From the NCBI GenBank assembly GCA_046484325.1, contig JAWOJB010000063.1, forward strand, positions 874 to 64,873: a stretch of DNA of 64,000 nucleotides. The letters run 5' to 3'. The stretch's first letter is position 1. Every line of letters starts with the position of its first letter. The notes under the pieces are model-generated. The model did no database searches, had not been told where the DNA came from, and was given only the letters and a program-made list of their open reading frames with translations. Origin of the DNA: Acidimicrobiia bacterium. Lineage in GTDB: Bacteria > Actinomycetota > Acidimicrobiia > Spongiisociales > ZC4RG35. This document shows, piece after piece, positions 1 through 64,000 of the stretch. Both the position numbers and the translations under genes were made by a program.

Positions 1-660
1 GGCGGCGGCCAGCTCCTCGAACGTCCCCCGGCGCTTGAGCGCCTGGGAATCGAGGATGCGGCGCTCATATGCCTCGAGATCGGCGTGTTGCAGGCGTTCG
101 GCCTGGGTGGGGAAGGCGCCGGGCGCAACCCCGTTGACCCGGATCTCGTGGGGGCCCAGCTCGCGGGCCAGGGCCCGGGTCATGGCCACGATCGCCCCCT
201 TGGCCGCCACATACGGCGACATGCCGGCCCAGAAGCCGTGCCACGTGATCGAGGCGACGTTGACGACCGCCCCCGGACGCCCGCCTGCGATCATCGAGCG
301 AGCCGCCTGCTGGGTGCAGAGGAAGTAGGCCCGCTGGTTGACGGCGATCGTGTCGTCGTGCTCCTCCACGGTGACGTCGACGAACGGCTTCGAGGGGAAC
401 ACCGCGGCGTTGTTGACGAGCACCGACACCGATCCCAGTTCTGCCTCTGCCCGGCGGAAGGTCGCCTCGATCCCGGCGGCCGACCGGAGATCGCAGCGGT
501 AGGCGGCCGCGATCCCCCCACCGGCGGCGATGGCCGACGCCGTGCCGCCGGCCCCGTCGAGGTCGATGTCCACGATCGCCACCGGATGGCCGTCGGCGGC
601 GAGCCGGAGGGCGATGGCACCCCCCAGGGCACCGGCGGCGCCGGTCACGAGGGCGGTCAA
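1..660 (-). CDS. SDR-family oxidoreductase, 3' end cut by window edge
   Basis: Absent from the ORF track because no stop lies in the window. My reverse translation from TTG at 660 reads LTALVTGAAGALGGAIALRL (TGxxxGxG), LVNNAAVFPSKPF (420-382) and HGFWAGMSPYVAAKGAIVAM (240-181, YxxxK). The frame stays open to base 1. The TTG start overlaps the upstream stop (TTGA). Confidence 0.8.
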   Translation of the reverse strand, partial: MTALVTGAAGALGGAIALRLAADGHPVAIVDIDLDGAGGTASAIAAGGGIAAAYRCDLRSAAGIEATFRRAEAELGSVSVLVNNAAVFPSKPFVDVTVEEHDDTIAVNQRAYFLCTQQAARSMIAGGRPGAVVNVASITWHGFWAGMSPYVAAKGAIVAMTRALARELGPHEIRVNGVAPGAFPTQAERLQHADLEAYERRILDSQALKRRGTFEELAAA

Positions 661-2363
661 TGCGACTCCCGGGGGACGTCGGCGCCGCTCGACCCCACGA
701 GGAAGTCGAGATCGGCGCCGCGGTCGGCCTGGAGGACGTGCTCGACGTAGAGACGGACGTAGCCCCTCGCCGCCACAGGCGGCGGGGGCGACCATCCGGC
801 CCGGCGACGGGCGAGCTCGGCGTCGGGGACGTCGAGGGTCAGCGAGCGCCGCTCGACGTCGAGGGTGATGGGGTCACCCTCGTGGACCAGGGCCAGCGGG
901 CCCCCGGCGGCCGACTCGGGGGCGACGTGCAGCACCACCGTCCCGTAGGCGGTGCCGCTCATCCGGGCATCGGAGACACGCACCATGTCGGTGATGCCGC
1001 GCTCGAGCAGCTTGCGGGGCAGCGGCAGGTTCCCCACCTCCGGCATGCCGGGATACCCCTTTGGCCCGCAGCCCTTCAGCACGAGCACCGAGTCGGGCGA
1101 CACATCCAGTCCAGGGTCGTCGAGGCGTGTCCTGAGGTCCTCGACCGATTCGAAGACGACTGCCGGGCCGGTGTGGCGGAGCAGGTGGGCGGAGGCGGCG
1201 GCGGGCTTGATCACCGCTCCGTCGGGGGCGAGGTTGCCCCGCAGCACGGCGATCCCGGCGTCGGGGCGGATCGGATCCGACGCCGGCCGGATGACGTCGT
1301 CGCCGACCCGGTCGCCGAGCTGATCGGCGAGCGGCCTGCCCGAGACCGTCGCGGCCGTCAGGTCCAGCATCCCGGCCAGCTCCCGCAGCACCGCCGGGAC
1401 CCCACCGGCGTCGAAGAAGTCCTCCATGAGGTGTCGACCGGCCGGCATGAGGTCGACCAGCAGCGGGACGTCCCGGCCGAGGCCGTCCCAGTCGTCGAGG
1501 TCGAACGGCACGCCGATCCGGCCGGCGATGGCCAGCAGGTGGACCACGGCGTTCGTGGAGCCGCCGATGGCCGCACACACCTTCACGGCGTTCTCGAACG
1601 CCGAGCGGGTGAGAACCCTCGAGAGTCGAAGATCCTCGCCCACCATCTCCACGATGCGCCGGCCGGTGAGATGGGCGAGGACGAGCCGGCGCGAGTCGGG
1701 GGCGGGCACGGCGGCATTGCCGGGCAGGGTGAGCCCCATCGCCTCGACCAGCGATGCCATGGTCGAGGCGGTGCCCATGGTGTTGCAGAAACCCTTGCTC
1801 CGGGACATGCACGCCTCGGCGGCGAGGAACTCCTCAACCGCCAGCTCGCCGGCCCGGACGGCCTCGCCGAGCCTCCACACGTCGGTGCCGCTCCCGATCT
1901 TCCGGCCCCCGAACACGCCGCTCAGCTTGGGGCCGCCCGAGAGCACGATGGTCGGCAGGTCGACCGATGCCGCCCCCATGAGCTGGGCCGGGGTGTTCTT
2001 GTCGCATCCGCCCAACAGCACCACGCCATCGATCGGGTTTCCCCGGATCGACTCTTCCACATCCATGCTCATCAGGTTCCGGAAGAGCATGGCGGTGGGC
2101 AGCATCTGGGTCTCGCCGAGCGACATCGTCGGGAACTCGAGTGGCACGCCCCCCGCCTCCCACACCCCGCGCTTGACGTGCTCGGCGATCTCGTCCAGGT
2201 GGCTGTTGCAGGGCGTCAGCTCGGACCACGAGTTGCCGATGCCGATCATCGGCCTGCCCGAGAACAGGTCGGCGGGATGGCCGTCGGACTTCATCCACGA
2301 CCGGTGGATGAACGCGTCGCGGTCGAGCCCGGCGTACCAGCGGGCGGTCCGCAGCTCGGTCAT
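657..2363 (-). CDS. IlvD/Edd-family dehydratase (sugar-acid dehydratase-like)
   Basis: 568-aa ORF with family signatures GIGNSWSELTPCNSHL, LLGGCDKNTP, FCNTMGTASTM and GGSTNAVVHL. ATG at 2363. 4-nt start/stop overlaps with both neighbours. Confidence 0.9.
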   Translation of the reverse strand: MTELRTARWYAGLDRDAFIHRSWMKSDGHPADLFSGRPMIGIGNSWSELTPCNSHLDEIAEHVKRGVWEAGGVPLEFPTMSLGETQMLPTAMLFRNLMSMDVEESIRGNPIDGVVLLGGCDKNTPAQLMGAASVDLPTIVLSGGPKLSGVFGGRKIGSGTDVWRLGEAVRAGELAVEEFLAAEACMSRSKGFCNTMGTASTMASLVEAMGLTLPGNAAVPAPDSRRLVLAHLTGRRIVEMVGEDLRLSRVLTRSAFENAVKVCAAIGGSTNAVVHLLAIAGRIGVPFDLDDWDGLGRDVPLLVDLMPAGRHLMEDFFDAGGVPAVLRELAGMLDLTAATVSGRPLADQLGDRVGDDVIRPASDPIRPDAGIAVLRGNLAPDGAVIKPAAASAHLLRHTGPAVVFESVEDLRTRLDDPGLDVSPDSVLVLKGCGPKGYPGMPEVGNLPLPRKLLERGITDMVRVSDARMSGTAYGTVVLHVAPESAAGGPLALVHEGDPITLDVERRSLTLDVPDAELARRRAGWSPPPPVAARGYVRLYVEHVLQADRGADLDFLVGSSGADVPRESH

Positions 2364-3205
2364 GGGCCGCCCACCACCCGCAGCCGTTGCTCGCCGAGCC
2401 CGTCGATCCCCAGCGTCATCACGTCACCGGGTCGCAGCCACGGCGGATCGCTCATGCCGAGGGCAACCCCCGGTGGGGTCCCGGTGGCGATGACGTCGCC
2501 GGGATGAAGCGACATGAACCGGCTCACGTAGGCGACCAGGGCGTCGACCCCGAACACCATCGTCGCCGTGGTGCCGTCCTGACGGCGGACCCCGTTCACG
2601 TCGAGCCACAACCGGAGCCCCTGAGGATCGGGAACCTCGTCGGCCGTGACCAGCCAGGGCCCGAGCGGGCAGAAGGTGTCGGCGCTCTTGCCCTTCACCC
2701 ACTGCCCGGTGCCCTCGAGCTGGAACGACCGTTCCGACACGTCGTTGACGATGCAGTAGCCGGCGACATGGCGACCCGCATCGGCCTGGTCGACGTACCT
2801 GGCCGGGGTGCCGATCACCACGCCGAGCTCGACCTCCCAGTCGGTCTTCAGGGCCCCGGGCGGGAGCACCACGTCGTCGAAGGGACCGGAGATCGACGAG
2901 GTCGCCTTCGTGAAGATCACCGGCTCGACGGGGAGCTCCATCCCCGACTCGGTGGCGTGCTCCGCGTAGTTCAGCCCGATGCACACCACCTTCCCCACCC
3001 GGCCAACGCACGGTCCCAGGCGGGCATCGCGGGCCACCGGCGGAAGCCCGGCGGGGTCGAGGGCACGCAGCCGGTCGAGGCCCTCGGAGATCAGCACCTC
3101 GCCGGCGACGTCGTCGACGACGCCCGTGAGGTCGCGTACGACCCCCTCGGTGTCGACGATGCCGGGGCGCTCGGACCCGGGCACTCCGTGCCGGACCAGC
3201 CTCAC
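2360..3205 (-). CDS. fumarylacetoacetate hydrolase (FAH) family hydrolase
   Basis: 281-aa ORF. GLNYAEHATESG, KGKSADTFCPLGPW and HPGDVIATGTPPGV are typical of FAH-fold keto-acid hydrolases. The GTG start overlaps the upstream stop (GTGA). Confidence 0.85.
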   Translation of the reverse strand: MRLVRHGVPGSERPGIVDTEGVVRDLTGVVDDVAGEVLISEGLDRLRALDPAGLPPVARDARLGPCVGRVGKVVCIGLNYAEHATESGMELPVEPVIFTKATSSISGPFDDVVLPPGALKTDWEVELGVVIGTPARYVDQADAGRHVAGYCIVNDVSERSFQLEGTGQWVKGKSADTFCPLGPWLVTADEVPDPQGLRLWLDVNGVRRQDGTTATMVFGVDALVAYVSRFMSLHPGDVIATGTPPGVALGMSDPPWLRPGDVMTLGIDGLGEQRLRVVGGP

Positions 3206-3945
3206 AGCGACATCCCCCCGTCGATCACGAACACCGACCCGGTGACATAGGCGGACTCGTCGGATGCGAGGTAGACGGCGAGCGCGGCGATCTCGTCGGG
3301 GGTGCCGAGCCGTCCCATCGGTTGGCGGGTGACGAACGCCCCCATCGCCCGGTCGGCGTCACCGGTGGCGGCGAGGCGCTCGTGGAGCGAGGGGGTGTCC
3401 ACCGTGCCGGGGGCGATGGCGTTGCACCGGATCCCCCGGGTCACGAAATCGGCGGCCACCGACTTGGTGAGGCCGATCACGGCCGCCTTCGAGGCGCCGT
3501 AGGCGAATCGATCGGGGACACCGGCGACGCTGGAGACGACCGAGGCCATGTTGACGATGCTCCCCCGGCCCGCCTCGACCATGGCGGGGAGCAGGGCACG
3601 GATCACCCGGTACATCGAGGTGACGTTCACGGCGATGGCCATCTCCCAGTCCTCCTCGCTGCACTCGAGGACCGAGCCGGCCGGCACCACACCGGCGCAG
3701 TTGAAGAGGGCGTCGACCCGCCCGGCCACGCCGGCGAAGGCCTCCACCCCCGATCGATCGGTCACGTCGAGCCGATGGGGCCGGATCGCCGGATGCTCGG
3801 CGGCGAGCCCGCTCAAGCCGGCCTCGCGGCGATCCACCGCCCACACCGTGGCGCCCTCACGAGCGAAGGCCCCGGCTGCCGCCCGGCCGATGCCCTGCCC
3901 GGCTCCGGTCACGACCGCCACGGCACCGTCCATCCGGCCTCCCAT
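3202..3945 (-). CDS. SDR-family dehydrogenase
   Basis: C-terminal 247 aa of track ORF 3202..4305. Contains VAVVTGAGQGIGRA, NCAG and YGASKAAV (YxxxK). Start placed at ATG 3945 (ATGA overlap with the epimerase stop); ATG 3933 is equally possible. The remaining upstream part of the track ORF is Arg/Pro-rich and overlaps the epimerase gene. Confidence 0.85.
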   Translation of the reverse strand: MGGRMDGAVAVVTGAGQGIGRAAAGAFAREGATVWAVDRREAGLSGLAAEHPAIRPHRLDVTDRSGVEAFAGVAGRVDALFNCAGVVPAGSVLECSEEDWEMAIAVNVTSMYRVIRALLPAMVEAGRGSIVNMASVVSSVAGVPDRFAYGASKAAVIGLTKSVAADFVTRGIRCNAIAPGTVDTPSLHERLAATGDADRAMGAFVTRQPMGRLGTPDEIAALAVYLASDESAYVTGSVFVIDGGMSL

Positions 3946-4733
3946 CAGCCCCGGCCCTCCCAGGTCCATCGAGAGGTGGCGACGAGCGGGCGGCCGGGCT
4001 CGACGAGCGCCCCGTCGTCGTGGTTGAAGGCGTCGGGTGGAGCCGTCTGGGGCTCGACGCACACGGCATGGTCGCGCTCGTCGAAGACCACCACGTAGGG
4101 GCAGGTCGAAGCGAGCTCGAGTCGGAGCACCCCCTGCCAGCTCACCGCCGGCGGGCCTGTCAGGTCGCCGAAGCAGTCGTCCCACGGCCCGGCAGGGACC
4201 GGGACCCGTTCCCGGCCGGCGACACCGTCCGGGTCGCGCCGGTACATGTGCCCGGCGGTGAGCTCGACCCGGGCCGCGGCGCCGCCCACCGGGCGGCGGA
4301 ACCACGGATGCCAGCCCACCGAGGCCGGCATCGGCTCGTCGGCATGCACCTCCAGACGGAGATCGACCGAATCCTCACCCAGCTCCACCATCTGGCGGGC
4401 GTAGCCGGAGAACGGCCAGTCGTCTCCGAGCGGGCACACCCACCCCCCGCCGGCGTCGGGCTCCCAGCGGCGGGTGAAAACGGTCCCGTGGATGGCGTGG
4501 TCGCCCAGGTTGCGGGGGAGCCTGTGCTCGACCCCGCCGAACCGGAAACGGCCGCTCCGGACCCGCCCGGCGAAAGGCGCCATCGGGTAGCACCCCCATT
4601 CGATGGGCCCGGGGCCGGAGGTCACGAGCAGCTCGTGGCCGTGCACCCGGAGCGAGGCGATCCGGGCCCCGGCCTCCAGGTCGATGGACAGCTCGGCCGA
4701 GCCGGATTCCAGCGTCGCCATCGCAGAGGGCAT
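3945..4733 (-). CDS. aldose 1-epimerase (mutarotase-like) family protein
   Basis: Track ORF 3945..4838 trimmed to ATG 4733 (MPSAMATLESG; ATG 4721 is an alternative). GCYPMAPFAGRVRSGRFRFGG, HAIHGTVF and GWHPWF resemble the aldose epimerase fold. Confidence 0.7.
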   Translation of the reverse strand: MPSAMATLESGSAELSIDLEAGARIASLRVHGHELLVTSGPGPIEWGCYPMAPFAGRVRSGRFRFGGVEHRLPRNLGDHAIHGTVFTRRWEPDAGGGWVCPLGDDWPFSGYARQMVELGEDSVDLRLEVHADEPMPASVGWHPWFRRPVGGAAARVELTAGHMYRRDPDGVAGRERVPVPAGPWDDCFGDLTGPPAVSWQGVLRLELASTCPYVVVFDERDHAVCVEPQTAPPDAFNHDDGALVEPGRPLVATSRWTWEGRG

Positions 4734-4776
4734 GCCCGGCGAATCTACTCGGCCGGGACGGGCATATCGTCGGGCC

Positions 4777-5970
4777 GTGCGGTTCCGGCGCGTCCTGGTC
4801 GTGGCGGTGGTCGCCCTCGTGGCCGTGGGCATGTCCAAGGCCGCGCTGGGGGTGGCTTGGCCGGCAATGGCAACCGATCTCGGGCGGGACCTCGCCGAGT
4901 TGGGCGTCCTGCTCGCCGCCTTCCTCGTCGCCTACCTGGCCGCGACCATGGTGGGCGGCGACCTGATGGGCCGGTTCGGCCCGGGAGCGGTGCTCACCAC
5001 CGCAGGCGGGGTGGGGGCGGTGGCGCTCGTCGGGTACGCGCTGGCTCAGACCTGGACCATCCTCGTCGCCGCCGCCGTGCTGGCCGGGGCGGCGGGAGGT
5101 CTCGTCGACGTCGGGGTCAACGCCCGCATAGCGGTGGCCGGTGGCGCCCGCAGCATGGGCATCCTCCACGCCGGCTTCGGGGTGGGTGCCACCCTCGGGC
5201 CCCTGCTCATGGCCTCGCTGATCGCCTCGGGCGGCTCCTGGCGGGCCGGGTTCCTGGTCCTCGGCGCCGTGCAGTCGGTGGCGGCCGCCGGGTTCCTGGC
5301 CACCCGGTCGGGATGGGGCGAGGGGACGAGCCGGATCGGGCGGGGAGCCCGGCCCGCGCTGGAGGACGGTCCCCTGCTCGTCCTCTCGCTCGCCGTCTTC
5401 GCCCTCTACACGGGGCTCGAGGTCGGGGCGGCCCAGTGGTCGTTCACGCTCTTTACCGAGGGGAGATCGATCTCCCCGGGGGTGGCAGGGTTGGCGGTGG
5501 CCGGGTTCTGGGCCGGGATTACCGGGTCGCGGATCGTGCTCGGCGTCCTGGGGGATCGGCTGCCCCCCGGGCGAGCGTTGGCGATCGGCAGCACGACGGC
5601 AGCCGTGGCGATGGGGGTGATGTGGTGGAGCCCGGCACCCTGGACGGGCCCGGCCGCGCTGATGGCGGGCGGCCTCGCCCTCGGCCCGGTTTTCCCGCTG
5701 CTCATGCTCGCCACCCCGGTCCGGGTAGGCGTGGCCTTCACCCCCTGGGCGGTCGGCTACCAGATCGCCGCCGCCAGCGCCGGGGCGGCAGTCGTCCCAG
5801 GCGGCATCGGCCTCGCCGTGGGATGGGCGGGCCTGGAGGCAATCACGCCGGTCCTCCTGGTCGTCGCCGTCGGTCTCATCGCCGGCATCCGGGCGCTGGA
5901 GCGGCGCGGCGCGGGCCCGGAAGCCGGGCACCGGGGTCCGATGGCGAACCCGGCCGGCTCGTCGCCGTAG
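4777..5970 (+). CDS. MFS transporter
   Basis: Hydrophobic multi-helix profile with a GGDLMGRFGPG loop motif after the second helix. The start is ambiguous: GTG 4777 (VRFRRVLVV) is preferred, while ATG 4732 would abut the divergent epimerase start. Confidence 0.8.
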   Translation: MRFRRVLVVAVVALVAVGMSKAALGVAWPAMATDLGRDLAELGVLLAAFLVAYLAATMVGGDLMGRFGPGAVLTTAGGVGAVALVGYALAQTWTILVAAAVLAGAAGGLVDVGVNARIAVAGGARSMGILHAGFGVGATLGPLLMASLIASGGSWRAGFLVLGAVQSVAAAGFLATRSGWGEGTSRIGRGARPALEDGPLLVLSLAVFALYTGLEVGAAQWSFTLFTEGRSISPGVAGLAVAGFWAGITGSRIVLGVLGDRLPPGRALAIGSTTAAVAMGVMWWSPAPWTGPAALMAGGLALGPVFPLLMLATPVRVGVAFTPWAVGYQIAAASAGAAVVPGGIGLAVGWAGLEAITPVLLVVAVGLIAGIRALERRGAGPEAGHRGPMANPAGSSP

Positions 5971-5984
5971 GCGGGATCTCGACC

Positions 5985-6386
5985 TCAGCCGGACAGGAGA
6001 CCGGCCGCCATCACGGCCAGCTCGACGTCCTCGTGCTCGGGAAGCCCGCTCACCCCGATCGCCCCCACCACCTCGCCGTCGACCACGAGCGGGACGCCTC
6101 CACCCCAGGAGACGAACCGCACATCGCCGAAGTTCGACATCGGAAACCCCTCGGCCCGCGAGCGGGCACCCAGCTCGGAGGTGGCGATCCGCTCCCGGGC
6201 GGCGGTGAACGCCTTGTTGATCGCGATCGTGATCGATGGCAACCGGCAGCCGTCGGTCCGGACGAACGCGAGAAGCTCACCGTGGGCATCGACGACGGCC
6301 ACGGCGGCTCCCGCGCCCTGCGATTCGAGCTCCGTCCGCACGGCGTCGACCAGCCGGAGGGCGTCGGCGTGGGAGAGATCGGGCAT
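5985..6386 (-). CDS. GlcG/HbpS-like (DUF336) heme-binding protein
   Basis: Track ORF 5985..6638 trimmed to ATG 6386 (MPDLSHADALRLV). AVVDAHGELLAF, SITIAINKAFTAA and GGGVPLVVDGEVVGAIGVSG are typical of the GlcG family. It starts 3 nt after the upstream stop. Confidence 0.8.
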   Translation of the reverse strand: MPDLSHADALRLVDAVRTELESQGAGAAVAVVDAHGELLAFVRTDGCRLPSITIAINKAFTAARERIATSELGARSRAEGFPMSNFGDVRFVSWGGGVPLVVDGEVVGAIGVSGLPEHEDVELAVMAAGLLSG

Positions 6387-6388
6387 GT

Positions 6389-7534
6389 TCACCTCACCTC
6401 GGTCAGGGCGATGGGGCACCGCTCGCGGGCCGAAAGGATCGCCGCCTCCATCACCCGTTGGGTCTCGTAGGCGTCGGCGAAGTCGGGGAGCGGGACCGGA
6501 GGCTCCACCCCCGACAGGGCGCCGACGATGTCGGCCGCCTGGTTCACGAACGTGTGCTCGTAGCCGAGCCAGTGGCCATCGGGCCACCAGGCGGAGGCGT
6601 AGGGATGCTCGGGATCGGTGACAAGCACGCTCCGCCAACCACGCTCGGCCGGGGCGAGCCGGGCGTCGAAGACCCCGAGCTCGTTCATCCGCTCGAAGTC
6701 GAATCGAATCGCCCCGTGCTCGCCGTGGATTTCGATCCGGTGGGAGTTCTTGTACCCCGTGGCGAGCCTCGTGGCCTCGAAGCTGGCCACCGCCCCTCCG
6801 GCGAACCGGCCGAGGAACAGGACGGCATCGTCGACCGTGCTCGGCGCCCGCCTGGAAGGATCCTCGGGCAGGGGCCGCTCCGCCACGAACCTGGCCTCGA
6901 TCGCCCCGGCCACCTCGACGAACTCCTCACCGGTGAGGAATCGGGCCAGGTCGATGATATGGGCGTTGAGGTCGCCGTGGGCACCCGATCCGGCCTCCTC
7001 TCCCCGGAAGCGCCAGAGGAGCGGGGTCTCGGGCCCGCCCCAGCTCTGGAGGTAGACGGCGCGGACGTGGCGGACGGGGCCGACGAGGCCGTCCCTCACC
7101 AGTCGGTGGGCGTAGGCGAGAGCCGGGACCCGCCGGTAGTTGAACCACACGAAGGTGCGGGCGTCCGAACCGGCGGCCGCCGAGGCCATCTCGAGGGCAT
7201 CGGCCAGGGTGCCCGCGAGCGGCTTCTCGCAGGCCACGTGCTTCCCGGCCTGGAGGGCGGCCATGGCCTGGTCGCGGTGGAGATGGTTGGGGGTGGCGAC
7301 GTCGACGAGCCTGACCGCGGGATCGGCCACCGCCTCCTCCCAGCGGGCCGTCCATCGTCGCCACCCGAACCGCGGGCCGAAGCCGGCCAGGTACTCGGTG
7401 TCGCGGGCGGCCACCACCTCGAGGGTCGGGTGCGCCGGCAGGTCGAAGAAGCGGGGAGCCTGGCTCCAGGCGTTGGAGTGGGCCCTGCCCATGAACTTCG
7501 ATCCCAACAGCGCGACGCCCAGGCCCTGGCTCAT
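6389..7534 (-). CDS. Gfo/Idh/MocA-family oxidoreductase
   Basis: Track ORF 6389..8146 trimmed to ATG 7534 (MSQGLGVALLGSKFMGRAHS, Rossmann N-terminus). VACEKPLA motif. 381 aa. Confidence 0.85.
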   Translation of the reverse strand: MSQGLGVALLGSKFMGRAHSNAWSQAPRFFDLPAHPTLEVVAARDTEYLAGFGPRFGWRRWTARWEEAVADPAVRLVDVATPNHLHRDQAMAALQAGKHVACEKPLAGTLADALEMASAAAGSDARTFVWFNYRRVPALAYAHRLVRDGLVGPVRHVRAVYLQSWGGPETPLLWRFRGEEAGSGAHGDLNAHIIDLARFLTGEEFVEVAGAIEARFVAERPLPEDPSRRAPSTVDDAVLFLGRFAGGAVASFEATRLATGYKNSHRIEIHGEHGAIRFDFERMNELGVFDARLAPAERGWRSVLVTDPEHPYASAWWPDGHWLGYEHTFVNQAADIVGALSGVEPPVPLPDFADAYETQRVMEAAILSARERCPIALTEVR

Positions 7535-7570
7535 CGCCCCCACGCTATCGCAGGTCGCGCCCGGTACGGT

Positions 7571-8119
7571 GTGGCGGTCGTGGAGGCGTTCACCGTCCAG
7601 TTCCTCAAGTACCCGGACCGGCTTCACTGGCGCCACGACATGGTCCATCTCGGCGAGGACGAGCACGGCACCTGGCTGGGGGCACCGGCCGGCACGATCG
7701 TCCAGAAGGGCGACGAGCCCCCGATCGCCTGGCAGCACCCATTCGTACAGCTCATACCCCGCACCGGTTGGTTCGCCATGATCCGCAACCTCGCGCCGAC
7801 GCGTTACGAGCTGTACGTCGACGTCACGGCCGGGTCCCGGCTGTCGGCGGGTCGCGCCGAGATGATCGACCTCGACCTCGACGTCGTGCGGCGGGTCGAC
7901 GGATCGGTCGAGCTCCTCGACGAGGACGAGTTCGTCGAGCACCGGATCGCCCTCGGCTACCCGGCATGGATGGCCATAAGGGCCCGGGCCACCGCCGCCA
8001 GGCTCGTCTCGGCCCTGGAGGAGCACCGGGAGCCGTTCGGGATTGCGGCCGAGCCCTGGATGCGCCGGCTCGAAGGATCCTGTGGAAATCCCGCCCCGGT
8101 GGGCCGCCGACTGCCATGA
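7571..8119 (+). CDS. DUF402-domain protein (nucleoside di/triphosphatase-like)
   Basis: Last 182 aa of track ORF 6236..8119. Contains KYPDRLHWRHD, YELYVDVT and IDLDLDVVRRVDGSVELLDEDEF. GTG 7571 is chosen as the first start after the divergent Gfo gene. Confidence 0.7.
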   Translation: MAVVEAFTVQFLKYPDRLHWRHDMVHLGEDEHGTWLGAPAGTIVQKGDEPPIAWQHPFVQLIPRTGWFAMIRNLAPTRYELYVDVTAGSRLSAGRAEMIDLDLDVVRRVDGSVELLDEDEFVEHRIALGYPAWMAIRARATAARLVSALEEHREPFGIAAEPWMRRLEGSCGNPAPVGRRLP

Positions 8120-8147
8120 TCCGCTCGTCACCGAGCGGGAGAGCACC

Positions 8148-8678
8148 GTGAACTTCCAGGCGATCTGGCAGCGAATTCAGCGAGCCGTCAAGTTGGAGCC
8201 GGGGGTCTATGCCGAGATCGGCGGCGACGGCGCCGCCACGGGCCAGGCCATCGCGGTGGTGGGTGTCGCCTCCCTCATCAGCGGGCTCAGCGCCCTCTTC
8301 ACGAGCGCCAGGTTCAGCTTTCTCGGCTGGATCATCGGAGCCGCCCTCGCCGCCACGGTCGGCCTGGCCATCGGCGCCGGGATCCTCTGGCTCGTGTCCC
8401 GTCTATTCGGCGCCACCGGATCGTTCGAGTCGCTGTTCCGCAGCCTCGGCTTCGCCGCCGCCCCGTCCGCCCTGGGCATCATCCCCTTCCTCGGGGGGCT
8501 CGTGGGGGGCATCTGGTCGCTGATCCTGGCGATCCGGGCGGTGAAGGAGACCCAAAGCGTCTCGGATGGGGCGGCGATCGCGATCGTGCTCATCCCGGCG
8601 GCGATCGTCTTCGTCATCGGCCTGGTGGTCGCGTTGATCGCCGGGCTCGCGTTCCTCGGATTCGCCGCGACTCGCTGA
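8148..8678 (+). CDS. Yip1-family integral membrane protein
   Basis: GTG 8148 preceded by gggagag. N-terminus [19 protein letters not shown] followed by about 5 hydrophobic helices, as in Yip1-domain proteins. Confidence 0.65.
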
Positions 8679-8715
8679 CGGCCTGCTGCGCGCCCAACCC
8701 GGCGAGGGCGGTAGC

Positions 8716-9747
8716 GTGGCGCCCATGCCGACCGTGCCGGTCGAGGTTCGCGACACCCGGGGACGACCGGTCCGCGATCTGCGGATCTCGGTCACCGACC
8801 GGTGCAACTTCCGCTGCACCTATTGCATGCCGAAGGAGATCTTCAACCGGGACTACGAGTTCCTGGCTCGCGACCTGCTGCTCAGCTTCGAGGAGATCAC
8901 CCGGGTAGCACGGGCGTTCGCCGCCCACGGCGTCCGCAAGCTCCGGCTCACCGGAGGCGAGCCATTGCTGCGCAAGGGCATCGAGGACCTGGTGGCGATG
9001 CTGGCGGCCATCCCCGGGATCGACGACGTCACCCTCACGACCAACGGTGCGCTGCTCACCCGTAAGGCCTCCGGGCTCAGGTCCGCCGGCCTCCGCCGGG
9101 TCACCGTGAGCCTCGACTCGCTCGACGACGCCGTCTTCACCGCCATGAACGACGTCGGATTCCCGGTGCGGGCGGTCCTCGACGGGATCGAGGCCGCGGC
9201 CGTCGCCGGGCTGTCCCCCGTCAAGGTCAACATGGTGGTGAAGCGGGGGGTCAACGACGGATCGATTCTCGAGATGGCCGAGCACTTCCGCCACACAGGC
9301 CACGTCCTCCGCTTCATCGAGTTCATGGACGTCGGCACCACCAATGGCTGGCGCCTCGACGATGTGGTGCCCGCCGCCGAGATCGTCGAGACGATCCACC
9401 GGGCCTTCCCGCTCGAGCCTGCCCAACCCAACTACCGGGGAGAGGTGGCCCGCCGCTACCGCTACCGGGACGGTGCCGGGGAAGTCGGGCTGATCGCCTC
9501 GGTGAGCCAGCCCTTCTGCGGCGACTGCACCCGCGTCCGGCTGTCGGCCGAGGGGCGGATCTACACCTGCCTGTTCGCCTCCGGGGGCACCGACCTCCGC
9601 ACCCCGCTGCGAGAGGGGGCGAGCGACGAGGACCTCGAGCGGGTGATCGGAGCGGTGTGGACGGCCAGGACCGATCGGTATTCGGAGATCCGGTCGGAGC
9701 AGACGAGCGGGCTCGAGCGGGTGGAGATGAGCTACATCGGAGGTTGA
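8716..9747 (+). CDS. moaA: GTP 3',8-cyclase (molybdenum cofactor biosynthesis protein A)
   Basis: Radical-SAM [10 protein letters not shown] motif, [14 protein letters not shown], and the C-terminal [14 protein letters not shown] cluster. Start at GTG 8716 or ATG 8725. Confidence 0.9.
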
Positions 9748-9750
9748 GCC

Positions 9751-11034
9751 GTGCCGGATGTGGTCGTGGTGGGCGCCGGTGTGGCGGGTCTCGCGGCTGG
9801 CAGCGCCCTCTCCCGGGCGGGCATCGACGTCCTGGTCGTCGAAGCCCGGGGCCGGATCGGCGGACGCACCCACACGGATCGCACGCTCGGCGTCGACGTC
9901 GACCTCGGGGCGGCGTGGCTCCATGGGCCGCTCGGCAACCCGCTCACCCCGGTGATCGAGGCCGCCGGGGTGTCCGGCAGGTTCACCGCCTGGATGGACG
10001 ATCCCGAGGTCCTCCGGGTCGCCGACGCTTCGGGCAGCGCGATCGATCCGGGCGCCTTCGCCACCGGGGTTCAGGCCTTCTGGGCCGGGCTGGCGGCCTC
10101 CCGCCGGTCGGAGCTGTTCGGCGAGGATCCCGGCTCGGTGGCCGGGGCGGTGGCACGCGGGCTGCCGGGGCACGAGCGTCTCGACGACCAGCAGCGACGG
10201 GGGTTCGACTATGCCGCCTCCGTAGCCGTGCAGAGCCTCGAGGCCGCCGACCCCGAGCACCTCGATTGGTCCACCTTCGACGGCCTGGAGCTCCCGGGCG
10301 GCAACCTGATGCTCGTGCACGGCGGGTATGGCGCCGTCGTCGACCATCTGGCCGAGGGCGTGCCGGTCGAGACGTCGCTCCCGGTCGAGACGGTGAAGGG
10401 TTCAGCCGGTGGGGTGGTGCTGGAGACCTCCGACGGCGTGCTCCACCCGCGGGCGGCGATCCTCACGGTGCCCCTGGGAGTGTTGCAGGCCGGCTCCCTT
10501 CGCTTCGACCCACTGCTTCCCGCGGCCAAGCGCGACGCCGTCGGCCGCCTCGGCATGGGCCAGGCCGAGAAGGTGGTCCTCGGCTTCGCCGAACGCTCCT
10601 GGCCAGAGGCGCTCCAGACGCTCATCCGGCTGGACCCCGATCCGGAGTCGCCATTCCCTCACTTCACCGCCCTCCCCGGTGCACCGGTCCTCGTCGCCTA
10701 TCAGGGGGGACGGCGGGCCCGGGCGCTCGACCGGCTCGACGAGGCAGCGATCCGGCAGGCAGCGGTGGCGGCGGCCCGGACGGTGTTGGGGGCCGACCTG
10801 CCCGAGCCGGAGACCGTGTTCCGGACCTCGTGGAGCTCGGACCCCTGGAGCCGCGGGGCCTACTCCTACCACCGGGTGGGGTCCGGTCCCGGCGACCGAC
10901 GGCTCCTCGCCGAGCCCCTCGACGACACCGTGTTCTTCGCCGGCGAGGCGACGCACCCGGGCTGGTACGCCACCGTTCACGGCGCCTGGGAGTCGGGGGT
11001 CAGGGCGGCCCACCAGGTGCTGGCAGCCCTCTGA
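9751..11034 (+). CDS. flavin-containing amine oxidoreductase (polyamine/monoamine oxidase-like)
   Basis: VVVVGAGVAGLAAG dinucleotide fold, EARGRIGGR, and C-terminal FFAGEATHPGWYATVHGAWESG. Confidence 0.85.
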   Translation: MPDVVVVGAGVAGLAAGSALSRAGIDVLVVEARGRIGGRTHTDRTLGVDVDLGAAWLHGPLGNPLTPVIEAAGVSGRFTAWMDDPEVLRVADASGSAIDPGAFATGVQAFWAGLAASRRSELFGEDPGSVAGAVARGLPGHERLDDQQRRGFDYAASVAVQSLEAADPEHLDWSTFDGLELPGGNLMLVHGGYGAVVDHLAEGVPVETSLPVETVKGSAGGVVLETSDGVLHPRAAILTVPLGVLQAGSLRFDPLLPAAKRDAVGRLGMGQAEKVVLGFAERSWPEALQTLIRLDPDPESPFPHFTALPGAPVLVAYQGGRRARALDRLDEAAIRQAAVAAARTVLGADLPEPETVFRTSWSSDPWSRGAYSYHRVGSGPGDRRLLAEPLDDTVFFAGEATHPGWYATVHGAWESGVRAAHQVLAAL

Positions 11035-11044
11035 CTGCCGCCAC

Positions 11045-12646
11045 TCAGGCCATCGCCACCAGGCCGAGCATCGACTCGTCGAAGAACACCGTCTCGCCCT
11101 CGGGCATCATCACCGCCCGCTCCGGAGCGAGCTCGGCCACGAAGTCGGTGTCGTGGGACACGAGGAGGATGGTCCCCGAGTACTGGCGCAGCGCTCCGAG
11201 CAGGGCGTCCTTGGCCTGGGGATCGAGGTTGTTCGTAGGCTCGTCGAGCAGCAACACGTTCGGTCGGGCGGTCATGAGCATGGCGAGTGCCAGCTTGGTC
11301 TTCTCCCCGCCGGACAGGGTCGCGGCGTCCTGCTCGACCTTGTCGGCCAGCAAGAAGTGGCCGAGCAGGGTCCGGAGCTGGACATCCGGCAGATCGGATA
11401 CGTGGCGGAGGTGGTCGAGCACGGTCCGGCTCTCGACGATCTGCTCGTGCTCTTGGGCGTAATAGCCGAGGGCGGCCTCGTGCCCGATCGTGAGGTCGCC
11501 GAGATCGGGAGTCTCGACCCCGGCCAGGATCCGGAGGAGGGTGGTCTTGCCGGCCCCGTTCAACCCCATGATGAGCAGGCGCTCGCCCCGTTCCACGTCG
11601 ATGTCGACGTCGACGAAGACCAGGTTGTCCCCGAACGACTTGGCGAGCCCCGACCCCCGGAGCGGGGTCCGGCCCGACGGGCGCGGCTGCGGAAAGCGCA
11701 CGGCAACTCTCTTCCCCCGGGTCTGGACCTCGACGAGGTCCCGCTTGAGGCGCTCGGCCCGTGTCTCCATGGTCGATGCCCGGCGGGCCATCTTCTCGGT
11801 GGAGCCCTTGAACCGGCGCACGTTCTCCTCGAGCCGGGCGATCCGCTGCTCCTGGTGGCGGCGTTCCTTCTCGCGCTGCTCCCGCCGCTTCTCCCGCTCG
11901 ACCAAGTAGTGGGTGTAGTTGCCCCGGTACGGCTCGAGGGCCTCGTGCTCGAGGGCGAGCACGCTCGTGATCGCCTCGTCGAGCAGGGGAAGGTCGTGGG
12001 AGACCACGAGGAGGGCGCCCCGGTAGCCGGCCAGGTACTGCATCAGCCACGCCTTGGCGTCGAGGTCGAGGTGGTTCGTCGGCTCGTCGAGCAGCATCAC
12101 CTCGGTCTCGGCGAAGAGGATGCGAGCGAGCTCCACCCGCCGTCGCTGACCACCCGACATCGTGGCGACCGGCTGGGCCAGCTCGTCGTTGCCGATGCCG
12201 AGCGACGCAGCGACCCGCTTCCCCTCGGCCTCGGCGATGAACCCTCCCCTCGCCTCGAACTCCTCCTGGAGGCGGGAGAAGCGGGCGATCGCCCGATCTC
12301 GTGGGTCGCCGTCGAGTCGCTCGATCTTGCGTCTGGTCTCCTCGATGCGACGCAGCAGGGCCCCGATGTCCCTGGCGGCCAGCACCCGCTCGACGGCGGT
12401 CATGTCCGGCCGCTCGAGATCGGGGAGCGCCGCCTCCTGCGAGAAGTAACCCAGGTTGCCCGAGCGGATCACGGTGCCGGCGGCGGGCGGCACGTAGCCG
12501 ACCAGGGTTCGGAGCAGGGTGGTCTTGCCCGCCCCGTTGCGCCCGACCAGGCCGACCTTGTCACCTCGCTGCAGACTGAACGAGGCCCCCTCGATCAGTA
12601 ACCGGGGGCCGACGTCGATGCGGAGGTCATGGACGACGAGCGACAT
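11045..12646 (-). CDS. ABC-F family ATPase (two ABC cassettes, no TM domain)
   Basis: 533 aa. Two Walker A motifs (GRNGAGKTTLL, GLNGAGKTTLL), two LSGG signatures (MSGGQRRR, LSGGEKTK) and an inter-cassette linker rich in E/R. Confidence 0.9.
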   Translation of the reverse strand: MSLVVHDLRIDVGPRLLIEGASFSLQRGDKVGLVGRNGAGKTTLLRTLVGYVPPAAGTVIRSGNLGYFSQEAALPDLERPDMTAVERVLAARDIGALLRRIEETRRKIERLDGDPRDRAIARFSRLQEEFEARGGFIAEAEGKRVAASLGIGNDELAQPVATMSGGQRRRVELARILFAETEVMLLDEPTNHLDLDAKAWLMQYLAGYRGALLVVSHDLPLLDEAITSVLALEHEALEPYRGNYTHYLVEREKRREQREKERRHQEQRIARLEENVRRFKGSTEKMARRASTMETRAERLKRDLVEVQTRGKRVAVRFPQPRPSGRTPLRGSGLAKSFGDNLVFVDVDIDVERGERLLIMGLNGAGKTTLLRILAGVETPDLGDLTIGHEAALGYYAQEHEQIVESRTVLDHLRHVSDLPDVQLRTLLGHFLLADKVEQDAATLSGGEKTKLALAMLMTARPNVLLLDEPTNNLDPQAKDALLGALRQYSGTILLVSHDTDFVAELAPERAVMMPEGETVFFDESMLGLVAMA

Positions 12647-12688
12647 GAGCGGTGGGCTGTGCGCAGTGCGCCTTGCGGATTCGTTGTT

Positions 12689-13552
12689 TCAGCGTAGGGC
12701 GTGGGACGTGGGACCCGACGCGACTTTCTCCCACCAGACCGTGGTCAGCTCCCGGACGTCCTCACCCACCACCAGCCGCCCGTCGGGCAGCTCCCTCACC
12801 GCGGGCTCGATGAGAGCCTCGAGCTCGGGCCTCCGCTCCGGAGGGAGCACCAGGCGTCGGGCGTAGAACCCGACGATCTCGTCCCGGCTCTCGAACCACA
12901 GCCCACCCGGCCGCTTCCACCGCTCCACGGCGGGCGTCACCTCGCACACCTCGGAGGCCACCGCCACGAAGTCCCCGTCCGTGGGGCCGGTGGGGCGGTC
13001 GAGCCCGTGCAACTCTCGGAACCAGGGGGCGAGGCCGCTCCACGGATGGGACCGGGTCAGCTCGACCACCACCCCGCGCCGGGCCACGTCCTCCATCGCT
13101 CGGAGGAATGGGCCCAAGTCGGCAACGTCGTACACGACGTGGGCGGACAGCGCCACGTCGACCGACCCCGCCACCGAGGCCAGGTCGGGCCAGGGCCCCT
13201 CCAGCACCCGGATGGCGAGCCTCCGGGACGCCGCCTCCTCGCGCAACGCCGCCGCCATCCCGGCGTCCCGTTCGACCGCCGTCAGGAGGTGTCCCTCGAC
13301 GGCTAGAGGGAGGGAAGCACGGCCGGTCCCCGCTCCGACGTCGAGTAGCGCCCCGCCGTCGCCGAGCAGATGGCGGGCGACGACGGTGGTGGCGGTCTCC
13401 CCGCCCTCTACCTCGGCCCGGTGCAAGCGGCGCCGCCACAGGCCGGCCGGCCATTCGTACGGGGAGTCCTCGACGGCCGCCAGCAGTCGGTCGGGGATCG
13501 CCCACGCCTCGAGCTGGTCGCGCCAACGGCGGGCCGCCGGTCCCTCGCTCAC
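12689..13552 (-). CDS. class I SAM-dependent methyltransferase
   Basis: LLDVGAGTGRASLPLA motif I followed by LTAVERD. 4-nt overlap with the upstream amidase gene. Confidence 0.7.
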   Translation of the reverse strand: MSEGPAARRWRDQLEAWAIPDRLLAAVEDSPYEWPAGLWRRRLHRAEVEGGETATTVVARHLLGDGGALLDVGAGTGRASLPLAVEGHLLTAVERDAGMAAALREEAASRRLAIRVLEGPWPDLASVAGSVDVALSAHVVYDVADLGPFLRAMEDVARRGVVVELTRSHPWSGLAPWFRELHGLDRPTGPTDGDFVAVASEVCEVTPAVERWKRPGGLWFESRDEIVGFYARRLVLPPERRPELEALIEPAVRELPDGRLVVGEDVRELTTVWWEKVASGPTSHALR

Positions 13553-14394
13553 CGCAGCCCTGCGAACAGGTCATCCTCCCGATCGGGCGCCTCGACCCGG
13601 CTGAAGACCCGGACGAACGCCTCCCTCCCCAGCACCTCGGGCTTGACCTCGTCGGGGACGCTGATGAGGAACCAGTCCTCGGGGATCTGGCTGCGGTGGG
13701 CCCGGAGCGCCCGCTCCTTGCGATCGACCCGGTCGGTGACGTCGATCCAGGCGGTGACGTCACGATCTGGCACCCCGGCCGAACGCGCCCGCTCGAGCTC
13801 CTCGTCATCGATCATGCCCATCGCGTGCCGCATCTCGGCGAACCTCACCACCCGGCTCCGCGCCCACGCCGTCCAGTAGAGCTTCGAGGGCTCCCAAGCC
13901 TCCTCGTCCTCCCCGAGTGGGAATCGGGAGAGGTCGGAGACACCGATGTAGGCGGCGACACCGATCCGGTGGACGTTGATGTGATCGGGGTGCCCGTACC
14001 CTCCGAACGGGTCGTAGACCAACATCACCTCGGGTCGGTAACGCCGGATGAGGCGGATCAGGCGAGCGGTGGCGTCCATGAAGTCGGCCTGCCAGAACGC
14101 CTCGGGGTGGCGGTTGGCATCCGTCCCCATCATCCCCGAGTCGCGGTACCCGAGGAACTCGTGGTGGTCGACGCCGAGGATGTCGAGGGCAGATCGCACC
14201 TCCCCTGCCCGCACCTCGGCGAGTCGTGGGCGGATCGCCTCGGGCTGCTCGTAGTTGTGGATCTCGCCCTCGGCCCCGTCGGTGGCGGTGACGACCACCA
14301 CCTGCTCGCCCGCCTCTGCGTAGCGCGAGAGCGTGCCGCCGGTGGAGATGACCTCGTCGTCGGGATGGGCGTGGAACGCCATGAGACCGGGCAT
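13549..14394 (-). CDS. PIG-L family deacetylase/amidase, Mca/MshB-like
   Basis: Track ORF 13549..14976 trimmed to ATG 14394. Contains MAFHAHPDDE, GGYGHPDHI, RAHRSQI and a C-terminal DLFAGL like mycothiol conjugate amidase. The upstream part of the track ORF runs through the repeat array. Confidence 0.85.
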   Translation of the reverse strand: MPGLMAFHAHPDDEVISTGGTLSRYAEAGEQVVVVTATDGAEGEIHNYEQPEAIRPRLAEVRAGEVRSALDILGVDHHEFLGYRDSGMMGTDANRHPEAFWQADFMDATARLIRLIRRYRPEVMLVYDPFGGYGHPDHINVHRIGVAAYIGVSDLSRFPLGEDEEAWEPSKLYWTAWARSRVVRFAEMRHAMGMIDDEELERARSAGVPDRDVTAWIDVTDRVDRKERALRAHRSQIPEDWFLISVPDEVKPEVLGREAFVRVFSRVEAPDREDDLFAGLR

Positions 14395-14458
14395 GAGAGG
14401 CGAGGGTAGCGAGAGGCGAGAGGCAAGAGGCGAGAGGCAAGTGGCGAGAAGCAGGAGG
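14395..14458. repeat. purine-rich imperfect microsatellite, GAGAGGC(R)A-like units
   Basis: The sequence is gagaggcgagggtagcgagaggcgagaggcaagaggcgagaggcaagtggcgagaagcaggagg. It abuts the amidase start codon directly. Confidence 0.8.
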
Positions 14459-14470
14459 TCGTGGACAGGC

Positions 14471-14757
14471 GGTCCCCCTACCCCGCGGCTGTCGCCGCGG
14501 GGGCCCCTTCCCCCACTCCGTGGGGGACAAAGCGCACATTGCATCGCCCACGGCCCACCGCTGCCTTCCTGGTTTGTCCCCTTCCCCCACTCCGTGGGGG
14601 ACAAAGCGCACACCGCATCGCCCACGGCCCACCGCTGCCTTCCTGGTTTGTCCCCTTCCCCCACTCCGTGGGGGACAAAGCGCACAGCGCATTGCCCACG
14701 GCCCACCGCTGCCGTCCTGGTTTGTCCCGTTCCCCCACTTCGTGGGGGACAGAGCGA
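14471..14757 (+). repeat. structured repeat family A: head + hairpin H1 + 3.4 tandem 74-bp units
   Basis: Head GGTCCCCCTACC at 14471-14482. H1 is CCCCGCGG-ctgtcg-CCGCGGGG at 14481-14502. Units lie at 14504-14577, 14578-14651 and 14652-14725 (2-4 mismatches between them), with a partial unit to about 14757. Each unit begins with CCCCCAC-tcc-GTGGGGG. Confidence 0.9.
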
Positions 14758-14956
14758 CGTACGACTGGAACGTGAGACGTGCGCCCACCTTTCATCCCGC
14801 CGACCATCTGCGGCCACCGAGCGTCCACCTCGGTCCGATAGACATGGGGGTGCGGCGTCGAACCTCCGGCGTCGATCCCTCCTCCCGGGGAACGAGCGGG
14901 GCGGCACCTCTCGGTGACCGCCCCGCATCCGTTTCTGCCGGTAGCCTCGCCCCCGC

Positions 14957-15394
14957 ATGCCTTCCGAGCGATTCACCCATCAGGCAGTCGCCACCGCCCC
15001 CATCCATCGCGCATGGGAGGCGCTGCAACGGGCCGAGACGTGGGCGTCGATCGGGGGTGTCGACGAGGTGTTCGACGTCGAGCACGACGATGCCGGACAC
15101 CTGATGGGCTACCACTTCCACGTGAGGGCGGCGGGCCGACGATTCCGCGGCAAGGCGACCGCCGTCGAGGCGGTTCAGCCGGGGCTCATGGCCGTCGACA
15201 TCGACTCGTCCGAGATGCTCGGGCGGATCACGGTGGAACTCACCGAGGCGAGCGAGCACACCACGGTGACGGTGACGGTCGACGCCTCCGCCAAGGGCAT
15301 CCTGTCGAGCATGTTCTTCGGGGTCGTGGCAAGGGCGATCGGGAGCGGCCTCCCCGAGAGCGTCGAGGGCTTCGCCGCCCGGTTGTCGGCCTGA
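14957..15394 (+). CDS. SRPBCC-superfamily (polyketide cyclase/CoxG-like) protein
   Basis: 145 aa. The pattern (FTHQAVATAPIHRAWEALQRAETWASIGG, beta-rich core, C-terminal helix) fits START/SRPBCC proteins. Confidence 0.65.
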   Translation: MPSERFTHQAVATAPIHRAWEALQRAETWASIGGVDEVFDVEHDDAGHLMGYHFHVRAAGRRFRGKATAVEAVQPGLMAVDIDSSEMLGRITVELTEASEHTTVTVTVDASAKGILSSMFFGVVARAIGSGLPESVEGFAARLSA

Positions 15395-15403
15395 CGGCCC
15401 GGC

Positions 15404-15741
15404 TCAGCGGCCGAACTCGGCCTCGGTCTCCTCGAGAGCACGCAGCTCTTCGGCGAGCTGAGTGGCGGCGTCCCGGCCGCCCTCACTGATCTGGGCCCGG
15501 TCGGTCAGGAGCGTCACCCGGTTGTCGAGCACCTGGAGGAAGCCCCCGTGTACCCCCACCGTGGTCCGGCTCGTCCCGTGCTCGATGATGACGGCGCCGG
15601 TCGTCAGCGCCGCCATGACCGGCTCGTGGTCGGCCAGGATCCCGATCTCCCCCTCGGTGGTTCGGGCGACGAGGAACTCGGCCTCGCCGCTCCAAACGAC
15701 AGCCTCGGGGGAGACCACGTCGACGGCGAAGAGCTTCGCCA

Positions 15742-15742
<1 letters not shown>
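15404..15742 (-). CDS. atpC: F1 ATP synthase epsilon subunit
   Basis: Trimmed to ATG 15742 (MAKLFAVDVVSPE), which overlaps the atpD stop (ATGA). Last gene of the operon. Confidence 0.9.
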
Positions 15743-18090
<2,348 letters not shown>

Positions 18091-19605
18091 TCAGTCCGTG
18101 GAGAACGACTCGACGAACTCGCGGATGGCGGCGTCGAAATCGTTGGTGTCGGGCAGGTCGCCGGTGTTCGTGATGTGGTCGAGGAGGTGTCCCCGCCGGG
18201 CTCTCATCCATGCCCGGAGCTCCCGCTCGAAACGCTGGATGTCATCGACCGGGATCGAGTCCATGAAGCCGTTGGTCACGGCGTAGATCGCCAGCACCTG
18301 CTCGTCCACCGGCACCGGGGCATACTGCGGCTGCTTCAGCACCTCGACGACCCGGGCACCCCGCTCGAGCTGGGCTGCCGAGGTGGCGTCGAGCTCCGAG
18401 CCGAACTGGGCGAAGGCCTCGAGCTCGCGGAACTGGGCCAGGTTGATCCGTAGCGGGCCGGCCACCTTCTTCATCGCCTTGATCTGGGCGGCGCCACCGA
18501 CCCGGGACACCGAGATGCCGGCGTTGATGGCAGGCCGGATGCCCGAGTAGAAGAGGTCGGTCTCGAGGAAGATCTGGCCGTCGGTGATCGAGATCACGTT
18601 CGTCGGGATGTAGGCCGACACGTCGCCGGCCTTGGTCTCGACGATCGGGAGCCCGGTCATCGAGCCTGCGCCGAGCTCGTCGGACAGCTTGGCGCAGCGT
18701 TCGAGGAGCCGGGAGTGCAGGTAGAAGACGTCGCCGGGGTACGCCTCGCGGCCGGGGGGCCTGCGCAGCAGGAGCGAGATCTCCCGGTAGGCCACCGCCT
18801 GCTTGGACAGGTCGTCGAACACGATGAGGGCGTGCCCGCCCTCGTACATCCAGTACTGGCCGATGGCCGACCCGGCGTAGGGGGCATACATCTGGTGGGC
18901 GGCCGGCGAGGCGGCCGAGGCGTTGACCACGACGGTGTACTCCATGGCGCCGTGCTCCTCCAGCGCCGCCACCACCTCGGCCACGGTGGACGCCTTCTGG
19001 CCGATGGCCACGTAGATGCACTTCACCCCCTGGCCCTTCTGGTTGATGATGGCGTCCACGGCGACGGCGGTCTTGCCGGTCTGGCGGTCGCCGATGATGA
19101 GCTCCCGCTGCCCTCGACCCACCGGCGTCATGGCGTCGATGGCCTTGATGCCGGTCTGGAGGGGCTGGTGCACGGGTTTCCGCTCCACCACCGACGGGGC
19201 GACTACCTCGAGGCGACGACGCTCGTCGGTGACGATCGGCCCTTTGCCATCGATCGGGTTGCCGAGCGGGTCGATGACGCGCCCGAGCAGACCGTCGCCC
19301 ACCCCGATCTCCAACACCCGGCCGGTCTGCCGTACCGGCGAACCCTCCTCGATGTGGTTGGACTCGCCCATGAGGACGACGCCGATCGAGTCCTCATCGA
19401 GGTTGAGGGCGACCCCCTGGAGCCCCCCGGGCAGCTCGAGCAGCTCGGAGGCCATCGCGTTGGGGAGGCCCCTCACCCGGGCCACGCCGTCGGCGATCGA
19501 GGTCACATAGCCGACCGTGTCCTTGGAGATCCCTGGCTCCCAACCCTCCAGGTTGCGGCGGAGGGCCTCGGTGATGTCGTGGGCGGTGATCGTCATCTCG
19601 GACAT
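18091..19605 (-). CDS. atpA: F1 ATP synthase alpha subunit
   Basis: 504 aa with [10 protein letters not shown] Walker A. Confidence 0.97.
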
Positions 19606-19616
19606 GGTCTGGTACC

Positions 19617-20150
19617 TCAGCGGGTCTGGAGAGCGGAACGGAGGGAATCGAGACGGCGGCGGACGGACCCGTCGATGACGGTGTCGCCGACCCGGGCGAC
19701 GACGCCCCCGACCACGGTCGGGTCCACGACCACCTTCACCTCCAGCCGCTTGCCGGTGGCCCGGCCCAGCACTTCGGCGAGACGGGCGATGGTGGCGTCG
19801 TCGAGCGGCACCGCCGTCCGGACCTCTGCCACCTCGCTCTGGCGGCCGGCGGCCGCGACGGTGACGAGTCGGTCGGCGATCGCGGGAATCGAGGAGGCAA
19901 GGCCCTGGGCCGCGATGAAGCCGACCAGGTTGACGGTCGTGTCCGAGGCGCGACCTCCGAGGAGGTCGTCGAGGATCGCCCGCTGCCGTTCGACCGGCAA
20001 TCGCGGGTCCGAGATGGCGTCACGCAGCTCGGCGGAGGACTCCATCGTGCGCGCCAGCGTGTGCATCTCGCGCTCGACGACCTCGGCCTCGCCCTCGGCG
20101 GCGGCCAGTTCGAGGATGGCGGCGGCGTATCCGTCGATGCGATCCGGCAC
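19617..20150 (-). CDS. atpH: F1 ATP synthase delta (OSCP) subunit
   Basis: 177 aa. Called from operon position and the C-terminal [14 protein letters not shown] motif. Confidence 0.85.
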
Positions 20151-20693
20151 CTAGGTTCGCTCCAGCTCGGCCAGATAGCGCTCGACCAGGCCCAGCTGGG
20201 CCTCACGATCGAGGCTCCCGGCGACGACCTTCTCGGCCAGGTCGATCGACAGATCGGTGACCTCCTGGCGGGCGTCGGCCATCACCCTCGCCCGCTCGGC
20301 GGTGGCCTCCGACCTCGCCTTCGTCACGATTTCCTCGGCATCGGCCTGAGCTCGTGCCAGCAGATCGGCCCGCATCCCGTCGGCCTCGGCCCGCGCCTCT
20401 TCGAGCATCTCGTTCCGGCGGGCCTGCGCCTCTGCCATCTGCGTTCGGTAGTCCTCGAGCAGCGACTCGGCCTCGGTCTTCGCCTTCTCCGCCTCGGCCA
20501 GCCGTCCCGACACGGCCTGCTGCTGGGCCTCCAGCGCCCGGCTGATCGCCGGCCATGCCCACAGCCGGACGAAGAAGAACACGATCGCGAAGGCGATGAT
20601 GCCGCCGACGAGCTCCGGCCAGGCAGGGAGCAGCAGGTCGATGCCGCTGGCCTCCTCGTCGGCCGCCAGAACCATGATCTCGGTGGACGTCAT
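20151..20693 (-). CDS. atpF: Fo ATP synthase b subunit
   Basis: 180 aa. One N-terminal TM helix followed by a long charged coiled coil, in the expected operon position. Confidence 0.85.
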
Positions 20694-20703
20694 CGGATCT
20701 CCC

Positions 20704-22239
<1,536 letters not shown>

Positions 22240-22243
<4 letters not shown>

Positions 22244-22506
22244 CGGCCCTCCTCGAGGCGCTTCGAGTAGCGCCACAACTTCATGAAGCCGCCGTACGAG
22301 CCCAGGACGATGCCCACCACGATCGGCCAGGGCCCGGTGTCGAGCCACCGGTCGACGAGGAACCCGATGAGGAACCCGGCAAGGATCGACTCGAGGAAGG
22401 AACCGGTCACCGTCCAGCCGTCGCCGGCTGCGTACGTGCCTCGAACGCGACCGGGCAGCCGTTCGGCAGGGATCTGGCTCTGGTCGGCATCGGGCGTCGA
22501 AGGCAT
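22240..22506 (-). CDS. AtpZ/ATPase_gene1-like small membrane protein
   Basis: Trimmed to ATG 22506. Two helices (FLESILAGFLIGFLVDRWL, WPIVVGIVLGSYGGFMKLW), resembling the small protein often found upstream of atpI. Confidence 0.6.
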
Positions 22507-22595
22507 CACAAGGGGGTCGGGCACCCGGCCCACGACTGTAGGCCCCGGGTCGGCACCGGCCAAACCCGCATCGGCCGACGAACCCCGCCGACAGG

Positions 22596-23180
22596 TCACC
22601 GAGCGGGAGGGTCCTCGCCGGTGAGCCGGCGGTAGGCGGCGGCCAGGTCATCCGGCCCGGCGTCGGCGATGGTGACCATGCGGAGTTCCCCGTCGAAGAG
22701 CGCCCAGGCCAGGGCCTCGGCGGCGTGCTCGGTGCCGCGGAGCTCCCAGGGAGCTGCCGGCCCGGACCACACATCGAGCCCGCGGAGTGCCATGAACTCG
22801 CGGCGGTCGTCGGCGGACAGGAAGGCATCGGTCCACGCATGGGCGAGCTCGTGCAGGATGGTCTTCCTGGCGGCGGTCTCGTCCAGAGGCCCCGACGGGC
22901 ACAGGTCGATGTGAGCAGCAGGGTGGTCCCGAAACAACCCGGGGTTGCCGTCGCACGGCCCGTCGGTCGGTGAGAAGGCGATGATGACCGGCGGCAGTTC
23001 GAGGCCGGCGGCGACGTACCGGCCGATCGCCCAGTCGACCAGCCGCTGCTGGTCGGGGTCGACGGCACCCTCGAGGATCACCGGGGAAGCGGGCGGCTCG
23101 CCGCTCGGAGCGAGACCTTCGGCGTTCCCTCCGAGGCCGAGGCCCATGGCCAGGACGAGAGGGAGGATGATCCGGTACAT
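22596..23180 (-). CDS. secreted HExxH protein (putative Zn-metallopeptidase-like), function unknown
   Basis: Trimmed to ATG 23180 (MYRIILPLVLAMGLGLGG, signal-peptide-like). Contains a HELAH motif. Confidence 0.5.
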   Translation of the reverse strand: MYRIILPLVLAMGLGLGGNAEGLAPSGEPPASPVILEGAVDPDQQRLVDWAIGRYVAAGLELPPVIIAFSPTDGPCDGNPGLFRDHPAAHIDLCPSGPLDETAARKTILHELAHAWTDAFLSADDRREFMALRGLDVWSGPAAPWELRGTEHAAEALAWALFDGELRMVTIADAGPDDLAAAYRRLTGEDPPAR

Positions 23181-23276
23181 GGCCCCACCGTCCGGGACGG
23201 CGTGTGGGGGACCGGTGCGACGGCCGTGCAGGCCTGGTGCAGACGGCCGACACGGCCCGACCGGTGCGCGCTGACC

Positions 23277-23323
23277 TTCATTGAGCAACCACGTGGGCCA
23301 GAGAGACCCCGTTGCTCAATGAA
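23277..23323. repeat. palindrome family B copy 1 (13-bp arms, 21-nt spacer)
   Basis: The sequence is TTCATTGAGCAAC-cacgtgggccagagagacccc-GTTGCTCAATGAA, a perfect 13-bp inverted repeat in the divergent intergenic region upstream of the SARP gene. Confidence 0.85.
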
Positions 23324-23354
23324 CCGGTCGTGAATCAGCAGGTACCGTCGACCC

Positions 23355-26300
23355 GTGCGCATCCACGTGCTCGGGCCCGTCACGGCGACGGAGGGCGACC
23401 TGACCGTCGACCTCGGCGGGAGACGGCAGCGCACGGTGCTGGCGGTGCTCGCCGCCCACGCCGGCCGCCCGGTCTCGACCGAGCGCCTCGCCGACGAACT
23501 GTGGGGCGACTCGGCGCCCGTCTCTGCCGCCAACACCACGCAGTCCTACGTGTCGCGCCTCCGCGCCCTGTTGGGCGAGGGGAGCATCGACTCAACCAGG
23601 GCCGGGTACGTACTCCGGCTCCCGGACATCGACGCCCGCGAGTTCGAGCAGCTGGTCCACCGGACCGAGCCCGCGGCCCGCGCCGAGAGCCTGCGCCATG
23701 CACTGGACCTGTGGACCGGAACCCCGTTCGAGGACGTCGACGATGCCCCGAGCATTCAGGCGGAGCGGGTCCGTCTCGAGGAGCTGCGGATGACTGCCCT
23801 CGAGCGCTGGGCCGACGTCGAACTGGAGGTCGGGCACGCCGACGAGGTGGTCCGCTCGCTCGAGGCCGAGGTGGACCGGCATCCCTTCCGCGAGGGTCTG
23901 TGGCTGAGGCTGATCTCGGCGCTGGCCGCCGCCGGCAGACGGGCCGATGCCCTCGATGCCCACCGGCGGGTGCGGACCGCCCTCGCCACCGAGCTTGGCA
24001 TCGAGCCGTCGCGCCAGCTCCAGGAGCTCGAGGAGCGGGTGTTGAACGGCGACCTGCCGGGGCCGGCTCCGGTGCCCGCTCCCGCGCCAGCCGGCCCACG
24101 GTTCCGACGGCCGCTTCCGGCCCCGCTGACCAGCTTCGTGGGACGTCGAGGCGAACTCGATGAGCTCGTGACCGCGGTCGGTCAGAGCCGGCTCGTGACC
24201 CTCACCGGAGTGGGCGGTTCCGGGAAGACCCGGCTCGCACTCGAAGCCACCCGCCGGTTGGCCGAGCACTTCGAAGACGGGGTGGCGTGGATCGAGCTGG
24301 AGGATGTCTCCGATCCGGAACTGGTGGCGGATGCCGTCGCCGCCGAACTGGGTCTGGACGCGCCGCCCGACCAGGTCGCCTCGATGAGCCGGCCCCCCCT
24401 CCTCGCTGCACCCACGCTCACCCGGCTCGAGACGGCACTCTCCGATAGGCACGCCTTGCTCGTGCTGGACACCTGTGACCATCTGGTCGAACCCGTCGCC
24501 CGGATGTTCGAGCCTCTGCTCAACTCCTGTCCGGGCCTGTGGGTTCTGGCCACCAGTCGCGAGCCGCTCGGCCTGATGGGAGAGGTGGTATGGGAGGTGC
24601 CGACACTCGGCACCTCCGCCGCAGACGCGGGCCACGGCGATGCCGTCCGGTTGTTCGGAGAGAGGGCTCGGGCCGTGCGCCCGGACTTTCGGATCGACCC
24701 CTCCAACGAGCCGGTGGTTGCCGAAATCTGTCGGAGGCTCGAGGGGATGCCTCTGGCGATCGAGCTGGCCGCCGCCCGGTTGCGGGTGTTCGACCTCGAC
24801 GAGATCGCAGCCAGATTGGACGATCGGCTCGGGTTCCTCGCCGGCAGCCGCAGCGCCCGACGCCGCCAGGAGAGCCTCCGCGCCACTCTCGACTGGAGCC
24901 ACGCTCTCCTGTCCGAGCCCGAACGACTGCTCTTCGGGAGGCTTTCGGTGTTCAGAGGATTCGACCTCGAAGCAGCCGAGCAGGCGGCGTCCGCCGACCC
25001 CTTGTCGCCCGCGGTGATCGCCGGCCTGCTCGGCTCACTCGTGGAGAAGTCGATGGTCGTCGCCGAGCCCACCGCCGAAGGTCGCCGGTTCCGCATGCTG
25101 GACACGATGCGCGAGTACGGCGAGGCGAGCGCCGATCGTGCCGAGATCGACCGGACGAGGGTCGCCCACCTCGACTACATGACGAGGCTGGCCGAGCGGC
25201 TCGCACGAGAGCTGGTCGGGCCCGGACAGGTCTCGGCGAGCCGCCGCCTGGACGCCGAGCAGGGCAACGTGCGTGCCGCCCTCGAGTGGGCCGTCGCACA
25301 GGGTCAAGTCGAACCTGGGCTCAGGCTCGCCGTGGCCATGGTCGAGTATTGGTCGGTTCGCGGCCGTGTCGGCGAAGCCAACGAGTGGCTCTCACGCCTG
25401 CTCGCCCTGCGACGCAGCGAAGCCTCGGCACTCCTCGCCAGCGCACTCTCCTTCGCGGCCAACTTCGCCGGCCAGGCCGAGGAACGGACGCAGGCGGAGC
25501 AGTATCTGACCGAGGCGCTCGCCATGGCCCGGACGCTCGGAGATGGGCGTGCCCTCGCGTTGGCCCTGTTCGCCGAAGGCTCGCACCGACATCGCAACCG
25601 GTACGGCCTCGATGTGGACGGCAGCGGCCCTCTGCTCGAGCAGGCTTTCGATCTCTTCCGAGAACTCGGAGACACCCTCGGGGAGGCCGACTGCCTGCTC
25701 GAGCTGGCCTGGCTCGGCTGGTGGGGCGAGGCCTTCGCCGAGGCCGCCGAGCTGGCCCGGGGGGCCCGGGCTCTGTACACGCAGGTCGGCCACATCGCCG
25801 GCATGGGCTGGTCGCTTCAGGCCGAGGGCCAGGCCGCATCCCAGCTCGGCGACATGGCCCGGGCCGGGAGCCTCTTCGCACAGGCGCTGGAGATCTCCGA
25901 ACGGCTCGGGGCACGCCCGATGGGTGCGTGGGCATCGTTCCACCTGGGGGAGGCGGTCGCCGCCCAGGGACGGCCCGTCGAGGCCGTCGACCGGTTCTCC
26001 GTCGCAGTCGCTCTGTTCGAGGAGGTGAACAACCGGTGGGGGGCGATGGTCGCCCACGGAACGTGGGGCACGGTCGCCCGACGAACTGGTGACCTCGCCA
26101 CGGCAGTCCGTGAGTATGGAACCTGTCTTCGACAGGCCACGTCGATCGACGCCGGCGGTTCGATGGTGTGGATGGTCGAGTCGATCGCCGGCCTCGCCTC
26201 GCAGCTCGGGGCCTTCGAGCCGGCTGCCCGGCTGGTGGCTGCCGCCGACCAGCGTCGGGTCGAGCGGTCGATGGCACGTCCCGTGTGGGACGACGAGTGG

Positions 26301-26435
26301 TACGAACAGGATCACGCCCGACTCAGGGAAGGGCTCGGGGCGCAGCGCCTCGACGAGCTGATGGAGCAGGGCCGCTCGCTCTCCTGGGACGACGCCATCG
26401 CCCTGGCATTCGAGCTGTGCGATGCACACCGCTGA
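23355..26435 (+). CDS. SARP/AfsR-family regulator: OmpR-type wHTH + BTAD + NB-ARC-like NTPase + TPR
   Basis: 1026 aa with a GTG start. The N-terminus MRIHVLGPV..RRQRTVLAVLA..LADELWGD is SARP-like. P-loop GVGGSGKT, Walker B LLVLDTCDHL, PLAIELAAARL, and a helical-repeat C-terminal half. Confidence 0.9.
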   Translation: MRIHVLGPVTATEGDLTVDLGGRRQRTVLAVLAAHAGRPVSTERLADELWGDSAPVSAANTTQSYVSRLRALLGEGSIDSTRAGYVLRLPDIDAREFEQLVHRTEPAARAESLRHALDLWTGTPFEDVDDAPSIQAERVRLEELRMTALERWADVELEVGHADEVVRSLEAEVDRHPFREGLWLRLISALAAAGRRADALDAHRRVRTALATELGIEPSRQLQELEERVLNGDLPGPAPVPAPAPAGPRFRRPLPAPLTSFVGRRGELDELVTAVGQSRLVTLTGVGGSGKTRLALEATRRLAEHFEDGVAWIELEDVSDPELVADAVAAELGLDAPPDQVASMSRPPLLAAPTLTRLETALSDRHALLVLDTCDHLVEPVARMFEPLLNSCPGLWVLATSREPLGLMGEVVWEVPTLGTSAADAGHGDAVRLFGERARAVRPDFRIDPSNEPVVAEICRRLEGMPLAIELAAARLRVFDLDEIAARLDDRLGFLAGSRSARRRQESLRATLDWSHALLSEPERLLFGRLSVFRGFDLEAAEQAASADPLSPAVIAGLLGSLVEKSMVVAEPTAEGRRFRMLDTMREYGEASADRAEIDRTRVAHLDYMTRLAERLARELVGPGQVSASRRLDAEQGNVRAALEWAVAQGQVEPGLRLAVAMVEYWSVRGRVGEANEWLSRLLALRRSEASALLASALSFAANFAGQAEERTQAEQYLTEALAMARTLGDGRALALALFAEGSHRHRNRYGLDVDGSGPLLEQAFDLFRELGDTLGEADCLLELAWLGWWGEAFAEAAELARGARALYTQVGHIAGMGWSLQAEGQAASQLGDMARAGSLFAQALEISERLGARPMGAWASFHLGEAVAAQGRPVEAVDRFSVAVALFEEVNNRWGAMVAHGTWGTVARRTGDLATAVREYGTCLRQATSIDAGGSMVWMVESIAGLASQLGAFEPAARLVAAADQRRVERSMARPVWDDEWYEQDHARLREGLGAQRLDELMEQGRSLSWDDAIALAFELCDAHR

Positions 26436-26458
26436 CCTGGCACTCGCACGGCTCGAGC

Positions 26459-27730
26459 TCACACGTGGCCGGGGTAGCCCTCCGGGTAGGGGGGATGGGC
26501 GGTGGCCAGCTCGCGCACCCGCGACTCGACACCGGCCAGCGCCGCCCGGTCGTGACGAGCCTGCAGCGCCCGGGCGACCAGATGCGCCACCTCCGCCGCC
26601 TCGACCGGCTCGAACCCCTGGGTGGTCATCGCCGGGGTCCCCATCCGCAGGCCGCTGGCCCGATAGGGAGGCCGGGGGTCGAAGGGGATGGTGTTGAAGT
26701 TGAGCGTGATCCCCAGTTGGTCGAGCAGGCGAGCTGCGTCACGACCGGTCAGCTCCTCGTCGACCGAGCGGAGATCGACCAGGAACAGATGGTTGTCGGT
26801 GCCCCCCGACACCACCCGAACCCCCTCGTCACCCATCCGGCCGGCCATCGCCCGGGCGTTGGCGACGATCCGCTCGGTGTAGTCGCGGAACGCCGGCTGG
26901 GCGGCCTCGTGGAAGCACACCGCCTTGGCGGCGATCTGACTCATGATCGGGCCACCCTGGGCGTTGGGGAAGACCGCCTTGTCGACTGCGGCGGCGAACT
27001 CCTCCTTGCACAGCACCATGCCGCCGCGCGGCCCCCGCAGCGCCTTGTGGGTGGTGGCTGTGACGATGTCGGCGTGAGGCACCGGATTGGGGTAGGAGCC
27101 GCCCGCCACCAGTCCGATGAAGTGGGCGGCGTCGACCATGAACACGGCCTCGACCTCGTCGGCGATCGACCGGAACGCCTCGTAGTCGAGCTCGCGTGAG
27201 TAGGCCGAGTACCCGGCGAGCAGGATCTTGGGCCGGTGTTCGAGCGCCAGCTTGCGGACCTCGTCCATGTCGATGCGCTCGGTGGCGGGGTCGACGCCGT
27301 AGGCGACGAACCGGTAGTACATGCCGGAGAAGTTCACCGGCGACCCGTGGGTGAGGTGGCCCCCCTGATCGAGCCGCATCCCGAGCACGGTGTCCCCCGG
27401 CTGGAGGAGCGAGAAGTAGACGCCCATGTTCGCTTGCGCCCCCGAGTGGGCCTGGACGTTGGCGTGCTCGGCGCCGAACAGGGCCTTGGCCCGGTCTCGG
27501 GCGAGGTCCTCCATCTCGTCGACGACCGCGCAGCCCTCGTAGTACCGCCGGCCCGGGTAGCCCTCGGCGTACTTGTTGGTGAACACCGAGCCGCTGGCGG
27601 CCATCACCGCCGGCGAGGCGAAGTTCTCCGAGGCGATCAGATGGATGTGACGGTTCTGGCGTGCAAGGTCACGACGAATGAGATCCGCGATGGCGGGATC
27701 GACCGCCTCGACCGGGTCCATGGAGATCAT
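26459..27730 (-). CDS. glyA: serine hydroxymethyltransferase
   Basis: 423 aa with [26 protein letters not shown] and [12 protein letters not shown] (PLP lysine). Confidence 0.97.
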
Positions 27731-27771
27731 GAGGCAGACAGTACCGAGTACTCAGTACTCACTGCTCGGTC

Positions 27772-28980
27772 TCAGTGGATCGCGTCCCCGCTGTCGCAGT
27801 CGAAGAAATGGACCTTCGCCGTGTCGACATACAGCGTGGCCTGGTCACCGCCCTTGGGGGCGTGCTCGGGATGGACCCGGGCCGTGAACTTCGAGACCTC
27901 GCCGAGCGACTCGACGTCGGTGCCCTGATCCTCCATGAGCTCACGGAGCTCTGGCGTAATCACCGGGGGCGACTGGGTTTCGAAGTGGACGTATGCCTCG
28001 GAGCCGAGCTGCTCGGTGATTTCGACCTTGATGTCGTAGGTACGGTCGGTCGTGTCGAGCTCGGAGGGGACGGCCTGGAGGATCTCGAACGCCTCCGGGC
28101 GGATCCCGACGACGACCCGCTTGCCCTTGTAGTTGGCGAGTCCGGGCATGTGGGCGACGCGCTGGCGGTCGATCTTCACCCGGCCGGCCGGGAACCGGGC
28201 GAAGACGTCCTCACCCTCTCCCTCGATCGTGCCGTAGATGAAGTTCATGGACGGCGACCCGATGAAGCCGGCCACGAACAGGTTGGCGGGCTCGTCGTAC
28301 AACACCCTGGGGGTGTCCACCTGCTGGAGGTTGGAGACCTCGTCCGAGATCCTGCGGAGAACGGCCACCCGGTCGCCCATCGTCATCGCCTCGACCTGGT
28401 CGTGGGTCACGTAGAGCGTCGTAGTCCCCAGCCGGGCGTGCAGGAGCCCGAGCTCGGACCGCATCTGGACGCGGAGCTTGGCGTCGAGATTCGAGAGCGG
28501 CTCGTCCATGAGGAAGGCTGAAGGCTCGCGCACGATCGCCCGGCCCATCGCCACGCGCTGGCGCTGACCGCCCGACAGGGCCTTGGGCTTGCGCTCGAGG
28601 TACTCGGTGATCTCGAGGACCTTGGCCGCCTCCTCCACCCGGCGACGGATCTCGTCCTTCGGCATCTTGCGGAGCTTCAGGCCGAACGCCATGTTGTCGA
28701 AGACCGACATGTGCGGGTACAGCGCGTAGTTCTGGAACACCATGGCGATGTCCCGGTCCTTTGGGGTGACGTCGTTGACCACCCGGTCGCCGATCTTGAG
28801 GTCGCCTTCGGTGACCTCCTCGAGGCCCGCCACCATGCGCAGCAGCGTCGACTTCCCACACCCGGACGGGCCCACGAGCACGACGAACTCGCCGTCATCG
28901 ACATGGATGTTCACGTCATAGATCGCCCGCGTCCCGCCTGGGTACACCTTGCCTACCGAATCGAACGTGATCGACGACAC
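27772..28980 (-). CDS. carbohydrate-importer ABC ATPase, MalK/UgpC/MsiK type
   Basis: 402 aa with [29 protein letters not shown] and a C-terminal MalK-like regulatory domain. No permease or binding-protein gene is adjacent. Confidence 0.9.
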
Positions 28981-29024
28981 GTCACATCCTCCAGGTTCCG
29001 CCGTCCGACTGGTCCGAACATAGC

Positions 29025-29780
29025 ATGAGCCCCTACCCTGACTCCACCGAGATCGGATCCGGCATGGAGAACAACGTGGACAGGGTCGCCGTCATCACCG
29101 GGGGTACCGGGGGTTTGGGTACGGCCCTCGCCGCCCGCCTGCACGAGTCGGGGCACCGGCTCGCGGCCACCTACCTGCTGCCCGACGAGGCCCGCAGGTT
29201 CGAGCAGGAGCTCGACCTCGATGAGGACCGCTTCATGCTGCGGAGAGTCGATGCGACGAACCCGGAAGCCGTCGGCGAGTTCATGGACGAGGTCGCCGGG
29301 TCGTTCGGGGAGATCCACGCGGTGTGCTCGCTCGTCGGGGGTTGGGCAGGGGGCCGGGACGTCGAGGACACCGACGACGTGCGCCTCGAGCGAATGCTCG
29401 ACCTCAACCTGCGCTCTGCCTTCTACACGGTGCGGGCGGCGATCCCCCACCTCAAGCGCGCCGGCTGGGGCCGTATCGTGCTGGTCGGCAGCCGCGCCGT
29501 CGTCGAGAACCCCCCGGGTCAGGCCGCCTTCAACATCGCCAAGGCCGGCGTGGTGGCCCTCGGGAAGACCCTCGCCCAGGAGCTCGACGGGACTGGTGTG
29601 ACGGCGAGCGTCCTCATGCCGTCGGTCATCGATACGCCTGCCACCCGGCAGACCCTTCCCTTCGCCGACTATGTGGGATGGCCCACACCCGATGAGATCG
29701 CCGGTGTGGCCGCATTCCTCGTCTCCGAGCAGGCCGGCGTCATGAACGGAGCCACCATCCCCGTGTACGGAAGGGTGTGA
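29025..29780 (+). CDS. SDR-family oxidoreductase
   Basis: Contains [12 protein letters not shown] and FNIAKAGV (a YxxxK-like position). ATG 29064 ([14 protein letters not shown]) is a plausible alternative start. Confidence 0.8.
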
Positions 29781-29819
29781 CCGTCGGCCTCGCTCCCGGG
29801 CCTCGCTAGCCTCGGACAG

Positions 29820-30287
29820 ATGACCGACGAAGCGCTCCGCCCCGATGCCATCGAGCCCGTCGACCAGGCCGACCTCTCGACCGACGACGAGCCGGCCATC
29901 CGCCAGCCCACCAAGCTGATCAGGATCGCCTCGATGACCAGGGCCATGCTCGACGAGGTCCGTCAGGCGCCACTCGACGAGGCGGGCCGCATCCGGCTCA
30001 TGGAGGTCCACCAGCGGAGCCTCCAGGAGCTGCGCGGGGTGCTGTCGGCCGAGCTCCTCCAGGAATTCGACGACATCTTCCAGCCGATCCGGGGCGATGG
30101 GACGCCGAGCGAGTCCGAGCTCCGCATCGCCCAGGCCCAGCTCATCGGCTGGCTCGAGGGGCTCTTCCACGGCATCCAGGCCAGCCTGTTCAGCCAGCAG
30201 ATGGCGGCACAGGCGCAACTCGCAGAGATGCAGCGACGCCAGCAACTCGGACCGCGGAGCGACGAGAGCTCGGGCCTCTACCTCTGA
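29820..30287 (+). CDS. bpa: bacterial proteasome activator Bpa/PafE
   Basis: 155 aa. ELRIAQAQLIGWLEGLFHGIQASLFSQQMAAQAQL and the C-terminal GLYL closely resemble mycobacterial Bpa (which ends in GQYL). Confidence 0.85.
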   Translation: MTDEALRPDAIEPVDQADLSTDDEPAIRQPTKLIRIASMTRAMLDEVRQAPLDEAGRIRLMEVHQRSLQELRGVLSAELLQEFDDIFQPIRGDGTPSESELRIAQAQLIGWLEGLFHGIQASLFSQQMAAQAQLAEMQRRQQLGPRSDESSGLYL

Positions 30288-32374
30288 CCCGGCCCCGACC
30301 GTGGGTCGTCGGGAAGGTTGAGGACGATCTCGGCGGTGGGCTCGTCGGCGCCGGCATTCAAGCGCTCGATCACCTGACGATGCGAGGCCGGAGTCCCGAA
30401 GGCGGTCACGACGTCCCCGGGTTCGAGGAGGCTGGCGCCGGTGGGGACAATGACGTCGGTGCCCCGACGGACCGAGACGAGCGTGCACCCCTCCGGCCAG
30501 GCCACCTCTCGCACCGCCCTGCCGTCGGCCACCGAGCCGGGGGGAACACGGAAGTCGAAGTAGTCGGTACCCGGGTCCGTCCGCTGACGGAAGCGCTGGC
30601 GGGCCAGTTCGCGATCGGTGGACGCACCCAGCGCCACGTGGTAGGCGCGGACGGCATCCTCGCGACGGAACATCCCCACGAGCCGGGAGGCGTCCTCGTC
30701 GGAGACGACCGGTAACCGCCCCACGCCCAAGACCGCCATCCGCTGGAGGGCGACGGAAACCGGGGTCGAGGGACCGACGGTGGCCGGCTTGGAGGTCATC
30801 ACCTGACCGACCGTGGACGCCGGCGAAGGCCCACTCCCGCGCTGGAGATCGGACACCGCGACGATGCCGACGAGCCGGCCGTCCTCGACCACCGCCAGGC
30901 CATGGCTGCGGTGCCGGTCCATCCGTTGTCGGGCCTCTGCGAGGGGGTCGCTCGGCGACACCGTGACCAGGACCGGTGACATGACCTCCTCGACGGCGAT
31001 CGTGTCGAGGAGATCGAAGTCTCCAGCCCGGACCACCTGGATCCCCCGCCTGGTGAGCGGGAGGGTGTAGATGCTCTCCGGATGGAAGCGGTCGGCAACG
31101 AAGGTGGCGAAGGTGGCCGACAGCATGAGGGGGAGGACCAGCCCGTAGTCGCGTGCACCGGTGACCTCGAACACGATCAGGATGGCCGTGAGCGGTGCCC
31201 GGGCCACCGCCGCGAAGACGGTGGCCATTCCCACGACCGCAAACGCACCCGGCCGGATCTCCGAGAAGGTCCATACCTGCTGGGCCAGCTCGGCATAGCC
31301 CGCCCCGAGAGCGGCACCGATGAAGAGGCTCGGCATGAACGCCCCGCCCGAGCCCCCGCTCGAGATCGTGAAGGCGGTGGCCACGACCTTGCCGGCAACG
31401 AGGGCGAGGAGCACGTACCAGGCGATCTGGGGAACTCCGCTGATGCCCTCGAAGAACTGGTTGCGGAGCAGCTCGGACACGAACTCCTGGCCGGTGCCGA
31501 GGACCGCGGGCTCGACCACCCCGATGACACCGACCAGGAGGCCGAACAGAACCGGACGCAGCCAGGCGGGTCGCTCGACCCGGGTGGCACTCCGCTCGAC
31601 CCGGTCCACGAGCTTCAGGAAGAGCACGGCCACGAGCACCGCCAGCAGCGCCAGCCCGGCATAGAGCAGCAGCTCGCGGGCGTCGCCCAGCCCGTAGCTC
31701 GCCGCCGCGAGCAGGGCCTCGTCGGGGAGCGGCAGGCTGCGGAAGGTGACGGCGGCGGTGACCGATGCGATCACCACCGACGACAGGTGCCGAACCGAGA
31801 AGGTCCGGAGAATGACCTCCATGGCGAAGAGCATCCCGGCGATCGGGGCGTTGAAGGAGGCGCCGATGGCGGCCCCCGCTCCCGCGGCGACCAGGCTGCG
31901 GATCTGGTCCTCGCCCAGCCGGAAGCGTCGGGAGATCGAGGAGCCGATCGCCCCCCCGATCTGGACGATCGGGCCCTCCCGGCCGGCCGATCCACCTCCG
32001 CCGAGTGTCAGGGCGGTGGCAACGATCTTCATCGGAATCGACCGGGTGGACAGATAGCCCCCACCGACCGTCAAACCGGCAATCGTCTCCGGCACCCCGT
32101 CACCAGACACCTCGGGGGCGAACCGGCGTGCCACCCACCAGGCTCCGAGGATCCCGAGGGGCACCGTGATCACGGGGAACCAGCGCGGGTCTCCCACCTC
32201 GTGGGCCGCCCACTCGAAGGCGAGCTCGACCCCGTGCAGCGCCCAGACCAGCGAGAACGCCCCGAGGCCCACGGCGAGACCGACCAGCGTCGAGATGCCG
32301 AGCAGCCTGGCGTCGCGATCACGGAGCAGATCCGTGCCCCGGCGGGCGCGACCCTGTGGGGTGCTCCTGTCCAT
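30278..32374 (-). CDS. ClC voltage-gated chloride channel with CBS pair and TrkA-C domain
   Basis: Trimmed to ATG 32374 (MDRSTPQG). Contains GSAGREGP, GAAIGASFNAPIAG, two CBS-like segments and a C-terminal RCK_C-like end (PGDVVTAFG). Confidence 0.88.
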   Translation of the reverse strand: MDRSTPQGRARRGTDLLRDRDARLLGISTLVGLAVGLGAFSLVWALHGVELAFEWAAHEVGDPRWFPVITVPLGILGAWWVARRFAPEVSGDGVPETIAGLTVGGGYLSTRSIPMKIVATALTLGGGGSAGREGPIVQIGGAIGSSISRRFRLGEDQIRSLVAAGAGAAIGASFNAPIAGMLFAMEVILRTFSVRHLSSVVIASVTAAVTFRSLPLPDEALLAAASYGLGDARELLLYAGLALLAVLVAVLFLKLVDRVERSATRVERPAWLRPVLFGLLVGVIGVVEPAVLGTGQEFVSELLRNQFFEGISGVPQIAWYVLLALVAGKVVATAFTISSGGSGGAFMPSLFIGAALGAGYAELAQQVWTFSEIRPGAFAVVGMATVFAAVARAPLTAILIVFEVTGARDYGLVLPLMLSATFATFVADRFHPESIYTLPLTRRGIQVVRAGDFDLLDTIAVEEVMSPVLVTVSPSDPLAEARQRMDRHRSHGLAVVEDGRLVGIVAVSDLQRGSGPSPASTVGQVMTSKPATVGPSTPVSVALQRMAVLGVGRLPVVSDEDASRLVGMFRREDAVRAYHVALGASTDRELARQRFRQRTDPGTDYFDFRVPPGSVADGRAVREVAWPEGCTLVSVRRGTDVIVPTGASLLEPGDVVTAFGTPASHRQVIERLNAGADEPTAEIVLNLPDDPRSGPGQR

Positions 32375-32421
32375 GAACCGAAGCGTAGGGCGGGGTACAC
32401 CGTGCGCCGGGATGGGATGAT

Positions 32422-32889
32422 GTGACCATGCACCCGGAGCTGGCCGAGATCTCCTTCCTGGTCGGCACCTGGGCCGGCAGTGGCCGGGGCACCTACCCGA
32501 CCATCCATCCCTTCGACTACGAGGAGGAGGTGACGTTCGTGGCACCCCCGGGCAAGCCCTTCCTCGCCTACACCCAGCGCACTCGGTCACCCGAGGGCGC
32601 CCCGCTCCACGCCGAGGCCGGGTACCTGCGCCCGGCGGGTCCGGGCCTGGTCGAGCTGGTGATCGCCCAGCCGAGCGGCATCGTCGAGGTTCACCATGGC
32701 ACCGTGACCGGCAGGCGCCTCCACCTGCGGAGCGACCTCGTCGGGCTGACCCGAACCGCCAAGCGGGTCGACTCGGTGGAGCGGGTGGTATGGGTGAAGG
32801 GCGGCGTCCTTCGCTACGAGCTCGACATGGCCGCCGTCGGCCAACCCCACCAGCTCCACCTCGACGCAGAACTCCGACGAACGGGGTGA
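32422..32889 (+). CDS. nitrobindin/THAP4-like heme-binding beta-barrel (DUF1794)
   Basis: 155 aa. LAEISFLVGTWAGSGRGTYPTI..F.YEEEV is typical of the FABP-like nitrobindin family. Confidence 0.75.
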   Translation: MTMHPELAEISFLVGTWAGSGRGTYPTIHPFDYEEEVTFVAPPGKPFLAYTQRTRSPEGAPLHAEAGYLRPAGPGLVELVIAQPSGIVEVHHGTVTGRRLHLRSDLVGLTRTAKRVDSVERVVWVKGGVLRYELDMAAVGQPHQLHLDAELRRTG

Positions 32890-32899
32890 GGCGGCGCGC

Positions 32900-34216
32900 T
32901 CACGGCCCGATCGATGCCATGGCCACGCGCACGGCCTGGCCCAGGCGCTCCACCGCCAGGTCGATCTCGCGGTCGTCGATCGTGAGGGGTGGACCGAGGA
33001 GCACGCGGTCGCCGTCGAGTTCTCGGGCCGAGCCGGTCGACGGGTAGACGAGCAGGCCGTGGTCGCGGGCGGCAGCAGTGACTCGCTCGGTCACCCGCCG
33101 TGACCGCGGGTATGGCCGGAGGGTGACCGGATCCGCCACCAGCTCGACGGCCACCAGCAGGCCGAGCCCGCGCACGTCGCCAACCATCTCGCCGGGCCCG
33201 AGCGTGGCCCGGAGACCCGCGAGCAGACGGGCACCGGCCGCGATGGCCCGGTCGACCAGGCCGTCGTCGCGAATGCGTCGGAGCACCGCCCGGCCGACGG
33301 CGGCGCCGACGGCATGGTGGGACCACGTGAAGCCGTGAACGAACGACCCGGCAACCGCGTCGGCCACCTCCCGGGAGGCCACCACCAACCCGAGCGGCCA
33401 GTAGCCCCCCGAGGCGCCCTTCGCCGACACGAGCACGTCCGGGACCACCTGCCAGTGGTCGACGGCGAACCAGCGGCCGGTCCGCCCGAATCCCGTCATG
33501 ACCTCGTCGGCGACGAGCAGGATCCCGTGCCTCCGGCACACCTCGGTCAGCGCCGGCCAGTAGCCGTCAGGGGGGATCGACGCCCCCAGGGTCGCCCCGC
33601 CCACCGGTTCGACGACCAGCGCCGCCACCCTCCCCGGCCCGGCACGCCCGATTGCCTCGTCCAGGCGGTCGGCGTGCCACCGGCCGCAGTCCGAGGGGTG
33701 TCGGGGGTTCGGGCATCGCATCTCCCACACCTCGGGGAGGTGCTCGAAGCGCCCTAGCCAGGGCTCGTAGGGGGCCCGCAGCGAGGGCCGGCCCGAGAGA
33801 TCCAACGCCCCCAGGGTGTTGCCGTGATATGAGCCGTGCCGGGCCAGCACGACCGTGCGCCCGGGCTCTCCCCGGGCGAGGTGATACGCCCGCACCAGCT
33901 TGAGGGCCGACTCGATCGCCTCGGACCCACCCGACACCGGGAAGACCCTCCCACCCGGAAGTGGCCCCACCGCCACCACCTCGTCGGCATACCGCTCCAG
34001 CACCTCGGTGGTGAACGTGCCGGCGTGGACATAGGCCAGCCGACGGGCCTGCTCGGCCATCGCTGCCGCCACCTCGGCGTCGCCGTGGCCGATCGAGACG
34101 GCCACCGCACCCCCGGCCGCGTCCAGGTACCGCTTCCCCGCTGCGTCCTCGATCCAGCACCCCTCACCGCGGACCGCAACGATCGGGTTGAGAGTGCGGT
34201 GCAGGACGCCGCTCAT
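32900..34216 (-). CDS. class-III PLP aminotransferase (omega-aminotransferase-like)
   Basis: Track ORF 32900..34789 trimmed to ATG 34216 (MSGVLHRT). Contains SGGSEAIESALK, LVADEVMTGFGRTG and VSAKGASGG (PLP lysine). 438 aa. Confidence 0.88.
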   Translation of the reverse strand: MSGVLHRTLNPIVAVRGEGCWIEDAAGKRYLDAAGGAVAVSIGHGDAEVAAAMAEQARRLAYVHAGTFTTEVLERYADEVVAVGPLPGGRVFPVSGGSEAIESALKLVRAYHLARGEPGRTVVLARHGSYHGNTLGALDLSGRPSLRAPYEPWLGRFEHLPEVWEMRCPNPRHPSDCGRWHADRLDEAIGRAGPGRVAALVVEPVGGATLGASIPPDGYWPALTEVCRRHGILLVADEVMTGFGRTGRWFAVDHWQVVPDVLVSAKGASGGYWPLGLVVASREVADAVAGSFVHGFTWSHHAVGAAVGRAVLRRIRDDGLVDRAIAAGARLLAGLRATLGPGEMVGDVRGLGLLVAVELVADPVTLRPYPRSRRVTERVTAAARDHGLLVYPSTGSARELDGDRVLLGPPLTIDDREIDLAVERLGQAVRVAMASIGP

Positions 34217-34280
34217 CGGAAGGCGAGTGTACGAGCGGCCGGCTCCCGAATTGGCCGGACCACCTTGTAGCGTGCCAGAG

Positions 34281-35081
34281 GTGGAGCGATTCACCCATGT
34301 GGGCCGGCTCATCGATCCCCGAAACCCCTCCAACCTCTTCGCGCTGGCCGTGTCCGGGGCAGCCGGCGCAGCCGGCCTGGTGCTCGGGGGGAGCCTCGGG
34401 GCGGGGATCTCCGCGGGGCTGGCAACCTTCCTCGCATGGGCCCTCGGCCGGGAGCTCGACCCGGACCGCCCCTGGACCGCCGGGGCGGCGGCCGTTGCCA
34501 CCGGCGCCGTCTCTCTCGCCATCCCCGCCGAGGCGGGGACGCTCGCCGTGCTGTTGGTGGCTGCCCGGGTGACGCTGCGCCCGACCGGACTGCCGCCCAC
34601 CGTCCTCGACCTGGTGGGGCTCACCGTGGTAGCCGGCTTCTTTGCCCGCAGCCCTGCCGGATGGTCGGCGGGCATGGCGCTGGCCTTCGCCCTGGCACGT
34701 GACACCACCCTGCCCCCACCGGCCGAACGCACCCAACTCGGGTTCGCCGCTGCGGCCGCCGTGCTCGTGACGGCGGTGGCTACCCTCACCGACGCCCTGG
34801 GCGGACCCTGGCAGGCACCGGATGCCTACGAGGCGACGATCGCTGCACTCGGCCTGATCGCCGGCATCACCCTGCCCCGGGAGACCCCCCGGAGCCGGTG
34901 CGATGCCACCCCCGCCATCATGTCGGACGAGCGTCTGCAGTGGGCGCGATGGACGGTGCTGGGGGCATTGGTGCTGGCCGGCGTGGTCGGCGGAGGTCCG
35001 GCGCTGGGCGCCACCGCCGGGGGATGGCTGGCGCTGACCTCGACCGGGCTGGGAGCAAGGGTGCGGCGCTCGGAGACGTGA
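34281..35081 (+). CDS. hypothetical polytopic membrane protein
   Basis: Ala/Gly/Leu-rich with about 7 hydrophobic segments and no recognisable motif. GTG 34281 is the first start clear of the divergent aminotransferase. Confidence 0.5.
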   Translation: MERFTHVGRLIDPRNPSNLFALAVSGAAGAAGLVLGGSLGAGISAGLATFLAWALGRELDPDRPWTAGAAAVATGAVSLAIPAEAGTLAVLLVAARVTLRPTGLPPTVLDLVGLTVVAGFFARSPAGWSAGMALAFALARDTTLPPPAERTQLGFAAAAAVLVTAVATLTDALGGPWQAPDAYEATIAALGLIAGITLPRETPRSRCDATPAIMSDERLQWARWTVLGALVLAGVVGGGPALGATAGGWLALTSTGLGARVRRSET

Positions 35082-35104
35082 CGACCCCGGCGCCCGCAGG
35101 CCTC

Positions 35105-35276
35105 GGTCCCCCTACCTCCCGGCTCGCCGGCGCTCGCGGGCGGGACCTTCCCCCAGCCTCCGGCTGGGGAACAAACCAGAGAGTGCGCGGCGCCGTGCGC
35201 AATGCCCTGTGCGCTTTGTCCCCCACGAGGTGGGGGAAAGGGCCCCCACCGCCGGAGGCGGTGGGGTAGGGGGACC
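35105..35276. mobile_element. repeat family A composite: 172-bp inverted element with 12-bp terminal inverted repeats (MITE/BIME-like)
   Basis: GGTCCCCCTACC at 35105-35116 and its exact complement at 35265-35276. The right arm, reverse-complemented, aligns with 14471-14553. GCCTC occurs on both flanks (35100-35104 and 35277-35281). Confidence 0.75.
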
Positions 35277-35289
35277 GCCTCTCCCCACC

Positions 35290-36129
35290 TCACCTCGGTG
35301 CGCGCACCATGCGGACGTGAGGACCGATCTCGGGCTCCTCCCACACCTCCGAGACGGCCACGAACCCGTGACGCTCGTAGAAGCCGGCGGCCGGTACCCG
35401 CACCGAGGCCCACACCCGGCCTCCTCCATGGGCGTCCACGTGGTCCTGGCACGCCGCCAGCAGCCACGCCCCCAAGCCCGACCCGCGCACCGACTCGTCC
35501 ACCGCCATCGCCCGCAGGCGCCAGGCCGGAGCCTCCGGTGCGTCAGGCGAGGGCTCGGGAAAGACCCCGGCCGAGCCGACCAGCTCCCCGTCCTTCACGA
35601 CGCCGAACCAGCCGGCGTCGGGATGGTCCTCGCCGGGTACGACGAGTTCATCCGTTGTCTGGTGGGGCCGCAGGATCTGGCGGCGCAGCTCACGCGTCTC
35701 CGCCGCCTCCACCGGCCGTATCACCTCGATCGAGCCGGTGAGCTTGGCGACCCGTGAGAGCATCACCGACGCCGAGCAGTACTTCCCCTCCGCCATCTCG
35801 ACCGCCCGGCGGATCCGGGCGTCGTCACACGCCCCCCGAACCCGGTAGGTCACGTGGATTTCGGTCCAGACCCGGGGTGGCGTCGGGGCGCGATCCCCCG
35901 CTACTCGTACCTCGAGCGCGTCGACCGGTTGCCGCATCCGGGGCAGCAGATCGGCCAGGGTCACACCCGAGCAGGTCGCCAGGCTCACGAGCATGAGCTC
36001 CATCGGTCCCGGGCCAGCGGTCGGGGCGGGCTCGTCGGGCTTGCCCTCGACGGGGAACGTGTGGCCGGATGCGGTCGACACCTCGAAGCGGCGGCCGGAT
36101 CGGTGGGTGGCGGTGGTGACGAGATCCAT
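35290..36129 (-). CDS. OsmC/Ohr-family domain fused to GNAT acetyltransferase
   Basis: 279 aa. The N-terminal ~135 aa (PGPMELMLVSLATCSG..AEGKYCSAS) is OsmC-like. The C-terminal ~140 aa (RLRAMAVDESVRGSGLGAWLL..FYERHGF) is GNAT. Confidence 0.8.
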   Translation of the reverse strand: MDLVTTATHRSGRRFEVSTASGHTFPVEGKPDEPAPTAGPGPMELMLVSLATCSGVTLADLLPRMRQPVDALEVRVAGDRAPTPPRVWTEIHVTYRVRGACDDARIRRAVEMAEGKYCSASVMLSRVAKLTGSIEVIRPVEAAETRELRRQILRPHQTTDELVVPGEDHPDAGWFGVVKDGELVGSAGVFPEPSPDAPEAPAWRLRAMAVDESVRGSGLGAWLLAACQDHVDAHGGGRVWASVRVPAAGFYERHGFVAVSEVWEEPEIGPHVRMVRAPR

Positions 36130-36186
36130 GCCGGATCGACGGTAATTGGTGCGCAGCCGCTCGATCGGACCGCCACACTGGCGACC

Positions 36187-37170
36187 ATGTCGACCGTCGA
36201 GGCTCCGCCGGTGCCGGGGCTCGCCATGCGCTCGTTCCGGGGTCCTCAGGACTACCCGGTGATGCTCCGCGTGATCGAGTCATCGAAGACCGCCGATGGC
36301 GTGGAGCGCAGCGACACGGTCGAGCAGATCGCCGCCAACTACGAGCACCTCGAGCGATGCGACCCCCGCAGCGACATGCTCTTCGTGGAGATCGACGGCA
36401 CCACCGTGGGCTACACGCGGGTCTGGTGGGACCAGGAGGTCGACGGGCCTCTCGTGTACTCCCACCTCTGTTTCCTGGATCCGGCCTGGCGCGGCAGCGG
36501 CCTCGGGCGTCTCATGCTCGAGTGGAACGAGCGGCGGCTCAGGGAGATCGCCGCCGGCCAACCGGACGGGGAGAAGGTGCTGCAGGTGTGGGTCGAGGAT
36601 CAGGCGGCCGGGGTCAGGGCGCTCTTCGAGGCATGCGGCTACGAGCCGGTCACCTTCGGCGCCGAGATGGTGCGATCGAGCATCGCCGACCTCCCCGACT
36701 GCCCGCTTCCCGAGGGAGTCGAGATCCAACCCGTCGCGCCGGAGCACCTCCGGGCCATCTGGGAGGCCGATTCCGAGGCGTTCCGTGACCACTGGGGCTA
36801 TGTGGCACCGACCGAGAAGGGATTCGAGCAGTTCCTCGCCTTCCCCCACCACGACCCGTCGCTCTGGCGGATCGCCTGGGCCGGGGATCGGGTCGTCGGC
36901 CAGGTCCGCAGCTTCATCGATCCCAACGAGAACGCGGAGTACCACCGACTCAGGGGATGGACCGAGTTCATCTCCACGGCACGGCAGTGGCGGCGGCGGG
37001 GGGTCGCGAGGGCGCTCATCGTGGAGAGCATCCGGGCCCTCGCCGACCGGGGTATGAGCGAGGTGGCGCTCGGGGTGCACACCGAGAACCCGAATGGCGC
37101 CTTCGACCTGTACCTGGGCCTGGGCTACGAGGTGGTACACACGTCGACCACCTATCGGAAACCGCTGTAG
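36187..37170 (+). CDS. two-domain GNAT acetyltransferase (MshD-like architecture)
   Basis: ATG 36187. Two acetyl-CoA motifs are present: WRGSGLGRLML and QWRRRGVARALI, the second followed by LYLGLGY. Confidence 0.75.
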   Translation: MSTVEAPPVPGLAMRSFRGPQDYPVMLRVIESSKTADGVERSDTVEQIAANYEHLERCDPRSDMLFVEIDGTTVGYTRVWWDQEVDGPLVYSHLCFLDPAWRGSGLGRLMLEWNERRLREIAAGQPDGEKVLQVWVEDQAAGVRALFEACGYEPVTFGAEMVRSSIADLPDCPLPEGVEIQPVAPEHLRAIWEADSEAFRDHWGYVAPTEKGFEQFLAFPHHDPSLWRIAWAGDRVVGQVRSFIDPNENAEYHRLRGWTEFISTARQWRRRGVARALIVESIRALADRGMSEVALGVHTENPNGAFDLYLGLGYEVVHTSTTYRKPL

Positions 37171-37179
37171 GTTCCCGCC

Positions 37180-38427
37180 GTGCTCCGCGACCCCAACGTC
37201 CGCAGGGTGGTGCTCGCCCGGTTCATCTCCCGCTCGGGCGGCGAGGCGGCGTTCTTCGTGGGGATCTGGGGCAAGGCGGCGTTCGAGCTCGGAGCCGATG
37301 CCGTGGCGCTGGCCTGGGTGATCGCCGCCACCGGGATCTCGGGGCTGATCGGCTCGGCCATCGCCGGCATGCTCATCGACCGGTTCGGGCCGAAGCGCGT
37401 GCTGCTCACCGGGGAGATCGTGTTCGTCCCGGTGGCCCTGTCGATGCTCCTCGTCGAGAGCCTCGGGCAGCTCACGGCGGTGGCATTCCTCATCGGGCTC
37501 GTGAGCGGGCCGCTCTACACCTCCATCGCCTCGCTCCCGCCGTTCCTCACGACCGACCCCGAGGAGCTCTCCCGGGTGAACGGCTGGGTGGAGACCGCCG
37601 GGATGGCCGCCCTCATCTCCGGCACCGCCGCCGGCGCCGCCCTGGCGTCCTTCGTGTCGCTCGACGCGATCTTCGTGTTCGACGCAGTCACCTCCATCAT
37701 CGCCGTCGCCCTGGTGGCCGGCATCACGATCCGGAGCGTGCGAAGGGGGCCCGACCGTAGGGGCGGACTCGATCAGCTCCGTGAGGGTTTCCGGTTCGCC
37801 TATGCCCACCCCCGGCTCCGCTTCTACGTGCTGATCGGCACCTCGGTGTGGCTGCTGTTCGGGCTCTTCGGGGCCCTGGAGCCTCTCTTCTTCCGCGACG
37901 TGCTCGGTACCGGCCCCGAGGCGATCGGCTGGGTCAACAGCGTCTTCGGGATGGGCTTGGTGCTGGGGACGCTCGTCGCCCCAAGGCTCCCAGCCGCCGC
38001 CCGAGGGGCACGAGGGGTGGTGACGCTGGTCGCCCTGAACGGGCTCGGTGCGATCCTCTACGTGGGCACCGCGCTCATCCCGGTGGTGGCCTTCGGCGGG
38101 TTCACCTGGGGGATCATCATCGGGACGTTCGCCCCGATCGTCCGGACCCTCATCCACCTCAACTCGCCCGAGGCCTTGTATGGCCGGATCACGGGAACGG
38201 TGGGCGTCCACGCCGAGGCCGCCAAGCTCCTCCCGCTGGTGGCGGCACCGGCCATGGCCGTCGCCTTCGGAGTCCAGCGCACGCTGGCCGCCTCGGGGCT
38301 GGGATTGACCGTGCTGGCGCTGGCCGTCTGGCGGACGGCGTCCCGGCTCGACGCCACCCGCGCCGTACCCCTACCGCCGGTGGAGCTCCCTGCCGTATGG
38401 GACGAGCCGATCAGCCCGACGCCGTGA
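37180..38427 (+). CDS. MFS transporter
   Basis: 415 aa with a GTG start. GMLIDRFGPKR loop motif and a 12-helix profile. Confidence 0.85.
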   Translation: MLRDPNVRRVVLARFISRSGGEAAFFVGIWGKAAFELGADAVALAWVIAATGISGLIGSAIAGMLIDRFGPKRVLLTGEIVFVPVALSMLLVESLGQLTAVAFLIGLVSGPLYTSIASLPPFLTTDPEELSRVNGWVETAGMAALISGTAAGAALASFVSLDAIFVFDAVTSIIAVALVAGITIRSVRRGPDRRGGLDQLREGFRFAYAHPRLRFYVLIGTSVWLLFGLFGALEPLFFRDVLGTGPEAIGWVNSVFGMGLVLGTLVAPRLPAAARGARGVVTLVALNGLGAILYVGTALIPVVAFGGFTWGIIIGTFAPIVRTLIHLNSPEALYGRITGTVGVHAEAAKLLPLVAAPAMAVAFGVQRTLAASGLGLTVLALAVWRTASRLDATRAVPLPPVELPAVWDEPISPTP

Positions 38428-38473
38428 GCGGCGGATTGGGCTGACCCTGGCCCGCCGGTAGCCTGCACAGACC

Positions 38474-39940
38474 GTGACCTCGCCGCTCCCCCCTCCCCCG
38501 CCCGAGGTCGACTACGGCCGCAAGTGGCTGGTGATGATCACCATTTCGGTGGGCGTGATCCTCGCCACCATCGACGGATCGATCGTGAACGTCGCCTTCC
38601 CGACGCTGGTCGACGAGCTGGGGACGACCTTCAACGCCATCCAGTGGGTGGCGCTCGGCTACCTCCTCACCATCGCCACCCTGACCCTCGGAGTCGGGCG
38701 GCTGGGCGACATCGTCGGCAAGAAGCGCATCTACACGGCAGGGTTCTCGGTGTTCACGATCGCCTCGATGCTCTGCGGGCTCGCTCCCGGCGTGGGCTGG
38801 CTGATCGGGTTCAGGGTCGTGCAGGGGCTCGGATCGGTCATGATCCTGGCTCTCGGCGCGGCGATCCTCACCGAGGCCTTCCCACCCACCGAGCGTGGCC
38901 GGGCCCTGGGTCTGATCGGCACGGCGGTCTCGATCGGCATCATCACCGGGCCGGTCGTGGGGGGCTTGCTCATCTCGACGTTCGGCTGGCGGGCCATCTT
39001 CTTCGTGAACCTCCCGATCGGGATCCTCGGGACCCTGCTCGCCCTGCGGCACGTTCCCAACACCCGACCGGTCGGCGGCCAGACCTTCGACTTCCTCGGA
39101 GCCGGGTTGCTCAGCGCTTCGCTGTTCTCGGTGTCGCTGGCGCTCACCCTCGGTCAGGACCTGGGGTTCCGGTCGCCGCCGATCCTCACCGGCTTCGCGG
39201 TGGCCATGGTGTCGGCGGTCGCCTTCGTGGCCGTCGAGCGCCGGGCCGCCTCGCCGATGGTTCGGCTCGACCTCTTCCGCGACCCCAGGCTGAGCGTCGG
39301 CGTCACCACCGGCTTCCTGGTCTTCTCGGCGCTGTCGGCGACCTTCCTCCTCCTGCCCTTCTACCTCGAGGGGGTGCTCGGCTTCGACGTCCGCGAGGTC
39401 GGCCTGCTCCTCGGGGCCGCCCCTCTCGTCGTGGGCATCGCCGCTCCCCTCTCGGGCAACCTCTCGGATCGGGTCGGCGTGAAGCCGCTGACCGTCGCCG
39501 GGCTCGCCATCCTGACCGTGACCTTCTTCGGCTTCCTGACCCTCGACATCGACACCGGTGTGCTCGGATACCTGGTTCTCGCCATCCCGGTGGGCCTGGG
39601 CGTGGGTGTGTTCCAATCGCCCAACAACAGCGCCATCATGGGTGCGGTACCCCGTGAGTATTCGGGGGTGGCCGGAGGCCTTCTCACCCTGACCCGGCTC
39701 CTCGGGCAGATCTGGGGCATCGCCGTCCTCGGGTCGGTGTGGGCGGCGAGGGTGGCCGGCCACGCCGGGGGGGCCGTGGCGGGGGGGGATCCATCGTCCG
39801 CCCCTCCCGCCGCCCAGGTGGCCGGGATCCACGACACGTTCGTGGTCGTGGCCGGGATCATGCTGCTTGCGCTGGCGATCGGGGTCTGGGGCCTGCGCCG
39901 GGAGAGCCGGCCGCTCGCCCTCGTCCCCGACCCCGCCTGA
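38474..39940 (+). CDS. MFS transporter, DHA2 (EmrB/QacA-like, 14 TMS)
   Basis: 488 aa with VNVAFPTL, GRLGDIVGKKR and a 14-helix profile. Confidence 0.88.
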   Translation: MTSPLPPPPPEVDYGRKWLVMITISVGVILATIDGSIVNVAFPTLVDELGTTFNAIQWVALGYLLTIATLTLGVGRLGDIVGKKRIYTAGFSVFTIASMLCGLAPGVGWLIGFRVVQGLGSVMILALGAAILTEAFPPTERGRALGLIGTAVSIGIITGPVVGGLLISTFGWRAIFFVNLPIGILGTLLALRHVPNTRPVGGQTFDFLGAGLLSASLFSVSLALTLGQDLGFRSPPILTGFAVAMVSAVAFVAVERRAASPMVRLDLFRDPRLSVGVTTGFLVFSALSATFLLLPFYLEGVLGFDVREVGLLLGAAPLVVGIAAPLSGNLSDRVGVKPLTVAGLAILTVTFFGFLTLDIDTGVLGYLVLAIPVGLGVGVFQSPNNSAIMGAVPREYSGVAGGLLTLTRLLGQIWGIAVLGSVWAARVAGHAGGAVAGGDPSSAPPAAQVAGIHDTFVVVAGIMLLALAIGVWGLRRESRPLALVPDPA

Positions 39941-39944
39941 CCGC

Positions 39945-40823
39945 TCAGATCGGGATGCCGAGATCGGCCTGCTCGGCGTGTTCCAGTGCTCGAACGGCGG
40001 CGGCCACGTCCTGGGAGGCGATCCCCACCGACTTGAACACCGTGACCGGTCGACCCCCGGGCTCTTGCCGTCCGGTCAGCAGGTCGGCGATCGAGGCGTC
40101 GGGTGGGAACCGTCCGGCCCGGATGAGGTCCCCCGCCTCGGAAAGGGCGGCCTCCTCGTCATCGACGACCACAAATGCCCGCCGGAGCGTGCCCGGGGGG
40201 ATCTCCGCCATCTCGGGCGTGAAGGCGCCCACCGCGTTGATGTGGGTACCGGGCAAGACCGAACGATCGTCGAACAGGGGCTCGGTGGCGGGGGTGGCGC
40301 AGCAGACGACATCCGCCAGGGCGACGGCCGCGTCGGCATCGGCCATGGCCTCGCCTCCCACGCTCCCCGCCAGATCGGAGGCGCGCCCCGTCGTGCGACT
40401 CCACACCAGCACCCGCTCGATCGAGCGGACGGAGCGGACCGCCTCGATCTGGTCGAAGGCCATCGCCCCCGCCCCGAGCATGGCCAGCACCCGGGCGTCG
40501 GGCCGCGCCAGTAACCGGGTCGCCAGCCCCGAGGCGGCCCCGGTTCGGATCCGGGTGAGCTCGGAGCCGTGGACCAACCCGAGCGGATCCCCATCGGGCC
40601 CGAACACCGCCACGATGCCCGCCGGGCTGCCGGGGATCACCGACACCACCTTGACACCGGTGTGGTCCCCCACCCTGCCCGGCATGAACAGCGAGGACCC
40701 GAGCCGGACCCGCACGGGGACCTCTCGATCGTCCCCGAACGCGGAGACCATCGACTCGATCGCCTCGGGCATGGGGAGGGCGGCTCGCAGGGCGGCGGCG
40801 TCGAGGTATCTCATGAGCGCCAC
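39945..40823 (-). CDS. ornithine cyclodeaminase/mu-crystallin family protein
   Basis: 292 aa with LTRIRTGAASGLATRLLARPDA and GAGAMA Rossmann. Confidence 0.85.
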   Translation of the reverse strand: MALMRYLDAAALRAALPMPEAIESMVSAFGDDREVPVRVRLGSSLFMPGRVGDHTGVKVVSVIPGSPAGIVAVFGPDGDPLGLVHGSELTRIRTGAASGLATRLLARPDARVLAMLGAGAMAFDQIEAVRSVRSIERVLVWSRTTGRASDLAGSVGGEAMADADAAVALADVVCCATPATEPLFDDRSVLPGTHINAVGAFTPEMAEIPPGTLRRAFVVVDDEEAALSEAGDLIRAGRFPPDASIADLLTGRQEPGGRPVTVFKSVGIASQDVAAAVRALEHAEQADLGIPI

Positions 40824-40849
40824 ACGTCACACGTCACAGGCATCGCCGT

Positions 40850-42082
40850 TCATGCCAGCACGTTCCGGGTGGCCACGGAGATCGGCTGGCGGTCGACGGC
40901 GAGCACCGACATCGGGACCTCGGTGTCGAAATCGGCATCGACGCCGCTCACCGCCCGCGCCACCATCGAGCCGATCATCGGGGCGAGCTTGAACCCGTGG
41001 CCGCTGAACCCGTTGGCGAGCCAGAACCCGTCCACCCCGCTCGGCCCGACGATCGGGTGCACATCCTGCCGGTTGATCGTGTAGAGCCCGGCGATCCCGG
41101 AGAGCCCGCCCCGGTGCTCGAGGGCGGGGATCCGGTGATGGAGGGCGTGGATCTTGCGGTCCCGGAAGGCGGCATCGGCGTGGCGGGGGAAGTCGTCGGG
41201 ATCGGCGACCACCTCCTCCTCGTCCTCGGGGAGCACCGAGCCGAACAGGATCCGGGTGCCCCCTGCATCGGGCCGCAGGTAGATGCCGGTCGAACCGTCG
41301 GCGAGCACCGGGATCGGCCCCAGATCGCCCGGGAGGTCCCGGTACACGACCTGGATCCGGGTGGGGTCGAGGGTCCACCGATGCCCGACCCCCGCCATGG
41401 CGTTGAGGGCGTTGCACCATGGACCGGATGCGTTCACGACCAGCCCGGCCGGGATGCGCTCGCCGTCCACCTCGACGCCGGTCACCCCGCCGTTCGTTCT
41501 GATCAGACCGGTCACCCTGGCCCGAAAGCGCACGACACCCCCGGCCCGGCGGGTGCCGTCGAGCAGGTCGGCGCAGGCACCGGCGGGATCCGCATATCCG
41601 CCGTCGTCCTCCACAAGCGCCGCCTCGGCATCCCGGCACTCGTGAGCGACCTCCCCCGAGAGGTCGAACGGGGCGACGCAGGCCGAGAGCGATGGGTGGC
41701 GGTCGCGGAGCCCCTCGGCGTCCACCACCGAGACGGCCACCCCTGCCCGACCCAGACGCTCGGCCTCGGCCTGGACCTCGGACCGGGACTCGTCGAACAT
41801 CCACACCACCCCGGTGCGTATGTAGGTCGAGGCGGGATCCGGCAGGCCGGTGAACTCGGACCAGTTCCGGTAGGCGCGCTGGCCGTCGAGCGCCAGCCGG
41901 ACGACCCTGGGATCGGTGTACCGGCATCGGGAGATCGATGACGAAGCGCCGGTGGAGCCCTCGGCCGGGCCCGCCCCCTTGTCGAGCACCACCACCTGCA
42001 CGCTGCGCCGGGCGAGCTGGTAGCCGATGGCGGCGCCGACGATTCCCCCACCGACGACCACCACGTCGGTGGCAGGCGTCAC
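40850..42082 (-). CDS. FAD-dependent oxidoreductase (DAO family)
   Basis: 410 aa with VVVVGGGIVGAAIGYQLA and a C-terminal GFSGHGFKLAP. Confidence 0.88.
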   Translation of the reverse strand: MTPATDVVVVGGGIVGAAIGYQLARRSVQVVVLDKGAGPAEGSTGASSSISRCRYTDPRVVRLALDGQRAYRNWSEFTGLPDPASTYIRTGVVWMFDESRSEVQAEAERLGRAGVAVSVVDAEGLRDRHPSLSACVAPFDLSGEVAHECRDAEAALVEDDGGYADPAGACADLLDGTRRAGGVVRFRARVTGLIRTNGGVTGVEVDGERIPAGLVVNASGPWCNALNAMAGVGHRWTLDPTRIQVVYRDLPGDLGPIPVLADGSTGIYLRPDAGGTRILFGSVLPEDEEEVVADPDDFPRHADAAFRDRKIHALHHRIPALEHRGGLSGIAGLYTINRQDVHPIVGPSGVDGFWLANGFSGHGFKLAPMIGSMVARAVSGVDADFDTEVPMSVLAVDRQPISVATRNVLA

Positions 42083-43104
42083 GCCGCCGAGACGCGGTAA
42101 TCGCTTGCCTGTTCGTCCCAGGAGAGGTCGATCAGACCGCGGGTGGCGGCGGCCTTGACGAACTGGAGAAAGCCGCCGTACCCGAACCGCTTCTCGGAGA
42201 AGTCCGGAGCGCGTTTGCGCAACTGGTTCTTGAGCCCGGAGAGGAGCGGCCCCCCACCGGCGTCCCGGGACGACCGGACGATCTCGGAGAGCAGGGCGAA
42301 GGCATCGTCCTCGTCGGGGCTGGTCTGCAGCCCGACGACCGGGTCGCCCTTGGCCGGTCCCTCGGTGAGCTCGATCACCTGGGATTGCTCGAGGTGGCGC
42401 ATGAGCTCGCCGAAGCTCCGGAACCCGTAGTCGGCCTCGCTGAAGGTGGGATCCTTCCTAAGGAGGGCCCTCTTCAGCGACGAAGCCAGCACCTCACCAC
42501 CGCCGCTCCGCTGCAGGCCGGTCAGCGTGGTGGTCACCAGCTGCTCGAGATCCTCGACCCGGCGGACGTGCTCGTCGGGGGGCGCACCGCCGTCCTTGTC
42601 CTTCGGCTCGCCGGCCGGCGCCCGGAAGTCGATCCCCTCGAGGTTCTCGTAGAAGAGGAACTCGTCGCAGGCCGGTGGCAACAGCGCGGAGGTGGAGGCT
42701 CGGACACCCAGGCCGATCACGCTCTTGTTGAGCTCACGAAGCTTGTGGACGAGCGGGGTGAAGTCCGAGTCACCGGTGCCGATCACGAAGGTCGTGACGT
42801 AGTCGCGCTCGAATGCCAGCTCGATGGCGTCGACCGCCAGCTTGATGTCGGCGGCGTTCTTGCGCACCACCCCCATGCGCTGGGGGATCTCGATCAGCTC
42901 CACGTGGTTTCGGGTGAGCATGCGCCGGTCCTCGTCGAACATCGACCAGTCGGCGTAGGCCCGCCGGGACACCACCCGGCCCCGCTCGGCCAGGGCGTCG
43001 GCGATCGGCCGGAAGTCGAACGGGACTCTCAGCTCGTGCCGGGCTCCGATGGCGAGGTTCTCGTAGTCCAGGAACAGGGCAATGCGTTCTTCATCGGAGG
43101 CCAT
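42079..43104 (-). CDS. NYN (LabA/DUF88) domain protein with two OST-HTH/LOTUS domains
   Basis: 341 aa. ALFLDYENL..NAADIKLAVDA..GTGDSDFTPLV is the NYN core, followed by two repeats of the type FSE.(D/R)(Y/F)G(F/Y).(S/G)F.(E/Q). Confidence 0.8.
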   Translation of the reverse strand: MASDEERIALFLDYENLAIGARHELRVPFDFRPIADALAERGRVVSRRAYADWSMFDEDRRMLTRNHVELIEIPQRMGVVRKNAADIKLAVDAIELAFERDYVTTFVIGTGDSDFTPLVHKLRELNKSVIGLGVRASTSALLPPACDEFLFYENLEGIDFRAPAGEPKDKDGGAPPDEHVRRVEDLEQLVTTTLTGLQRSGGGEVLASSLKRALLRKDPTFSEADYGFRSFGELMRHLEQSQVIELTEGPAKGDPVVGLQTSPDEDDAFALLSEIVRSSRDAGGGPLLSGLKNQLRKRAPDFSEKRFGYGGFLQFVKAAATRGLIDLSWDEQASDYRVSAA

Positions 43105-43222
43105 GAGCCGATGCTAACGACAGGAGCGAGGAGGACACGTACCGACCCGGATTGACATATCGACCCGGGTGGCTCGGAGGGCTTGGTAGGGTCCCGGGCC
43201 ACGCCACCCGGGATGTCCCGAC

Positions 43223-44635
43223 GTGAGCCCGTCCGTCACCGACGTCTTCACGAGTCTGCTGGTCATCGGCCTGCTGCTCGTGACGGCGAAGTGGCTGCGC
43301 TCTCGGATCCGGCTGTTCCGCACGCTCTACCTGCCCGCATCCGTCATCGGGGGAGCCCTCGCGTTGCTGGCGGGCCCGCAGGTGCTCGGCCGGCTCGTGG
43401 GGCGCGCAAACGGACCGGGCGTGCTCGAGGGGGGCCTGGTCCCCTCGCCGGTGCTGCTGGTGTGGGACGAGCTGCCAGGCCTCTTGATCAGTGTCGTGTT
43501 CGCATCCCTCTTCATCGGCAAGCGCATCCCGGCAATCGGCGAAATCTGGCGCATCGCCGGGCCTCAGGTGGCACTCGGCCAGTCGATCGCCTGGGGGCAG
43601 TACGTCATCGGGTTGGTGATCGGCCTGACGGTGCTCACCCCGGTGTTCGGGATGAACCCGGCGGCGGGCGCCCTGCTCGAGATCGGATTCGAGGGTGGGC
43701 ACGGGACCGCCGCCGGGCTCTCGAGCACCTTCGAGGACTTCGGCTTCGCCGAAGGATCCGATCTGGCACTCGGGCTCGCGACGGTCGGGCTGGTGGCCGG
43801 GGTCCTACTCGGGACGGTCATCGTCAACTGGGGGGTTCGCACCGGCCGCATCACCCTCGACGGGGCCGGTGAACCCTCCAGACCCGGTGGGGACGACCTC
43901 GCCGATCTCGACGACCGCGAGCCGACCCACGACGCCGGGGGAGCCACCGACCCGCTCTCGATCCACCTCGGCCTCGTCGCAATCGCCATAGTCATCGGCT
44001 GGCTGCTCTTGCAGGCCCTGGCGGCGGTCGAGAGGCTCACGTGGGGCGGCGACGGCGGGCTGGAGCTGCTCGTACACCTACCACTCTTCCCGATGGCGAT
44101 GCTCGGCGGGGTGCTCCTCCAGCTCGTTCTCGATCGGTGGGCACCTGGGGTACACGTCGACCGTCACCTGGTGAACCGGATCTCGGGGACCGCCCTCGAC
44201 CTGATCATCGTGGCGGCGCTCGGAACCCTGTCCCTGGAAGCGATCGGGGGCAACCTCGGGCCGTTCCTGGTGCTGGCAGCGGCCGGGATCATCTGGAATC
44301 TGGGTGCGTTCCTGCTGCTCGCCCCCCGGATCGTTCCCGAGTACGCCTACGAGCGCGGGCTGGGGGACTTCGGTCAGTCGATGGGCATGACCGTGACGGG
44401 CCTGCTCCTCATGCGCATCGCCGACCCAGCCAACCGCTCGGGGGGGATCGAGGCATTCGGATACAAGCAGTTGCTCTTCGAACCAGTGGTCGGCGGTGGC
44501 CTGTTCACGGCCGCGTCAATCCCCCTCATCGCCCAACTCGGAGCGTTGCCGGTGCTGGTGGGCACCATGGTGCTCCTCGTCTTCTGGATCGTCTTCGGCA
44601 TTCGCCGGTTCGGTCCCGAGGATGGTTCCTCCTGA
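43223..44635 (+). CDS. gltS: sodium/glutamate symporter (GltS family)
   Basis: 470 aa with a GTG start. N-terminus LVIGLLLVTAKWLRSRI.LFRTLYLPASVIGG and FEGGHGTAAG are typical of GltS. Confidence 0.8.
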   Translation: MSPSVTDVFTSLLVIGLLLVTAKWLRSRIRLFRTLYLPASVIGGALALLAGPQVLGRLVGRANGPGVLEGGLVPSPVLLVWDELPGLLISVVFASLFIGKRIPAIGEIWRIAGPQVALGQSIAWGQYVIGLVIGLTVLTPVFGMNPAAGALLEIGFEGGHGTAAGLSSTFEDFGFAEGSDLALGLATVGLVAGVLLGTVIVNWGVRTGRITLDGAGEPSRPGGDDLADLDDREPTHDAGGATDPLSIHLGLVAIAIVIGWLLLQALAAVERLTWGGDGGLELLVHLPLFPMAMLGGVLLQLVLDRWAPGVHVDRHLVNRISGTALDLIIVAALGTLSLEAIGGNLGPFLVLAAAGIIWNLGAFLLLAPRIVPEYAYERGLGDFGQSMGMTVTGLLLMRIADPANRSGGIEAFGYKQLLFEPVVGGGLFTAASIPLIAQLGALPVLVGTMVLLVFWIVFGIRRFGPEDGSS

Positions 44636-44697
44636 CCTCCGGTCAAAGGGACGCTCAAAGGCCTGATATGGGTGCCGCATCCAAGGGTTGGGAGAGC

Positions 44698-45267
44698 ATG
44701 GCGAATCTGTCAGAGCGGTACGACATGATCGAACATATGTTCGATCATGTACCCGCGGTCCGTAACCGCAGCGACCCCTGGGAGGCGGAGTGGGAGGTCG
44801 GTTGGGAGCTCCTGCACGGCTGCCCACCCCCGGTGGAAGGCCACGTGATCCCTCCCGGCCTCGACATGTGGGAACCGGGGCCGGTGCTGGCGGCGATCCT
44901 CTCGTCGATCGAGGTCGATGCGCTGACGGGTCACGATCGCGTGGTGGTCCTGCGGGCCCACCAGCGGCTCGCCTCACACCACCAGGCCGAGTGCCTGCAG
45001 GCCAGGTCGGCGATCACCGACGCCTACCGGGACGAACTCGCCATCGCCGAGGAGGAGTTCGCGTGGGAGGTGGCCGAGGCGGAGGTTCGGGCTGCCCTTC
45101 GTCTCACCCGGCGGGCGGCGTCAAGCGACATGACCCTTGCCCACCATCTCCACCATCGGCTTCCAGAGGTGGCCAGGGCCCTGACCGATGGCGACGGGCT
45201 AGATGCCCGCCGGGGTGGGGATGCTCCCGGAGGAGTTCACCCCGGACAACGGTCGCAGGAAGCGTAA
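44698..45267 (+). pseudogene. truncated DUF222 (13E12-type) gene lacking the HNH nuclease part
   Basis: Contains PPGLDMWEPGPVLAAILSSI, VVVLRAHQRLASHHQAE, EVRAALRLTRRAA and LPEVARALTDG. Homology stops where the DUF222 core would continue, and no HNH motif follows in any frame. Confidence 0.65.
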
Positions 45268-45312
45268 CGTGTCAGAGGTGACCGGTGGGGACACCGCAAG
45301 AAAGGACTCGGG

Positions 45313-45750
45313 ATGAAGAACGTATGGAAGGGAATGACGGTCGGAGCGTTCGCCGGCGCCCTCGTAGGAGTGATCATGGACGTGGTAGAGGGTACCGGAC
45401 GCCGTGCGGCCGAGGTCTCGGCACGAGCAGCGACCGGCGTGTCCACCCGCGCCCGGTCCGGGGCGACACACCTCGCCGAGTTCGTCGAGGAGAAGATCGA
45501 CGAATGGGACGTGAAGGACAAGGTCGACCAGGTGAAGGGCGGAGTCGAACATGGGCTCGAGCAGGCGAAGGACGTCTCTGCCCGAGCCGCCTCGGAAGCC
45601 TCGACGCGCGCCAAGTCCGGCGCCGCTCACATGGCCGACCTCGTCGAGGACAAGATCGACGAATGGGACGTGAAGGACAAGGTCGACCAAGTGAAGGGCG
45701 GAGTCGAAGATGCGGTCGACAAGGGCAAGGAGACCCTGAAGCGGAACTAG
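45313..45750 (+). CDS. small membrane-anchored protein with internal 53-aa tandem duplication
   Basis: ATG preceded by aagaaaggac. Gly-zipper helix GMTVGAFAGALVGVIMDVV. aa 35-80 and 88-132 are near-identical (VSARAA..KIDEWDVKDKVDQVKGGVE). Confidence 0.75.
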   Translation: MKNVWKGMTVGAFAGALVGVIMDVVEGTGRRAAEVSARAATGVSTRARSGATHLAEFVEEKIDEWDVKDKVDQVKGGVEHGLEQAKDVSARAASEASTRAKSGAAHMADLVEDKIDEWDVKDKVDQVKGGVEDAVDKGKETLKRN

Positions 45751-45900
45751 CCCTCGACACGGATTCGCATCCAGAGCGTAAGTCGCGAGCCGGTGATCGA
45801 TCGCCTCTGGGAACTGTGCGAGGACTTCACAATGCAGATGCGGCCGGCGAGCTCTTGGCGCGCCTCTCCTCTCCCTCATTCCCATCCGGCAACCGACAAC

Positions 45901-46141
45901 CTATGACGGATTGACGAGTGCGGTTGCCTCCTCGGCCGTCAGGCCCGATGTCCGGCGGACCGACCCGGTCATGTCGGCGAAGACCACCGTCACCAGCCGC
46001 TCCTCGCCCCGTCGGTCCGACATGACGCCGCGGCGCAGGTCGGCGGGAACCGCCTGGGTCGAGGAGGCGAGCAGGGCACCGGACTGCGAACAGAACCGCG
46101 CCTTCTGAAGGGCTCACCTGACCGCAGGCCTGACAATGCAT
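45901..46141 (-). pseudogene. decayed zinc-ribbon + class III nucleotide cyclase N-terminal fragment
   Basis: MHCQACGQVSPSE in one frame, then after a 1-nt shift ARFCSQSGALL...ERLVTVVFADMTGSVRRTSGL, ending at TAG 45903-45901. Divergent from the intact cyclase-STAND gene. Confidence 0.6.
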
Positions 46142-46201
46142 CGGTGCCGAGGAAGCTACCGACGGCCTCTTCCGCACACCGGTCCCGGTAGCGTTTGCGC
46201 C

Positions 46202-48796
46202 ATGGCGACGGTCACCTTCCTCTTCAGCGATATCGAAGGGTCGACCCGTCTGTGGCAGGCGCACACGCAGGCGATGCCCGCCGCCCTCGCCCGGCACGAC
46301 GAGATCGTGTTCGACGCTGTGACTGCCGCTGGGGGAACCGTCTTCAAGCACACCGGAGACGGGGTGGCCGCCGTATTCGAGTCGGCTCCTGCCGCGCTGA
46401 CCGCAGCCACCGACATACACCGGCGGTTGGCTCCCGAAACCAACCCGGACGTCGGGCCGATCCGGGTGCGGATCGGAGTCCACACCGGCGAAGCCGAGTC
46501 ACGCAGGGACGACTGGTTCGGGCTGACCGTGAACCGGACCGCTCGCATCATGGCCGCCGGCCACGGTGGACAGACCCTTCTCAGCCGGGCCACGGCCGAG
46601 TTGGTCGCCGACCGCCGTCTCGAACTGCGCGACCTCGGCGAGCACCGTCTGTCCGGCCTGGACCGATCCGAACGGATCTACCAACTATGCGCGCCGGGGT
46701 TGTCGGCCGAGTTTCCGGCCCTCACCACCGAGGTTGCCGTCGTTCACCTGCCCCACTCCCTCACCGAACTCATCGGCCGTGACCCGCTGATCGCGCACGT
46801 CCGCAGCAGGCTCGGCGCTGGTCCGGTGGTCACGCTCACCGGGGTGGGAGGGGTCGGCAAGACCACCCTCGCTCTCGCCGTCGCCTCCGAGCCTCCGGAG
46901 GGGATCGAAGGGGTGTGGTTCTGCGACCTGGTCCCCGTCACCGAAGCCGAGCGGGTGGCAGCGACCGTGGCTGCCGCCGTCGGGCTTCCCGCAGACGACG
47001 CTACGCAAGCCGCCGATCGGGTCGCCCAATGGATCGGCGACCGGTCGGTCCTCCTCGTCGTCGACAACTGCGAACATGTCCTCGACGGGGCGGCTCGACT
47101 CGTAGAAAAATTCACCGTTGCCTGTCCAGGCCTCACGGTCCTCGCCACCAGCCGGGCGCCGCTCGGAGTCACCGCCGAACAAGTGATTCCCGTCAGTCCC
47201 CTCGAATCCGACGCCGCCGTCGAACTGCTCCGCCGTCGAGCCGAGGCGGCCGGCGCAGGGAGGATCGATGATCGGCGGGTCGCCGAACTGTGCTCTCGGC
47301 TCGATCGTCTGCCGCTCGCCATCGAACTGGCCGCCGCCCGCCTCCCCCACCTTTCCGTCGACGACATCCTCACCCGTCTCGACGAACGGTTCCGCCTGCT
47401 GTCGGCCCGGCGGGGTGACCCGCGCCACGCCACACTGCTCGCCACCATCGACTGGAGCTACCAACTGCTCGAACCCGACGAGCAGGCGATGTTGAGGACG
47501 GCCGGCGTCTTCACGTCCCGCTTCGACCTGGCGGCGGCGGCCGCCGTCTGGGGCGGTGACGAGTACGACGCCATCGATCTCGTTGGTTCGCTCGTCTCCA
47601 AGTCGCTGCTCATCGCCGAGGTCGACGGCGCCGGGACCACCGGGTATCGGCTGCTGGAGACGGTGCGGGCGTTCGCCCACGAACGCGCCGCCGAACTGGG
47701 CGAGTCCGAGGCCCTCGCCCAAGAGCACGCCGAGCACTACCTCCGCCAGTCGCTCGCCCAACCACCCGTGACCGGCGACCGACAACCGTGGACGTACGTG
47801 CTCGAACAGGATCCGGGCAGGGGATTCCAGGATCCGAACCGTCCGCAGGCGGTGGGTTGGCTCGTCGCGCACGACCGGCTGGTCGACGCCGCACGGTTCG
47901 CCTCGCGGCTGCTGCTCGTCAAGTGGTACCGGCCGGATTCTGTCGAAGGCATCCTCCGCCGCCCGGAGGTGGCGGACATGCTCGACGACGCAGACGAGCG
48001 TGCGCTGTACCTGGCTGCCTCGGCGCTGCAGGCGAACATGGTCGGACGGTGGGACGAGATCCGGGACTTCGCCGAAGCCGCTCTGGCGCTCGAACCCCAT
48101 CCCCACACTGCCGCCATCGCCGCCGGGCTCGCCGCCCAGATGGCCGCCATCCGTGGCGACGACCGGGTGGAGGAGTTCGTGAGCCTGGGATTGGAGCGGC
48201 TGCCGGCCGAAGCGGTCGAACTGCGGCAGTTCCTACGAGAACGGCGCTGTGACGACATCATCCGCCGCAGGCTCGACGACGGGATTCGGCTGCTCGACGA
48301 ACTCCACGCGGAAGGGAGCGTTTGGGCGACGTTCGAGCTGCTGATGTGCTGTGTGCTGACCGGACGTGACCCCGAACCGCTGATCGCCGGCATGACAAAA
48401 CAGCAGCTCGACTCCCAGTTCGGATACCGGGCATCCCTCGCCCGCGCATTCGTGGCCGCGGCAGCAGCCGACGCCGATGAGGCGATCCCGCTGTTGACCA
48501 GAGCGGGAGCCACAGCGCTCCGATTCAGGGGCTCGCTCTTCGAACACGACGTGCTGGTCGGCTGCGCCATACTCGCCGAGGCCCAGGGCCGGTACGAGGA
48601 GGCATCCCGGATGCTGGCGGCGGTGGGCGGAAGCACCCGCACCCCGGCAAGCTTCCTTGTCTACCGCTGGTGCCGTGACCGGGTCCGGGAACGGCTGCCG
48701 CGGGAGCGGGTCGGCGGCCTCCGAGCCGAGATGTCCGGCAGGGACGCGGCGTCGGTGCTGTCCGAGGAACTGGCGCGACTGGGGCGTGAGAGATAG
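46202..48796 (+). CDS. class III adenylate/guanylate cyclase domain + NB-ARC-like STAND NTPase + TPR/helical repeats
   Basis: ATG 46202. VTFLFSDIEGSTRLW..KHTGDGVAAVF..GVHTGEA..NRTARIM is the cyclase domain. P-loop GVGGVGKT, LLVVDNCEHV, PLAIELAAARL. The C-terminal ~400 aa are helical. Confidence 0.88.
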   Translation: MATVTFLFSDIEGSTRLWQAHTQAMPAALARHDEIVFDAVTAAGGTVFKHTGDGVAAVFESAPAALTAATDIHRRLAPETNPDVGPIRVRIGVHTGEAESRRDDWFGLTVNRTARIMAAGHGGQTLLSRATAELVADRRLELRDLGEHRLSGLDRSERIYQLCAPGLSAEFPALTTEVAVVHLPHSLTELIGRDPLIAHVRSRLGAGPVVTLTGVGGVGKTTLALAVASEPPEGIEGVWFCDLVPVTEAERVAATVAAAVGLPADDATQAADRVAQWIGDRSVLLVVDNCEHVLDGAARLVEKFTVACPGLTVLATSRAPLGVTAEQVIPVSPLESDAAVELLRRRAEAAGAGRIDDRRVAELCSRLDRLPLAIELAAARLPHLSVDDILTRLDERFRLLSARRGDPRHATLLATIDWSYQLLEPDEQAMLRTAGVFTSRFDLAAAAAVWGGDEYDAIDLVGSLVSKSLLIAEVDGAGTTGYRLLETVRAFAHERAAELGESEALAQEHAEHYLRQSLAQPPVTGDRQPWTYVLEQDPGRGFQDPNRPQAVGWLVAHDRLVDAARFASRLLLVKWYRPDSVEGILRRPEVADMLDDADERALYLAASALQANMVGRWDEIRDFAEAALALEPHPHTAAIAAGLAAQMAAIRGDDRVEEFVSLGLERLPAEAVELRQFLRERRCDDIIRRRLDDGIRLLDELHAEGSVWATFELLMCCVLTGRDPEPLIAGMTKQQLDSQFGYRASLARAFVAAAAADADEAIPLLTRAGATALRFRGSLFEHDVLVGCAILAEAQGRYEEASRMLAAVGGSTRTPASFLVYRWCRDRVRERLPRERVGGLRAEMSGRDAASVLSEELARLGRER

Positions 48797-48822
48797 GGGA
48801 TCTGCCCCGCTGACCGCCCCCT

Positions 48823-48845
48823 GGTCCAGCCTGAAGGGCTGGACC
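48823..48845 (+). terminator. stem-loop 27 nt after the cyclase-STAND stop
   Basis: GGTCCAGCC-tgaag-GGCTGGACC (9-bp stem). There is no U tract, so intrinsic-terminator function is uncertain. Confidence 0.4.
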
Positions 48846-48915
48846 GGTCCCCCCAACACGACCTCCCGTCGCTCGGCAGCGAGGGACAGTTTGCTTCTCC
48901 CCCAGCCGGGGGGAG
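48846..48915 (+). repeat. degenerate copy of repeat family A (head + H1-like + H2-like hairpins)
   Basis: GGTCCCCCCAAC (10/12 match to the head), a hairpin CCC-g-TCGCT-cggc-AGCGA-GGG at 48865-48885, then agtttgcttc-TCCCCC-agccg-GGGGGA. Confidence 0.5.
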
Positions 48916-49343
48916 CTCTCGACGTGGGTGGTCCGGTCGAAGAAATCCTTCACACGCTCGCGGATCGCTTCGATGCTGTTCCCATCCTCGTCCCCGGCTC
49001 TTGGCGATGAGGATGTGGGCGTCAGGTGCAGCCCCGTCGTCGACGAGGTCGGCAAGAACCAGCTGTCCATGCTCGCCTGGCAGACCAACCGCAACGCCCA
49101 AACCGAAGCCGTCTTCGCACCCAAGCGCGTCGACAACGCCGACCCCGGGCCGCCGCTCCAACACACCGGCTAGATCGATCCCCCAAAACCCCGACCGGAC
49201 ATCAAGACGTAGAGACGCGCCCTCGATGCGTCTCCGGGCAGACCCGCCAGCCTGACACCACCGAGAACCACCCGCACCCCACCTATCCTGACCCATGAGA
49301 CTGGAACCGCGCCTGGTTTCCAACCGCGTTTCCAACCCATCCC

Positions 49344-49416
49344 GCCCACGTAGCTCAGGGGATAGAGCAACTGCCTCCTAAGCAGTAGGTCACAGGTTCG
49401 AATCCTGTCGTGGGCG
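49344..49416 (+). tRNA. tRNA-Arg (anticodon CCT)
   Basis: Cloverleaf read by hand. Acceptor GCCCACG/CGTGGGC, D arm GCTC-AGGGGATA-GAGC, anticodon stem ACTGC/GCAGT with loop CTCCTAA, T arm ACAGG-TTCGAAT-CCTGT. CCA is not encoded. Confidence 0.9.
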
Positions 49417-49457
49417 CCCGAGGTGCACCCCGCCCCCGACCGCAATACGCTGCAGAC

Positions 49458-50882
49458 GTGACCGTCCCCTTCTACGAGCCGCTGTCGTATCTCGACGCGT
49501 CGTTCCTCGCCCTCGAGACACGGACGACTCACATGCACGTGGCGGCCGTCGCCATCTTCGACGCCCGGGCGCTGCAACTCGAGGGAGGCGGCATCGACAT
49601 CGATCGGATCCGCGCCCATATCGAGGCGAAGCTCCAGTACATCCCCCGGTACCGGCAGCGGCTCGGGTACGTCCCGTACAACCGGTCGCCGGTGTGGGTG
49701 GACGACGATCACTTCAACTTCGACTACCACGTCCGTCACACGAGTCTGCCGCGGCCCGGCTCCGACGCCCAGCTCAAGCGGCTCACCGGCCGGATCCTCT
49801 CGAACCAACTCGATCGGGACAAGCCGCTCTGGGAGCTCTGGGTGGTGGAAGGCCTCGAGGGAGACCGCTTCGCCCTCATCGCCAAGCTTCATCACTGCAT
49901 GATCGACGGGATCGCCGGAGTCGATCTCACCACGATCCTCCTCAACGTCGTCCCCGACGGGACGATCGAGCAGGCCCCGCACTGGCGGCCGCGCCCGGCA
50001 CCGACCGGGACCCAGCTGGCGGTGGCCGAGATCGCCAAGGCCACGCGGCGGACGATCGATCTCATCGCCGACGCCGGGGGCATCGTGAAACGATCGAGCT
50101 CGGCGCTGTCGACCGCCGGCCACCGGATGTCGGCGGCCAAGGAGTCGCTCTCCTCGGGCTGGCTCACCCCGGCCAGCCGGACGCCGCTCAACCCCGAGAT
50201 CGGCCCCAACCGGCGGTTCGACTGGACCGAGATGGGCCTCGACGAGATCAAGGCGGTCAAGAACGCCCTCGGGGGGACCGTGAACGACGTCGTGCTCGCG
50301 ATCGCCACCGGGGCAGTCCGCCACTTCCTCCAGGTCCACCGCAACTACCCAGTGGATGGCCTCGAGTTCCGGGCGATGGCCCCGGTGAGCGTGCGGATGG
50401 AGCACCAGCGCGGACGGCTCGGGAACCAGGTGGCGATGTGGCTCGTCGAGCTCCCGGTGGGATCCGCCGACCCGGCCGGGTGGGTGCACCAGATCGCCGG
50501 CGAGACCCGCCATCTCAAGGAGACCGATCAGGCACTCGGAGCGGCCACCATCGTCGAGCTCTCGAGCGGCACCCCGGTGCCGCTCCTGTCCCTCGCCTCC
50601 CGACTCGCGAGCAACGTCCTTCGGCCGTTCAACCTCACGATCACCAACGTGCCCGGCCCTCAGTTCCCCATGTACCTGCTCGAGGCCCGGATGGTCGCCA
50701 ACTACCCGATCGTCCCGCTCTGGGCTCAACACGGGGTGGGCCTGGCCCTCTTCAGCTACGACGGGCGCCTGCAGTGGGGTATCCACGCCGACTACGACGC
50801 CCTCCCCGACACCGGGGCGTTCGTCGAGTCGCTTCACCACGCGTTCAGGCAACTCCAGAACGCGGCCACGACAGCCGGCTGA
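49458..50882 (+). CDS. wax ester synthase/diacylglycerol acyltransferase (WS/DGAT)
   Basis: HHCMIDGIAG active-site motif and NLTITNVPGP. GTG 49458 is the first start clear of the tRNA. Confidence 0.88.
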   Translation: MTVPFYEPLSYLDASFLALETRTTHMHVAAVAIFDARALQLEGGGIDIDRIRAHIEAKLQYIPRYRQRLGYVPYNRSPVWVDDDHFNFDYHVRHTSLPRPGSDAQLKRLTGRILSNQLDRDKPLWELWVVEGLEGDRFALIAKLHHCMIDGIAGVDLTTILLNVVPDGTIEQAPHWRPRPAPTGTQLAVAEIAKATRRTIDLIADAGGIVKRSSSALSTAGHRMSAAKESLSSGWLTPASRTPLNPEIGPNRRFDWTEMGLDEIKAVKNALGGTVNDVVLAIATGAVRHFLQVHRNYPVDGLEFRAMAPVSVRMEHQRGRLGNQVAMWLVELPVGSADPAGWVHQIAGETRHLKETDQALGAATIVELSSGTPVPLLSLASRLASNVLRPFNLTITNVPGPQFPMYLLEARMVANYPIVPLWAQHGVGLALFSYDGRLQWGIHADYDALPDTGAFVESLHHAFRQLQNAATTAG

Positions 50883-50884
50883 CG

Positions 50885-51955
50885 ATGACGGTCGACGTCC
50901 TACTGATCGCGGTGGGGGTGGTTGGCCTCGTCTTTGGCGCCGATTGGCTTGTCCGGGGTGCCTCGTCCCTCGCCGAGCGGCTCGGGGTTTCCCCCCTCGT
51001 CATCGGTCTCACCGTCGTCGCGTTCGGGACCAGCGCTCCCGAGCTGGCAGTCTCGGTGGGCGCTGCCATCGGCGGTAGCACCGACGTCGCCCTCGGGAAC
51101 GTAGTTGGCAGCAACATCTTCAACGTGCTCGTCATCCTCGGCGCCGCCGCGGTGGTGCGGGCCCAAGTCGTCCAACGCCGGCTGGTCCGAATCGAGGTCC
51201 CGTTCCTGATTGCGGTCTCGGCCGGAGCCTTGCTCGTCGCCACCGACGGCGAGGTGGGTCGGGCGGAGGGGGTGACGATGATCGCGGTGGGTGTCGGCTA
51301 CACGGTCTGGCTGATCGTGGCGGCCAGGCGTTCGCGCGAGCCCGAGCCGGAGGTCCCCGGCAGCGGACACCACCGGACCCCGGCGGCGCTCGGCCTGGTG
51401 GCGGTGGGCCTGGTGGCGCTGGTCGCCGGTGCCCAGGCGCTCGTGTCCGGTGCCACCGGCATCGCTGGCGACCTCGGTGTGTCGGAGCTGGTGGTGGGGC
51501 TGACCGTGGTGGCAGCCGGGACCTCGCTTCCCGAGCTCGCCACCTCGCTCATCGCCGCCCGTCGGGGCCAAGCCGACATCGCCGTCGGCAATGTGATCGG
51601 CTCGAACCTGTTCAACCTGTTGATCGTCCTCGGGACGACGGCGACCATCCTGCCGGTGCCGGCCTCGATCGCTGCCCGTACCGTGGACCTCCCGGTCATG
51701 ACGGTCGTGGCGGTGGCCTGCCTCCCCGTCTTCTTCACCGGACACCGGGTGAGCCGGTGGGAGGGGTGGGTCTTCCTGGCTGGATACCTGGGCTATGCCA
51801 CCTACCTGGTCCTGCGGGGGATCGGATCCCCTGTGGCGAGCGACCTCGGCACCGCTCTCGCGGTGTTCACCTTGCCGCCGCTGTTGCTGACTCTCGCCGT
51901 GCTCGCCGTCCGCCAGCTCCACGCCGAGCGCCGCCGAGCCTCTCGGCCAACGTGA
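50885..51955 (+). CDS. calcium/cation antiporter (CaCA, YrbG-like)
   Basis: ATG 50885. Two alpha-repeats: GTSAPELAVSV..GNVVGSNIFN and GTSLPELATSL..GNVIGSNLFN. Confidence 0.88.
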   Translation: MTVDVLLIAVGVVGLVFGADWLVRGASSLAERLGVSPLVIGLTVVAFGTSAPELAVSVGAAIGGSTDVALGNVVGSNIFNVLVILGAAAVVRAQVVQRRLVRIEVPFLIAVSAGALLVATDGEVGRAEGVTMIAVGVGYTVWLIVAARRSREPEPEVPGSGHHRTPAALGLVAVGLVALVAGAQALVSGATGIAGDLGVSELVVGLTVVAAGTSLPELATSLIAARRGQADIAVGNVIGSNLFNLLIVLGTTATILPVPASIAARTVDLPVMTVVAVACLPVFFTGHRVSRWEGWVFLAGYLGYATYLVLRGIGSPVASDLGTALAVFTLPPLLLTLAVLAVRQLHAERRRASRPT

Positions 51956-52863
51956 GTCGCCGACCCCTGGCCGGGGCGCTGGCCGGTGCCGTGGCCATCT
52001 CGTTCTCGGCGATCTTCTTCGCTCTCTCGGAGGTGGCGCCGCTGAGCGGTGCCTTCTACCGGATGGCCTACGCCCTGCCCGTCCTCGGGTTCCTCTGGCT
52101 CCGTCATCGTGGGGTCGACCGCCGCACCGGCCGTGACCGCCTGCTCGCCGCCGTCGCCGGGAGCCTGCTCGCCCTCGACGTGATCGCCTGGCATGCGTCG
52201 ATCGGCTACATCGGCGCCGGGCTCGCCACCCTCATCGCCAACAGCCAGGTGGTGATCGTGCCCCTCGTCACCTGGGCGATCTTCGGGGAGCGCCCGGCTC
52301 CCTCCGCTCTCTGGGCCATGCCCGTCGTGATGCTGGGACTGGCCCTGATCACGGGCCTCGGACGGACCGATGCCTTCGGCTCGCGACCGGTGCTCGGCGT
52401 CGGGCTGGCGGTGGCGGCGGCGGCCCTCTACTCGGGCTTCCTCATCGCCTACCGGCGCTCGAACCGGGCGCTCGCCCATGCCTCGGGACCCCTCCTCGAC
52501 GCCACCGCCGGAGCGGCCCTCATCGCGCTGGCCGCCGCAGCGCTCGTCGGAGGTGCTGATCTGCTGCCCACCTGGCCGGCCCACGGGTGGCTGCTGCTCC
52601 TCGCCCTCAGCGCCCAGGTCGGCGGCTGGCTGGCGATCGGGTACGCCCTCCCGCGGCTCCCGGCCGCCCAGACCTCGTTCGCCATCGTCCTCCAGCCCTG
52701 CCTCACCCTGCTGTGGGGCGGGATCATCTTCGGCGAGCGACCCTCCTGGGTGCAGGGTGCCGGGGTCGCTCTCGTGCTCGCCGGAATCGCCCTGGCGGTG
52801 ACGGGTGGCGCTCGCACCGGATTGGTCAGGACCGCAACCAGTGCTCCAGCACCCAGCGGTTGA
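51952..52863 (+). CDS. DMT-superfamily (EamA-like) transporter
   Basis: GTG 51952 overlaps the upstream stop (GTGA). About 10 hydrophobic helices in two EamA-like halves. Confidence 0.75.
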   Translation: MSRRPLAGALAGAVAISFSAIFFALSEVAPLSGAFYRMAYALPVLGFLWLRHRGVDRRTGRDRLLAAVAGSLLALDVIAWHASIGYIGAGLATLIANSQVVIVPLVTWAIFGERPAPSALWAMPVVMLGLALITGLGRTDAFGSRPVLGVGLAVAAAALYSGFLIAYRRSNRALAHASGPLLDATAGAALIALAAAALVGGADLLPTWPAHGWLLLLALSAQVGGWLAIGYALPRLPAAQTSFAIVLQPCLTLLWGGIIFGERPSWVQGAGVALVLAGIALAVTGGARTGLVRTATSAPAPSG

Positions 52864-53617
52864 CCGCCTCGGGGTGTTCCATCGGCGACATGTGCCCGGC
52901 GCCCGGGATCACCCGAGCGGTCACGCCGCCAGACTCCGCCATGGCCGCCGCCTCCTCGGGCGGGGTGATGGCGTCGTGTTCGCCGACCAGCACCGCCAGC
53001 GGCGCCTCGAGGGTGGCCAGCACCTGCGTCCGATCCGGTCGATCGCGCATGCCCCGGAGATCGGCCACCATGGTCTCGGCCGGCGTCTCCTCGATCATCG
53101 TTCGCAGGCGGGCCCGTACGAGAACACCGGCCCCGGCGGCGACGAGACGCGGGATCATGTCGGCGGCGACCCGGCCCGTTCCCTCGGTGGCGGCGACCTC
53201 GGCCATGGTGTCGCGGCCGGTCCGGGTCTGGTCGGTATCGGAACCGGATCGCGTGTCGATGAGCGTCAACGTCCGCACGAGCTCGGGTCGCCGCTCGGCC
53301 AGGGCCAGGGCCACGTAGCCCCCCATCGACAGGGCGACGACGTCGGCCCCCTCCAGCGTGATGGCCTCGATCACCGCTGCCAGGTCGTCGGCCAGCAGCT
53401 CCGGTGAGTGCACGGCGTCTCCCACCCACGGGGAGGCACCGTGCCCCCGCAGATCCACGGCGACGCAGCGCCGGTGTCGAGAGAGCGCGATGAGCTGATC
53501 GAGCCACATCCGATGGTCGAGCGGGAAGCCGTGGATGAACAGCGCCACCCGGCCGTTGCCGAGCGCGTGGCAGGCCAGACTCGCCTCGCCCACCCTGAGT
53601 ACCGACGTCTCGAGCAC
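52826..53617 (-). CDS. alpha/beta-fold hydrolase
   Basis: 263 aa with LFIHGFPLD, the nucleophile elbow ALSMGG and a C-terminal GAGHMSPMEHPE. Confidence 0.85.
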   Translation of the reverse strand: MLETSVLRVGEASLACHALGNGRVALFIHGFPLDHRMWLDQLIALSRHRRCVAVDLRGHGASPWVGDAVHSPELLADDLAAVIEAITLEGADVVALSMGGYVALALAERRPELVRTLTLIDTRSGSDTDQTRTGRDTMAEVAATEGTGRVAADMIPRLVAAGAGVLVRARLRTMIEETPAETMVADLRGMRDRPDRTQVLATLEAPLAVLVGEHDAITPPEEAAAMAESGGVTARVIPGAGHMSPMEHPEAVNRWVLEHWLRS

Positions 53618-53626
53618 AGGGCGACC

Positions 53627-54037
53627 CTAGAGGACTTCGACGACCGAGGCCGCCTTGACGGCTCCCCAGTCCAGATGGGCGCGCCACACCTCCTCGCCCA
53701 GCGACGCCGACGACGCCGGTGCCAGGTGGTAGACGTCCCCGGGGAGGGCCCGCTCGGTCACCTCGTCCCGCCGGATCGGGTCCACGGCGGCCTCGGACAG
53801 GACGTGGGTGGGGAAGCGCATGGCCTCCTGGAACACTTCGAGCGGACCCCGAGGTTGAATGTGGAACGGTCGTCCGAGGAGATCGTCGAGCTCGGCGGCA
53901 AGCCAGGCCGCTCCTGCATCGAGTGCCACGTCGAGACCCTCGGGCCGGGGCAAGCCGAGCTCCTCGAGCCTGTGATGGACATATGGCCGGTAGGCGTCGA
54001 CCAGCAGACCGGACAGGCGCTCGGAGGCTTCATGCAC
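53627..54037 (-). CDS. hypothetical protein
   Basis: 136-aa ORF with a GTG start, GC3-consistent frame, same strand as and 24 nt downstream of the CvpA-CAP gene. No motif recognised. Confidence 0.5.
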   Translation of the reverse strand: MHEASERLSGLLVDAYRPYVHHRLEELGLPRPEGLDVALDAGAAWLAAELDDLLGRPFHIQPRGPLEVFQEAMRFPTHVLSEAAVDPIRRDEVTERALPGDVYHLAPASSASLGEEVWRAHLDWGAVKAASVVEVL

Positions 54038-54061
54038 GACCGGACTCTCCCACGTCCCGGG

Positions 54062-55033
54062 TCATCGATCACCGAATACCTGGACCACCATGAGGCCGGA
54101 CGGCCCGCGGACGGCGGCGATTCCGACCACGTCGTACTCCCTGCGCAGCATGTTCTCGCGGTGGCTGGGAGATTCCATGAGCCCGTCGTGCACGGCGCGC
54201 GACGAGGCGGCGAGGGCCAGGTTCTCCCCCACCCGGGTCAGCCGGATGTCGGCCTGGCGCACCCGGTCTGAGACCGTCCCCGTTGTGGGCGAGGTGTGGG
54301 AGAAGAAGCCGTTGACGTACATGTCGATGGCATGGCCACGCGCGACCTCGGCCAGACCGTCGGACCAGCCGAGCGGGTCGGCCCCGGCTGCCGCCCGCGA
54401 CATGTTGAGCCTGGCGTAGAGGTCGGCGGCATCGTCCGGCCGGGACTCCAAGTCGCCGGGTGAGGCGGGCTCGATGGCGATGGTGTCGCCCTCCTCGAGC
54501 ACCACCCGACGTGTGCCCAGGCCCTCTCGGAGCGCCAGCAGGCTGTCGAGCACCTCGTCTCCCGCCAGCCGCTGGAACAGCTGCTGGGGCATCGCTCCCG
54601 GTGCCGCGATCCAGGCGATCACCGAGGACTCCTCGAGCGTCGACTCCACGGTCTCTGGGGGGTCGAAGGCCCGTAGGACGGTGACGCCCACGAGCACGAT
54701 CACCACGCCCCAGGCGGTCGCCACCAACGATCCTCCGAACCGGTTGACCAGCGTGAGACCCGGCAGCCGCATCATCCTGCCGAGATAGTGGGCGAGCACG
54801 GTCATGGCGACTCCGACCGCGATGAACAGGGCCACTCCTGCCCCCAACCGGGCCCACTCGGGGGTCATCCCGAATCGATCGGCGAGCTCGTCGCCGAGCG
54901 GAGCGGCCAATCGAAACGCGATGAGCACACCCAGAACCGGGCCGGCCAGGTCGAGGGCCTCGCGAACGAACCCTCGCATCCAACCCCGCACCAGCAGGGC
55001 GGCGAGGAACATGCCGAGGAGGAAGTCGATCAT
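54062..55033 (-). CDS. CvpA-family membrane domain fused to CAP/SCP (YkwD-like) domain
   Basis: Trimmed to ATG 55033 (MIDFLLGMFLAALLVRGW). 4 TM helices, then GHAIDMYVNGFFSHTSP..ENLA..HRENML, which is typical of CAP domains. Confidence 0.75.
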   Translation of the reverse strand: MIDFLLGMFLAALLVRGWMRGFVREALDLAGPVLGVLIAFRLAAPLGDELADRFGMTPEWARLGAGVALFIAVGVAMTVLAHYLGRMMRLPGLTLVNRFGGSLVATAWGVVIVLVGVTVLRAFDPPETVESTLEESSVIAWIAAPGAMPQQLFQRLAGDEVLDSLLALREGLGTRRVVLEEGDTIAIEPASPGDLESRPDDAADLYARLNMSRAAAGADPLGWSDGLAEVARGHAIDMYVNGFFSHTSPTTGTVSDRVRQADIRLTRVGENLALAASSRAVHDGLMESPSHRENMLRREYDVVGIAAVRGPSGLMVVQVFGDR

Positions 55034-55052
55034 GACCTGTCCCGGAGCGGGC

Positions 55053-55817
55053 TCATCCCTCGCCTGGCAGCGGCAGGTCGAGGACCTCGATCCGCATCCG
55101 CTTGTTGGCCTTGCCCTTCGACTCGGTCTTGACGACCCTGACCCGGCCGACCTCGAGGGTGGAGCGAACGTGGGTGCCACCGTCGGCCTGCCGGTCGAGC
55201 CCCACGATGTCGACTACCCGGATCTCGCGCACGTACTCGGGGATCAGGTTCACCTTCGTCCGGATCAGGTCGGGGTCGGAGAGCGCCTGATCCCGGGCGA
55301 GGTAGAGGATCTCGGCCGGATAGCCTCGGGCCAGCTCCCGGTTGAGCACCTCCTCGACGCTCCGGCCGAACTCCTGGGAGATGCCCTCCAGCTCGAAGTC
55401 CATGCGGGCCACCCCCGGTTCCATGTTGCCGCCCGTCACCTTGGCGCCGAAGTCCCGGTAGACGACGCCGGAGAGCGCATGTAGGGCGGTGTGGGTCCGC
55501 ATCAGCAGGTACCGGCGGTCCCAGTCGATCACCGCCTCGACCGGCGTGCCCGGACCGGGGAGCTCGTCGGTGTCGACCAGGTGGACGATCCGGCCCTGGC
55601 TACGCACGGTGTCGACGATTCGCGCCTCCCCGTCACCCCAGCGCACGACCCCCGTGTCGCCGGGCTGGCCGCCACCCCGGGCGTAGAAGGGCGTGCGATC
55701 GAGGATCAACCCCCCCTCCACGACCTCGATCACCGAACCCTCGGCGACGGCGCAGTAGCTGTCGGCGGCGGCGATCTCCTCGATGTCGGGCACGGCGACC
55801 TCCGGACCGGTTGCCAC
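55053..55817 (-). CDS. AlaX-type alanyl-tRNA editing protein
   Basis: 254 aa with FYARGGGQPGDTG, HTALHAL and DGGTHV (editing-domain zinc/HxxxH motifs). Confidence 0.85.
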   Translation of the reverse strand: MATGPEVAVPDIEEIAAADSYCAVAEGSVIEVVEGGLILDRTPFYARGGGQPGDTGVVRWGDGEARIVDTVRSQGRIVHLVDTDELPGPGTPVEAVIDWDRRYLLMRTHTALHALSGVVYRDFGAKVTGGNMEPGVARMDFELEGISQEFGRSVEEVLNRELARGYPAEILYLARDQALSDPDLIRTKVNLIPEYVREIRVVDIVGLDRQADGGTHVRSTLEVGRVRVVKTESKGKANKRMRIEVLDLPLPGEG

Positions 55818-55838
55818 CAGGCTAGAGGCGTCGCCCTC

Positions 55839-57101
55839 CTACGCCGGTGAGCCCCGCCGGGCTTCCTCGGAGCTCTCGCCGGGACCCCCTCCCGTCGTTT
55901 CGATCTCGGCGGTGTCGAACAGCCTCGCCTGGGCCCCCGGAGACCGGCGGCGCTGCGGCACCAGCCTGGCGGGCGGCGGTGACCGCTCGATCATGGCATC
56001 GGTGGCCTCTTCCCACGACTCCCCCAGCATTCGAGTGCGCCAGATGTGGCCGACGATCACCCGGATCACCGAGAGCACGGGCACCGCCACCAGCACTCCG
56101 AGCAGGCCCGCCACCGAGCCGCCGACGAGGAGGGCGACGAGGATGGCGAACGGTGAGAGCTGGACCCGGGACCGGAGCACGACCGGGGTGACGATGTGGT
56201 TGTCGATCTGCTGGACGGCCGTGAGGGCGAGGACGGCTGCGATCGCCTTGCCGGGGGAGCCCTCCAGCAAGGCCACGAACGCGGCCAGCGCCCCACCCAC
56301 GAACGGGCCGATGAAGGGTATGAGGTTCAGGAATCCCGAGAGCACCCCGATGATAAGCCAGAAGGGGACGTCGACCAGCCGGAGCGCAAGGCTCGACATC
56401 ACGCCGACGATGGTCGCCACCACCAGTTGCCCCCTGACGAAGCCGGTGAGGACGCCGAACACGTTCCCCCCCACGTACGCCACCTCGGCCCTGCCACCCG
56501 GCGGCACGAGCATCGGCGCCGTACGGCGAAGCCTGGGGAGGTCGAGCAGCAGGTAGAAGGCGAGCACCGGTACGAGGAGGACGACGAACACGATCTCGCT
56601 GAACCCGCGCAACACCCTGCCCGCCCCGGTGCCGAACCCACCCAGGTACTCCTGGATCGTCGCCTGGTTGGCCGGGTCCCTGAGCCACTCGAGGATCGTC
56701 GCAGAGGTCCACACCGGCCCGAGGTCGATTCCCAGCTGCTCGCCGAGATCCTGCAGCCATACGACCGTGCGGTCGTAGATGGTTGGGAACTGGGCGACGA
56801 ATTCGGAGAACTGCTGGCGGATCGGCGGGATGAGCAGGAACCCGATCACGGTGAGCAGCCCCAGGCTCAGCAGGTAGGCGATGAGAATCGCGATCACCCG
56901 GGGGAGCCCCGACCGCTGGATCCTCCCCACGAGCGGGTCGAGGATCACCACGGTGCCGGCGGCGAGCACCAGCGGCATCCAGATGACGTGAACCTGGCCG
57001 GCCATCCACAACAGCCCGGCGGCGAGGATGAGGGCTCCGATGGTCGCCCAGACCCAAAGCGTCACCCGACGGAGACGGTCTGGGCCGGAGAGCTCTGACA
57101 C
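55839..57101 (-). CDS. AI-2E family transporter (PerM-like)
   Basis: 420 aa with a GTG start, 8 hydrophobic helices, LNLIPFIGPFVGG motif and an acidic/charged C-terminal tail. Confidence 0.8.
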   Translation of the reverse strand: MSELSGPDRLRRVTLWVWATIGALILAAGLLWMAGQVHVIWMPLVLAAGTVVILDPLVGRIQRSGLPRVIAILIAYLLSLGLLTVIGFLLIPPIRQQFSEFVAQFPTIYDRTVVWLQDLGEQLGIDLGPVWTSATILEWLRDPANQATIQEYLGGFGTGAGRVLRGFSEIVFVVLLVPVLAFYLLLDLPRLRRTAPMLVPPGGRAEVAYVGGNVFGVLTGFVRGQLVVATIVGVMSSLALRLVDVPFWLIIGVLSGFLNLIPFIGPFVGGALAAFVALLEGSPGKAIAAVLALTAVQQIDNHIVTPVVLRSRVQLSPFAILVALLVGGSVAGLLGVLVAVPVLSVIRVIVGHIWRTRMLGESWEEATDAMIERSPPPARLVPQRRRSPGAQARLFDTAEIETTGGGPGESSEEARRGSPA

Positions 57102-57149
57102 GGAGGGAGTGTACCGACCGGCGGCACCCGGAGCGGGGAGCCCGGCTCG

Positions 57150-58013
57150 CTACGGGTACCGGACCACCACGGTCGAGCCCGGCGCGACGACGAGTGTCCA
57201 CCCCTCGCCTTCCGCCGGGGCACGGGATCCGCCGTCACCGGCGACCCAGTCGGGCGGGACCCCCGCCTCTCCGGTGACCTCTACGGGAACACCGGGAGGC
57301 ACCTCCACCTCCAGGTCGCCTGCCAGCCCGACACGGCCGGTGCCGGCCCCGAGCCGGATCCACCCCGACCCGGCAACCCGGGTGGACGAGACCGGCACCG
57401 TCCGGAGATCGGCCTCGACCATGGGCGCCTCCAGGTCGAGCGTCCAGGTGATGCCGGGGGCGAGGCCCACCCGCCATCCTGAGAACCGATACCAGCGATC
57501 GGGGGGCCGCTCTTCCACCACCAGCTGGAGCTCGCCCGAGGCGAGCCGCTCCACGACCTGGGGGGCGCCCACCGGACCTCCCTCTCGGAGCGGAGACACC
57601 GAGTAGCTGGCGACACCCCCCTCTGCCACGACCAGCCGCCCACGGTCGAGCCCCACCGTCATGCGGCCGGCGGTCGCCGAGACCGGGAACCCGACCACCG
57701 TCGCCTGCCCGCTCGGGAGCAGCGGCCATCCGGCCAGATAGGCGCCCGTGGCCAGGATCATCCACGTCAGCAGGATGAGGGCCGGCACCGCGATCAGACG
57801 GGGATGCGCTCTGCGCAAGGGAAGGGCGATGGCCAGCGCCACCACGGCGAGGAGCCCGGCGGGCCAGAACGAGACGAGATCGAGGACGAGGACCGGTGAC
57901 ACGGCATCCGAGAGGATCCCGGTGGCGAGCGCGACGCCGGCCGCCACGACCATGAGCCACGATGCCAACGGCCACGGCCCGGCGAGCCGCGGTACCCCGT
58001 GCCGCCCGCTCAC
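57150..58013 (-). CDS. hypothetical membrane protein with beta-rich C-terminal domain
   Basis: 287 aa. GTG overlaps the upstream stop (GTGA). About 4 N-terminal helices, then a beta-strand-like repetitive region. Confidence 0.55.
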   Translation of the reverse strand: MSGRHGVPRLAGPWPLASWLMVVAAGVALATGILSDAVSPVLVLDLVSFWPAGLLAVVALAIALPLRRAHPRLIAVPALILLTWMILATGAYLAGWPLLPSGQATVVGFPVSATAGRMTVGLDRGRLVVAEGGVASYSVSPLREGGPVGAPQVVERLASGELQLVVEERPPDRWYRFSGWRVGLAPGITWTLDLEAPMVEADLRTVPVSSTRVAGSGWIRLGAGTGRVGLAGDLEVEVPPGVPVEVTGEAGVPPDWVAGDGGSRAPAEGEGWTLVVAPGSTVVVRYP

Positions 58014-58564
58014 TCTTCGAAGGAGGCGCCCAGCACCACGACCAGATCGGCGGGCCCGGCCGGGTCCGGCGTGACCTCGACGAGGGCGTCGGGAAACGCT
58101 GCCGAGAGCTCGATCGCCTCGGGGAGGAAACCCTCCTGGTACCAGATACGAGACACCTCGACCAACCCATCGGGGTTGTTAACCGCGGACAGCGTGCGGT
58201 ACCCGGCGTCCGAGAGCTGTTCGGTGACCCGGGCGGCGAGACCCTCGACGCCTGTGCCGTTGAAGACCTGGACGGTGACCTCGGAGGGGGGCCGCGCCTC
58301 GGGCGCGGCAGTGGTGGTGGTCGCCGGCTGCGTGCTCGTGGTGGTCCTCGGCGCGGTCGTGGTCGTGGTCGGTGTCTCGCCTGTGGTCGTCGTGGGCACC
58401 GTGGTGGGAACGGTTGTCGTGGCGGGGGTGCCGTCGTCGCCGATCCGATCGAACAACCACAGACCGCCGAACACGAGCACCGCCACCCCGGCGATCGCCA
58501 GGATCATGAAGACCAGGTCACGCCAGAAGGTCGACGAGGCGGGATCGACATGGCGGCCCGACAT
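58010..58564 (-). CDS. LytR_C-domain membrane protein with Thr/Pro-rich linker
   Basis: 184 aa. One TM helix, a TTTVPTTVPTTTTGETPTTTTT linker, then VTVQVFNGTGVEGLAARV, which is typical of the LytR C-terminal domain. Confidence 0.75.
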   Translation of the reverse strand: MSGRHVDPASSTFWRDLVFMILAIAGVAVLVFGGLWLFDRIGDDGTPATTTVPTTVPTTTTGETPTTTTTAPRTTTSTQPATTTTAAPEARPPSEVTVQVFNGTGVEGLAARVTEQLSDAGYRTLSAVNNPDGLVEVSRIWYQEGFLPEAIELSAAFPDALVEVTPDPAGPADLVVVLGASFEE

Positions 58565-58671
58565 CTCACGGCCTCCCGACGTGCGAGCGCGACTGCGGGA
58601 ACGAGAACATCAACCGGCGAAGGGTATCCCGGGTTCCCGGGCAACCCGGGGTTTTCGGGAGGGCGCGGCTC

Positions 58672-58718
58672 ATCATTGAGCAACGGTGAGGGCTGTGGCC
58701 ATCTGGCTGCTCAATGAT
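58672..58718. repeat. palindrome family B copy 2 (13-bp arms, 21-nt spacer)
   Basis: The sequence is ATCATTGAGCAAC-ggtgagggctgtggccatctg-GCTGCTCAATGAT. It has the same core and spacing as 23277-23323, one internal mismatch, and a swapped outermost pair (A-T instead of T-A). Confidence 0.8.
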
Positions 58719-58927
58719 CGCGGATGCCGGGTTGGGCCGCGACGACATCGACGAAGTCATCCTCGCCACCGACACCCCCGAGTTCTGGACCCCCGACCCC
58801 GCCGCGTTCCTGCACCGCTGGCCCTGTGGAGGCTCGATCGACGGGACTGGTGAGCTCGGGCGACCTGGTAGTGCTCACCGCCTTCGGTGCCGGCTTTCAC
58901 TGGGCGGCCGCCGCCATCCAGTTCTGA
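58714..58927 (+). pseudogene. remnant of a FabH-like (KAS III) gene with internal deletion and frameshift
   Basis: One frame reads IADAGLGRDDIDEVILATDTPEF, which resembles the N-terminal region of KAS III. A second frame reads GLVSSGDLVVLTAFGAGFHWAAAAIQF-stop, a KAS III C-terminus. About 70 codons remain in total. Confidence 0.6.
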
Positions 58928-58966
58928 TCACCGACTGCCAGATCACCTGGGACACGGCGATCGGAG

Positions 58967-59040
58967 AGCTGGCGGTGGGACTCGAACCCACGACCTGCTG
59001 ATTACAAATCAGCTGCTCTGGCCATCTGAGCTACGCCAGC
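58967..59040 (-). tRNA. tRNA-Thr (anticodon TGT)
   Basis: The reverse complement is GCTGGCG-TA-GCTCAGATGGCCAGAGC-A-GCTGA-TTTGTAA-TCAGC-AGGTC-GTGGG-TTCGAGT-CCCAC-CGCCAGC-T. CCA is not encoded. Confidence 0.9.
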
Positions 59041-59053
59041 GACGGTGCCGACG

Positions 59054-59779
59054 TTAGACCCGGTGCCGGACCCGCATCACCTCGAAACATCCGAGGGCGG
59101 CCGCTACCGAGGCGTTGAGACTCTCCGCCCCGGGGGCCATCGGGATCGCCGCCAGCACGTCGACCCGCTCGCGAACCAGGCGGTGGAGCCCGGCCTCCGC
59201 ACCGACCACGAGTACCACCGGCTCGGCCAACAGGTCGAGATCGAAGATGCTGCGATCGCCGCCACCGTCGAGCCCGACGCTCCACACCCCCATCTCGCCG
59301 AGCCGGGCCAGCGCGGCCGGCATGGACGTGACCTGGGCGACGCGGAGTCGCTCGAAGGCCCCGGCCGCGGCCTTGAACGCCGCCCCCCGCAGGGCGGCGC
59401 TGCGACGATCGGGCAGGATGAGGCCGGTGACACCGGCGGCGAGCGCGCTGCGGGCGATGGCGCCGGCGTTGTGCGGGTCCTCGACGTGGTCGACCGCCAG
59501 CAGCGCGGCAGGCGCCGGGTCGGCGAGGTCCTCGAGCTCGACGAACCGGAGTGGATGACACGTGGCCACCACACCCTGGGGAGCCGTGGTATCGGCGAGA
59601 GGGCGCACGTCGTCGACGATCTCCACGGGGACCTCGGGATGAGCCTGGAGGATCTCCGACAGCGGCGGGCGGCCCGCCCGTGACCCCTCGACGGTCAGCC
59701 TCGCCACCCGCCCCGCCACGAGGGCGGCGGCGACGGCATGGAGCCCCTCGACCCTATCGCCGAAGCCAGCGGGGGCCAT
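59054..59779 (-). CDS. TrmH/SpoU-family RNA 2'-O-methyltransferase (RlmB-like)
   Basis: Trimmed to ATG 59779, which overlaps the cysS 3' end by 26 nt. Contains DHVEDPHNAGAIARSA and a C-terminal ESLNASVAAA. Confidence 0.8.
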   Translation of the reverse strand: MAPAGFGDRVEGLHAVAAALVAGRVARLTVEGSRAGRPPLSEILQAHPEVPVEIVDDVRPLADTTAPQGVVATCHPLRFVELEDLADPAPAALLAVDHVEDPHNAGAIARSALAAGVTGLILPDRRSAALRGAAFKAAAGAFERLRVAQVTSMPAALARLGEMGVWSVGLDGGGDRSIFDLDLLAEPVVLVVGAEAGLHRLVRERVDVLAAIPMAPGAESLNASVAAALGCFEVMRVRHRV

Positions 59780-61190
59780 CGGCCGTGTCCTCGACGACGA
59801 TTCCCACCGCCCCCAGGCGTTCGCGGACGAGATCGGCGGTGGGCCAGTCGCGAGCCGCCCGGGCATTCGTGCGCGCCTCCAGTACCCGTGCCATCACCAG
59901 CTCCGGTCCCCCGTCGGTCGCCAGCCCGAGGTCGGCAGCGAGCGCACCGAGCGGTCCGGCGAGGTCGTCGAGCGAGACGGGTGGCGCCGCCTGGGAGTCG
60001 AGTCCCAGCACCGACACCAGTTCGTGCACGGCCGCCACCAACCCGGGGGCGTCGCGGCCCTCGTCGAGTGCCCGGTTGGCGTCCCGGAGGGCGTCGAACA
60101 GCACGCCAACGGCCTCGGGCGTCGCGAAGTCACGATCCATGTGCGAGCGGAAACGGTCGAGGACCTCGAGGTCCGGCTCGCCCGACGGGCGGCCCGACCG
60201 CTCGAGAAACCGGGCGATCCGCTCGTGGGCGGCGGCGGCGTCGACCAGCAGGGTCTCCCCGAACTCGAGGGGTGAGCGGTAGTGGGCTCGGAGGTAGAAG
60301 AGCCGGACGGCCATACCGCCGAACCGGGCGATCGCCTCGTGGAGGTCGACGAGGTGGCCGGTCGACTTCGACATCTTCTCCCCACCGAGGTTGACCATCC
60401 CGTTGTGTAACCAGTAACGGGCAAACGTCCCACCCGAGGCCGCCTCGGATTGGGCAATCTCGTTCTCGTGGTGGGGGAAGATGAGGTCGGTCCCGCCTCC
60501 GTGGATGTCGAATCCGTCACCAAGGTAACGCGTGGCCATGGCCGAGCACTCGATGTGCCAGCCCGGCCGTCCCGGGCCCCACGGGGAGTCCCAAGTCGGC
60601 TCACCGGGCTTGGCCGCCTTCCAGAGGGCGAAGTCGAGGGGACCGTGCTTCACATCCGACACCTCGACCCTGGCACCCGCCCGCAGCTCGTCCACCCGGT
60701 GACCCGAAAGCCTGCCGTAGCGCTCGAAGGTTCGCACCGAGAAGTAGACGTCTCCGTCTCCGGCCGGGTAGGCGAGGCCCCGGTCGACGAGGCGTCCGAT
60801 CAGCTCGAGCATCTCCGGGATGTGCTCGGTGGCCTTGGGCTCGACGTCGGGTTCGAGCACCCCGAGGCCCCGGAACGCCTCGGCGAACGACACCGCCGTG
60901 CGACGGGCCAGGTCCTCCGCCGAGATCCCCTCCTCGGCCGCGGCGGCGATGATCTTGTCCTCCACGTCGGTCACGTTGCGGACGAAGGTGACGTCGAACC
61001 CCCGCCAGGCCAGATATCGCCGGATCACGTCGAAAGCGACCGCCGACCGGCCGTGGCCCACGTGTGGCTCGGACTGGACGGTCGGGCCGCACACGTAGAT
61101 CGAGATCTCTCCTTCCCGCCGGGGCTCGAGCACCTCGAATCGCCGCCCGAGGGTGTTGTACAGCGTGATCTCGGCCGGCCCCGTGCTCAT
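59754..61190 (-). CDS. cysS: cysteine--tRNA ligase
   Basis: Trimmed to ATG 61190 (ATGA overlap with the ispF stop). Contains [18 protein letters not shown] (HIGH) and KMSKS. Confidence 0.95.
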
Positions 61191-61681
61191 GGCCGTGCAT
61201 CGTACGGGGCGGCCTCGGCACTGACGATCGCCAGCGCCGCCACCCCTTCGCCGCGACCGGTGAACCCCAGTCCGTCGGTGGAGGTGGCCTTCACCGAAAC
61301 GAGCGCCGGGTCGAGGCCGAGGGCGGCGGCGATGCCCTCGGCGATCTCCCGCCGATGAGGGGCCACCCGGACCGTCTCGGCCACGATGGTGAGATCGACG
61401 AAGACCACCTGGACCCACGAGGCGGCCATCTCGCCGGCGGTGCGCAACATGCCGATCGATGATGCGCCGTGCCAGAGCGGATCGGACGAGGGGAAGTGCT
61501 CGCCGAGGTCGCCCAGCCCGGCGACGCCGAGCAGGGCGTCGATCACGGCATGGGCTGCGACGTCGCCATCCGAGGTGGCGACGACACCCCGGTGCTCGTC
61601 CACCACCACTCCGCCCAGGACGAGGGGAGGATCACCCCCCAGTCGGTGGGCGTCGAAACCGGTGGCCGAGCGGAAGGTCAC
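61187..61681 (-). CDS. ispF: 2-C-methyl-D-erythritol 2,4-cyclodiphosphate synthase
   Basis: Trimmed to GTG 61681 (VTFRSATGFDAHRL). Contains SDGDVAAHAVIDALLG and KATSTDGLGFTGRGEG. Confidence 0.9.
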   Translation of the reverse strand: MTFRSATGFDAHRLGGDPPLVLGGVVVDEHRGVVATSDGDVAAHAVIDALLGVAGLGDLGEHFPSSDPLWHGASSIGMLRTAGEMAASWVQVVFVDLTIVAETVRVAPHRREIAEGIAAALGLDPALVSVKATSTDGLGFTGRGEGVAALAIVSAEAAPYDARP

Positions 61682-61706
61682 GTCCGGGCGGTGATGCCGT
61701 CGAGGC

Positions 61707-62261
61707 TCACGCCTCGGCCGGCTCGAAGGTGGGGAGCGCTCGATCCAACCGCTTGGTCGCCTCGTCGTCGTCGACATCCAGGGAGAAGCTGAGCTCGGAC
61801 GTGAGCGTCAGCCTGGCCTTCGACAGCATCCGCTTGAGGGCCGGCGAGATCCCCTTCGTCTGCTGGGCAAAATTGAGATCGCGGACCACCTCGGCCACCT
61901 GGTAGATGTCGCCGGAGGTCATCTTCTCGTTGAGGACCTTGTACCAGCGGCTCCAGTTGGCGCCTGCCTCCTGTGGCTCATCCTTGAGCACCGCCAGCAC
62001 CTTGCGGGCGGCGGTCTTGGAGATGATCGGGCGGATCACCTCGTCGATGCGGTCGACCGGCACCATCACGGTGAGCTGCTCGGTGGCGATGTCGAGGACG
62101 AAGTAATCCTTCTTCTCGCCACCTACCTCGTGCTTCATCTTCTTCACGATGGTCGCCGCGCCGTGCTGGGGGTGCACCACCTTGTCGCCCACGCCGTACT
62201 TCGAGGTGGCCTTCTTCGAGGTCTTGGCGGGCACGGCGGCATCGGGCTTCTTGGTGGCCAT
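61707..62261 (-). CDS. carD: CarD-family RNA polymerase-binding transcription regulator
   Basis: 184 aa with YGVGDKVVHPQHGAATIV, NWSRWYK and GISPALKRML. Confidence 0.92.
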   Translation of the reverse strand: MATKKPDAAVPAKTSKKATSKYGVGDKVVHPQHGAATIVKKMKHEVGGEKKDYFVLDIATEQLTVMVPVDRIDEVIRPIISKTAARKVLAVLKDEPQEAGANWSRWYKVLNEKMTSGDIYQVAEVVRDLNFAQQTKGISPALKRMLSKARLTLTSELSFSLDVDDDEATKRLDRALPTFEPAEA

Positions 62262-62289
62262 AGGAGGGCGCCAGTGTACCCGAGCCGGT

Positions 62290-63357
62290 TCAGACCGAAC
62301 CCGGCGCCCACTCCTCCGCCGACGACCGCAACCGATCGAAGAAGTGGCGGAGCTGCCCGGCCCGGGCCGCGCCGACGCCTTCCACCCGTTCGAGCTCGGC
62401 CGGCGATGCCGCCATCAGCCTTGGCACCGAGGAGAAGTGGCGAACGAGCTCCTCCCGGACGGACTCCGGCAGCCGGGGCACCGAGGCGAGGATCCGGTAG
62501 CCCCTGGCCGGGGCGGCCTCGTCGAGCCCGGGGAACCCGAGGGTCTCGCCGACGCGGTCGGGGTCGTCGAGCTCGGGATCGGACAGCGCCTCGAGACGCT
62601 CGACGGCCCCGTCGATCTTCGAGCGGCGCCGGGGACGAAGGTGGTCGTCGAGCGTGGCCACCCGGAGTTGCTCGACGCCGCGAACCAGGTCGGCGAGCTG
62701 CACCCGCGCCAGCCGTCCCTCGTCACCCTGGGCGACCACCTCCAGCTCGATGGAGAGCCCGATCCGGCGCACGACCTCGGCGCGCTGCATCACCCGCACG
62801 ACGTCGTGGTACGAGGCGAGGTCGGCCACCTCCTGGCGGGACAGGTGGGCTTCGGCCTCGTCCAGACGGCGCCGGAACCGGTCGAGGGTCTGGAGCTCCT
62901 GATTCACCCGCGCCCGAAGGGCGGTGGGGCTGGCCAGCTCGATCTTCTGGCCGCCATAGAAGAGGGTGGCCACCTTGCGGCCCTCGCTGACGGCCACCAC
63001 CGGCCGTCTCGTCTGGATGGCCATGCGCTCGGCCGTCCGGTACCGGGCCCCGGTCTCGTCGGTGTGGATCTCGTGGGAGGGGACGAAGTGCACGTTGGCG
63101 GCCACGATCGACTCGCCGTCCTCGTCCAGGATGATCCCCCCGTCCATCTTGGCGAGCTCGGCGAGACGGGCCGGGGTGAACGAGGTCCGCTTCAGCCAGA
63201 ATCCGCCGGTCGAGACCTCCTCGACCTCTGGCCCCACCCCGAGCACGACGAGCGCGCCCGAGTCCTGCTGGAGGATGCGTTCCAGACCCTGGCGAAGGAG
63301 GGTGCCGGGTGCGAGTCGCTCAAGCGTCGAGGTGGTGGATGGAGCGGCTCCTGCCAC
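62290..63357 (-). CDS. disA: DNA integrity scanning protein DisA (diadenylate cyclase)
   Basis: 355 aa. DAC domain (GALVVLG, DGGIILD, GARYRTAERM), helical linker, and a C-terminal HhH (LERVEGVGAARA). Confidence 0.92.
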   Translation of the reverse strand: MAGAAPSTTSTLERLAPGTLLRQGLERILQQDSGALVVLGVGPEVEEVSTGGFWLKRTSFTPARLAELAKMDGGIILDEDGESIVAANVHFVPSHEIHTDETGARYRTAERMAIQTRRPVVAVSEGRKVATLFYGGQKIELASPTALRARVNQELQTLDRFRRRLDEAEAHLSRQEVADLASYHDVVRVMQRAEVVRRIGLSIELEVVAQGDEGRLARVQLADLVRGVEQLRVATLDDHLRPRRRSKIDGAVERLEALSDPELDDPDRVGETLGFPGLDEAAPARGYRILASVPRLPESVREELVRHFSSVPRLMAASPAELERVEGVGAARAGQLRHFFDRLRSSAEEWAPGSV

Positions 63358-63394
63358 GAGCCGAGGCTATCAGGTCTGGCCGCAAGCGAGCCGG

Positions 63395-64000
63395 TCAGAG
63401 GCCCCACCGCGACAACACCTCATCCAGACGCAGCCTGCTCCCCGGCTCGGGGGCGGCCGTGCGGGCCAGGCCGACCCGTTCGGCCTCCTCTCGACGGCGG
63501 GCATCGTGGGGGACCGCCCGCACCTCTCCGGCCAGCCCCACCTCGCCCCAGGCGGCAGTGGATCCGAGGGGGCGGTCCACGGCGGACGAGGCCACCGCCA
63601 TGGCCACGGCGAGATCGGCTGCCGGCTCGTCCACCCGCCAGCCTCCCACGACGTTCACGTAGACCTCCCGATCGGCCAGCGACAGGCCGGCGTGGCGCTG
63701 GAGCACGGCCAGTACCTGGTGCACGCGCCCCGGATCGAGCCCCCGGACCGAGCGACGCGGCTGGGCGAGCGGCGAGGGCGACACGAGCGCCTGGATCTCG
63801 ACGAGGATCGACCGGCGACCGTCGACGGCCGGGAAGGCCACCGTGCCGGCGACGTCGTGCTCCCACGCGGCCAGGAACGCCTCGGAGGGGTCGGCGACCT
63901 CGACCAGCCCCGAGCCGCGCATGTCGAAGATCCCGGCGACGTGGGTGGGCCCGAACCGGTTCTTGAGGCCCCGCAGCACCCGGAACCCGCGATCGGGGTC
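63395..64000 (-). CDS. radA: DNA repair protein RadA/Sms, C-terminal part (5' end beyond window)
   Basis: KNRFGPT, then the Lon-like domain VNVVGGWRVDEPAADLAVAMAVASS..GEVGLAGEVR. The frame stays open to base 64000. Confidence 0.9.
   Translation of the reverse strand, partial: DPDRGFRVLRGLKNRFGPTHVAGIFDMRGSGLVEVADPSEAFLAAWEHDVAGTVAFPAVDGRRSILVEIQALVSPSPLAQPRRSVRGLDPGRVHQVLAVLQRHAGLSLADREVYVNVVGGWRVDEPAADLAVAMAVASSAVDRPLGSTAAWGEVGLAGEVRAVPHDARRREEAERVGLARTAAPEPGSRLRLDEVLSRWGL

What the first reader, a model, noticed from the sequence alone, without database searches (positions are those of the whole stretch)
14471..14757. 74-bp tandem array of a structured GC-rich repeat (head, hairpin H1, hairpin H2, tail) that I cannot assign to a known family
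The array fills most of a 562-bp divergent intergenic region. Seen directly: a 12-nt head GGTCCCCCTACC (14471-14482) and a perfect hairpin CCCCGCGG-ctgtcg-CCGCGGGG (14481-14502). Three complete 74-nt units follow (14504, 14578 and 14652 starts; 2-4 mismatches between units), then a ~32-nt partial fourth. Each unit opens with CCCCCAC-tcc-GTGGGGG. The GGGGACAAA just after that hairpin is complementary to TTTGTCCCC at the unit end, so alternative long-range pairings exist. 74 is not a multiple of 3, so every reading frame rotates from unit to unit, which argues against a protein repeat. Related copies lie at 35105-35276 and 48846-48915. There the stems have different sequences but remain paired: H1 becomes CCCCACCGCC-tcc-GGCGGTGGGG, and H2 becomes CCCCAGCC-tcc-GGCTGGGG. 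That is the pattern expected when structure, not sequence, is selected. The element could be a REP/BIME-like or MITE-like element, or a structured RNA expressed in tandem.
Basis: seen in the sequence. Interest (0 to 1): 0.78.

Follow-up and report, generated by a model that had tools for sequence, protein, structure and literature searches.

The report
Mosaic palindromic repeat with tandem core
The 74-bp array is the amplified inner part of a broken copy of a small, hairpin-rich, inverted-repeat-bounded intergenic repeat. The family is found only in some uncultured Acidimicrobiia: apparently undescribed, but an ordinary kind of bacterial "junk/mobile" repeat rather than a new type of system.

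Summary
The array is real. TRF gives 74 bp x 3.4 copies at 14504-14756, with the head GGTCCCCCTACC and a perfect hairpin in front.

The copy at 35105-35276 is a complete 172-bp element. It has perfect 12-bp terminal inverted repeats, lies in the opposite orientation, is flanked by a 5-bp direct repeat (GCCTC), and fills a convergent intergenic gap. The array locus is therefore a 3'-truncated copy whose internal module was amplified. The claimed third copy (48846) is not distinguishable from chance.

Related modular elements turned up only in Acidimicrobiia MAGs. The subterminal hairpin keeps pairing through compensatory changes: 6 of 9 pairs, 0 of 500 shuffles as good.

Both window loci are occupied in a sister species, but with different internal amplifications (38-nt x 2.8 and a heptamer x 8-10 that varies between strains). 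They are empty in relatives at 74-84% protein identity. A co-occurring strain carries a complete element plus a 2.4-unit array at the same site.

There is no Rfam family, no matching literature, and no transposase or RAYT in reach.

Best reading: a new family of MITE/BIME/BOX-like non-autonomous repeats, prone to slippage and recombination. The mobilising enzyme and any host function are unknown.

The parts
14395..14458 (.). Imperfect heptamer (GAGAGGC) tandem repeat. It abuts the PIG-L start codon and ends 12 nt before the element's terminal repeat. It is an associated feature and is not shown to be part of the element.
   Evidence: TRF: period 7 x 7.6 and period 14 x 3.4. The same repeat is present in strain L001. 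It is absent from the sister species. GAGAGGC is also the 7 nt just outside the L-type terminus at two independent loci.
14471..14482 (+). Left terminal repeat GGTCCCCCTACC (L-type end) of the truncated element.
   Evidence: Exact 12-mer. The only other exact copies in the window are the two ends of the 35105 element.
14481..14502 (+). Subterminal hairpin H1: CCCCGCGG-ctgtcg-CCGCGGGG.
   Evidence: Read directly. The homologous hairpin in 12 half-elements keeps pairing through compensatory changes.
14504..14577 (+). 74-nt unit 1. Order: CCCCTT, hairpin H2 (CCCCCAC-tcc-GTGGGGG, 14510-14526), ACAAAG, core, GGTTTGT.
14578..14651 (+). 74-nt unit 2 (H2 at 14584-14600).
14652..14725 (+). 74-nt unit 3 (H2 at 14658-14674).
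14726..14757 (+). Partial unit 4 (H2 at 14732-14748). The element ends here without a right terminal repeat, so it is 3'-truncated.
   Evidence: No GGTAGGGGGACC lies downstream.
35105..35276 (-). Complete 172-bp element, inverted relative to the array locus. It fills 172 of the 208 bp between two convergent genes.
   Evidence: It folds into a long branched hairpin with the termini paired, z = -4.2 and -4.8. It is identical in two other assemblies.
35105..35116 (+). Terminal inverted repeat, R-type end (GGTCCCCCTACC).
35265..35276 (-). Terminal inverted repeat, L-type end (GGTCCCCCTACC on the minus strand).
35100..35104 (.). GCCTC, candidate target-site duplication (left copy).
   Evidence: Read directly. 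The same 5 nt occur at 35277-35281.
35277..35281 (.). GCCTC, candidate target-site duplication (right copy).
   Evidence: Read directly.
48846..48918 (+). Doubtful: at best a decayed R-type half-element, and not distinguishable from chance.
   Evidence: Covariance model R1 gives 8.8 bits, E about 2. The head has 2 mismatches.

Best explanation
The array belongs to a family of short (about 140-175 bp), non-coding, interspersed palindromic elements. In the collections searched, the family was found only in some Acidimicrobiia.

Anatomy of a complete element, from the outside in:
- a 12-bp terminal inverted repeat, GGTCCCCCTACC;
- a subterminal hairpin (H1) whose stem sequence differs from copy to copy;
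- a CCTTCCCCC...GGGGGACAA module containing hairpin H2;
- a dispensable core;
- the mirror image of these modules.

The whole element can fold back on itself.

Shown: the locus at 14471 is a copy that has lost its right end, and its 'H2 + core' module now stands 3.4 times in tandem.

Inferred: the tandem copies arose by slipped-strand mispairing or unequal recombination at the C-run/G-run hairpin bases. The copy number then drifts as a VNTR. The window's arrangement derives from an L001-like arrangement (complete element + 22 bp + array) by recombination between two directly repeated termini.

Inferred with less support: the family spread as a non-autonomous element (MITE-like), moved in trans by an enzyme that recognises the invariant termini. 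The hairpins are kept either by selection on a folded single-strand or RNA form, or by palindrome-correcting template switching.

No host function is required to explain the data.
For: Family and anatomy:
- Exact terminal 12-mer at 3 sites in the window.
- Half-elements with the same module order in L001, L042, Bin47 (L005, L009, L015), L022 and the sister species.
- In the genome-wide scan, true hits occur only in Acidimicrobiia MAGs; about 30 other hits lack the inner modules.
- The consensus fold of 3 complete elements pairs the termini and forms H1, H2 and H1'.
- H1 covariation: 6 of 9 pairs with double changes.

Truncation and amplification:
- No right terminus at the array locus.
- The sister species has one truncated copy and no array at the same site; its intergenic region is 309 bp against 562 bp.
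- Strain L001 has a complete element plus 2.4 units.
- The H2 module was amplified independently in the sister species' orthologue of the 35105 element (38 nt x 2.8), and a second, partial H2 copy follows the first in L042.
- Heptamer copy number differs among three sister strains.

Mobility:
- Perfect terminal inverted repeats plus a 5-bp flanking direct repeat GCCTC at 35105-35276.
- Both sites are empty in relatives at 74-84% protein identity.
- Copies sit in intergenic DNA, mostly after stop codons or between convergent genes.
Against: - No autonomous partner (a transposase flanked by the same termini) was seen in the window, in any fetched locus, or among the genome-scan hits.
- The target-site duplication rests on one copy. 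L001's complete element and the Bin47 copies show none.
- Both window loci are also occupied in the sister species, so no recent transposition event is documented. The strain difference at 14471 is explained by recombination, not insertion.
- Only two loci per 64 kb are known, and the genome-wide copy number is unknown.
- MITEs are not usually characterised by covarying subterminal hairpins, which are more typical of REP or IS200/IS605-type substrates.
Confidence: 0.6

Rival explanations
1. REP/REPIN-type element. Each end is a REP-like unit: a conserved tag plus a short palindrome. The element is an inverted doublet, and clusters are BIME-like. Copies would be made through single-stranded DNA by a single-copy HUH/Y1 (RAYT-like) enzyme that reads the hairpin and the adjacent conserved nucleotides.
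For: - H1 is an 8-10-bp stem with a 3-nt loop next to a conserved ...CTACC / GGTAG... motif, and its stem residues vary in complementary fashion. REP sub-families are described the same way (PMC3733652).
- The inverted-doublet architecture forms a long hairpin.
- In Bin47 the element forms a mosaic with another ~115-bp module, and tandem reiteration occurs. BIMEs behave likewise (PMC8266576).
- Location is mostly downstream of genes or between convergent genes.
- Both loci persist vertically in the sister species, as reported for REPINs.
Against: - Canonical REPs are palindromes PRECEDED by GTAG (PMC8266576). Here the strand that carries GTAG has it 3' of the palindrome (5'-CTAC-stem-loop), so the tag polarity is reversed.
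- The invariant part is a 12-nt terminus, while the palindromes differ between copies of one genome. This is the opposite of what sequence-specific RAYT recognition predicts.
- No Y1/HUH gene appears in the annotated 64 kb or the fetched loci.
- A 5-bp flanking direct repeat is not expected of HUH transposition.
- Tagged REPs were not reported from Actinobacteria in PMC3733652.
Confidence: 0.2
2. Host-selected structured element. The hairpins would act at the RNA or DNA level, for example as U-tract-less terminators or 3'-end protectors between convergent genes, or as protein-binding or promoter-spacing modules. The tandem units would be expressed or used as repeated functional modules.
For: - The 35105 element exactly occupies a convergent gap that lacks any canonical terminator.
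- Elements are retained at both orthologous loci in a species with 81-91% identical flanking proteins, with termini and hairpins intact.
- Hairpin covariation.
- The H2 module was amplified repeatedly and independently.
Against: - The internal content at orthologous sites is completely different between the two species.
- The array itself is absent from the sister species and differs between co-occurring strains.
- Relatives at 74-84% identity manage without any element at these sites.
- No Rfam family matches; the weak Corio-PBP match is a spurious G-run/C-run pairing.
- No promoter was predicted.
- The array fold has only z = -2.4 on the plus strand.
Confidence: 0.15
3. Assembly artefact or a protein-coding repeat.
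For: - Short-read contigs from three samples break inside the array.
- All six frames are open across it.
Against: - Five independent assemblies agree on unit-specific SNPs and on the junctions to unique flanks.
- The period of 74 rotates the reading frame.
- Translations of both strands have no homologue among 5.8 billion proteins.
- JGI called no gene there.
Confidence: 0.03

Closest known systems
BOX elements of Streptococcus pneumoniae (boxA-boxB(n)-boxC; PMC3049150)
   Same: Both are composite intergenic repeats with conserved, mutually complementary end modules and an internal module that stands in a tandem array. The array's copy number varies between strains. Both are predicted to fold into stem-loops, and in both the mobilising enzyme is uncertain.
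   Different: There is no sequence relationship (70% GC Acidimicrobiia against low-GC Firmicutes). Here the amplified module differs from locus to locus (74 nt, 38 nt, heptamers). The array locus lacks the tail module. BOX has no covarying subterminal hairpin.
REP / BIME / REPIN-RAYT systems of Proteobacteria (PMC8266576, PMC3733652, PMC3116915)
   Same: Both have short GC-rich palindromes with complementary stem variants next to a conserved short motif. Both form inverted doublets that fold into long hairpins, mosaic clusters with other motifs, and tandem reiteration. Both are extragenic, often 3' of genes, and persist vertically for long periods.
   Different: The tag polarity is reversed (5'-CTAC-palindrome instead of 5'-GTAG-palindrome). 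The conserved part is a 12-nt terminus. The palindrome sequence is not conserved within a genome. No RAYT has been seen. The only clean copy has a flanking 5-bp direct repeat. The phylum was not reported to hold tagged REPs.
Bacterial MITEs (e.g. Correia/NEMIS, Nezha; definition in PMC3049150)
   Same: Both are under 200 bp and non-coding, with perfect terminal inverted repeats and a strongly base-paired fold. There is a candidate target-site duplication, the copies are intergenic and dispersed, and presence or absence varies between related genomes.
   Different: No parent IS with matching termini is known. The element is GC-rich rather than AT-rich. The TSD is supported by one copy only. The modular hairpin grammar and internal minisatellites are unusual for a MITE.
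MIRU-VNTR loci of Mycobacterium tuberculosis and the small non-coding mosaic repeats (SNR/SRE) of Deinococcus radiodurans (from my own knowledge; not checked here)
   Same: Both are intergenic 40-100-bp tandem units with strain-variable copy number in a high-GC Gram-positive lineage. The Deinococcus repeats are mosaic short repeats with conserved termini.
   Different: MIRUs are not palindromic, are not bounded by inverted repeats, and often overlap start or stop codons of operon genes. No sequence similarity was tested.

Membership tests
MITE (non-autonomous DDE-transposon derivative) | Short, non-coding | tested here: met
   Complete copies are 139-172 bp. No gene is called there. Translations have no homologues.
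MITE (non-autonomous DDE-transposon derivative) | Terminal inverted repeats | tested here: met
   12/12 at 35105-35116 and 35265-35276. The termini are paired in the consensus fold of three complete copies.
MITE (non-autonomous DDE-transposon derivative) | Target-site duplication | tested here: inconclusive
   GCCTC flanks the 35105 element on both sides. There is no direct repeat around L001's complete copy, and the Bin47 copy has inverted rather than direct flanks.
MITE (non-autonomous DDE-transposon derivative) | Parent IS/transposase with the same termini in the genome | tested here: not met
   None was found in the window, in about 150 kb of fetched loci, or among the genome-scan hits. 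The complete genome could not be searched, so this is absence within reach only.
MITE (non-autonomous DDE-transposon derivative) | Multiple dispersed copies; presence/absence between related genomes | tested here: met
   There are 2 loci in 64 kb and 3 contigs in MAG Bin47. Both sites are occupied in the sister species and empty in relatives at 74-84% identity.
REP / REPIN (RAYT-mobilised) | Palindrome of 20-50 nt preceded (5') by a conserved GTAG tetranucleotide | tested here: not met
   The palindrome is present, but GTAG lies 3' of it on its strand. The 5' motif is CTAC(C). Definition from PMC8266576.
REP / REPIN (RAYT-mobilised) | Two REPs in inverted orientation forming a long hairpin | tested here: met
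REP / REPIN (RAYT-mobilised) | Cognate single-copy RAYT (Y1/HUH) gene flanked by the repeats | not testable with these tools
   None was found in the annotated window or loci.
REP / REPIN (RAYT-mobilised) | High copy number (tens to hundreds per genome) | not testable with these tools
   Only 64 kb plus fragments are available. The density is about 1 locus per 30 kb here, and only 1-3 exact-pattern hits per MAG.
BOX-type composite repeat | Conserved end modules flanking a variable number of tandem internal modules, with copy number varying between strains | tested here: met
   3.4 units in the window against 2.4 in L001. The sister element has 38 nt x 2.8 and a heptamer x 8-10. This is an architectural analogy only.
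BOX-type composite repeat | Sequence homology to boxA/B/C | not tested
   No BOX sequences were at hand. The taxa and base composition make homology implausible.
Any Rfam RNA family | Score at or above the family's gathering threshold | tested here: not met
   Only two tRNAs pass in the window, and nothing passes in six related loci. The best sub-threshold match is Corio-PBP, 16.6-20.5 bits against 63.5. Its alignment does not follow H1/H2.

The most novel reading that the evidence does not exclude
The elements are substrates of a mobilisation or maintenance system not yet recognised in Actinobacteria. That system would read a 5'-CCCCCTACC tag plus a sequence-free hairpin on single-stranded DNA, making this a third 'tagged palindrome' class beside the GTAG and CGTC REPs.

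The recurrent heptamer arrays next to or inside the elements would be footprints or by-products of that enzyme rather than plain slippage. These include GAGAGGC, which is also the 7 nt abutting the terminus at two independent loci.
Probability: 0.1. Interest if true: 0.55.

Novelty: new member of a known kind. Interest (0 to 1): 0.3.

Why it matters
Interspersed palindromic repeats are well studied in Proteobacteria and Firmicutes. As far as my literature and Rfam searches reach, they have not been described for Acidimicrobiia, a widespread and largely uncultured actinobacterial class.

Practical consequences:
- The family fragments short-read assemblies. Three of the four contigs carrying the neighbouring SRPBCC gene end inside the array.
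- It creates strain-level length polymorphism that could be used as VNTR markers.
- It remodels promoter-proximal and 3' intergenic DNA.

Conceptually it is a compact case in which invariant termini, covarying hairpins and rapidly changing minisatellite interiors can be compared at orthologous sites. It does not, on present evidence, reveal a new kind of biological system.

Tried and rejected
- Metagenome scan with a strict three-module pattern returned only 3 contigs, two of them already known.
- Viral-contig scan: one chance hit.
- Plasmid BLAST of the complete element: no match.
- I searched the 5.8-billion-protein database with translations of both strands of the array, hoping to recover spurious ORFs called over other copies. 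Nothing was found.
- Literature search for the terminal 12-mer and its 10-mers returned only unrelated eukaryotic primers. There are no papers on Acidimicrobiia MITEs, or on REPIN/RAYT in Actinobacteria.
- Rfam at gathering and at permissive thresholds gave nothing. The Corio-PBP lead was rejected after inspecting the alignment.
- tRNA-like reading of the 74-nt unit: neither ARAGORN nor the Rfam search reports a tRNA in the array.
- Sigma-70 promoter and intrinsic-terminator scans gave nothing meaningful.
- Look-up of the 886-aa regulator next to the 48846 site failed because there was no identical protein, so that site was not compared across strains.
- Pfam scan of 10 ORFs from 40-64 kb found no transposase, only a DUF222 protein.
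- attC, CRISPR, retron and group II intron remnants were considered and dropped. There are no cassettes or spacers, no adjacent RT or integrase, and no Rfam signal.

Full report
OBSERVATION

GGTCCCCCTACC lies at 14471-14482. The perfect hairpin CCCCGCGG-ctgtcg-CCGCGGGG lies at 14481-14502. A tandem array follows.

Tandem Repeats Finder reports 14504-14756, period 74, 3.4 copies, 95% matches, no indels, score 450. The repeat finder places units at 14504, 14578 and 14652. The 18-mer GTGGGGGACAAAGCGCAC occurs four times in the window against 0.11 expected.

The region 14395-14956 is a 562-bp gap between two genes:
- a minus-strand PIG-L/LmbE-type deacetylase gene, start ATG at 14394;
- a plus-strand SRPBCC (Polyketide_cyc2) gene at 14957-15394, which is followed by the ATP synthase operon on the minus strand.

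The window is about 70% G+C. The deacetylase is 100% identical to a protein that NCBI names 'MAG: Acidimicrobiia bacterium'.

The array is not an assembly artefact. Contigs from four other JGI samples contain it with the same unit-specific substitutions and the same junction to unique DNA. Three short contigs end inside it, as expected of a repeat.

The related copy at 35105-35276 is a complete element. Its two ends are a perfect 12-bp inverted repeat: GGTCCCCCTACC at 35105-35116 and its complement at 35265-35276. Together with the head at 14471, these are the only exact occurrences of the 12-mer in the window.

The element lies in the opposite orientation to the array locus. It occupies 172 of the 208 bp between two convergent genes. 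GCCTC flanks it on both sides, at 35100-35104 and 35277-35281. As a single strand it folds into a long branched hairpin with the termini paired, z = -4.2 and -4.8 against shuffles.

Module order, from the outside in:
- terminus;
- hairpin H1;
- (G)CCCCTTCCCCC, a loop, then GGGGGACAAA (hairpin H2);
- core;
- TTTGTCCCCC;
- the mirror modules;
- terminus.

The locus at 14471 therefore has a left terminus, H1 and then 3.4 copies of 'H2 + core'. It has no right end.

The third copy claimed at 48846 is not supported. Matches to the head with two mismatches are no commoner than in shuffles (13 against 14.2). A covariance model of the half-element gives it 8.8 bits, E about 2, among dozens of background hits. 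The true copies score 56-75 bits.

DISTRIBUTION

A scan of 185,579 species-representative genomes used the terminus followed by TTCCCCC. It gave 35 loci.

On inspection, only those from Acidimicrobiia MAGs carry the further modules. These are three contigs of isolate 4_1_May_SF_Bin47 and one uncultured Acidimicrobiaceae. The Streptomyces, Nocardia, Gemmatimonadota and other hits inspected lack the inner modules, and the remaining hits each come singly or in pairs from unrelated taxa, so I count them as chance matches.

Other searches:
- The metagenome collection added one more contig, L042.
- Viral contigs and plasmids gave nothing.
- Rfam gave nothing at its thresholds, in the window or in six related loci.
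- The best sub-threshold match, Corio-PBP at 16.6-20.5 bits against a cut-off of 63.5, pairs G-runs with C-runs in a way unrelated to H1/H2.
- No paper in the library contains the terminal sequence in a relevant context, and none describes MITEs or REPINs in Acidimicrobiia.

In Bin47 the element alternates with a second ~115-bp module bounded by CTCAACGCG/CGCGTTGAG. In L022 a half-element sits between two direct copies of a ~108-bp module that itself contains a C5-variable stem-G5 hairpin. The family is therefore mosaic.

STRUCTURE CONSERVATION

Twelve half-elements align well. For H1 in one common register:
- 9 pairs were scored; 6 show changes on both sides that keep pairing.
- 92% of cells are paired.
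- None of 500 column shuffles reaches the observed covariation score.
- Sliding the partner by 1-3 columns drops pairing to 44-60%.

Within one genome (Bin47) two R-type copies differ by CCATC...GATGG against CCAGC...GCTGG. The inner helix also covaries between lineages: GGGGGACAAA/TTTGTCCCCC in the window against GGGGACAAC/GTTGTCCCC in Bin47.

The sample is small and the sequences are related. In DNA palindromes, double changes can also come from template-switch 'correction' (established mutational mechanism; inference here). The result shows that pairing is maintained. It does not show that an RNA is selected.

HISTORY OF THE TWO LOCI

Strain L001 (a 139-kb contig of another sample) carries, in the same gap, in order:
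- a complete element;
- 22 bp of spacer;
- a second element with a shortened terminus (CCCCCTACC);
- the window's H1;
- 2.4 units.

The window's arrangement is what recombination between the two directly repeated termini would leave. They share CCCCCTACCCCGC. This is inference.

A sister species has a deacetylase 91% identical and is syntenic. It has a 309-bp gap with one truncated element, no 74-bp array and no heptamer array. Relatives at 77% and 74% identity have syntenic gaps of 196 and 251 bp without any element, and none in 13-21 kb around. Relatives at 84% and 81% have a different upstream gene and no element.

The 35105 site is also occupied in the sister species, and the termini are kept. 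The interior is different, however: an H2 module of 38 nt x 2.8, followed by (GTGAGAC) x 9. The heptamer number differs among three sister strains. A relative at 78% identity has a 65-bp empty gap.

In summary:
- The elements entered both sites before the two species split.
- The termini and hairpins persist.
- The interiors turn over quickly.
- The H2 module has been tandemly amplified independently in at least two lineages (the window and the sister species), and a second, partial H2 copy follows the first in L042.

MECHANISM

Shown:
- this is an interspersed, lineage-restricted, inverted-repeat-bounded, hairpin-rich non-coding family;
- the 74-bp array is a lineage-specific and strain-variable amplification inside a truncated copy.

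Inferred:
- the amplification arose by slippage or unequal exchange at the hairpin-flanking C/G runs;
- the family spread as a non-autonomous element.

Two ways of mobilisation remain open. The MITE model fits the invariant termini with variable interior, the length, the fold and the one 5-bp direct repeat. It lacks a parent transposase.

The REP/REPIN model fits the tagged, covarying palindromes, the inverted doublets, the mosaic clusters and the vertical persistence. Several points count against it:
- Canonical REPs are palindromes preceded by GTAG (PMC8266576). Here the polarity is reversed.
- The palindromes are not conserved within a genome.
- No Y1 gene was seen.
- Tagged REPs were not reported from Actinobacteria in the survey of Di Nocera et al. 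(PMC3733652).

A host function, such as a hairpin terminator between convergent genes, is possible for the 35105 copy. It is not needed, and it is not supported for the array. No consensus promoter or terminator was found, and close relatives lack the element.

COMPARISON AND VERDICT

Architecturally the closest analogue is the pneumococcal BOX element: conserved ends with a strain-variable tandem array of an internal module (PMC3049150). REP/BIME/REPIN and classical MITEs are the closest in likely mode of spread.

The element fails one defining test of each mobile class: no parent IS for MITE, and wrong tag polarity for REP. I therefore file it as a new family of a known kind, not as a member of a named family. 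It is a useful annotation and a modest curiosity, not a new type of system.

Noticed in passing
window 14874-14932 (+), about 25 nt upstream of the SRPBCC start at 14957: The motif GATCCCTCCTCCCGGGGAA is followed by a strong hairpin, GCGGGGCGG...CCGCCCCGC. It is conserved at the same place in the sister species and in relatives at 74-77% identity. In L054 the hairpin is followed by a T-run, like an intrinsic terminator. This is a candidate leader/attenuator or small RNA with a CCUCCUCCC (anti-Shine-Dalgarno-like) motif. Rfam gives only a weak CcsR1 match (12.8 bits against 65.3).
   Followed up: partly
window 14395-14458; L058 10987-11049 (also L059, L060); L057 640-760: Heptamer tandem repeats recur next to or inside the elements and upstream of the PIG-L gene:
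- GAGAGGC x 7.6 in the window;
- GTGAGAC x 8-10 in the sister element, varying between strains;
- GCCAGCG, GCGGGCA and GCGGGTT in an 81% relative.

GAGAGGC is also the 7 nt immediately outside the L-type terminus at two independent loci (window 35277-35283 on the minus strand, and sister L048). This could reflect a target preference or footprints.
   Followed up: partly
L009 4289-4404; L015 104-226 and 364-440; L005 1253-1330: In MAG Bin47 a second repeat module of about 115 bp alternates with the element. It is bounded by CTCAACGCG/CGCGTTGAG and contains CGTGGGAnGGCGCCGTTGCGAGTCTCCC. There is no Rfam match.
   Followed up: partly
L022 380-487 and 621-728: Two direct copies of a ~108-bp module flank a half-element. 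The module's internal hairpin has a C5/G5 base with a different, still complementary, tip in the two copies (TGCC-gga-GGCT against GTC-gtga-GAC). This is the same 'grammar' as H2.
   Followed up: no
window 44041-45267 and 45412-45729: An ORF with a DUF222 domain, the type found in actinobacterial 13E12-repeat/HNH proteins. The sister species has a DUF222 gene with a faint HNH (PF01844) hit (L058). Just downstream is a 159-nt x 2 tandem duplication, 80% identical.
   Followed up: no
window 23355-26435 and 46136-48796: Two paralogous large BTAD/NB-ARC/TPR (AfsR/SARP-like) regulators share 63-nt stretches at 75% identity. One contig from another sample (L046) ends inside the first of them.
   Followed up: no
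window 14957 to 35290 compared with contig Ga0645781_01097: The coordinate offset between the window and the 139-kb contig of the related strain changes by about 1 kb between these two points. At least one further indel of roughly 1 kb, besides the 107-bp difference at the array locus, therefore separates the strains. It was not located.
   Followed up: no
window 48786-48845: A perfect 9-bp hairpin GGTCCAGCC-tgaag-GGCTGGACC lies just after the stop of the 886-aa regulator and immediately before the doubtful '48846 copy'. It is a plausible terminator hairpin without a U-tract.
   Followed up: no

What the first reader, a model, noticed from the sequence alone, without database searches (positions are those of the whole stretch)
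35105..35276. 172-bp inverted composite of the same repeat with perfect 12-bp terminal inverted repeats and a possible 5-bp target-site duplication
GGTCCCCCTACC (35105-35116) and GGTAGGGGGACC (35265-35276) are exact reverse complements. The right arm, reverse-complemented, aligns base-for-base with 14471-14553 except inside the hairpin stems and a short stretch after GCGCACA. The left arm is a more diverged copy in the opposite orientation. GCCTC occurs immediately outside both termini (35100-35104 and 35277-35281), as expected for a target-site duplication of a non-autonomous transposable element. The inverted repeat can also be extended by one base, so the duplication reading is not certain. 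The element sits between two convergent stop codons (35081 and 35290), so it may also act as a bidirectional terminator.
Basis: partly seen in the sequence, partly recalled or inferred. Interest (0 to 1): 0.7.

Follow-up and report, generated by a model that had tools for sequence, protein, structure and literature searches.

The report
REP-like palindromic repeat pair, not MITE
The 172-bp inverted structure is real. It is one copy of a previously undescribed family of hairpin-forming intergenic repeats (like the REP/BIME elements of E. coli) found in a group of uncultured Acidimicrobiia, and the apparent target-site duplication that suggested a classical miniature transposon does not hold up.

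Summary
All the strings and coordinates check out. The element is not two diverged copies of one repeat. It is a tag-outward heterodimer of two unit subtypes, Y-like at 35105-35176 (+) and Z-like at 35215-35284 (-), around a conserved spacer. A unit is CCCCCTACC, hairpin 1, GNCCCCTT, hairpin 2, ACAAAG.

A covariance model finds 228 units in 0.8 Mb from nine Acidimicrobiia MAGs. Both hairpins show strong compensatory variation. About 4% of clusters lie in genes, against about 79% predicted coding sequence.

In most of these genomes the "terminal" tags face inward (69 dimers against 12), so they are not general termini. None of 13 other tag-outward composites has a flanking direct repeat. The right GCCTC lies inside the repeat: GGTAGGGGGACCGCCTCTCC recurs 19/20 at the 14.4-kb copy.

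Orthologous loci:
- The sister lineage (81% aa) carries a related, rapidly rearranging element at the same site.
- More distant relatives have 65-bp or 1-bp gaps with no element.
- Other MAG pairs show gain, loss, inversion and tandem amplification, without duplications.

IS110-family insertion sequences sit exactly at the tag, as they do in classical REPs. No RAYT transposase and no T-tailed terminator was found.

Verdict: a new REP/BIME-like family. MITE with TSD is not supported, and the mobilising enzyme is unknown.

The parts
35105..35116 (+). Tag of the Y-like arm: GGTCCCCCTACC. The family-wide conserved core is CCCCCTACC, and its last CC forms the foot of hairpin 1.
   Evidence: CM columns 7-10 pair with 52-55 as C-G in 120 of 121 sequences.
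35117..35145 (+). Hairpin 1 of the Y-like arm (TCCCGGC...GGGCGGGA), the subtype 'TCCC...GGGA'.
   Evidence: Folding. The same subtype appears in the DATFFO, DATHVR and CAVUUV MAG units.
35146..35149 (+). Linker CCTT of the Y-like arm.
35150..35169 (+). Hairpin 2 of the Y-like arm: CCCCCAGCC-TCC-GGCTGGGG (8 bp, C-TNC-G triloop).
   Evidence: The whole Y-like arm 35109-35175 scores 29.3 bits, E = 1.5e-5, against model R1.
35170..35219 (.). Spacer between the two arms, AACAAAC ... GCGC-rich core ... TTTGT. It is homologous to the 74-bp array unit at 14.5 kb and to the sister single unit.
   Evidence: Alignments.
35220..35236 (-). Hairpin 2 of the Z-like arm (CCCCCAC-CTC-GTGGGGG on the minus strand).
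35237..35244 (-). Linker (GGCCCTTT on the minus strand).
35244..35266 (-). Hairpin 1 of the Z-like arm (CCCCACCGCC-TCC-GGCGGTGGGG on the minus strand, 9-10 bp). It shows compensatory changes relative to the 14483-14504 copy.
   Evidence: The arm 35215-35272 is the best hit to model R1 (81.9 bits).
35265..35276 (-). Tag of the Z-like arm (GGTAGGGGGACC on the + strand).
35277..35284 (-). Extension of the Z-like repeat beyond the tag (GCCTCTCC on the + strand). It contains the supposed right-hand TSD copy.
   Evidence: 19 of 20 identity with rc(14451-14482). The sister locus reads GGTAGGGGGGCC-GCCTCTCC.
35100..35104 (.). Left GCCTC. A direct match to the first 5 nt of the Z-arm extension, most likely chance.
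   Evidence: 0 of 13 other composites have such a repeat; chance is 0.5-0.7% per site.
34272..35081 (+). Upstream convergent gene (269 aa, no Pfam family).
35290..36129 (-). Downstream convergent gene (OsmC + GNAT fusion).
14471..14531 (+). Second copy in the window: a complete Z-like unit (tag, hairpin 1, hairpin 2, ACAAA).
   Evidence: 77.6 bits..
14504..14756 (+). 3.4 tandem copies of a 74-bp [hairpin 2 + spacer] module. The sister genome has one copy, so the array was amplified in place.
   Evidence: 95% matches..
14395..14458 (.). Heptamer array (GAGAGGC)n, which is GCCTCTC on the other strand. It is an expansion of the 7-mer that follows the Z tag.

Best explanation
The element is one copy of a REP/BIME-like family of extragenic palindromic repeats, found in a clade of uncultured Acidimicrobiia. 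I found no published description of it.

**Anatomy.** The basic unit is 50-75 nt: a single-stranded tag CCCCCTACC (GGTAGGGGG on the other strand), hairpin 1, the linker G-N-CCCCTT, hairpin 2, then ACAAAG. The window copy is a tag-outward ('head-head') heterodimer. It joins a Y-like unit (35105-35176, + strand) to a Z-like unit with its 8-nt extension (35215-35284, - strand) around a conserved GCGC-rich spacer.

**How it works.**
- Shown: hairpin-forming ability is under selection. Copies are excluded from genes. They are gained, lost, inverted and tandemly amplified at orthologous sites without target-site duplication.
- Inferred: dispersal is by a trans-acting enzyme that recognises the tag plus a hairpin on one DNA strand, in the manner of RAYT / IS200-IS605 HUH transposases, rather than by a TIR-binding DDE transposase. 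Local growth is by replication slippage or unequal recombination between the palindromic modules.
- Inferred and untested: at this site, between convergent genes, the transcribed hairpins probably act passively as 3'-end structures for both mRNAs.
For: **A real family**
- The genome scan gives 98 stretches, nearly all from Acidimicrobiia MAGs.
- Model R1 finds 228 units in 0.8 Mb. The window's right arm is the top hit.

**Selection on structure**
- 207 cells have changes on both sides of a pair, against 75 +/- 7 in shuffles (0 of 500 shuffles reach it).
- Covariation score is 0.234, against 0.083 in shuffles and at most 0.067 in slid controls.
- There are 124 distinct unit sequences, with invariant linkers.

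**Location**
- 4 of 109 clusters lie in predicted genes, against 79% coding sequence.
- Occupancy of convergent gaps is about twice that of other gaps (chi-square p = 0.011).

**REP-like organisation**
- 69 tag-inward dimers, 12 tag-outward, 20 tandem, about 34 singles.
- Z+Y heterodimers like the window's occur in L025, L037, L050 and L070.
- This matches the HH/TT/HT dimers, heterodimers and clusters with repeated flank segments described for GTAG REPs (PMC3733652).

**Dynamics without TSD**
- The sister lineage has a related element at the same site, with 1 or 3 hairpin-2 modules in different samples. More distant relatives have 65-bp or 1-bp gaps.
- L006 has a 40-nt gap where L070 has a 562-nt cluster. 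At another gap they carry opposite-orientation units of different subtypes.
- L055 has one extra unit relative to L068, which is 98.8% identical, with no duplication.
- A unit is inverted in situ between L017 and L085.

**Strand-asymmetric loops**
- 98 of 124 hairpin-2 loops and 46 of 124 hairpin-1 loops are C-TNC-G on the tag strand, which is C-GNA-G on the GTAG strand. None is the reverse.
- d(GNA) triloops closed by C-G are known, from my own knowledge (Hirao 1994; Yoshizawa 1997), as exceptionally stable DNA mini-hairpins.
- A:C mismatches (wobble on the GTAG strand) outnumber G:T mismatches 49 to 18.

**IS targeting**
- Three IS110-family elements sit exactly at the tag, as reported for REPs (PMC1525189, PMC11208160, titles and abstracts only).
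Against: - No RAYT or Y1 transposase was found. tblastn with E. coli RayT and a motif scan over about 0.9 Mb gave nothing. No recurrent family appears among 147 neighbouring genes. Both searches are insensitive or partial, and whole genomes could not be scanned.
- On the strand that reads GTAG, the tag lies 3' of hairpins 1 and 2. Canonical REPs have GTAG 5' of the palindrome (PMC2817692). Only some lineages (DATFFO, DATHVR) have a further small hairpin 3' of the tag.
- Units show no orientation bias relative to flanking genes or to the local majority gene strand. A lagging-strand single-stranded-DNA mechanism therefore gets no support from orientation.
- Both window loci are also occupied in the sister lineage, so no recent transposition is seen in this lineage itself. 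What is seen there is in-place amplification.
Confidence: 0.62

Rival explanations
1. Classical MITE: a deletion derivative of an insertion sequence. A DDE transposase would bind its 12-13-bp terminal inverted repeats, and insertion would duplicate 5 bp of target (GCCTC).
For: - A perfect 12-bp inverted repeat (13 bp with the one-base extension) at the ends, with GCCTC on both sides.
- The size, 172 bp, is typical of MITEs.
- The family shows presence/absence at orthologous sites.
Against: - The tags face inward in 69 dimers and outward in 12. About 34 units are single.
- None of 13 other tag-outward composites has a flanking repeat of 3 nt or more.
- The right GCCTC is inside the repeat.
- The sister element at the same site has GGGGC on one side and GGAGC on the other, not a perfect repeat.
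- A unit gain between 98.8%-identical loci left no duplication.
- No IS with these ends occurs in 0.9 Mb. The transposase genes that are present (IS110-family and a DDE family, PF13701) are inserted into the repeats and have their own ends.
Confidence: 0.07
2. Primarily an RNA-level element: a bidirectional, T-tract-independent transcription terminator or mRNA 3'-end stabiliser. On this view it is kept by selection at gene ends, and its repetition reflects convergent or duplicated regulatory hairpins.
For: - It lies between convergent stops.
- Very stable folds on both strands (-119 and -121 kcal/mol).
- The hairpins covary.
- Clusters are about twice as frequent in convergent gaps.
- REPs are known to have such secondary roles (PMC3733652).
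Against: - No T/U tract on either strand and no Rfam family.
- Units also lie in divergent, promoter-side gaps (8 clusters), including the window's own 14.4-kb array between divergent starts.
- Orientation relative to genes is random: 5 to 5 for singletons, 35 to 26 for all units. Yet loop sequences are strictly strand-asymmetric.
- The conserved single-stranded tag and linkers, and the lineage-specific 35-40-nt extensions, are not explained by terminator function.
Confidence: 0.15
3. The repeats depend on IS110-family (bridge/seek-RNA-guided) recombinases. Either they are multi-copy landing pads that co-evolve with these IS elements, or they are moved in trans by them.
For: - Three IS110-family genes sit between a minus and a plus unit. 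Two of them share only 28% identity, and the three come from two MAGs.
- One IS end abuts the C-run/CTAC of the tag in each case.
- L026 is the IS-free ortholog of L076.
Against: - The IS ends (TTACCTTGTTG... and ...CTTGACA..ATAGG) are unrelated to the unit sequence. The units therefore look like targets, not IS termini.
- Targeting of REPs by IS110-family elements is already known and does not imply mobilisation (PMC1525189).
- No IS110 gene is seen near the two window copies.
Confidence: 0.08

Closest known systems
REP / BIME elements of Enterobacteria and the GTAG-tagged REP super-family (Nunvar 2010, PMC2817692; Di Nocera 2013, PMC3733652)
   Same: - High-copy, GC-rich extragenic palindromes with a short conserved tag containing GTAG/CTAC next to the stem.
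- Singles, HH, TT and HT dimers, and clusters that repeat pieces of flank.
- Heterodimers of two unit types, like Y and Z in E. coli.
- Conserved spacers in HH dimers.
- Targets of IS110-family insertion.
- No target-site duplication.
   Different: - Each unit has two hairpins joined by conserved linkers (G-N-CCCCTT, ACAAAG), not one.
- The tag is 9 nt (CCCCCTACC) and lies on the opposite side of the hairpin relative to canonical 5'-GTAG REPs.
- The host is Acidimicrobiia (Actinomycetota). The REP/RAYT papers read here do not mention Actinobacteria (term searches of PMC3733652, PMC5581495 and PMC2817692).
- No RAYT gene was found.
REPINs of Pseudomonas fluorescens (Bertels & Rainey 2011, PMC3116915; title and abstract only)
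   Same: Two inverted REP-like units around a short spacer, forming a unit of about 100-170 bp. Vertical persistence with slow turnover: the same site is occupied in lineages that are 81-91% identical at the protein level.
   Different: - The two arms are different subtypes, 59 identities over 92 aligned columns, so a single long hairpin is imperfect.
- The tag-inward arrangement dominates in most genomes of this family.
- No RAYT association has been demonstrated.
Bacterial MITEs such as Correia/NEMIS, ERIC, RUP (general class; PMC3184786 abstract, and my own knowledge)
   Same: Small, non-coding and intergenic, with inverted ends. The whole element can fold into a long stem-loop.
   Different: MITEs have true terminal inverted repeats matching a parent IS, and fixed-length target duplications. 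Here the inverted 'ends' are an internal family tag, no duplication is seen in 13 other composites, and no parent IS is seen.
IS200/IS605-type ends and their palindrome-only derivatives (my own knowledge)
   Same: A sub-terminal hairpin with a conserved single-stranded motif at its foot. No TIR or TSD requirement. Strand asymmetry.
   Different: No TnpA (Y1) gene was found in the sampled DNA. There is no left-end / right-end asymmetry with a fixed target tetranucleotide, and no orientation bias.

Membership tests
REP/BIME (GTAG-tagged REPs) | Many copies of a short GC-rich imperfect palindrome, confined to extragenic DNA | tested here: met
   228 units in 0.8 Mb. 4 of 109 clusters lie in predicted genes, against 79% coding sequence.
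REP/BIME (GTAG-tagged REPs) | Conserved GTAG tetranucleotide at the 5' end of the palindrome | tested here: inconclusive
   The tag GGTAGGGGG contains GTAG and touches the foot of hairpin 1. On that strand it is 3' of hairpins 1 and 2. Canonical REPs have it 5'. In the DATFFO and DATHVR MAGs a third small hairpin does follow the tag.
REP/BIME (GTAG-tagged REPs) | Organisation as HH/TT/HT dimers, heterodimers and mosaic clusters | tested here: met
   69 TT, 12 HH and 20 HT dimers. Z+Y heterodimers. Clusters that repeat flank segments (L050, L070).
REP/BIME (GTAG-tagged REPs) | A cognate RAYT (Y1 HUH transposase) gene in the genome, usually flanked by the REPs | not testable with these tools
   None was found in 0.9 Mb by tblastn or motif scan, nor as a recurrent family among 147 neighbouring genes. 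Single-sequence searches are weak: E. coli RayT found no chain in the PDB other than its own structure at E <= 0.001. Whole MAGs could not be scanned.
REPIN | Two inverted REPs with near-identical arms that form one long hairpin and replicate as a unit | tested here: not met
   The arms are inverted, but they are different subtypes: 59 identities over 92 aligned columns. The Y arm scores 29 bits against 82 bits for the Z arm.
MITE | Terminal inverted repeats at the true ends of the element | tested here: not met
   The perfect 12-13-bp inverted repeat is present. However, the repeat continues 8 nt beyond it on the Z side, and the same motif is internal in most family members.
MITE | Fixed-length target-site duplication flanking copies | tested here: not met
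   0 of 13 other composites have one. No duplication at the L055/L068 gain. The sister element's flanks are not identical.
MITE | A parent IS with matching ends | tested here: not met
   The only transposase genes in the sampled loci are IS110-family and a DDE family (PF13701). They have unrelated ends and are inserted into the repeats. This is limited to the sampled DNA.
Intrinsic (rho-independent) terminator | GC-rich hairpin followed by a T/U tract | tested here: not met
   0 terminator-like sites on either strand in 34800-35600.
Any curated RNA family (Rfam 15) | Match at or above the gathering score | tested here: not met
   Only two tRNAs in the window at gathering threshold. The best local hit has E = 0.034, far below its gathering score.

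The most novel reading that the evidence does not exclude
The family is a REPIN-like intragenomic replicator in Actinomycetota that does not use a canonical RAYT. Its two-hairpin units, with strictly strand-asymmetric GNA triloops and a C5TACC tag, would be recognised as single-stranded DNA by an as yet unidentified enzyme. Alternatively, they co-evolve with RNA-guided IS110 recombinases that use the tag as a multi-copy landing pad. Either way this would be a new repeat-enzyme partnership.
Probability: 0.12. Interest if true: 0.7.

Novelty: new variant of a known kind. Interest (0 to 1): 0.4.

Why it matters
REP/BIME/REPIN elements are best known from Proteobacteria. A structurally distinct family in uncultured Acidimicrobiia widens the known host range of this kind of repeat. 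The family has two covarying hairpins, a 9-nt tag and strand-asymmetric GNA loops.

It offers three practical things:
- A natural system for asking what mobilises such repeats when no RAYT is evident.
- An explanation for contig breaks and hypervariable intergenic regions in these MAGs.
- Evidence that RNA-guided IS110 elements target the tag, which could serve as a natural target set for studying bridge-recombinase specificity.

For annotation, it warns against calling MITEs from a single copy with inverted ends and a short flanking match.

Tried and rejected
- **Rfam** at gathering and permissive thresholds: nothing.
- **Metagenome scan** with tag + hairpin-2 pattern: only one partial copy, L002. 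The source sample is evidently not in that collection.
- **Plasmid collection**, distant blastn: no match.
- **RAYT hunt.** tblastn with E. coli RayT gave a best E of 0.11, on the wrong strand of a called gene. An HUH...Y..NP motif scan gave nothing. A PDB search with RayT found only its own structure at significant E, so single-sequence searches are insensitive. A Pfam scan of 147 neighbouring genes showed no recurrent transposase family.
- **Genes between widely spaced unit pairs** (L094, L099, L025) are ordinary metabolic genes.
- **Orientation tests** against flanking genes and the local majority gene strand: no bias.
- **First crude gene caller** (stop-to-stop ORFs ranked by GC3) dropped real genes and was replaced.
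- **Exact insertion boundaries** from empty sites L106-L108: the flanks are too diverged to align.
- **Long single hairpin (REPIN) reading:** rejected because the arms are different subtypes.
- **CRISPR-like or protein-coding readings of the 74-bp array:** rejected. The array lies in a divergent intergenic gap and is made of the same hairpin-2 + spacer module.

Full report
**Observation.**
GGTCCCCCTACC is at 35105-35116 and its exact reverse complement at 35265-35276. GCCTC is at 35100-35104 and 35277-35281. The convergent stop codons are at 35079-35081 and 35290-35292. The inverted repeat extends to 13 bp. The 12-mer occurs three times in the window against 0.84 expected. A tag + gap + TGGGGNACAAA pattern occurs three times against none in 100 shuffles. 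The 196-nt region folds better than its shuffles on both strands (z = -4.0 and -2.8). blastn finds only two loci of this repeat in the 64 kb: 35105-35276 and 14471-14760. The second is a tag and hairpin 1 followed by 3.4 tandem 74-bp modules.

**Anatomy.**
The minus strand of the element is collinear with the 14471 locus through tag, hairpin 1, linker, hairpin 2, ACAAAGCGCAC and the spacer, up to CTGGTTTGTYCCC. The left arm is not a decayed copy. It has a different hairpin-1 subtype (TCCC...GGGA followed by CCTT) and a different hairpin 2 (CCCCCAGCC-TCC-GGCTGGGG). The same subtype pairs with the 'CC...GG-GGCCCCTT' subtype in inverted composites in other genomes (L025, L037, L050, L070). The element is therefore a heterodimer of a Y-like and a Z-like unit around a conserved spacer.

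**Source and relatives.**
The OsmC-GNAT protein next to the element is encoded on a 139-kb JGI metagenome contig. NCBI names it as from an Acidimicrobiia MAG. The window is 99.3% identical to that contig over 15 kb, with one variable patch. A scan of one genome per species with CCCCCACNNNGTGGGGGACAAA returned 98 stretches, almost all from nine Acidimicrobiia MAGs. I built a covariance model from 24 diverse units. It finds 228 units in 0.8 Mb of these loci. The window's right arm is the best hit (81.9 bits), the 14475 unit scores 77.6 bits and the left arm 29.3 bits.

**Structure is selected.**
On 121 distinct aligned units, 90.3% of cells pair, against 79.1% in shuffles. There are 207 cells with changes on both sides, against 75 +/- 7 (0 of 500 shuffles reach it). 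The covariation score is 0.234, against 0.083 in shuffles and at most 0.067 when partners are slid. One caution: the alignment was fitted to the model, which leans towards the structure. An independent MAFFT/RNAalifold run also shows GC/AU/CG/UA exchanges in hairpin 1. The tag, the G-N-CCCCTT linker and ACAAA are nearly invariant across 124 distinct units.

The loops are strictly strand-asymmetric. 98 of 124 hairpin-2 loops and 46 of 124 hairpin-1 loops are C-TNC-G on the tag strand, and none is C-GNA-G on that strand. The three loop bases were left free in the search pattern. On the GTAG strand these loops read C-GNA-G, which I recall from the literature as an exceptionally stable DNA mini-hairpin motif. 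That link is my own knowledge, not a tool result. Stem mismatches are A:C 49 times against G:T 18 times, so wobble is tolerated mainly on the GTAG strand. These counts are not phylogenetically independent.

**Where the copies sit.**
I used a GC3-based gene caller that reproduces most of the JGI gene calls near the element. With it, 4 of 109 clusters fall mostly in predicted genes, against 79% coding sequence. 19 lie in convergent gaps, 8 in divergent gaps and 44 in co-directional gaps. Convergent gaps are occupied about twice as often (p = 0.011). Orientation is unbiased:
- singletons 5 to 5 relative to the flanking gene strand;
- regex-defined units in co-directional gaps, 35 to 26;
- against the local majority gene strand, 29 to 41 for canonical units (p = 0.19) and 69 to 70 for all units.

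The neighbours are ordinary, unrelated genes.

**The 'termini' are not termini.**
Across the MAGs, tag-inward dimers (69) far outnumber tag-outward ones like the window's (12). There are also 20 tandem dimers and about 34 singles. In four lineages (CAWGTX, JBHJOH, DATFFO, DATHVR) conserved sequence continues 35-40 nt beyond the tag, in two classes per genome. Only in CAVYYV, CAVUUV and the window lineage are the outer flanks unrelated.

In the window lineage the Z-type repeat still continues 8 nt beyond the tag. GGTAGGGGGACCGCCTCTCC (35265-35284) matches the independent 14.4-kb copy at 19 of 20 positions. The sister genome reads GGTAGGGGGGCC-GCCTCTCC. The right-hand GCCTC is therefore part of the repeat.

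**Target-site duplication test.**
For 13 other tag-outward composites I let the boundary slide over the possible extension of the inverted repeat. None has a direct repeat of 3 nt or more abutting both ends. The window copy is the only one that does. In this window an exact 5-mer flank match at a spacing of 172 bp occurs at 0.5-0.7% of positions.

**Orthologous loci.**
Homologues of the OsmC-GNAT protein were traced to their contigs. Synteny with the convergent 266-287-aa gene is kept.
- The sister lineage (81% aa identity, four samples) carries a related element at the same site and in the same orientation. It has CGGTCCCCCTACC on one side and GGGAGGTAGGGGGG on the other. Different samples have 3 or 1 hairpin-2 modules and 8-10 copies of GTGAGAC in place of most of the Y arm. 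Its flanks are GGGGC and GGAGC, not a perfect repeat.
- Relatives at 78% and 75% identity have a 65-bp gap with an unrelated hairpin.
- A relative at 73% has a 1-bp gap.

The 14.4-kb locus lies between divergently transcribed genes (a PIG-L deacetylase and a cyclase-like gene). In the sister lineage it carries a single Z unit where the window has the unit plus 3.4 modules and an expanded GCCTCTC heptamer. A 77% relative has no unit.

Among the MAGs:
- L006 has a 40-nt gap where its 82%-identical ortholog L070 has a 562-nt cluster.
- At a second gap the same two loci carry units of different subtype in opposite orientation.
- L055 has one extra unit plus 50 nt relative to the 98.8%-identical L068, with no duplication.
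- Two contigs of one MAG, L017 and L085, have identical flanks and a 95-bp unit in opposite orientations.

So copies are gained, lost, flipped and amplified, but never with a visible duplication.

**Enzymes.**
No RAYT or Y1 transposase was detected. Three IS110-family genes (PF01548 + PF02371) each sit between a minus and a plus unit. Two of them are only 28% identical. One IS end abuts the C-run/CTAC of the tag in each case. L026 is the IS-free ortholog of L076. Targeting of REPs by IS elements, IS110-family ones among them, is published (PMC1525189, PMC11208160, titles and abstracts). This is a further REP-like property. The IS ends are unrelated to the units, so the units look like targets rather than IS termini.

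**Comparison with known elements.**
The organisation matches the GTAG-tagged REP super-family as described by Di Nocera et al. That description includes HH, TT and HT dimers, heterodimers, conserved spacers in HH dimers, and clusters repeating flank segments (PMC3733652). The differences are these:
- two hairpins per unit, joined by conserved linkers;
- a 9-nt tag that lies on the other side of the hairpin relative to canonical 5'-GTAG REPs (PMC2817692);
- the host phylum, which the REP/RAYT papers I searched do not mention;
- no RAYT shown.

It fails the MITE tests for true terminal repeats, duplication and a parent IS. It fails the intrinsic-terminator test, and it matches no Rfam family.

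**Mechanism.**
- Shown: selection for hairpin formation, exclusion from genes, turnover without duplication, local tandem amplification, and IS110 targeting of the tag.
- Inferred: dispersal by a trans-acting enzyme that reads the tag plus a hairpin on one DNA strand, in the RAYT / IS200-IS605 manner. This is suggested by the strand-asymmetric GNA loops and the conserved single-stranded motif at the foot of the hairpin. The absence of a detected enzyme and of any orientation bias weakens it.
- Possible but untested: a passive role as 3'-end hairpins for the two convergent mRNAs at this site.

**Verdict.**
The MITE/TSD interpretation is not supported. The element is a copy of a REP/BIME-like family that I could not find described. 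This is moderately interesting as a new variant of a known kind. The open question of what mobilises it is the part worth following.

Noticed in passing
window 14395-14458 (and 35277-35283): A (GAGAGGC)n heptamer array abuts the tag end of the 14.4-kb copy. On the other strand it reads GCCTCTC, the same 7-mer that follows the Z-type tag at 35277 and in the sister genome. The sister has a single copy, so the microsatellite grew out of the end of the repeat.
   Followed up: partly
L102-L105 (sister OsmC-GNAT locus), about 130-200 nt after the gene's stop: 8-10 tandem GTGAGAC heptamers lie inside the orthologous element. Heptamer number and the number of hairpin-2 modules (3 or 1) differ between metagenome samples that encode the identical flanking protein.
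   Followed up: partly
L076 2561-4142; L086 1850-3115; L051 5156-6560: IS110-family transposase genes (PF01548 + PF02371) are inserted exactly at the C-run/CTAC of the CCCCCTACC tag, between a minus and a plus unit. Two of the proteins are only 28% identical. L026 is the IS-free ortholog of L076. These may be natural targets of bridge/seek-RNA-guided recombinases.
   Followed up: partly
L020 1307-2278 and 3257-4294: Two copies (84% aa identity) of a DDE transposase gene (PF13701/PF01609), each lying between repeat units.
   Followed up: no
L017 (reverse strand, first ~150 nt) vs L085 2758-2900: Two contigs of the same MAG (SMAG_U8638) have identical flanks (31/31 and 232/236) and a 95-bp repeat unit in opposite orientations. 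This is either an in-situ inversion or a re-insertion polymorphism.
   Followed up: partly
L006 5466-5642 and 6980-7020 vs L070 5382-5583 and 6920-7482: Orthologous loci at 82% nt identity. One gap holds a Z unit (+) in L006 but two Y units (-) in L070. The other gap is 40 nt in L006 and a 562-nt cluster of three composites plus repeated 37-nt flank segments in L070.
   Followed up: partly
L055 3309-3466 vs L068 164-216: Loci 98.8% identical over 4.6 kb differ by one extra unit plus 50 nt of unrelated sequence, with no duplication at the junctions.
   Followed up: partly
window 27358-29840: The window is 99.3-99.8% identical to JGI contig Ga0645781_01097 on either side of this region. It is only 77.6% identical over 28229-29712, and has 871 nt (27358-28229) with no counterpart in that contig. 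This looks like a strain-level replacement, so the window is a variant of that contig.
   Followed up: no
window ~14870-14940: A hairpin GCGGGGCGGCAC...GTGACCGCCCCGC next to CCCTCCTCCCGGGGAA lies upstream of the cyclase-like gene. It is conserved in the sister lineage and in a 77% relative (L114). It may be a 5' leader element.
   Followed up: no
L078 4668-4689; L087 (two copies, 272 nt apart): A Thiotrichales MAG carries the same 22-nt hairpin + ACAAA inside a different, longer repeated sequence (...ACAAACCCGCCGGGAGCGGGTTTGAAC...). This is either chance or a convergent motif in an unrelated repeat family.
   Followed up: no
window 49344-49416 (+) and 58967-59040 (-): Two tRNA genes, the only Rfam matches at gathering score in the window.
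   Followed up: no
many DATFFO / DATHVR / JBHJOH loci: About a third of the clusters lie within 300 nt of a contig or locus end (34 of 109). This is consistent with these repeats breaking short-read MAG assemblies.
   Followed up: no

What the first reader, a model, noticed from the sequence alone, without database searches (positions are those of the whole stretch)
46202..48796. Nucleotide cyclase fused to a STAND NTPase and TPR sensor: candidate signal-activated second-messenger generator
The N-terminal ~190 aa carry class III cyclase motifs (FSDIEGST, KHTGDG, GVHTGEA, NRTARIM). They are followed by an NB-ARC-like P-loop NTPase and about 400 aa of helical repeats, with no C-terminal DNA-binding domain. 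Effector-NTPase-repeat sensor is the logic of STAND switches, including antiviral Avs-type proteins. Cyclase-ATPase fusions are known in mycobacteria, usually with a LuxR HTH that is absent here. Its location in a decaying accessory patch, next to a dead paralogue, would fit a fast-evolving sensor. I see no gene with a cyclic-nucleotide-binding domain nearby, so any downstream effector is unknown.
Basis: partly seen in the sequence, partly recalled or inferred. Interest (0 to 1): 0.6.

Follow-up and report, generated by a model that had tools for sequence, protein, structure and literature searches.

The report
STAND-controlled adenylyl cyclase, ordinary family member
This is an intact gene for a cAMP-making enzyme fused to an NLR-like ATP switch and a helical-repeat sensor; it is one of at least eight such genes in this uncultured Acidimicrobiia genome, belongs to a very large, already named but biochemically little-studied family, and shows no sign of being an antiviral system.

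Summary
Window 46202-48796 (+) encodes an intact 864-aa protein with three parts: a class III cyclase (res 1-170), a STAND NTPase with helical and winged-helix domains (189-518), and an all-alpha repeat sensor (519-864). There is no C-terminal HTH.

All six canonical cyclase residues are present, and the Lys/Asp pair predicts cAMP. The AF2 model (pLDDT 87.6) matches the Ma1120 cyclase, a TPR-STAND protein and Apaf-1.

The architecture is common. More than 7,900 database homologues exist, many named "predicted ATPase/class 3 adenylate cyclase". The genome itself has at least 8 such paralogues, and relatives have up to 23 matches each.

The defence reading is not supported. There are no Avs hits and only a weak partial PycC hit. 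The neighbours are not defence genes, and no effector gene is linked. Every domain is under purifying selection (dN/dS 0.09-0.24), and the sensor evolves no faster than the cyclase.

The C-terminal sensor type is rare (42 cluster representatives in 1.84 billion). On the same NTPase-sensor chassis, cyclase and SARP DNA-binding heads have been exchanged at least four times. The "dead paralogue" is a ~240-nt stump of a different subfamily (zinc-ribbon cyclase).

Verdict: a new member of a known kind.

The parts
46202..48796 (+). Intact gene, 864 aa: class III adenylyl cyclase - STAND NTPase - alpha-repeat sensor
   Evidence: ORF and translation. An identical protein is called on a metagenome contig. 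Pfam, NCBIfam and PDB matches. AF2 model with pLDDT 87.6.
46202..46711 (+). Cyclase homology domain (res 1-170). Metal-binding D10 and D53; substrate-specifying K49 and D104; transition-state N111 and R115.
   Evidence: Guanylate_cyc E 5.5e-12. Ma1120 (4wp9) E 2e-16, with alignment shown. Residue census in orthologues. Foldseek against Ma1120: TM 0.90-0.94, rmsd 1.2-2.3 A.
46712..46765 (+). Poorly conserved linker (res 171-188). This is the junction at which cyclase and SARP heads are exchanged in relatives.
   Evidence: Amino-acid identity is 44-72% and dN/dS reaches 1.2 here, against 0.09-0.24 elsewhere (only 18 codons). Similarity to SARP-headed relatives begins at about res 183. pLDDT dips to 67-71.
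46766..47206 (+). P-loop NTPase domain (res 189-335). Walker A is GVGGVGKT (214-221), Walker B is LLVVDN (284-289), sensor-1 is TSR (316-318).
   Evidence: AAA_22, NB-ARC and nSTAND hits. FxSxx_TPR NTPase part E 3.7e-20. Invariant columns G214-T221, D288-E291 and T316-R318.
47207..47755 (+). Helical (ARC-like, 'RLPLAIELAAAR') and winged-helix domains (res 336-518). The motif YRLLETVR stands where NLRs and AfsR have (M/F/Y)HD.
   Evidence: Precomputed PF25872 HTH_77. Invariant L485, E486 and R489. LLET or MLET found in 57 of 121 homologues by regex. AfsR F/Y-HD motif from bioRxiv 10.64898/2026.09.02.748808.
47756..48793 (+). C-terminal all-alpha repeat (TPR-like) sensor domain (res 519-864). 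It is a rare type, not shared with the genome's own paralogues.
   Evidence: AF2 shows paired helices over 546-863 with pLDDT mostly above 85. Only 42 cluster representatives out of 1.84 billion match at E<=1e-3. No own-genome paralogue aligns beyond about res 586 by tblastn (up to about 666 by HMMER).
45901..46141 (-). Frameshifted stump of a zinc-ribbon-cyclase paralogue, head-to-head with the live gene. It must contain or overlap the live gene's promoter region.
   Evidence: Translation reads MHCQACGQVSPSE, then a frameshift, then ARFCSQSGALL...ERLVTVVFADMTGS. tblastn against the own genome hits the N-termini of the DZR-cyclase-AAA_16 genes at C101:31826-32005 (E 2.8e-5), C27:29065 and C89:19257, whose architecture is shown.

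Best explanation
The gene encodes a cytoplasmic, ligand-gated adenylyl cyclase built as a STAND (NLR-like) switch.

Proposed mechanism, all inferred:
1. In the resting state the NTPase-helical-winged-helix module holds ADP. It and the C-terminal alpha-repeat sensor keep the protein monomeric and closed.
2. A still unknown intracellular ligand binds the repeat sensor. This allows exchange of ADP for ATP and then oligomerisation.
3. Oligomerisation brings the N-terminal cyclase domains together. A class III cyclase forms its active sites only across a dimer interface, so proximity is the on-switch.
4. ATP is converted to cAMP.
5. cAMP is read by the genome's unlinked cNMP-binding proteins.

The gene is one member of a paralogous array of such sensors in this Acidimicrobiia genome, presumably each with its own ligand.

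What is shown: domain composition, intact catalytic and NTPase motifs, fold, purifying selection, family size, and exchange of output heads with SARP.

What is inferred: the activation order, cAMP as product, the ligand, and the downstream receivers.
For: Cyclase domain:
- It matches Pfam Guanylate_cyc and the solved ATP-bound adenylyl cyclase Ma1120.
- It keeps D10/D53, K49/D104 and N111/R115. By established class III rules, a Lys/Asp pair specifies ATP.

NTPase module:
- Walker A, Walker B, sensor-1 and the LPLA-type motif are invariant across 28 homologues.
- The model superposes on a TPR-STAND protein (6mfv), Apaf-1 and NRC3.

Selection: all domains are under purifying selection, dN/dS 0.09-0.24 against three orthologues.

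Signalling context:
- The own genome has 19 cyclase-domain matches, at least 8 with this cyclase + NTPase layout.
- It has 11 cNMP_binding matches.
- Most related genomes carry matches, up to 23 each; 5 of 40 have none.

Output exchange:
- The same NTPase + sensor chassis carries a SARP DNA-binding head in close relatives. A tree of the chassis interleaves cyclase and SARP heads, with at least 4-5 changes forced by well-supported branches. The target clade is (P0008 cyc,(P0011 SARP,(P0006,target))) at 100/98 support.
- SARP also acts as a side-by-side dimer. In AfsR it is inhibited by the NOD and TPR domains, and ATP binding relieves this (PMC10936776). This fits two proximity-activated outputs on one switch.
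Against: No biochemical evidence exists for this protein or any close relative.

The histidine of the NLR/AfsR (M/F/Y)HD latch, which contacts ADP, is replaced here by leucine (LLE). Nucleotide-state control may therefore differ from the textbook STAND cycle.

NB-ARC scores just below Pfam's cut-off.

Inter-domain geometry is uncertain (pTM 0.56), so the model shows no autoinhibitory contact.

The ligand is unknown. Neither gene context nor promoter gives a clue.

The gene lies in a rearranged patch with gene stumps.
Confidence: 0.7

Rival explanations
1. It is an antiviral STAND (Avs-like) or dispersed Pycsar-like sensor. The repeat domain recognises a phage protein, and the cyclase emits a cNMP alarm that activates a toxic cNMP-binding effector encoded elsewhere.
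For: - It has the effector-NTPase-sensor layout.
- There is a weak PycC hit (PDLC00734, E 3.6e-7, res 4-99).
- It belongs to a multi-copy, variable paralogue repertoire.
- It sits in a rearranged patch with an HNH/DUF222 stump.
- No orthologue is found in 40 related species.
Against: - No Avs, bNACHT or other STAND defence model is hit.
- The PycC hit is partial and is what any class III cyclase would give.
- There is no adjacent effector and no defence neighbourhood.
- Orthologues have no conserved partner gene.
- The sensor is not diversifying (dN/dS 0.14-0.20).
- The nearest relatives of the chassis carry a transcription-activator head, which is a regulatory output, not a suicide output.
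- The Lys/Asp pair predicts cAMP, a housekeeping messenger here, given about 19 cyclase-domain matches in this genome.
Confidence: 0.07
2. The cyclase domain is catalytically silent. It serves only as a dimerisation or nucleotide-binding adaptor, and the protein acts as a scaffold or regulator through protein-protein contacts.
For: Inactive cyclase domains are reported in other multi-domain NTPase systems (PMC7159879). Some homologues in the alignment have lost the Lys (A, F or S at column 49).
Against: This protein and all of its orthologues keep all six catalytic residues. The domain is under purifying selection, dN/dS 0.15-0.21.
Confidence: 0.08
3. The enzyme makes a nucleotide other than cAMP (cGMP or a pyrimidine cNMP), so it feeds a separate signalling channel.
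For: Substrate choice in class III cyclases is not always predicted by the canonical pair. Rv0386 uses a non-canonical mode (cited in PMC3466318). There is also the weak PycC similarity.
Against: K49 and D104 form the canonical adenine-selecting pair. The best structural and sequence match is the ATP-using Ma1120.
Confidence: 0.08
4. It is a decaying or non-functional gene in a degenerating accessory patch.
For: It is flanked by a DUF222 stump and a cyclase stump, and the upstream flank differs from that of a near-identical contig. GC3 is 0.82, slightly lower than the neighbours at 0.87-0.92.
Against: The frame is full-length and open, with the same length as its orthologues at 856-865 aa. All motifs are intact. 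dN/dS is 0.16-0.20 overall.
Confidence: 0.03

Closest known systems
Mycobacterium tuberculosis Rv0386 / Rv1358 / Rv2488c (CHD-AAA/NB-ARC-TPR-LuxR proteins)
   Same: They have an N-terminal class III cyclase followed by a STAND-type ATPase and TPR-like repeats. The cyclase domain of Rv0386 is an active adenylyl cyclase (Castro 2005 and Agarwal 2009, as cited in PMC3466318).
   Different: They end in a LuxR/GerE HTH, which is absent here. According to PMC3466318, that CHD+LuxR sub-family is restricted to Mycobacterium. Rv0386 uses a non-canonical substrate-selecting pair, whereas this protein has canonical Lys/Asp.
AfsR and other 'large SARPs' (SARP-NOD-TPR)
   Same: They share the NTPase - helical/WH - repeat-sensor chassis. 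The nearest non-orthologous relatives of this protein's chassis are SARP-headed (49-50% identity over 78% of the query). In AfsR the NOD and TPR domains inhibit the head and ATP binding relieves this (PMC10936776).
   Different: The output head here is a cyclase, not Trans_reg_C + BTAD. The F/Y-HD latch of AfsR (bioRxiv 10.64898/2026.09.02.748808) is LLE here. The window's own SARP-STAND gene at 23355-26435 also has MLD, not HD.
Ma1120 (M. avium) / Rv1900c class III adenylyl cyclase domains
   Same: They give the best sequence and fold matches for res 1-165 (E 2e-16; TM 0.90-0.94). The metal, substrate and transition-state residues are the same.
   Different: Ma1120 was solved as a stand-alone catalytic domain, and Rv1900c is fused to an alpha/beta-hydrolase. 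Neither has a STAND module.
Database family 'predicted ATPase / class 3 adenylate cyclase' (JGI naming), 'adenylate/guanylate cyclase domain-containing protein' (NCBI naming)
   Same: The cyclase + NTPase + HTH_77 (+ TPR) architecture is identical. More than 7,900 hits were found, at the candidate limit of the search. These proteins are multi-copy in Acidimicrobiia genomes.
   Different: Most members align with this protein only over res 1 to about 520. Its C-terminal sensor type is rare.
Pycsar (PycC cyclase + cNMP-activated effector) and Avs antiviral STANDs
   Same: Pycsar uses a class III-like cyclase that makes a cyclic mononucleotide. Avs has the effector-NTPase-sensor logic.
   Different: There is no linked effector, no Avs model hit and no defence neighbourhood, and the specificity residues are of the adenine type.

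Membership tests
Class III nucleotidyl cyclase (Pfam PF00211) | Profile match above the curated cut-off, and the cyclase fold | tested here: met
   46.1 bits against a cut-off of 21.9. Foldseek TM 0.90-0.94 to Ma1120 and Rv1900c.
Class III nucleotidyl cyclase (Pfam PF00211) | Two metal-binding aspartates | tested here: met
   D10 (FSDIEGST) and D53 (KHTGDG) align with the Ma1120 aspartates. They are conserved in all orthologues.
Class III nucleotidyl cyclase (Pfam PF00211) | Substrate-specifying pair (Lys/Asp for ATP) | tested here: met
   K49 and D104. Assigning them to adenine selection rests on established knowledge of class III cyclases.
Class III nucleotidyl cyclase (Pfam PF00211) | Transition-state Asn and Arg | tested here: met
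   N111 and R115 in NRTAR.
Class III nucleotidyl cyclase (Pfam PF00211) | Dimer-dependent catalytic activity, with cAMP as product | not testable with these tools
   This needs an enzyme assay.
STAND NTPase (NB-ARC / AfsR-like clade) | Walker A, Walker B and sensor-1 Arg | tested here: met
   GVGGVGKT at 214-221, LLVVDN at 284-289 and TSR at 316-318 are invariant in 28 homologues.
STAND NTPase (NB-ARC / AfsR-like clade) | Profile match to NB-ARC or STAND models | tested here: inconclusive
   NB-ARC scores 21.8 bits against a cut-off of 23.5. AAA_22 scores 27.6 against 27. nSTAND1 and nSTAND6 fall below their cut-offs. The FxSxx_TPR NTPase part scores E 3.7e-20. There are structural matches to 6mfv, Apaf-1 and NRC3.
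STAND NTPase (NB-ARC / AfsR-like clade) | Helical (GLPLA-type) and winged-helix domains after the P-loop domain, then a repeat sensor | tested here: met
   RLPLAIELAAAR motif, precomputed HTH_77, and AF2 secondary structure.
STAND NTPase (NB-ARC / AfsR-like clade) | (M/F/Y)HD latch histidine in the winged helix | tested here: not met
   The position reads YRLLETVR, with L485 and E486 invariant. The AfsR motif is described.
Mycobacterial CHD-ATPase-TPR-LuxR cyclases (Rv0386 type) | C-terminal LuxR/GerE HTH | tested here: not met
   No GerE hit. The model is an alpha-solenoid to the last residue.
Mycobacterial CHD-ATPase-TPR-LuxR cyclases (Rv0386 type) | N-terminal cyclase + ATPase + TPR | tested here: met
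Large SARP (AfsR type) | N-terminal Trans_reg_C + BTAD DNA-binding head | tested here: not met
   There is no such hit in the target. The head is present in chassis relatives P0009-P0014 and in 8 of 28 proteins that carry this sensor type.
Avs / antiviral STAND | Match to defence STAND models, a defence-type effector, and a defence-island context | tested here: not met
   PADLOC gives no Avs or bNACHT hit. The neighbours give no credible defence hits. Neighbour Pfam content is metabolic or transport.
Pycsar | PycC-type cyclase with an adjacent cNMP-binding effector gene | tested here: not met
   The PycC match is weak and partial, 27.6 bits over res 4-99. There is no cNMP_binding domain on the contig, and neighbours vary among orthologues.

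The most novel reading that the evidence does not exclude
The cyclase-STAND paralogue array of these Acidimicrobiia is an innate-immune-like receptor repertoire. Each repeat sensor recognises a foreign (for example phage) or danger-associated molecule, and the cyclase head emits a cNMP alarm. That alarm is read by unlinked cNMP-binding effectors, making a dispersed, non-operonic relative of Pycsar. The repeated cyclase/SARP head swaps on one sensor chassis would then be alternative immune outputs.
Probability: 0.06. Interest if true: 0.8.

Novelty: new member of a known kind. Interest (0 to 1): 0.3.

Why it matters
By itself the gene adds one more member to a very large family of actinobacterial cyclase-STAND proteins. 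That family is named in databases but has hardly been studied biochemically.

Its use is as a clean, compact (864 aa), soluble-looking test case. It could show whether NLR-type oligomerisation switches on a dimer-dependent cyclase.

The side observation is more useful. The same rare sensor domain is found behind either a cyclase or a SARP DNA-binding head, with at least four exchanges and some double-headed proteins. This gives natural chimeras. They could be used to test whether cAMP synthesis and direct transcription activation are interchangeable outputs of one ligand sensor, and to search for that ligand.

Tried and rejected
- **Paralogue next door.** tblastn of the target against the window, even at E<=10, found none beside the gene. 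The stump emerged only from a note of another first-stage reader, followed by a search with its own peptide. It belongs to the zinc-ribbon subfamily, so it is not a copy of the live gene.
- **Defence.** PADLOC on the protein and on nine neighbours was negative, apart from generic PycC, NYN and a spurious HEase hit.
- **Island inserted at a tRNA.** tRNA-Arg(CCT) lies at 49343-49419, but the patch is on its 5' side. No flanking direct repeat was found. The upstream gltS-like gene has no counterpart in 25 relatives, all of different genera, so no empty-site comparison was possible.
- **Regulatory RNA, promoter or terminator around the gene.** Nothing was found except the tRNA. The sigma-70 consensus scan is of little value in a genome of 70% GC.
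- **Fast-evolving sensor.** Rejected by per-domain dN/dS.
- **Literature.** The full text of the 2004 survey of actinobacterial cyclases (PMC2447327) is not held, so I could not quote it. The search index shows that it mentions NB-ARC 14 times and BTAD twice. I found no paper that describes the cyclase/SARP head exchange. The library is incomplete, so this is not proof of absence.
Full report
**What is there**

The window has about 70% GC. It is contig C71 of a 2.45-Mb, 104-contig, 87%-complete genome. Close orthologues come from MAGs titled Acidimicrobiia / uncultured Acidimicrobiaceae.

An ORF runs from 46136 to 48796 on the + strand. The ATG at 46202 gives an 864-aa product. That product is identical to a gene called on a JGI metagenome contig, and it begins like its orthologues. 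Codon-position GC (0.76/0.50/0.82) fits a coding frame. Its GC3 is slightly below that of the neighbours, which are at 0.87-0.92.

**Domains**

Pfam places Guanylate_cyc on res 3-161 (E 5.5e-12, above its cut-off). A set of P-loop/STAND models (AAA_22, NB-ARC, nSTAND1/6, AAA_16) falls on res 189-382. No DNA-binding domain is found at the C-terminus. The NTPase part of NCBIfam FxSxx_TPR matches res 186-429 at E 3.7e-20. Precomputed annotation adds PF25872 HTH_77, the winged helix of this NTPase type.

An AF2 model built on 28 homologues has mean pLDDT 87.6 and pTM 0.56. It shows:
- an alpha/beta cyclase fold at res 1-165;
- a P-loop domain;
- a helical plus winged-helix part up to about res 518;
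- helix pairs from 546 to 863.

Foldseek matches the N-terminus to the Ma1120 and Rv1900c adenylyl cyclases (TM 0.90-0.94, rmsd 1.2-2.3 A). It matches the rest to a TPR-containing STAND protein (6mfv), Apaf-1 and the tomato NRC3 resistosome.

**Catalytic competence**

In the HMMER alignment to Ma1120 and in the family alignment, the protein has all six canonical class III residues:
- the two metal aspartates, D10 and D53;
- the substrate-selecting pair, K49 and D104;
- the transition-state pair, N111 and R115.

All are kept in the five orthologues at 82-88% identity. By the established rules for class III cyclases, a Lys/Asp pair selects ATP, so cAMP is the expected product. This is an inference, not a measurement.

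The NTPase has Walker A (GVGGVGKT), Walker B (LLVVDN), sensor-1 (TSR) and an LPLA-type motif, all invariant.

One departure stands out. Plant NLRs and AfsR carry the (M/F/Y)HD latch, whose histidine contacts ADP (bioRxiv 10.64898/2026.09.02.748808). This family instead has an invariant LLE (YRLLETVR). The window's own SARP-STAND gene (23355-26435) has MLD at that position.

**How common it is**

The word-indexed search hit its ceiling: 7,985 of 8,000 scored candidates had E<=0.001. Nearly all of the best 120 combine PF00211 with PF25872. JGI names them 'predicted ATPase/class 3 adenylate cyclase'.

The own genome has 19 cyclase-domain matches. Seven other genes share cyclase + NTPase with the target at 36-43% identity. 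Pfam confirms a cyclase-NTPase-TPR layout for six of them; the seventh (C51) fell below the cyclase threshold in that scan. A second subfamily, zinc-ribbon-cyclase-AAA_16-TPR, is also confirmed.

Among 40 species representatives of the same family or order, 35 have matches, up to 23 per genome. Most of those matches start at res 2-5, so they include the cyclase. None is an orthologue: the best is 48% identical, over res 2-522 only.

The genome also has 11 cNMP_binding matches, none on this contig. A dense cAMP network is therefore plausible.

**Context**

The neighbours are:
- Upstream: NYN-LOTUS, a Glt_symporter-like gene, a DUF222 N-terminal stump (about 45043-45195), and a small repeat protein.
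- Downstream: an 81-aa ORF, tRNA-Arg(CCT) at 49343-49419, WS/DGAT, a Na/Ca exchanger, EamA, and a hydrolase.

A metagenome contig carrying the identical protein is collinear with the window from about 45195 rightwards. To the left it carries the HNH-proximal part of a DUF222 gene instead.

Three orthologues at 83-87% identity lie among entirely different genes. There is thus no conserved partner gene, and the gene looks like a self-contained module.

The 'dead paralogue' is a ~240-nt minus-strand stump at 45901-46141. It has a zinc-ribbon start, one frameshift and the first cyclase motif. Against the own genome it hits exactly the N-termini of the zinc-ribbon-cyclase genes, with a best E of 2.8e-5.

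**Defence or signalling?**

The evidence favours ordinary signalling:
- PADLOC gives only a partial PycC match (27.6 bits, res 4-99) and no Avs or bNACHT model.
- Nine neighbours give nothing credible.
- Per-domain Nei-Gojobori estimates against three orthologues give dN/dS 0.15-0.21 for the cyclase, 0.21-0.24 for the NTPase, 0.09-0.13 for the helical/WH part and 0.14-0.20 for the sensor. Only the 18-residue linker is relaxed. The sensor is therefore not fast-evolving.

**A rarer feature**

The C-terminal domain (res 519-864) is not shared with the genome's own paralogues. In a filter-only HMMER scan of 1.84 billion cluster representatives it finds just 42 proteins at E<=1e-3. This was a single-sequence search, so distant repeat domains may have been missed.

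Of 28 carriers scanned, 13 have a cyclase head and 8 a SARP (Trans_reg_C + BTAD) head. One, P0147, has SARP + cyclase + NTPase + sensor.

A maximum-likelihood tree of the NTPase + sensor part interleaves the two heads. Well-supported branches force at least 4-5 changes. The target's own clade is (P0008 cyclase,(P0011 SARP,(P0006,target))) with 100/98 support. The exchange junction coincides with the poorly conserved linker at res 171-188.

**Mechanism**

Class III cyclases need a dimer to form their active sites (established knowledge). SARP heads bind DNA as a side-by-side dimer. In AfsR the head is held off by the NOD and TPR domains until ATP binds (PMC10936776). Both are proximity-activated outputs.

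This explains why they are interchangeable on one oligomerising switch. It also supports the following sequence: ligand binds the repeat sensor, nucleotide is exchanged, the protein oligomerises, the cyclase domains dimerise, and cAMP is made. None of these steps is shown for this protein.

**Comparison and verdict**

The closest described proteins are the mycobacterial Rv0386/Rv1358/Rv2488c cyclases, which add a LuxR HTH that is absent here (PMC3466318), and AfsR-type large SARPs, which share the chassis but have a different head. The protein fails the defining head or tail feature of both. It is fully a member of the class III cyclases and of the STAND NTPases, and of the database family 'ATPase/class 3 adenylate cyclase'.

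It is a new member of a known kind and of modest interest. Its main value is as a tractable model, and for the natural cyclase/SARP chimeras around it.

Noticed in passing
P0147; also P0070 and P0072: These proteins carry both heads in one chain: SARP (Trans_reg_C + BTAD), then a class III cyclase, then the same NTPase and sensor. They look like dual-output versions of the switch.
   Followed up: partly
window 23355-26435 (+): A second STAND protein lies in the same window: SARP (Trans_reg_C + BTAD)-NB-ARC-TPR_12, 1026 aa. Its NTPase is 39% identical to the target's, and it has MLD instead of AfsR's HD latch.
   Followed up: partly
window 45313-45750 (+): This small 145-aa gene contains a 159-nt tandem duplication (45412-45570 and 45571-45729, 80% identity). 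A near-identical metagenome contig has one extra base upstream, near window 45295, and there the gene is called at 182 aa.
   Followed up: partly
window about 45043-45199: A DUF222 N-terminal stump ends at the point where the window and metagenome contig L001 stop being collinear. L001 carries the C-terminal, HNH-proximal part of a DUF222 gene instead. This is a structural variant within the population.
   Followed up: partly
window 49343-49419 (+): tRNA-Arg(CCT) overlaps the first codons of the longest WS/DGAT ORF (49410-50882). The true start of that gene is probably further downstream.
   Followed up: no
L019 = G000:C101:20002-23280: This paralogue has an extra N-terminal DUF4062 domain ahead of cyclase-NB-ARC-TPR, 1092 aa in all.
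   Followed up: no
L002 4594-8067 (-): In one metagenome contig, the 87% orthologue lies tail-to-tail with an intact 1157-aa zinc-ribbon-cyclase-AAA_16 gene. That is the subfamily to which the stump beside the window's gene belongs.
   Followed up: partly
L011 531-1610 and L012 1327-2403: Both 83-84% orthologues have a Peptidase_S41 gene just upstream, but in opposite orientations relative to the cyclase gene.
   Followed up: no
window 46136-46141: The palindrome ATGCAT supplies the upstream in-frame ATG of the live gene's longest ORF. On the other strand it supplies the start codon of the zinc-ribbon stump.
   Followed up: no
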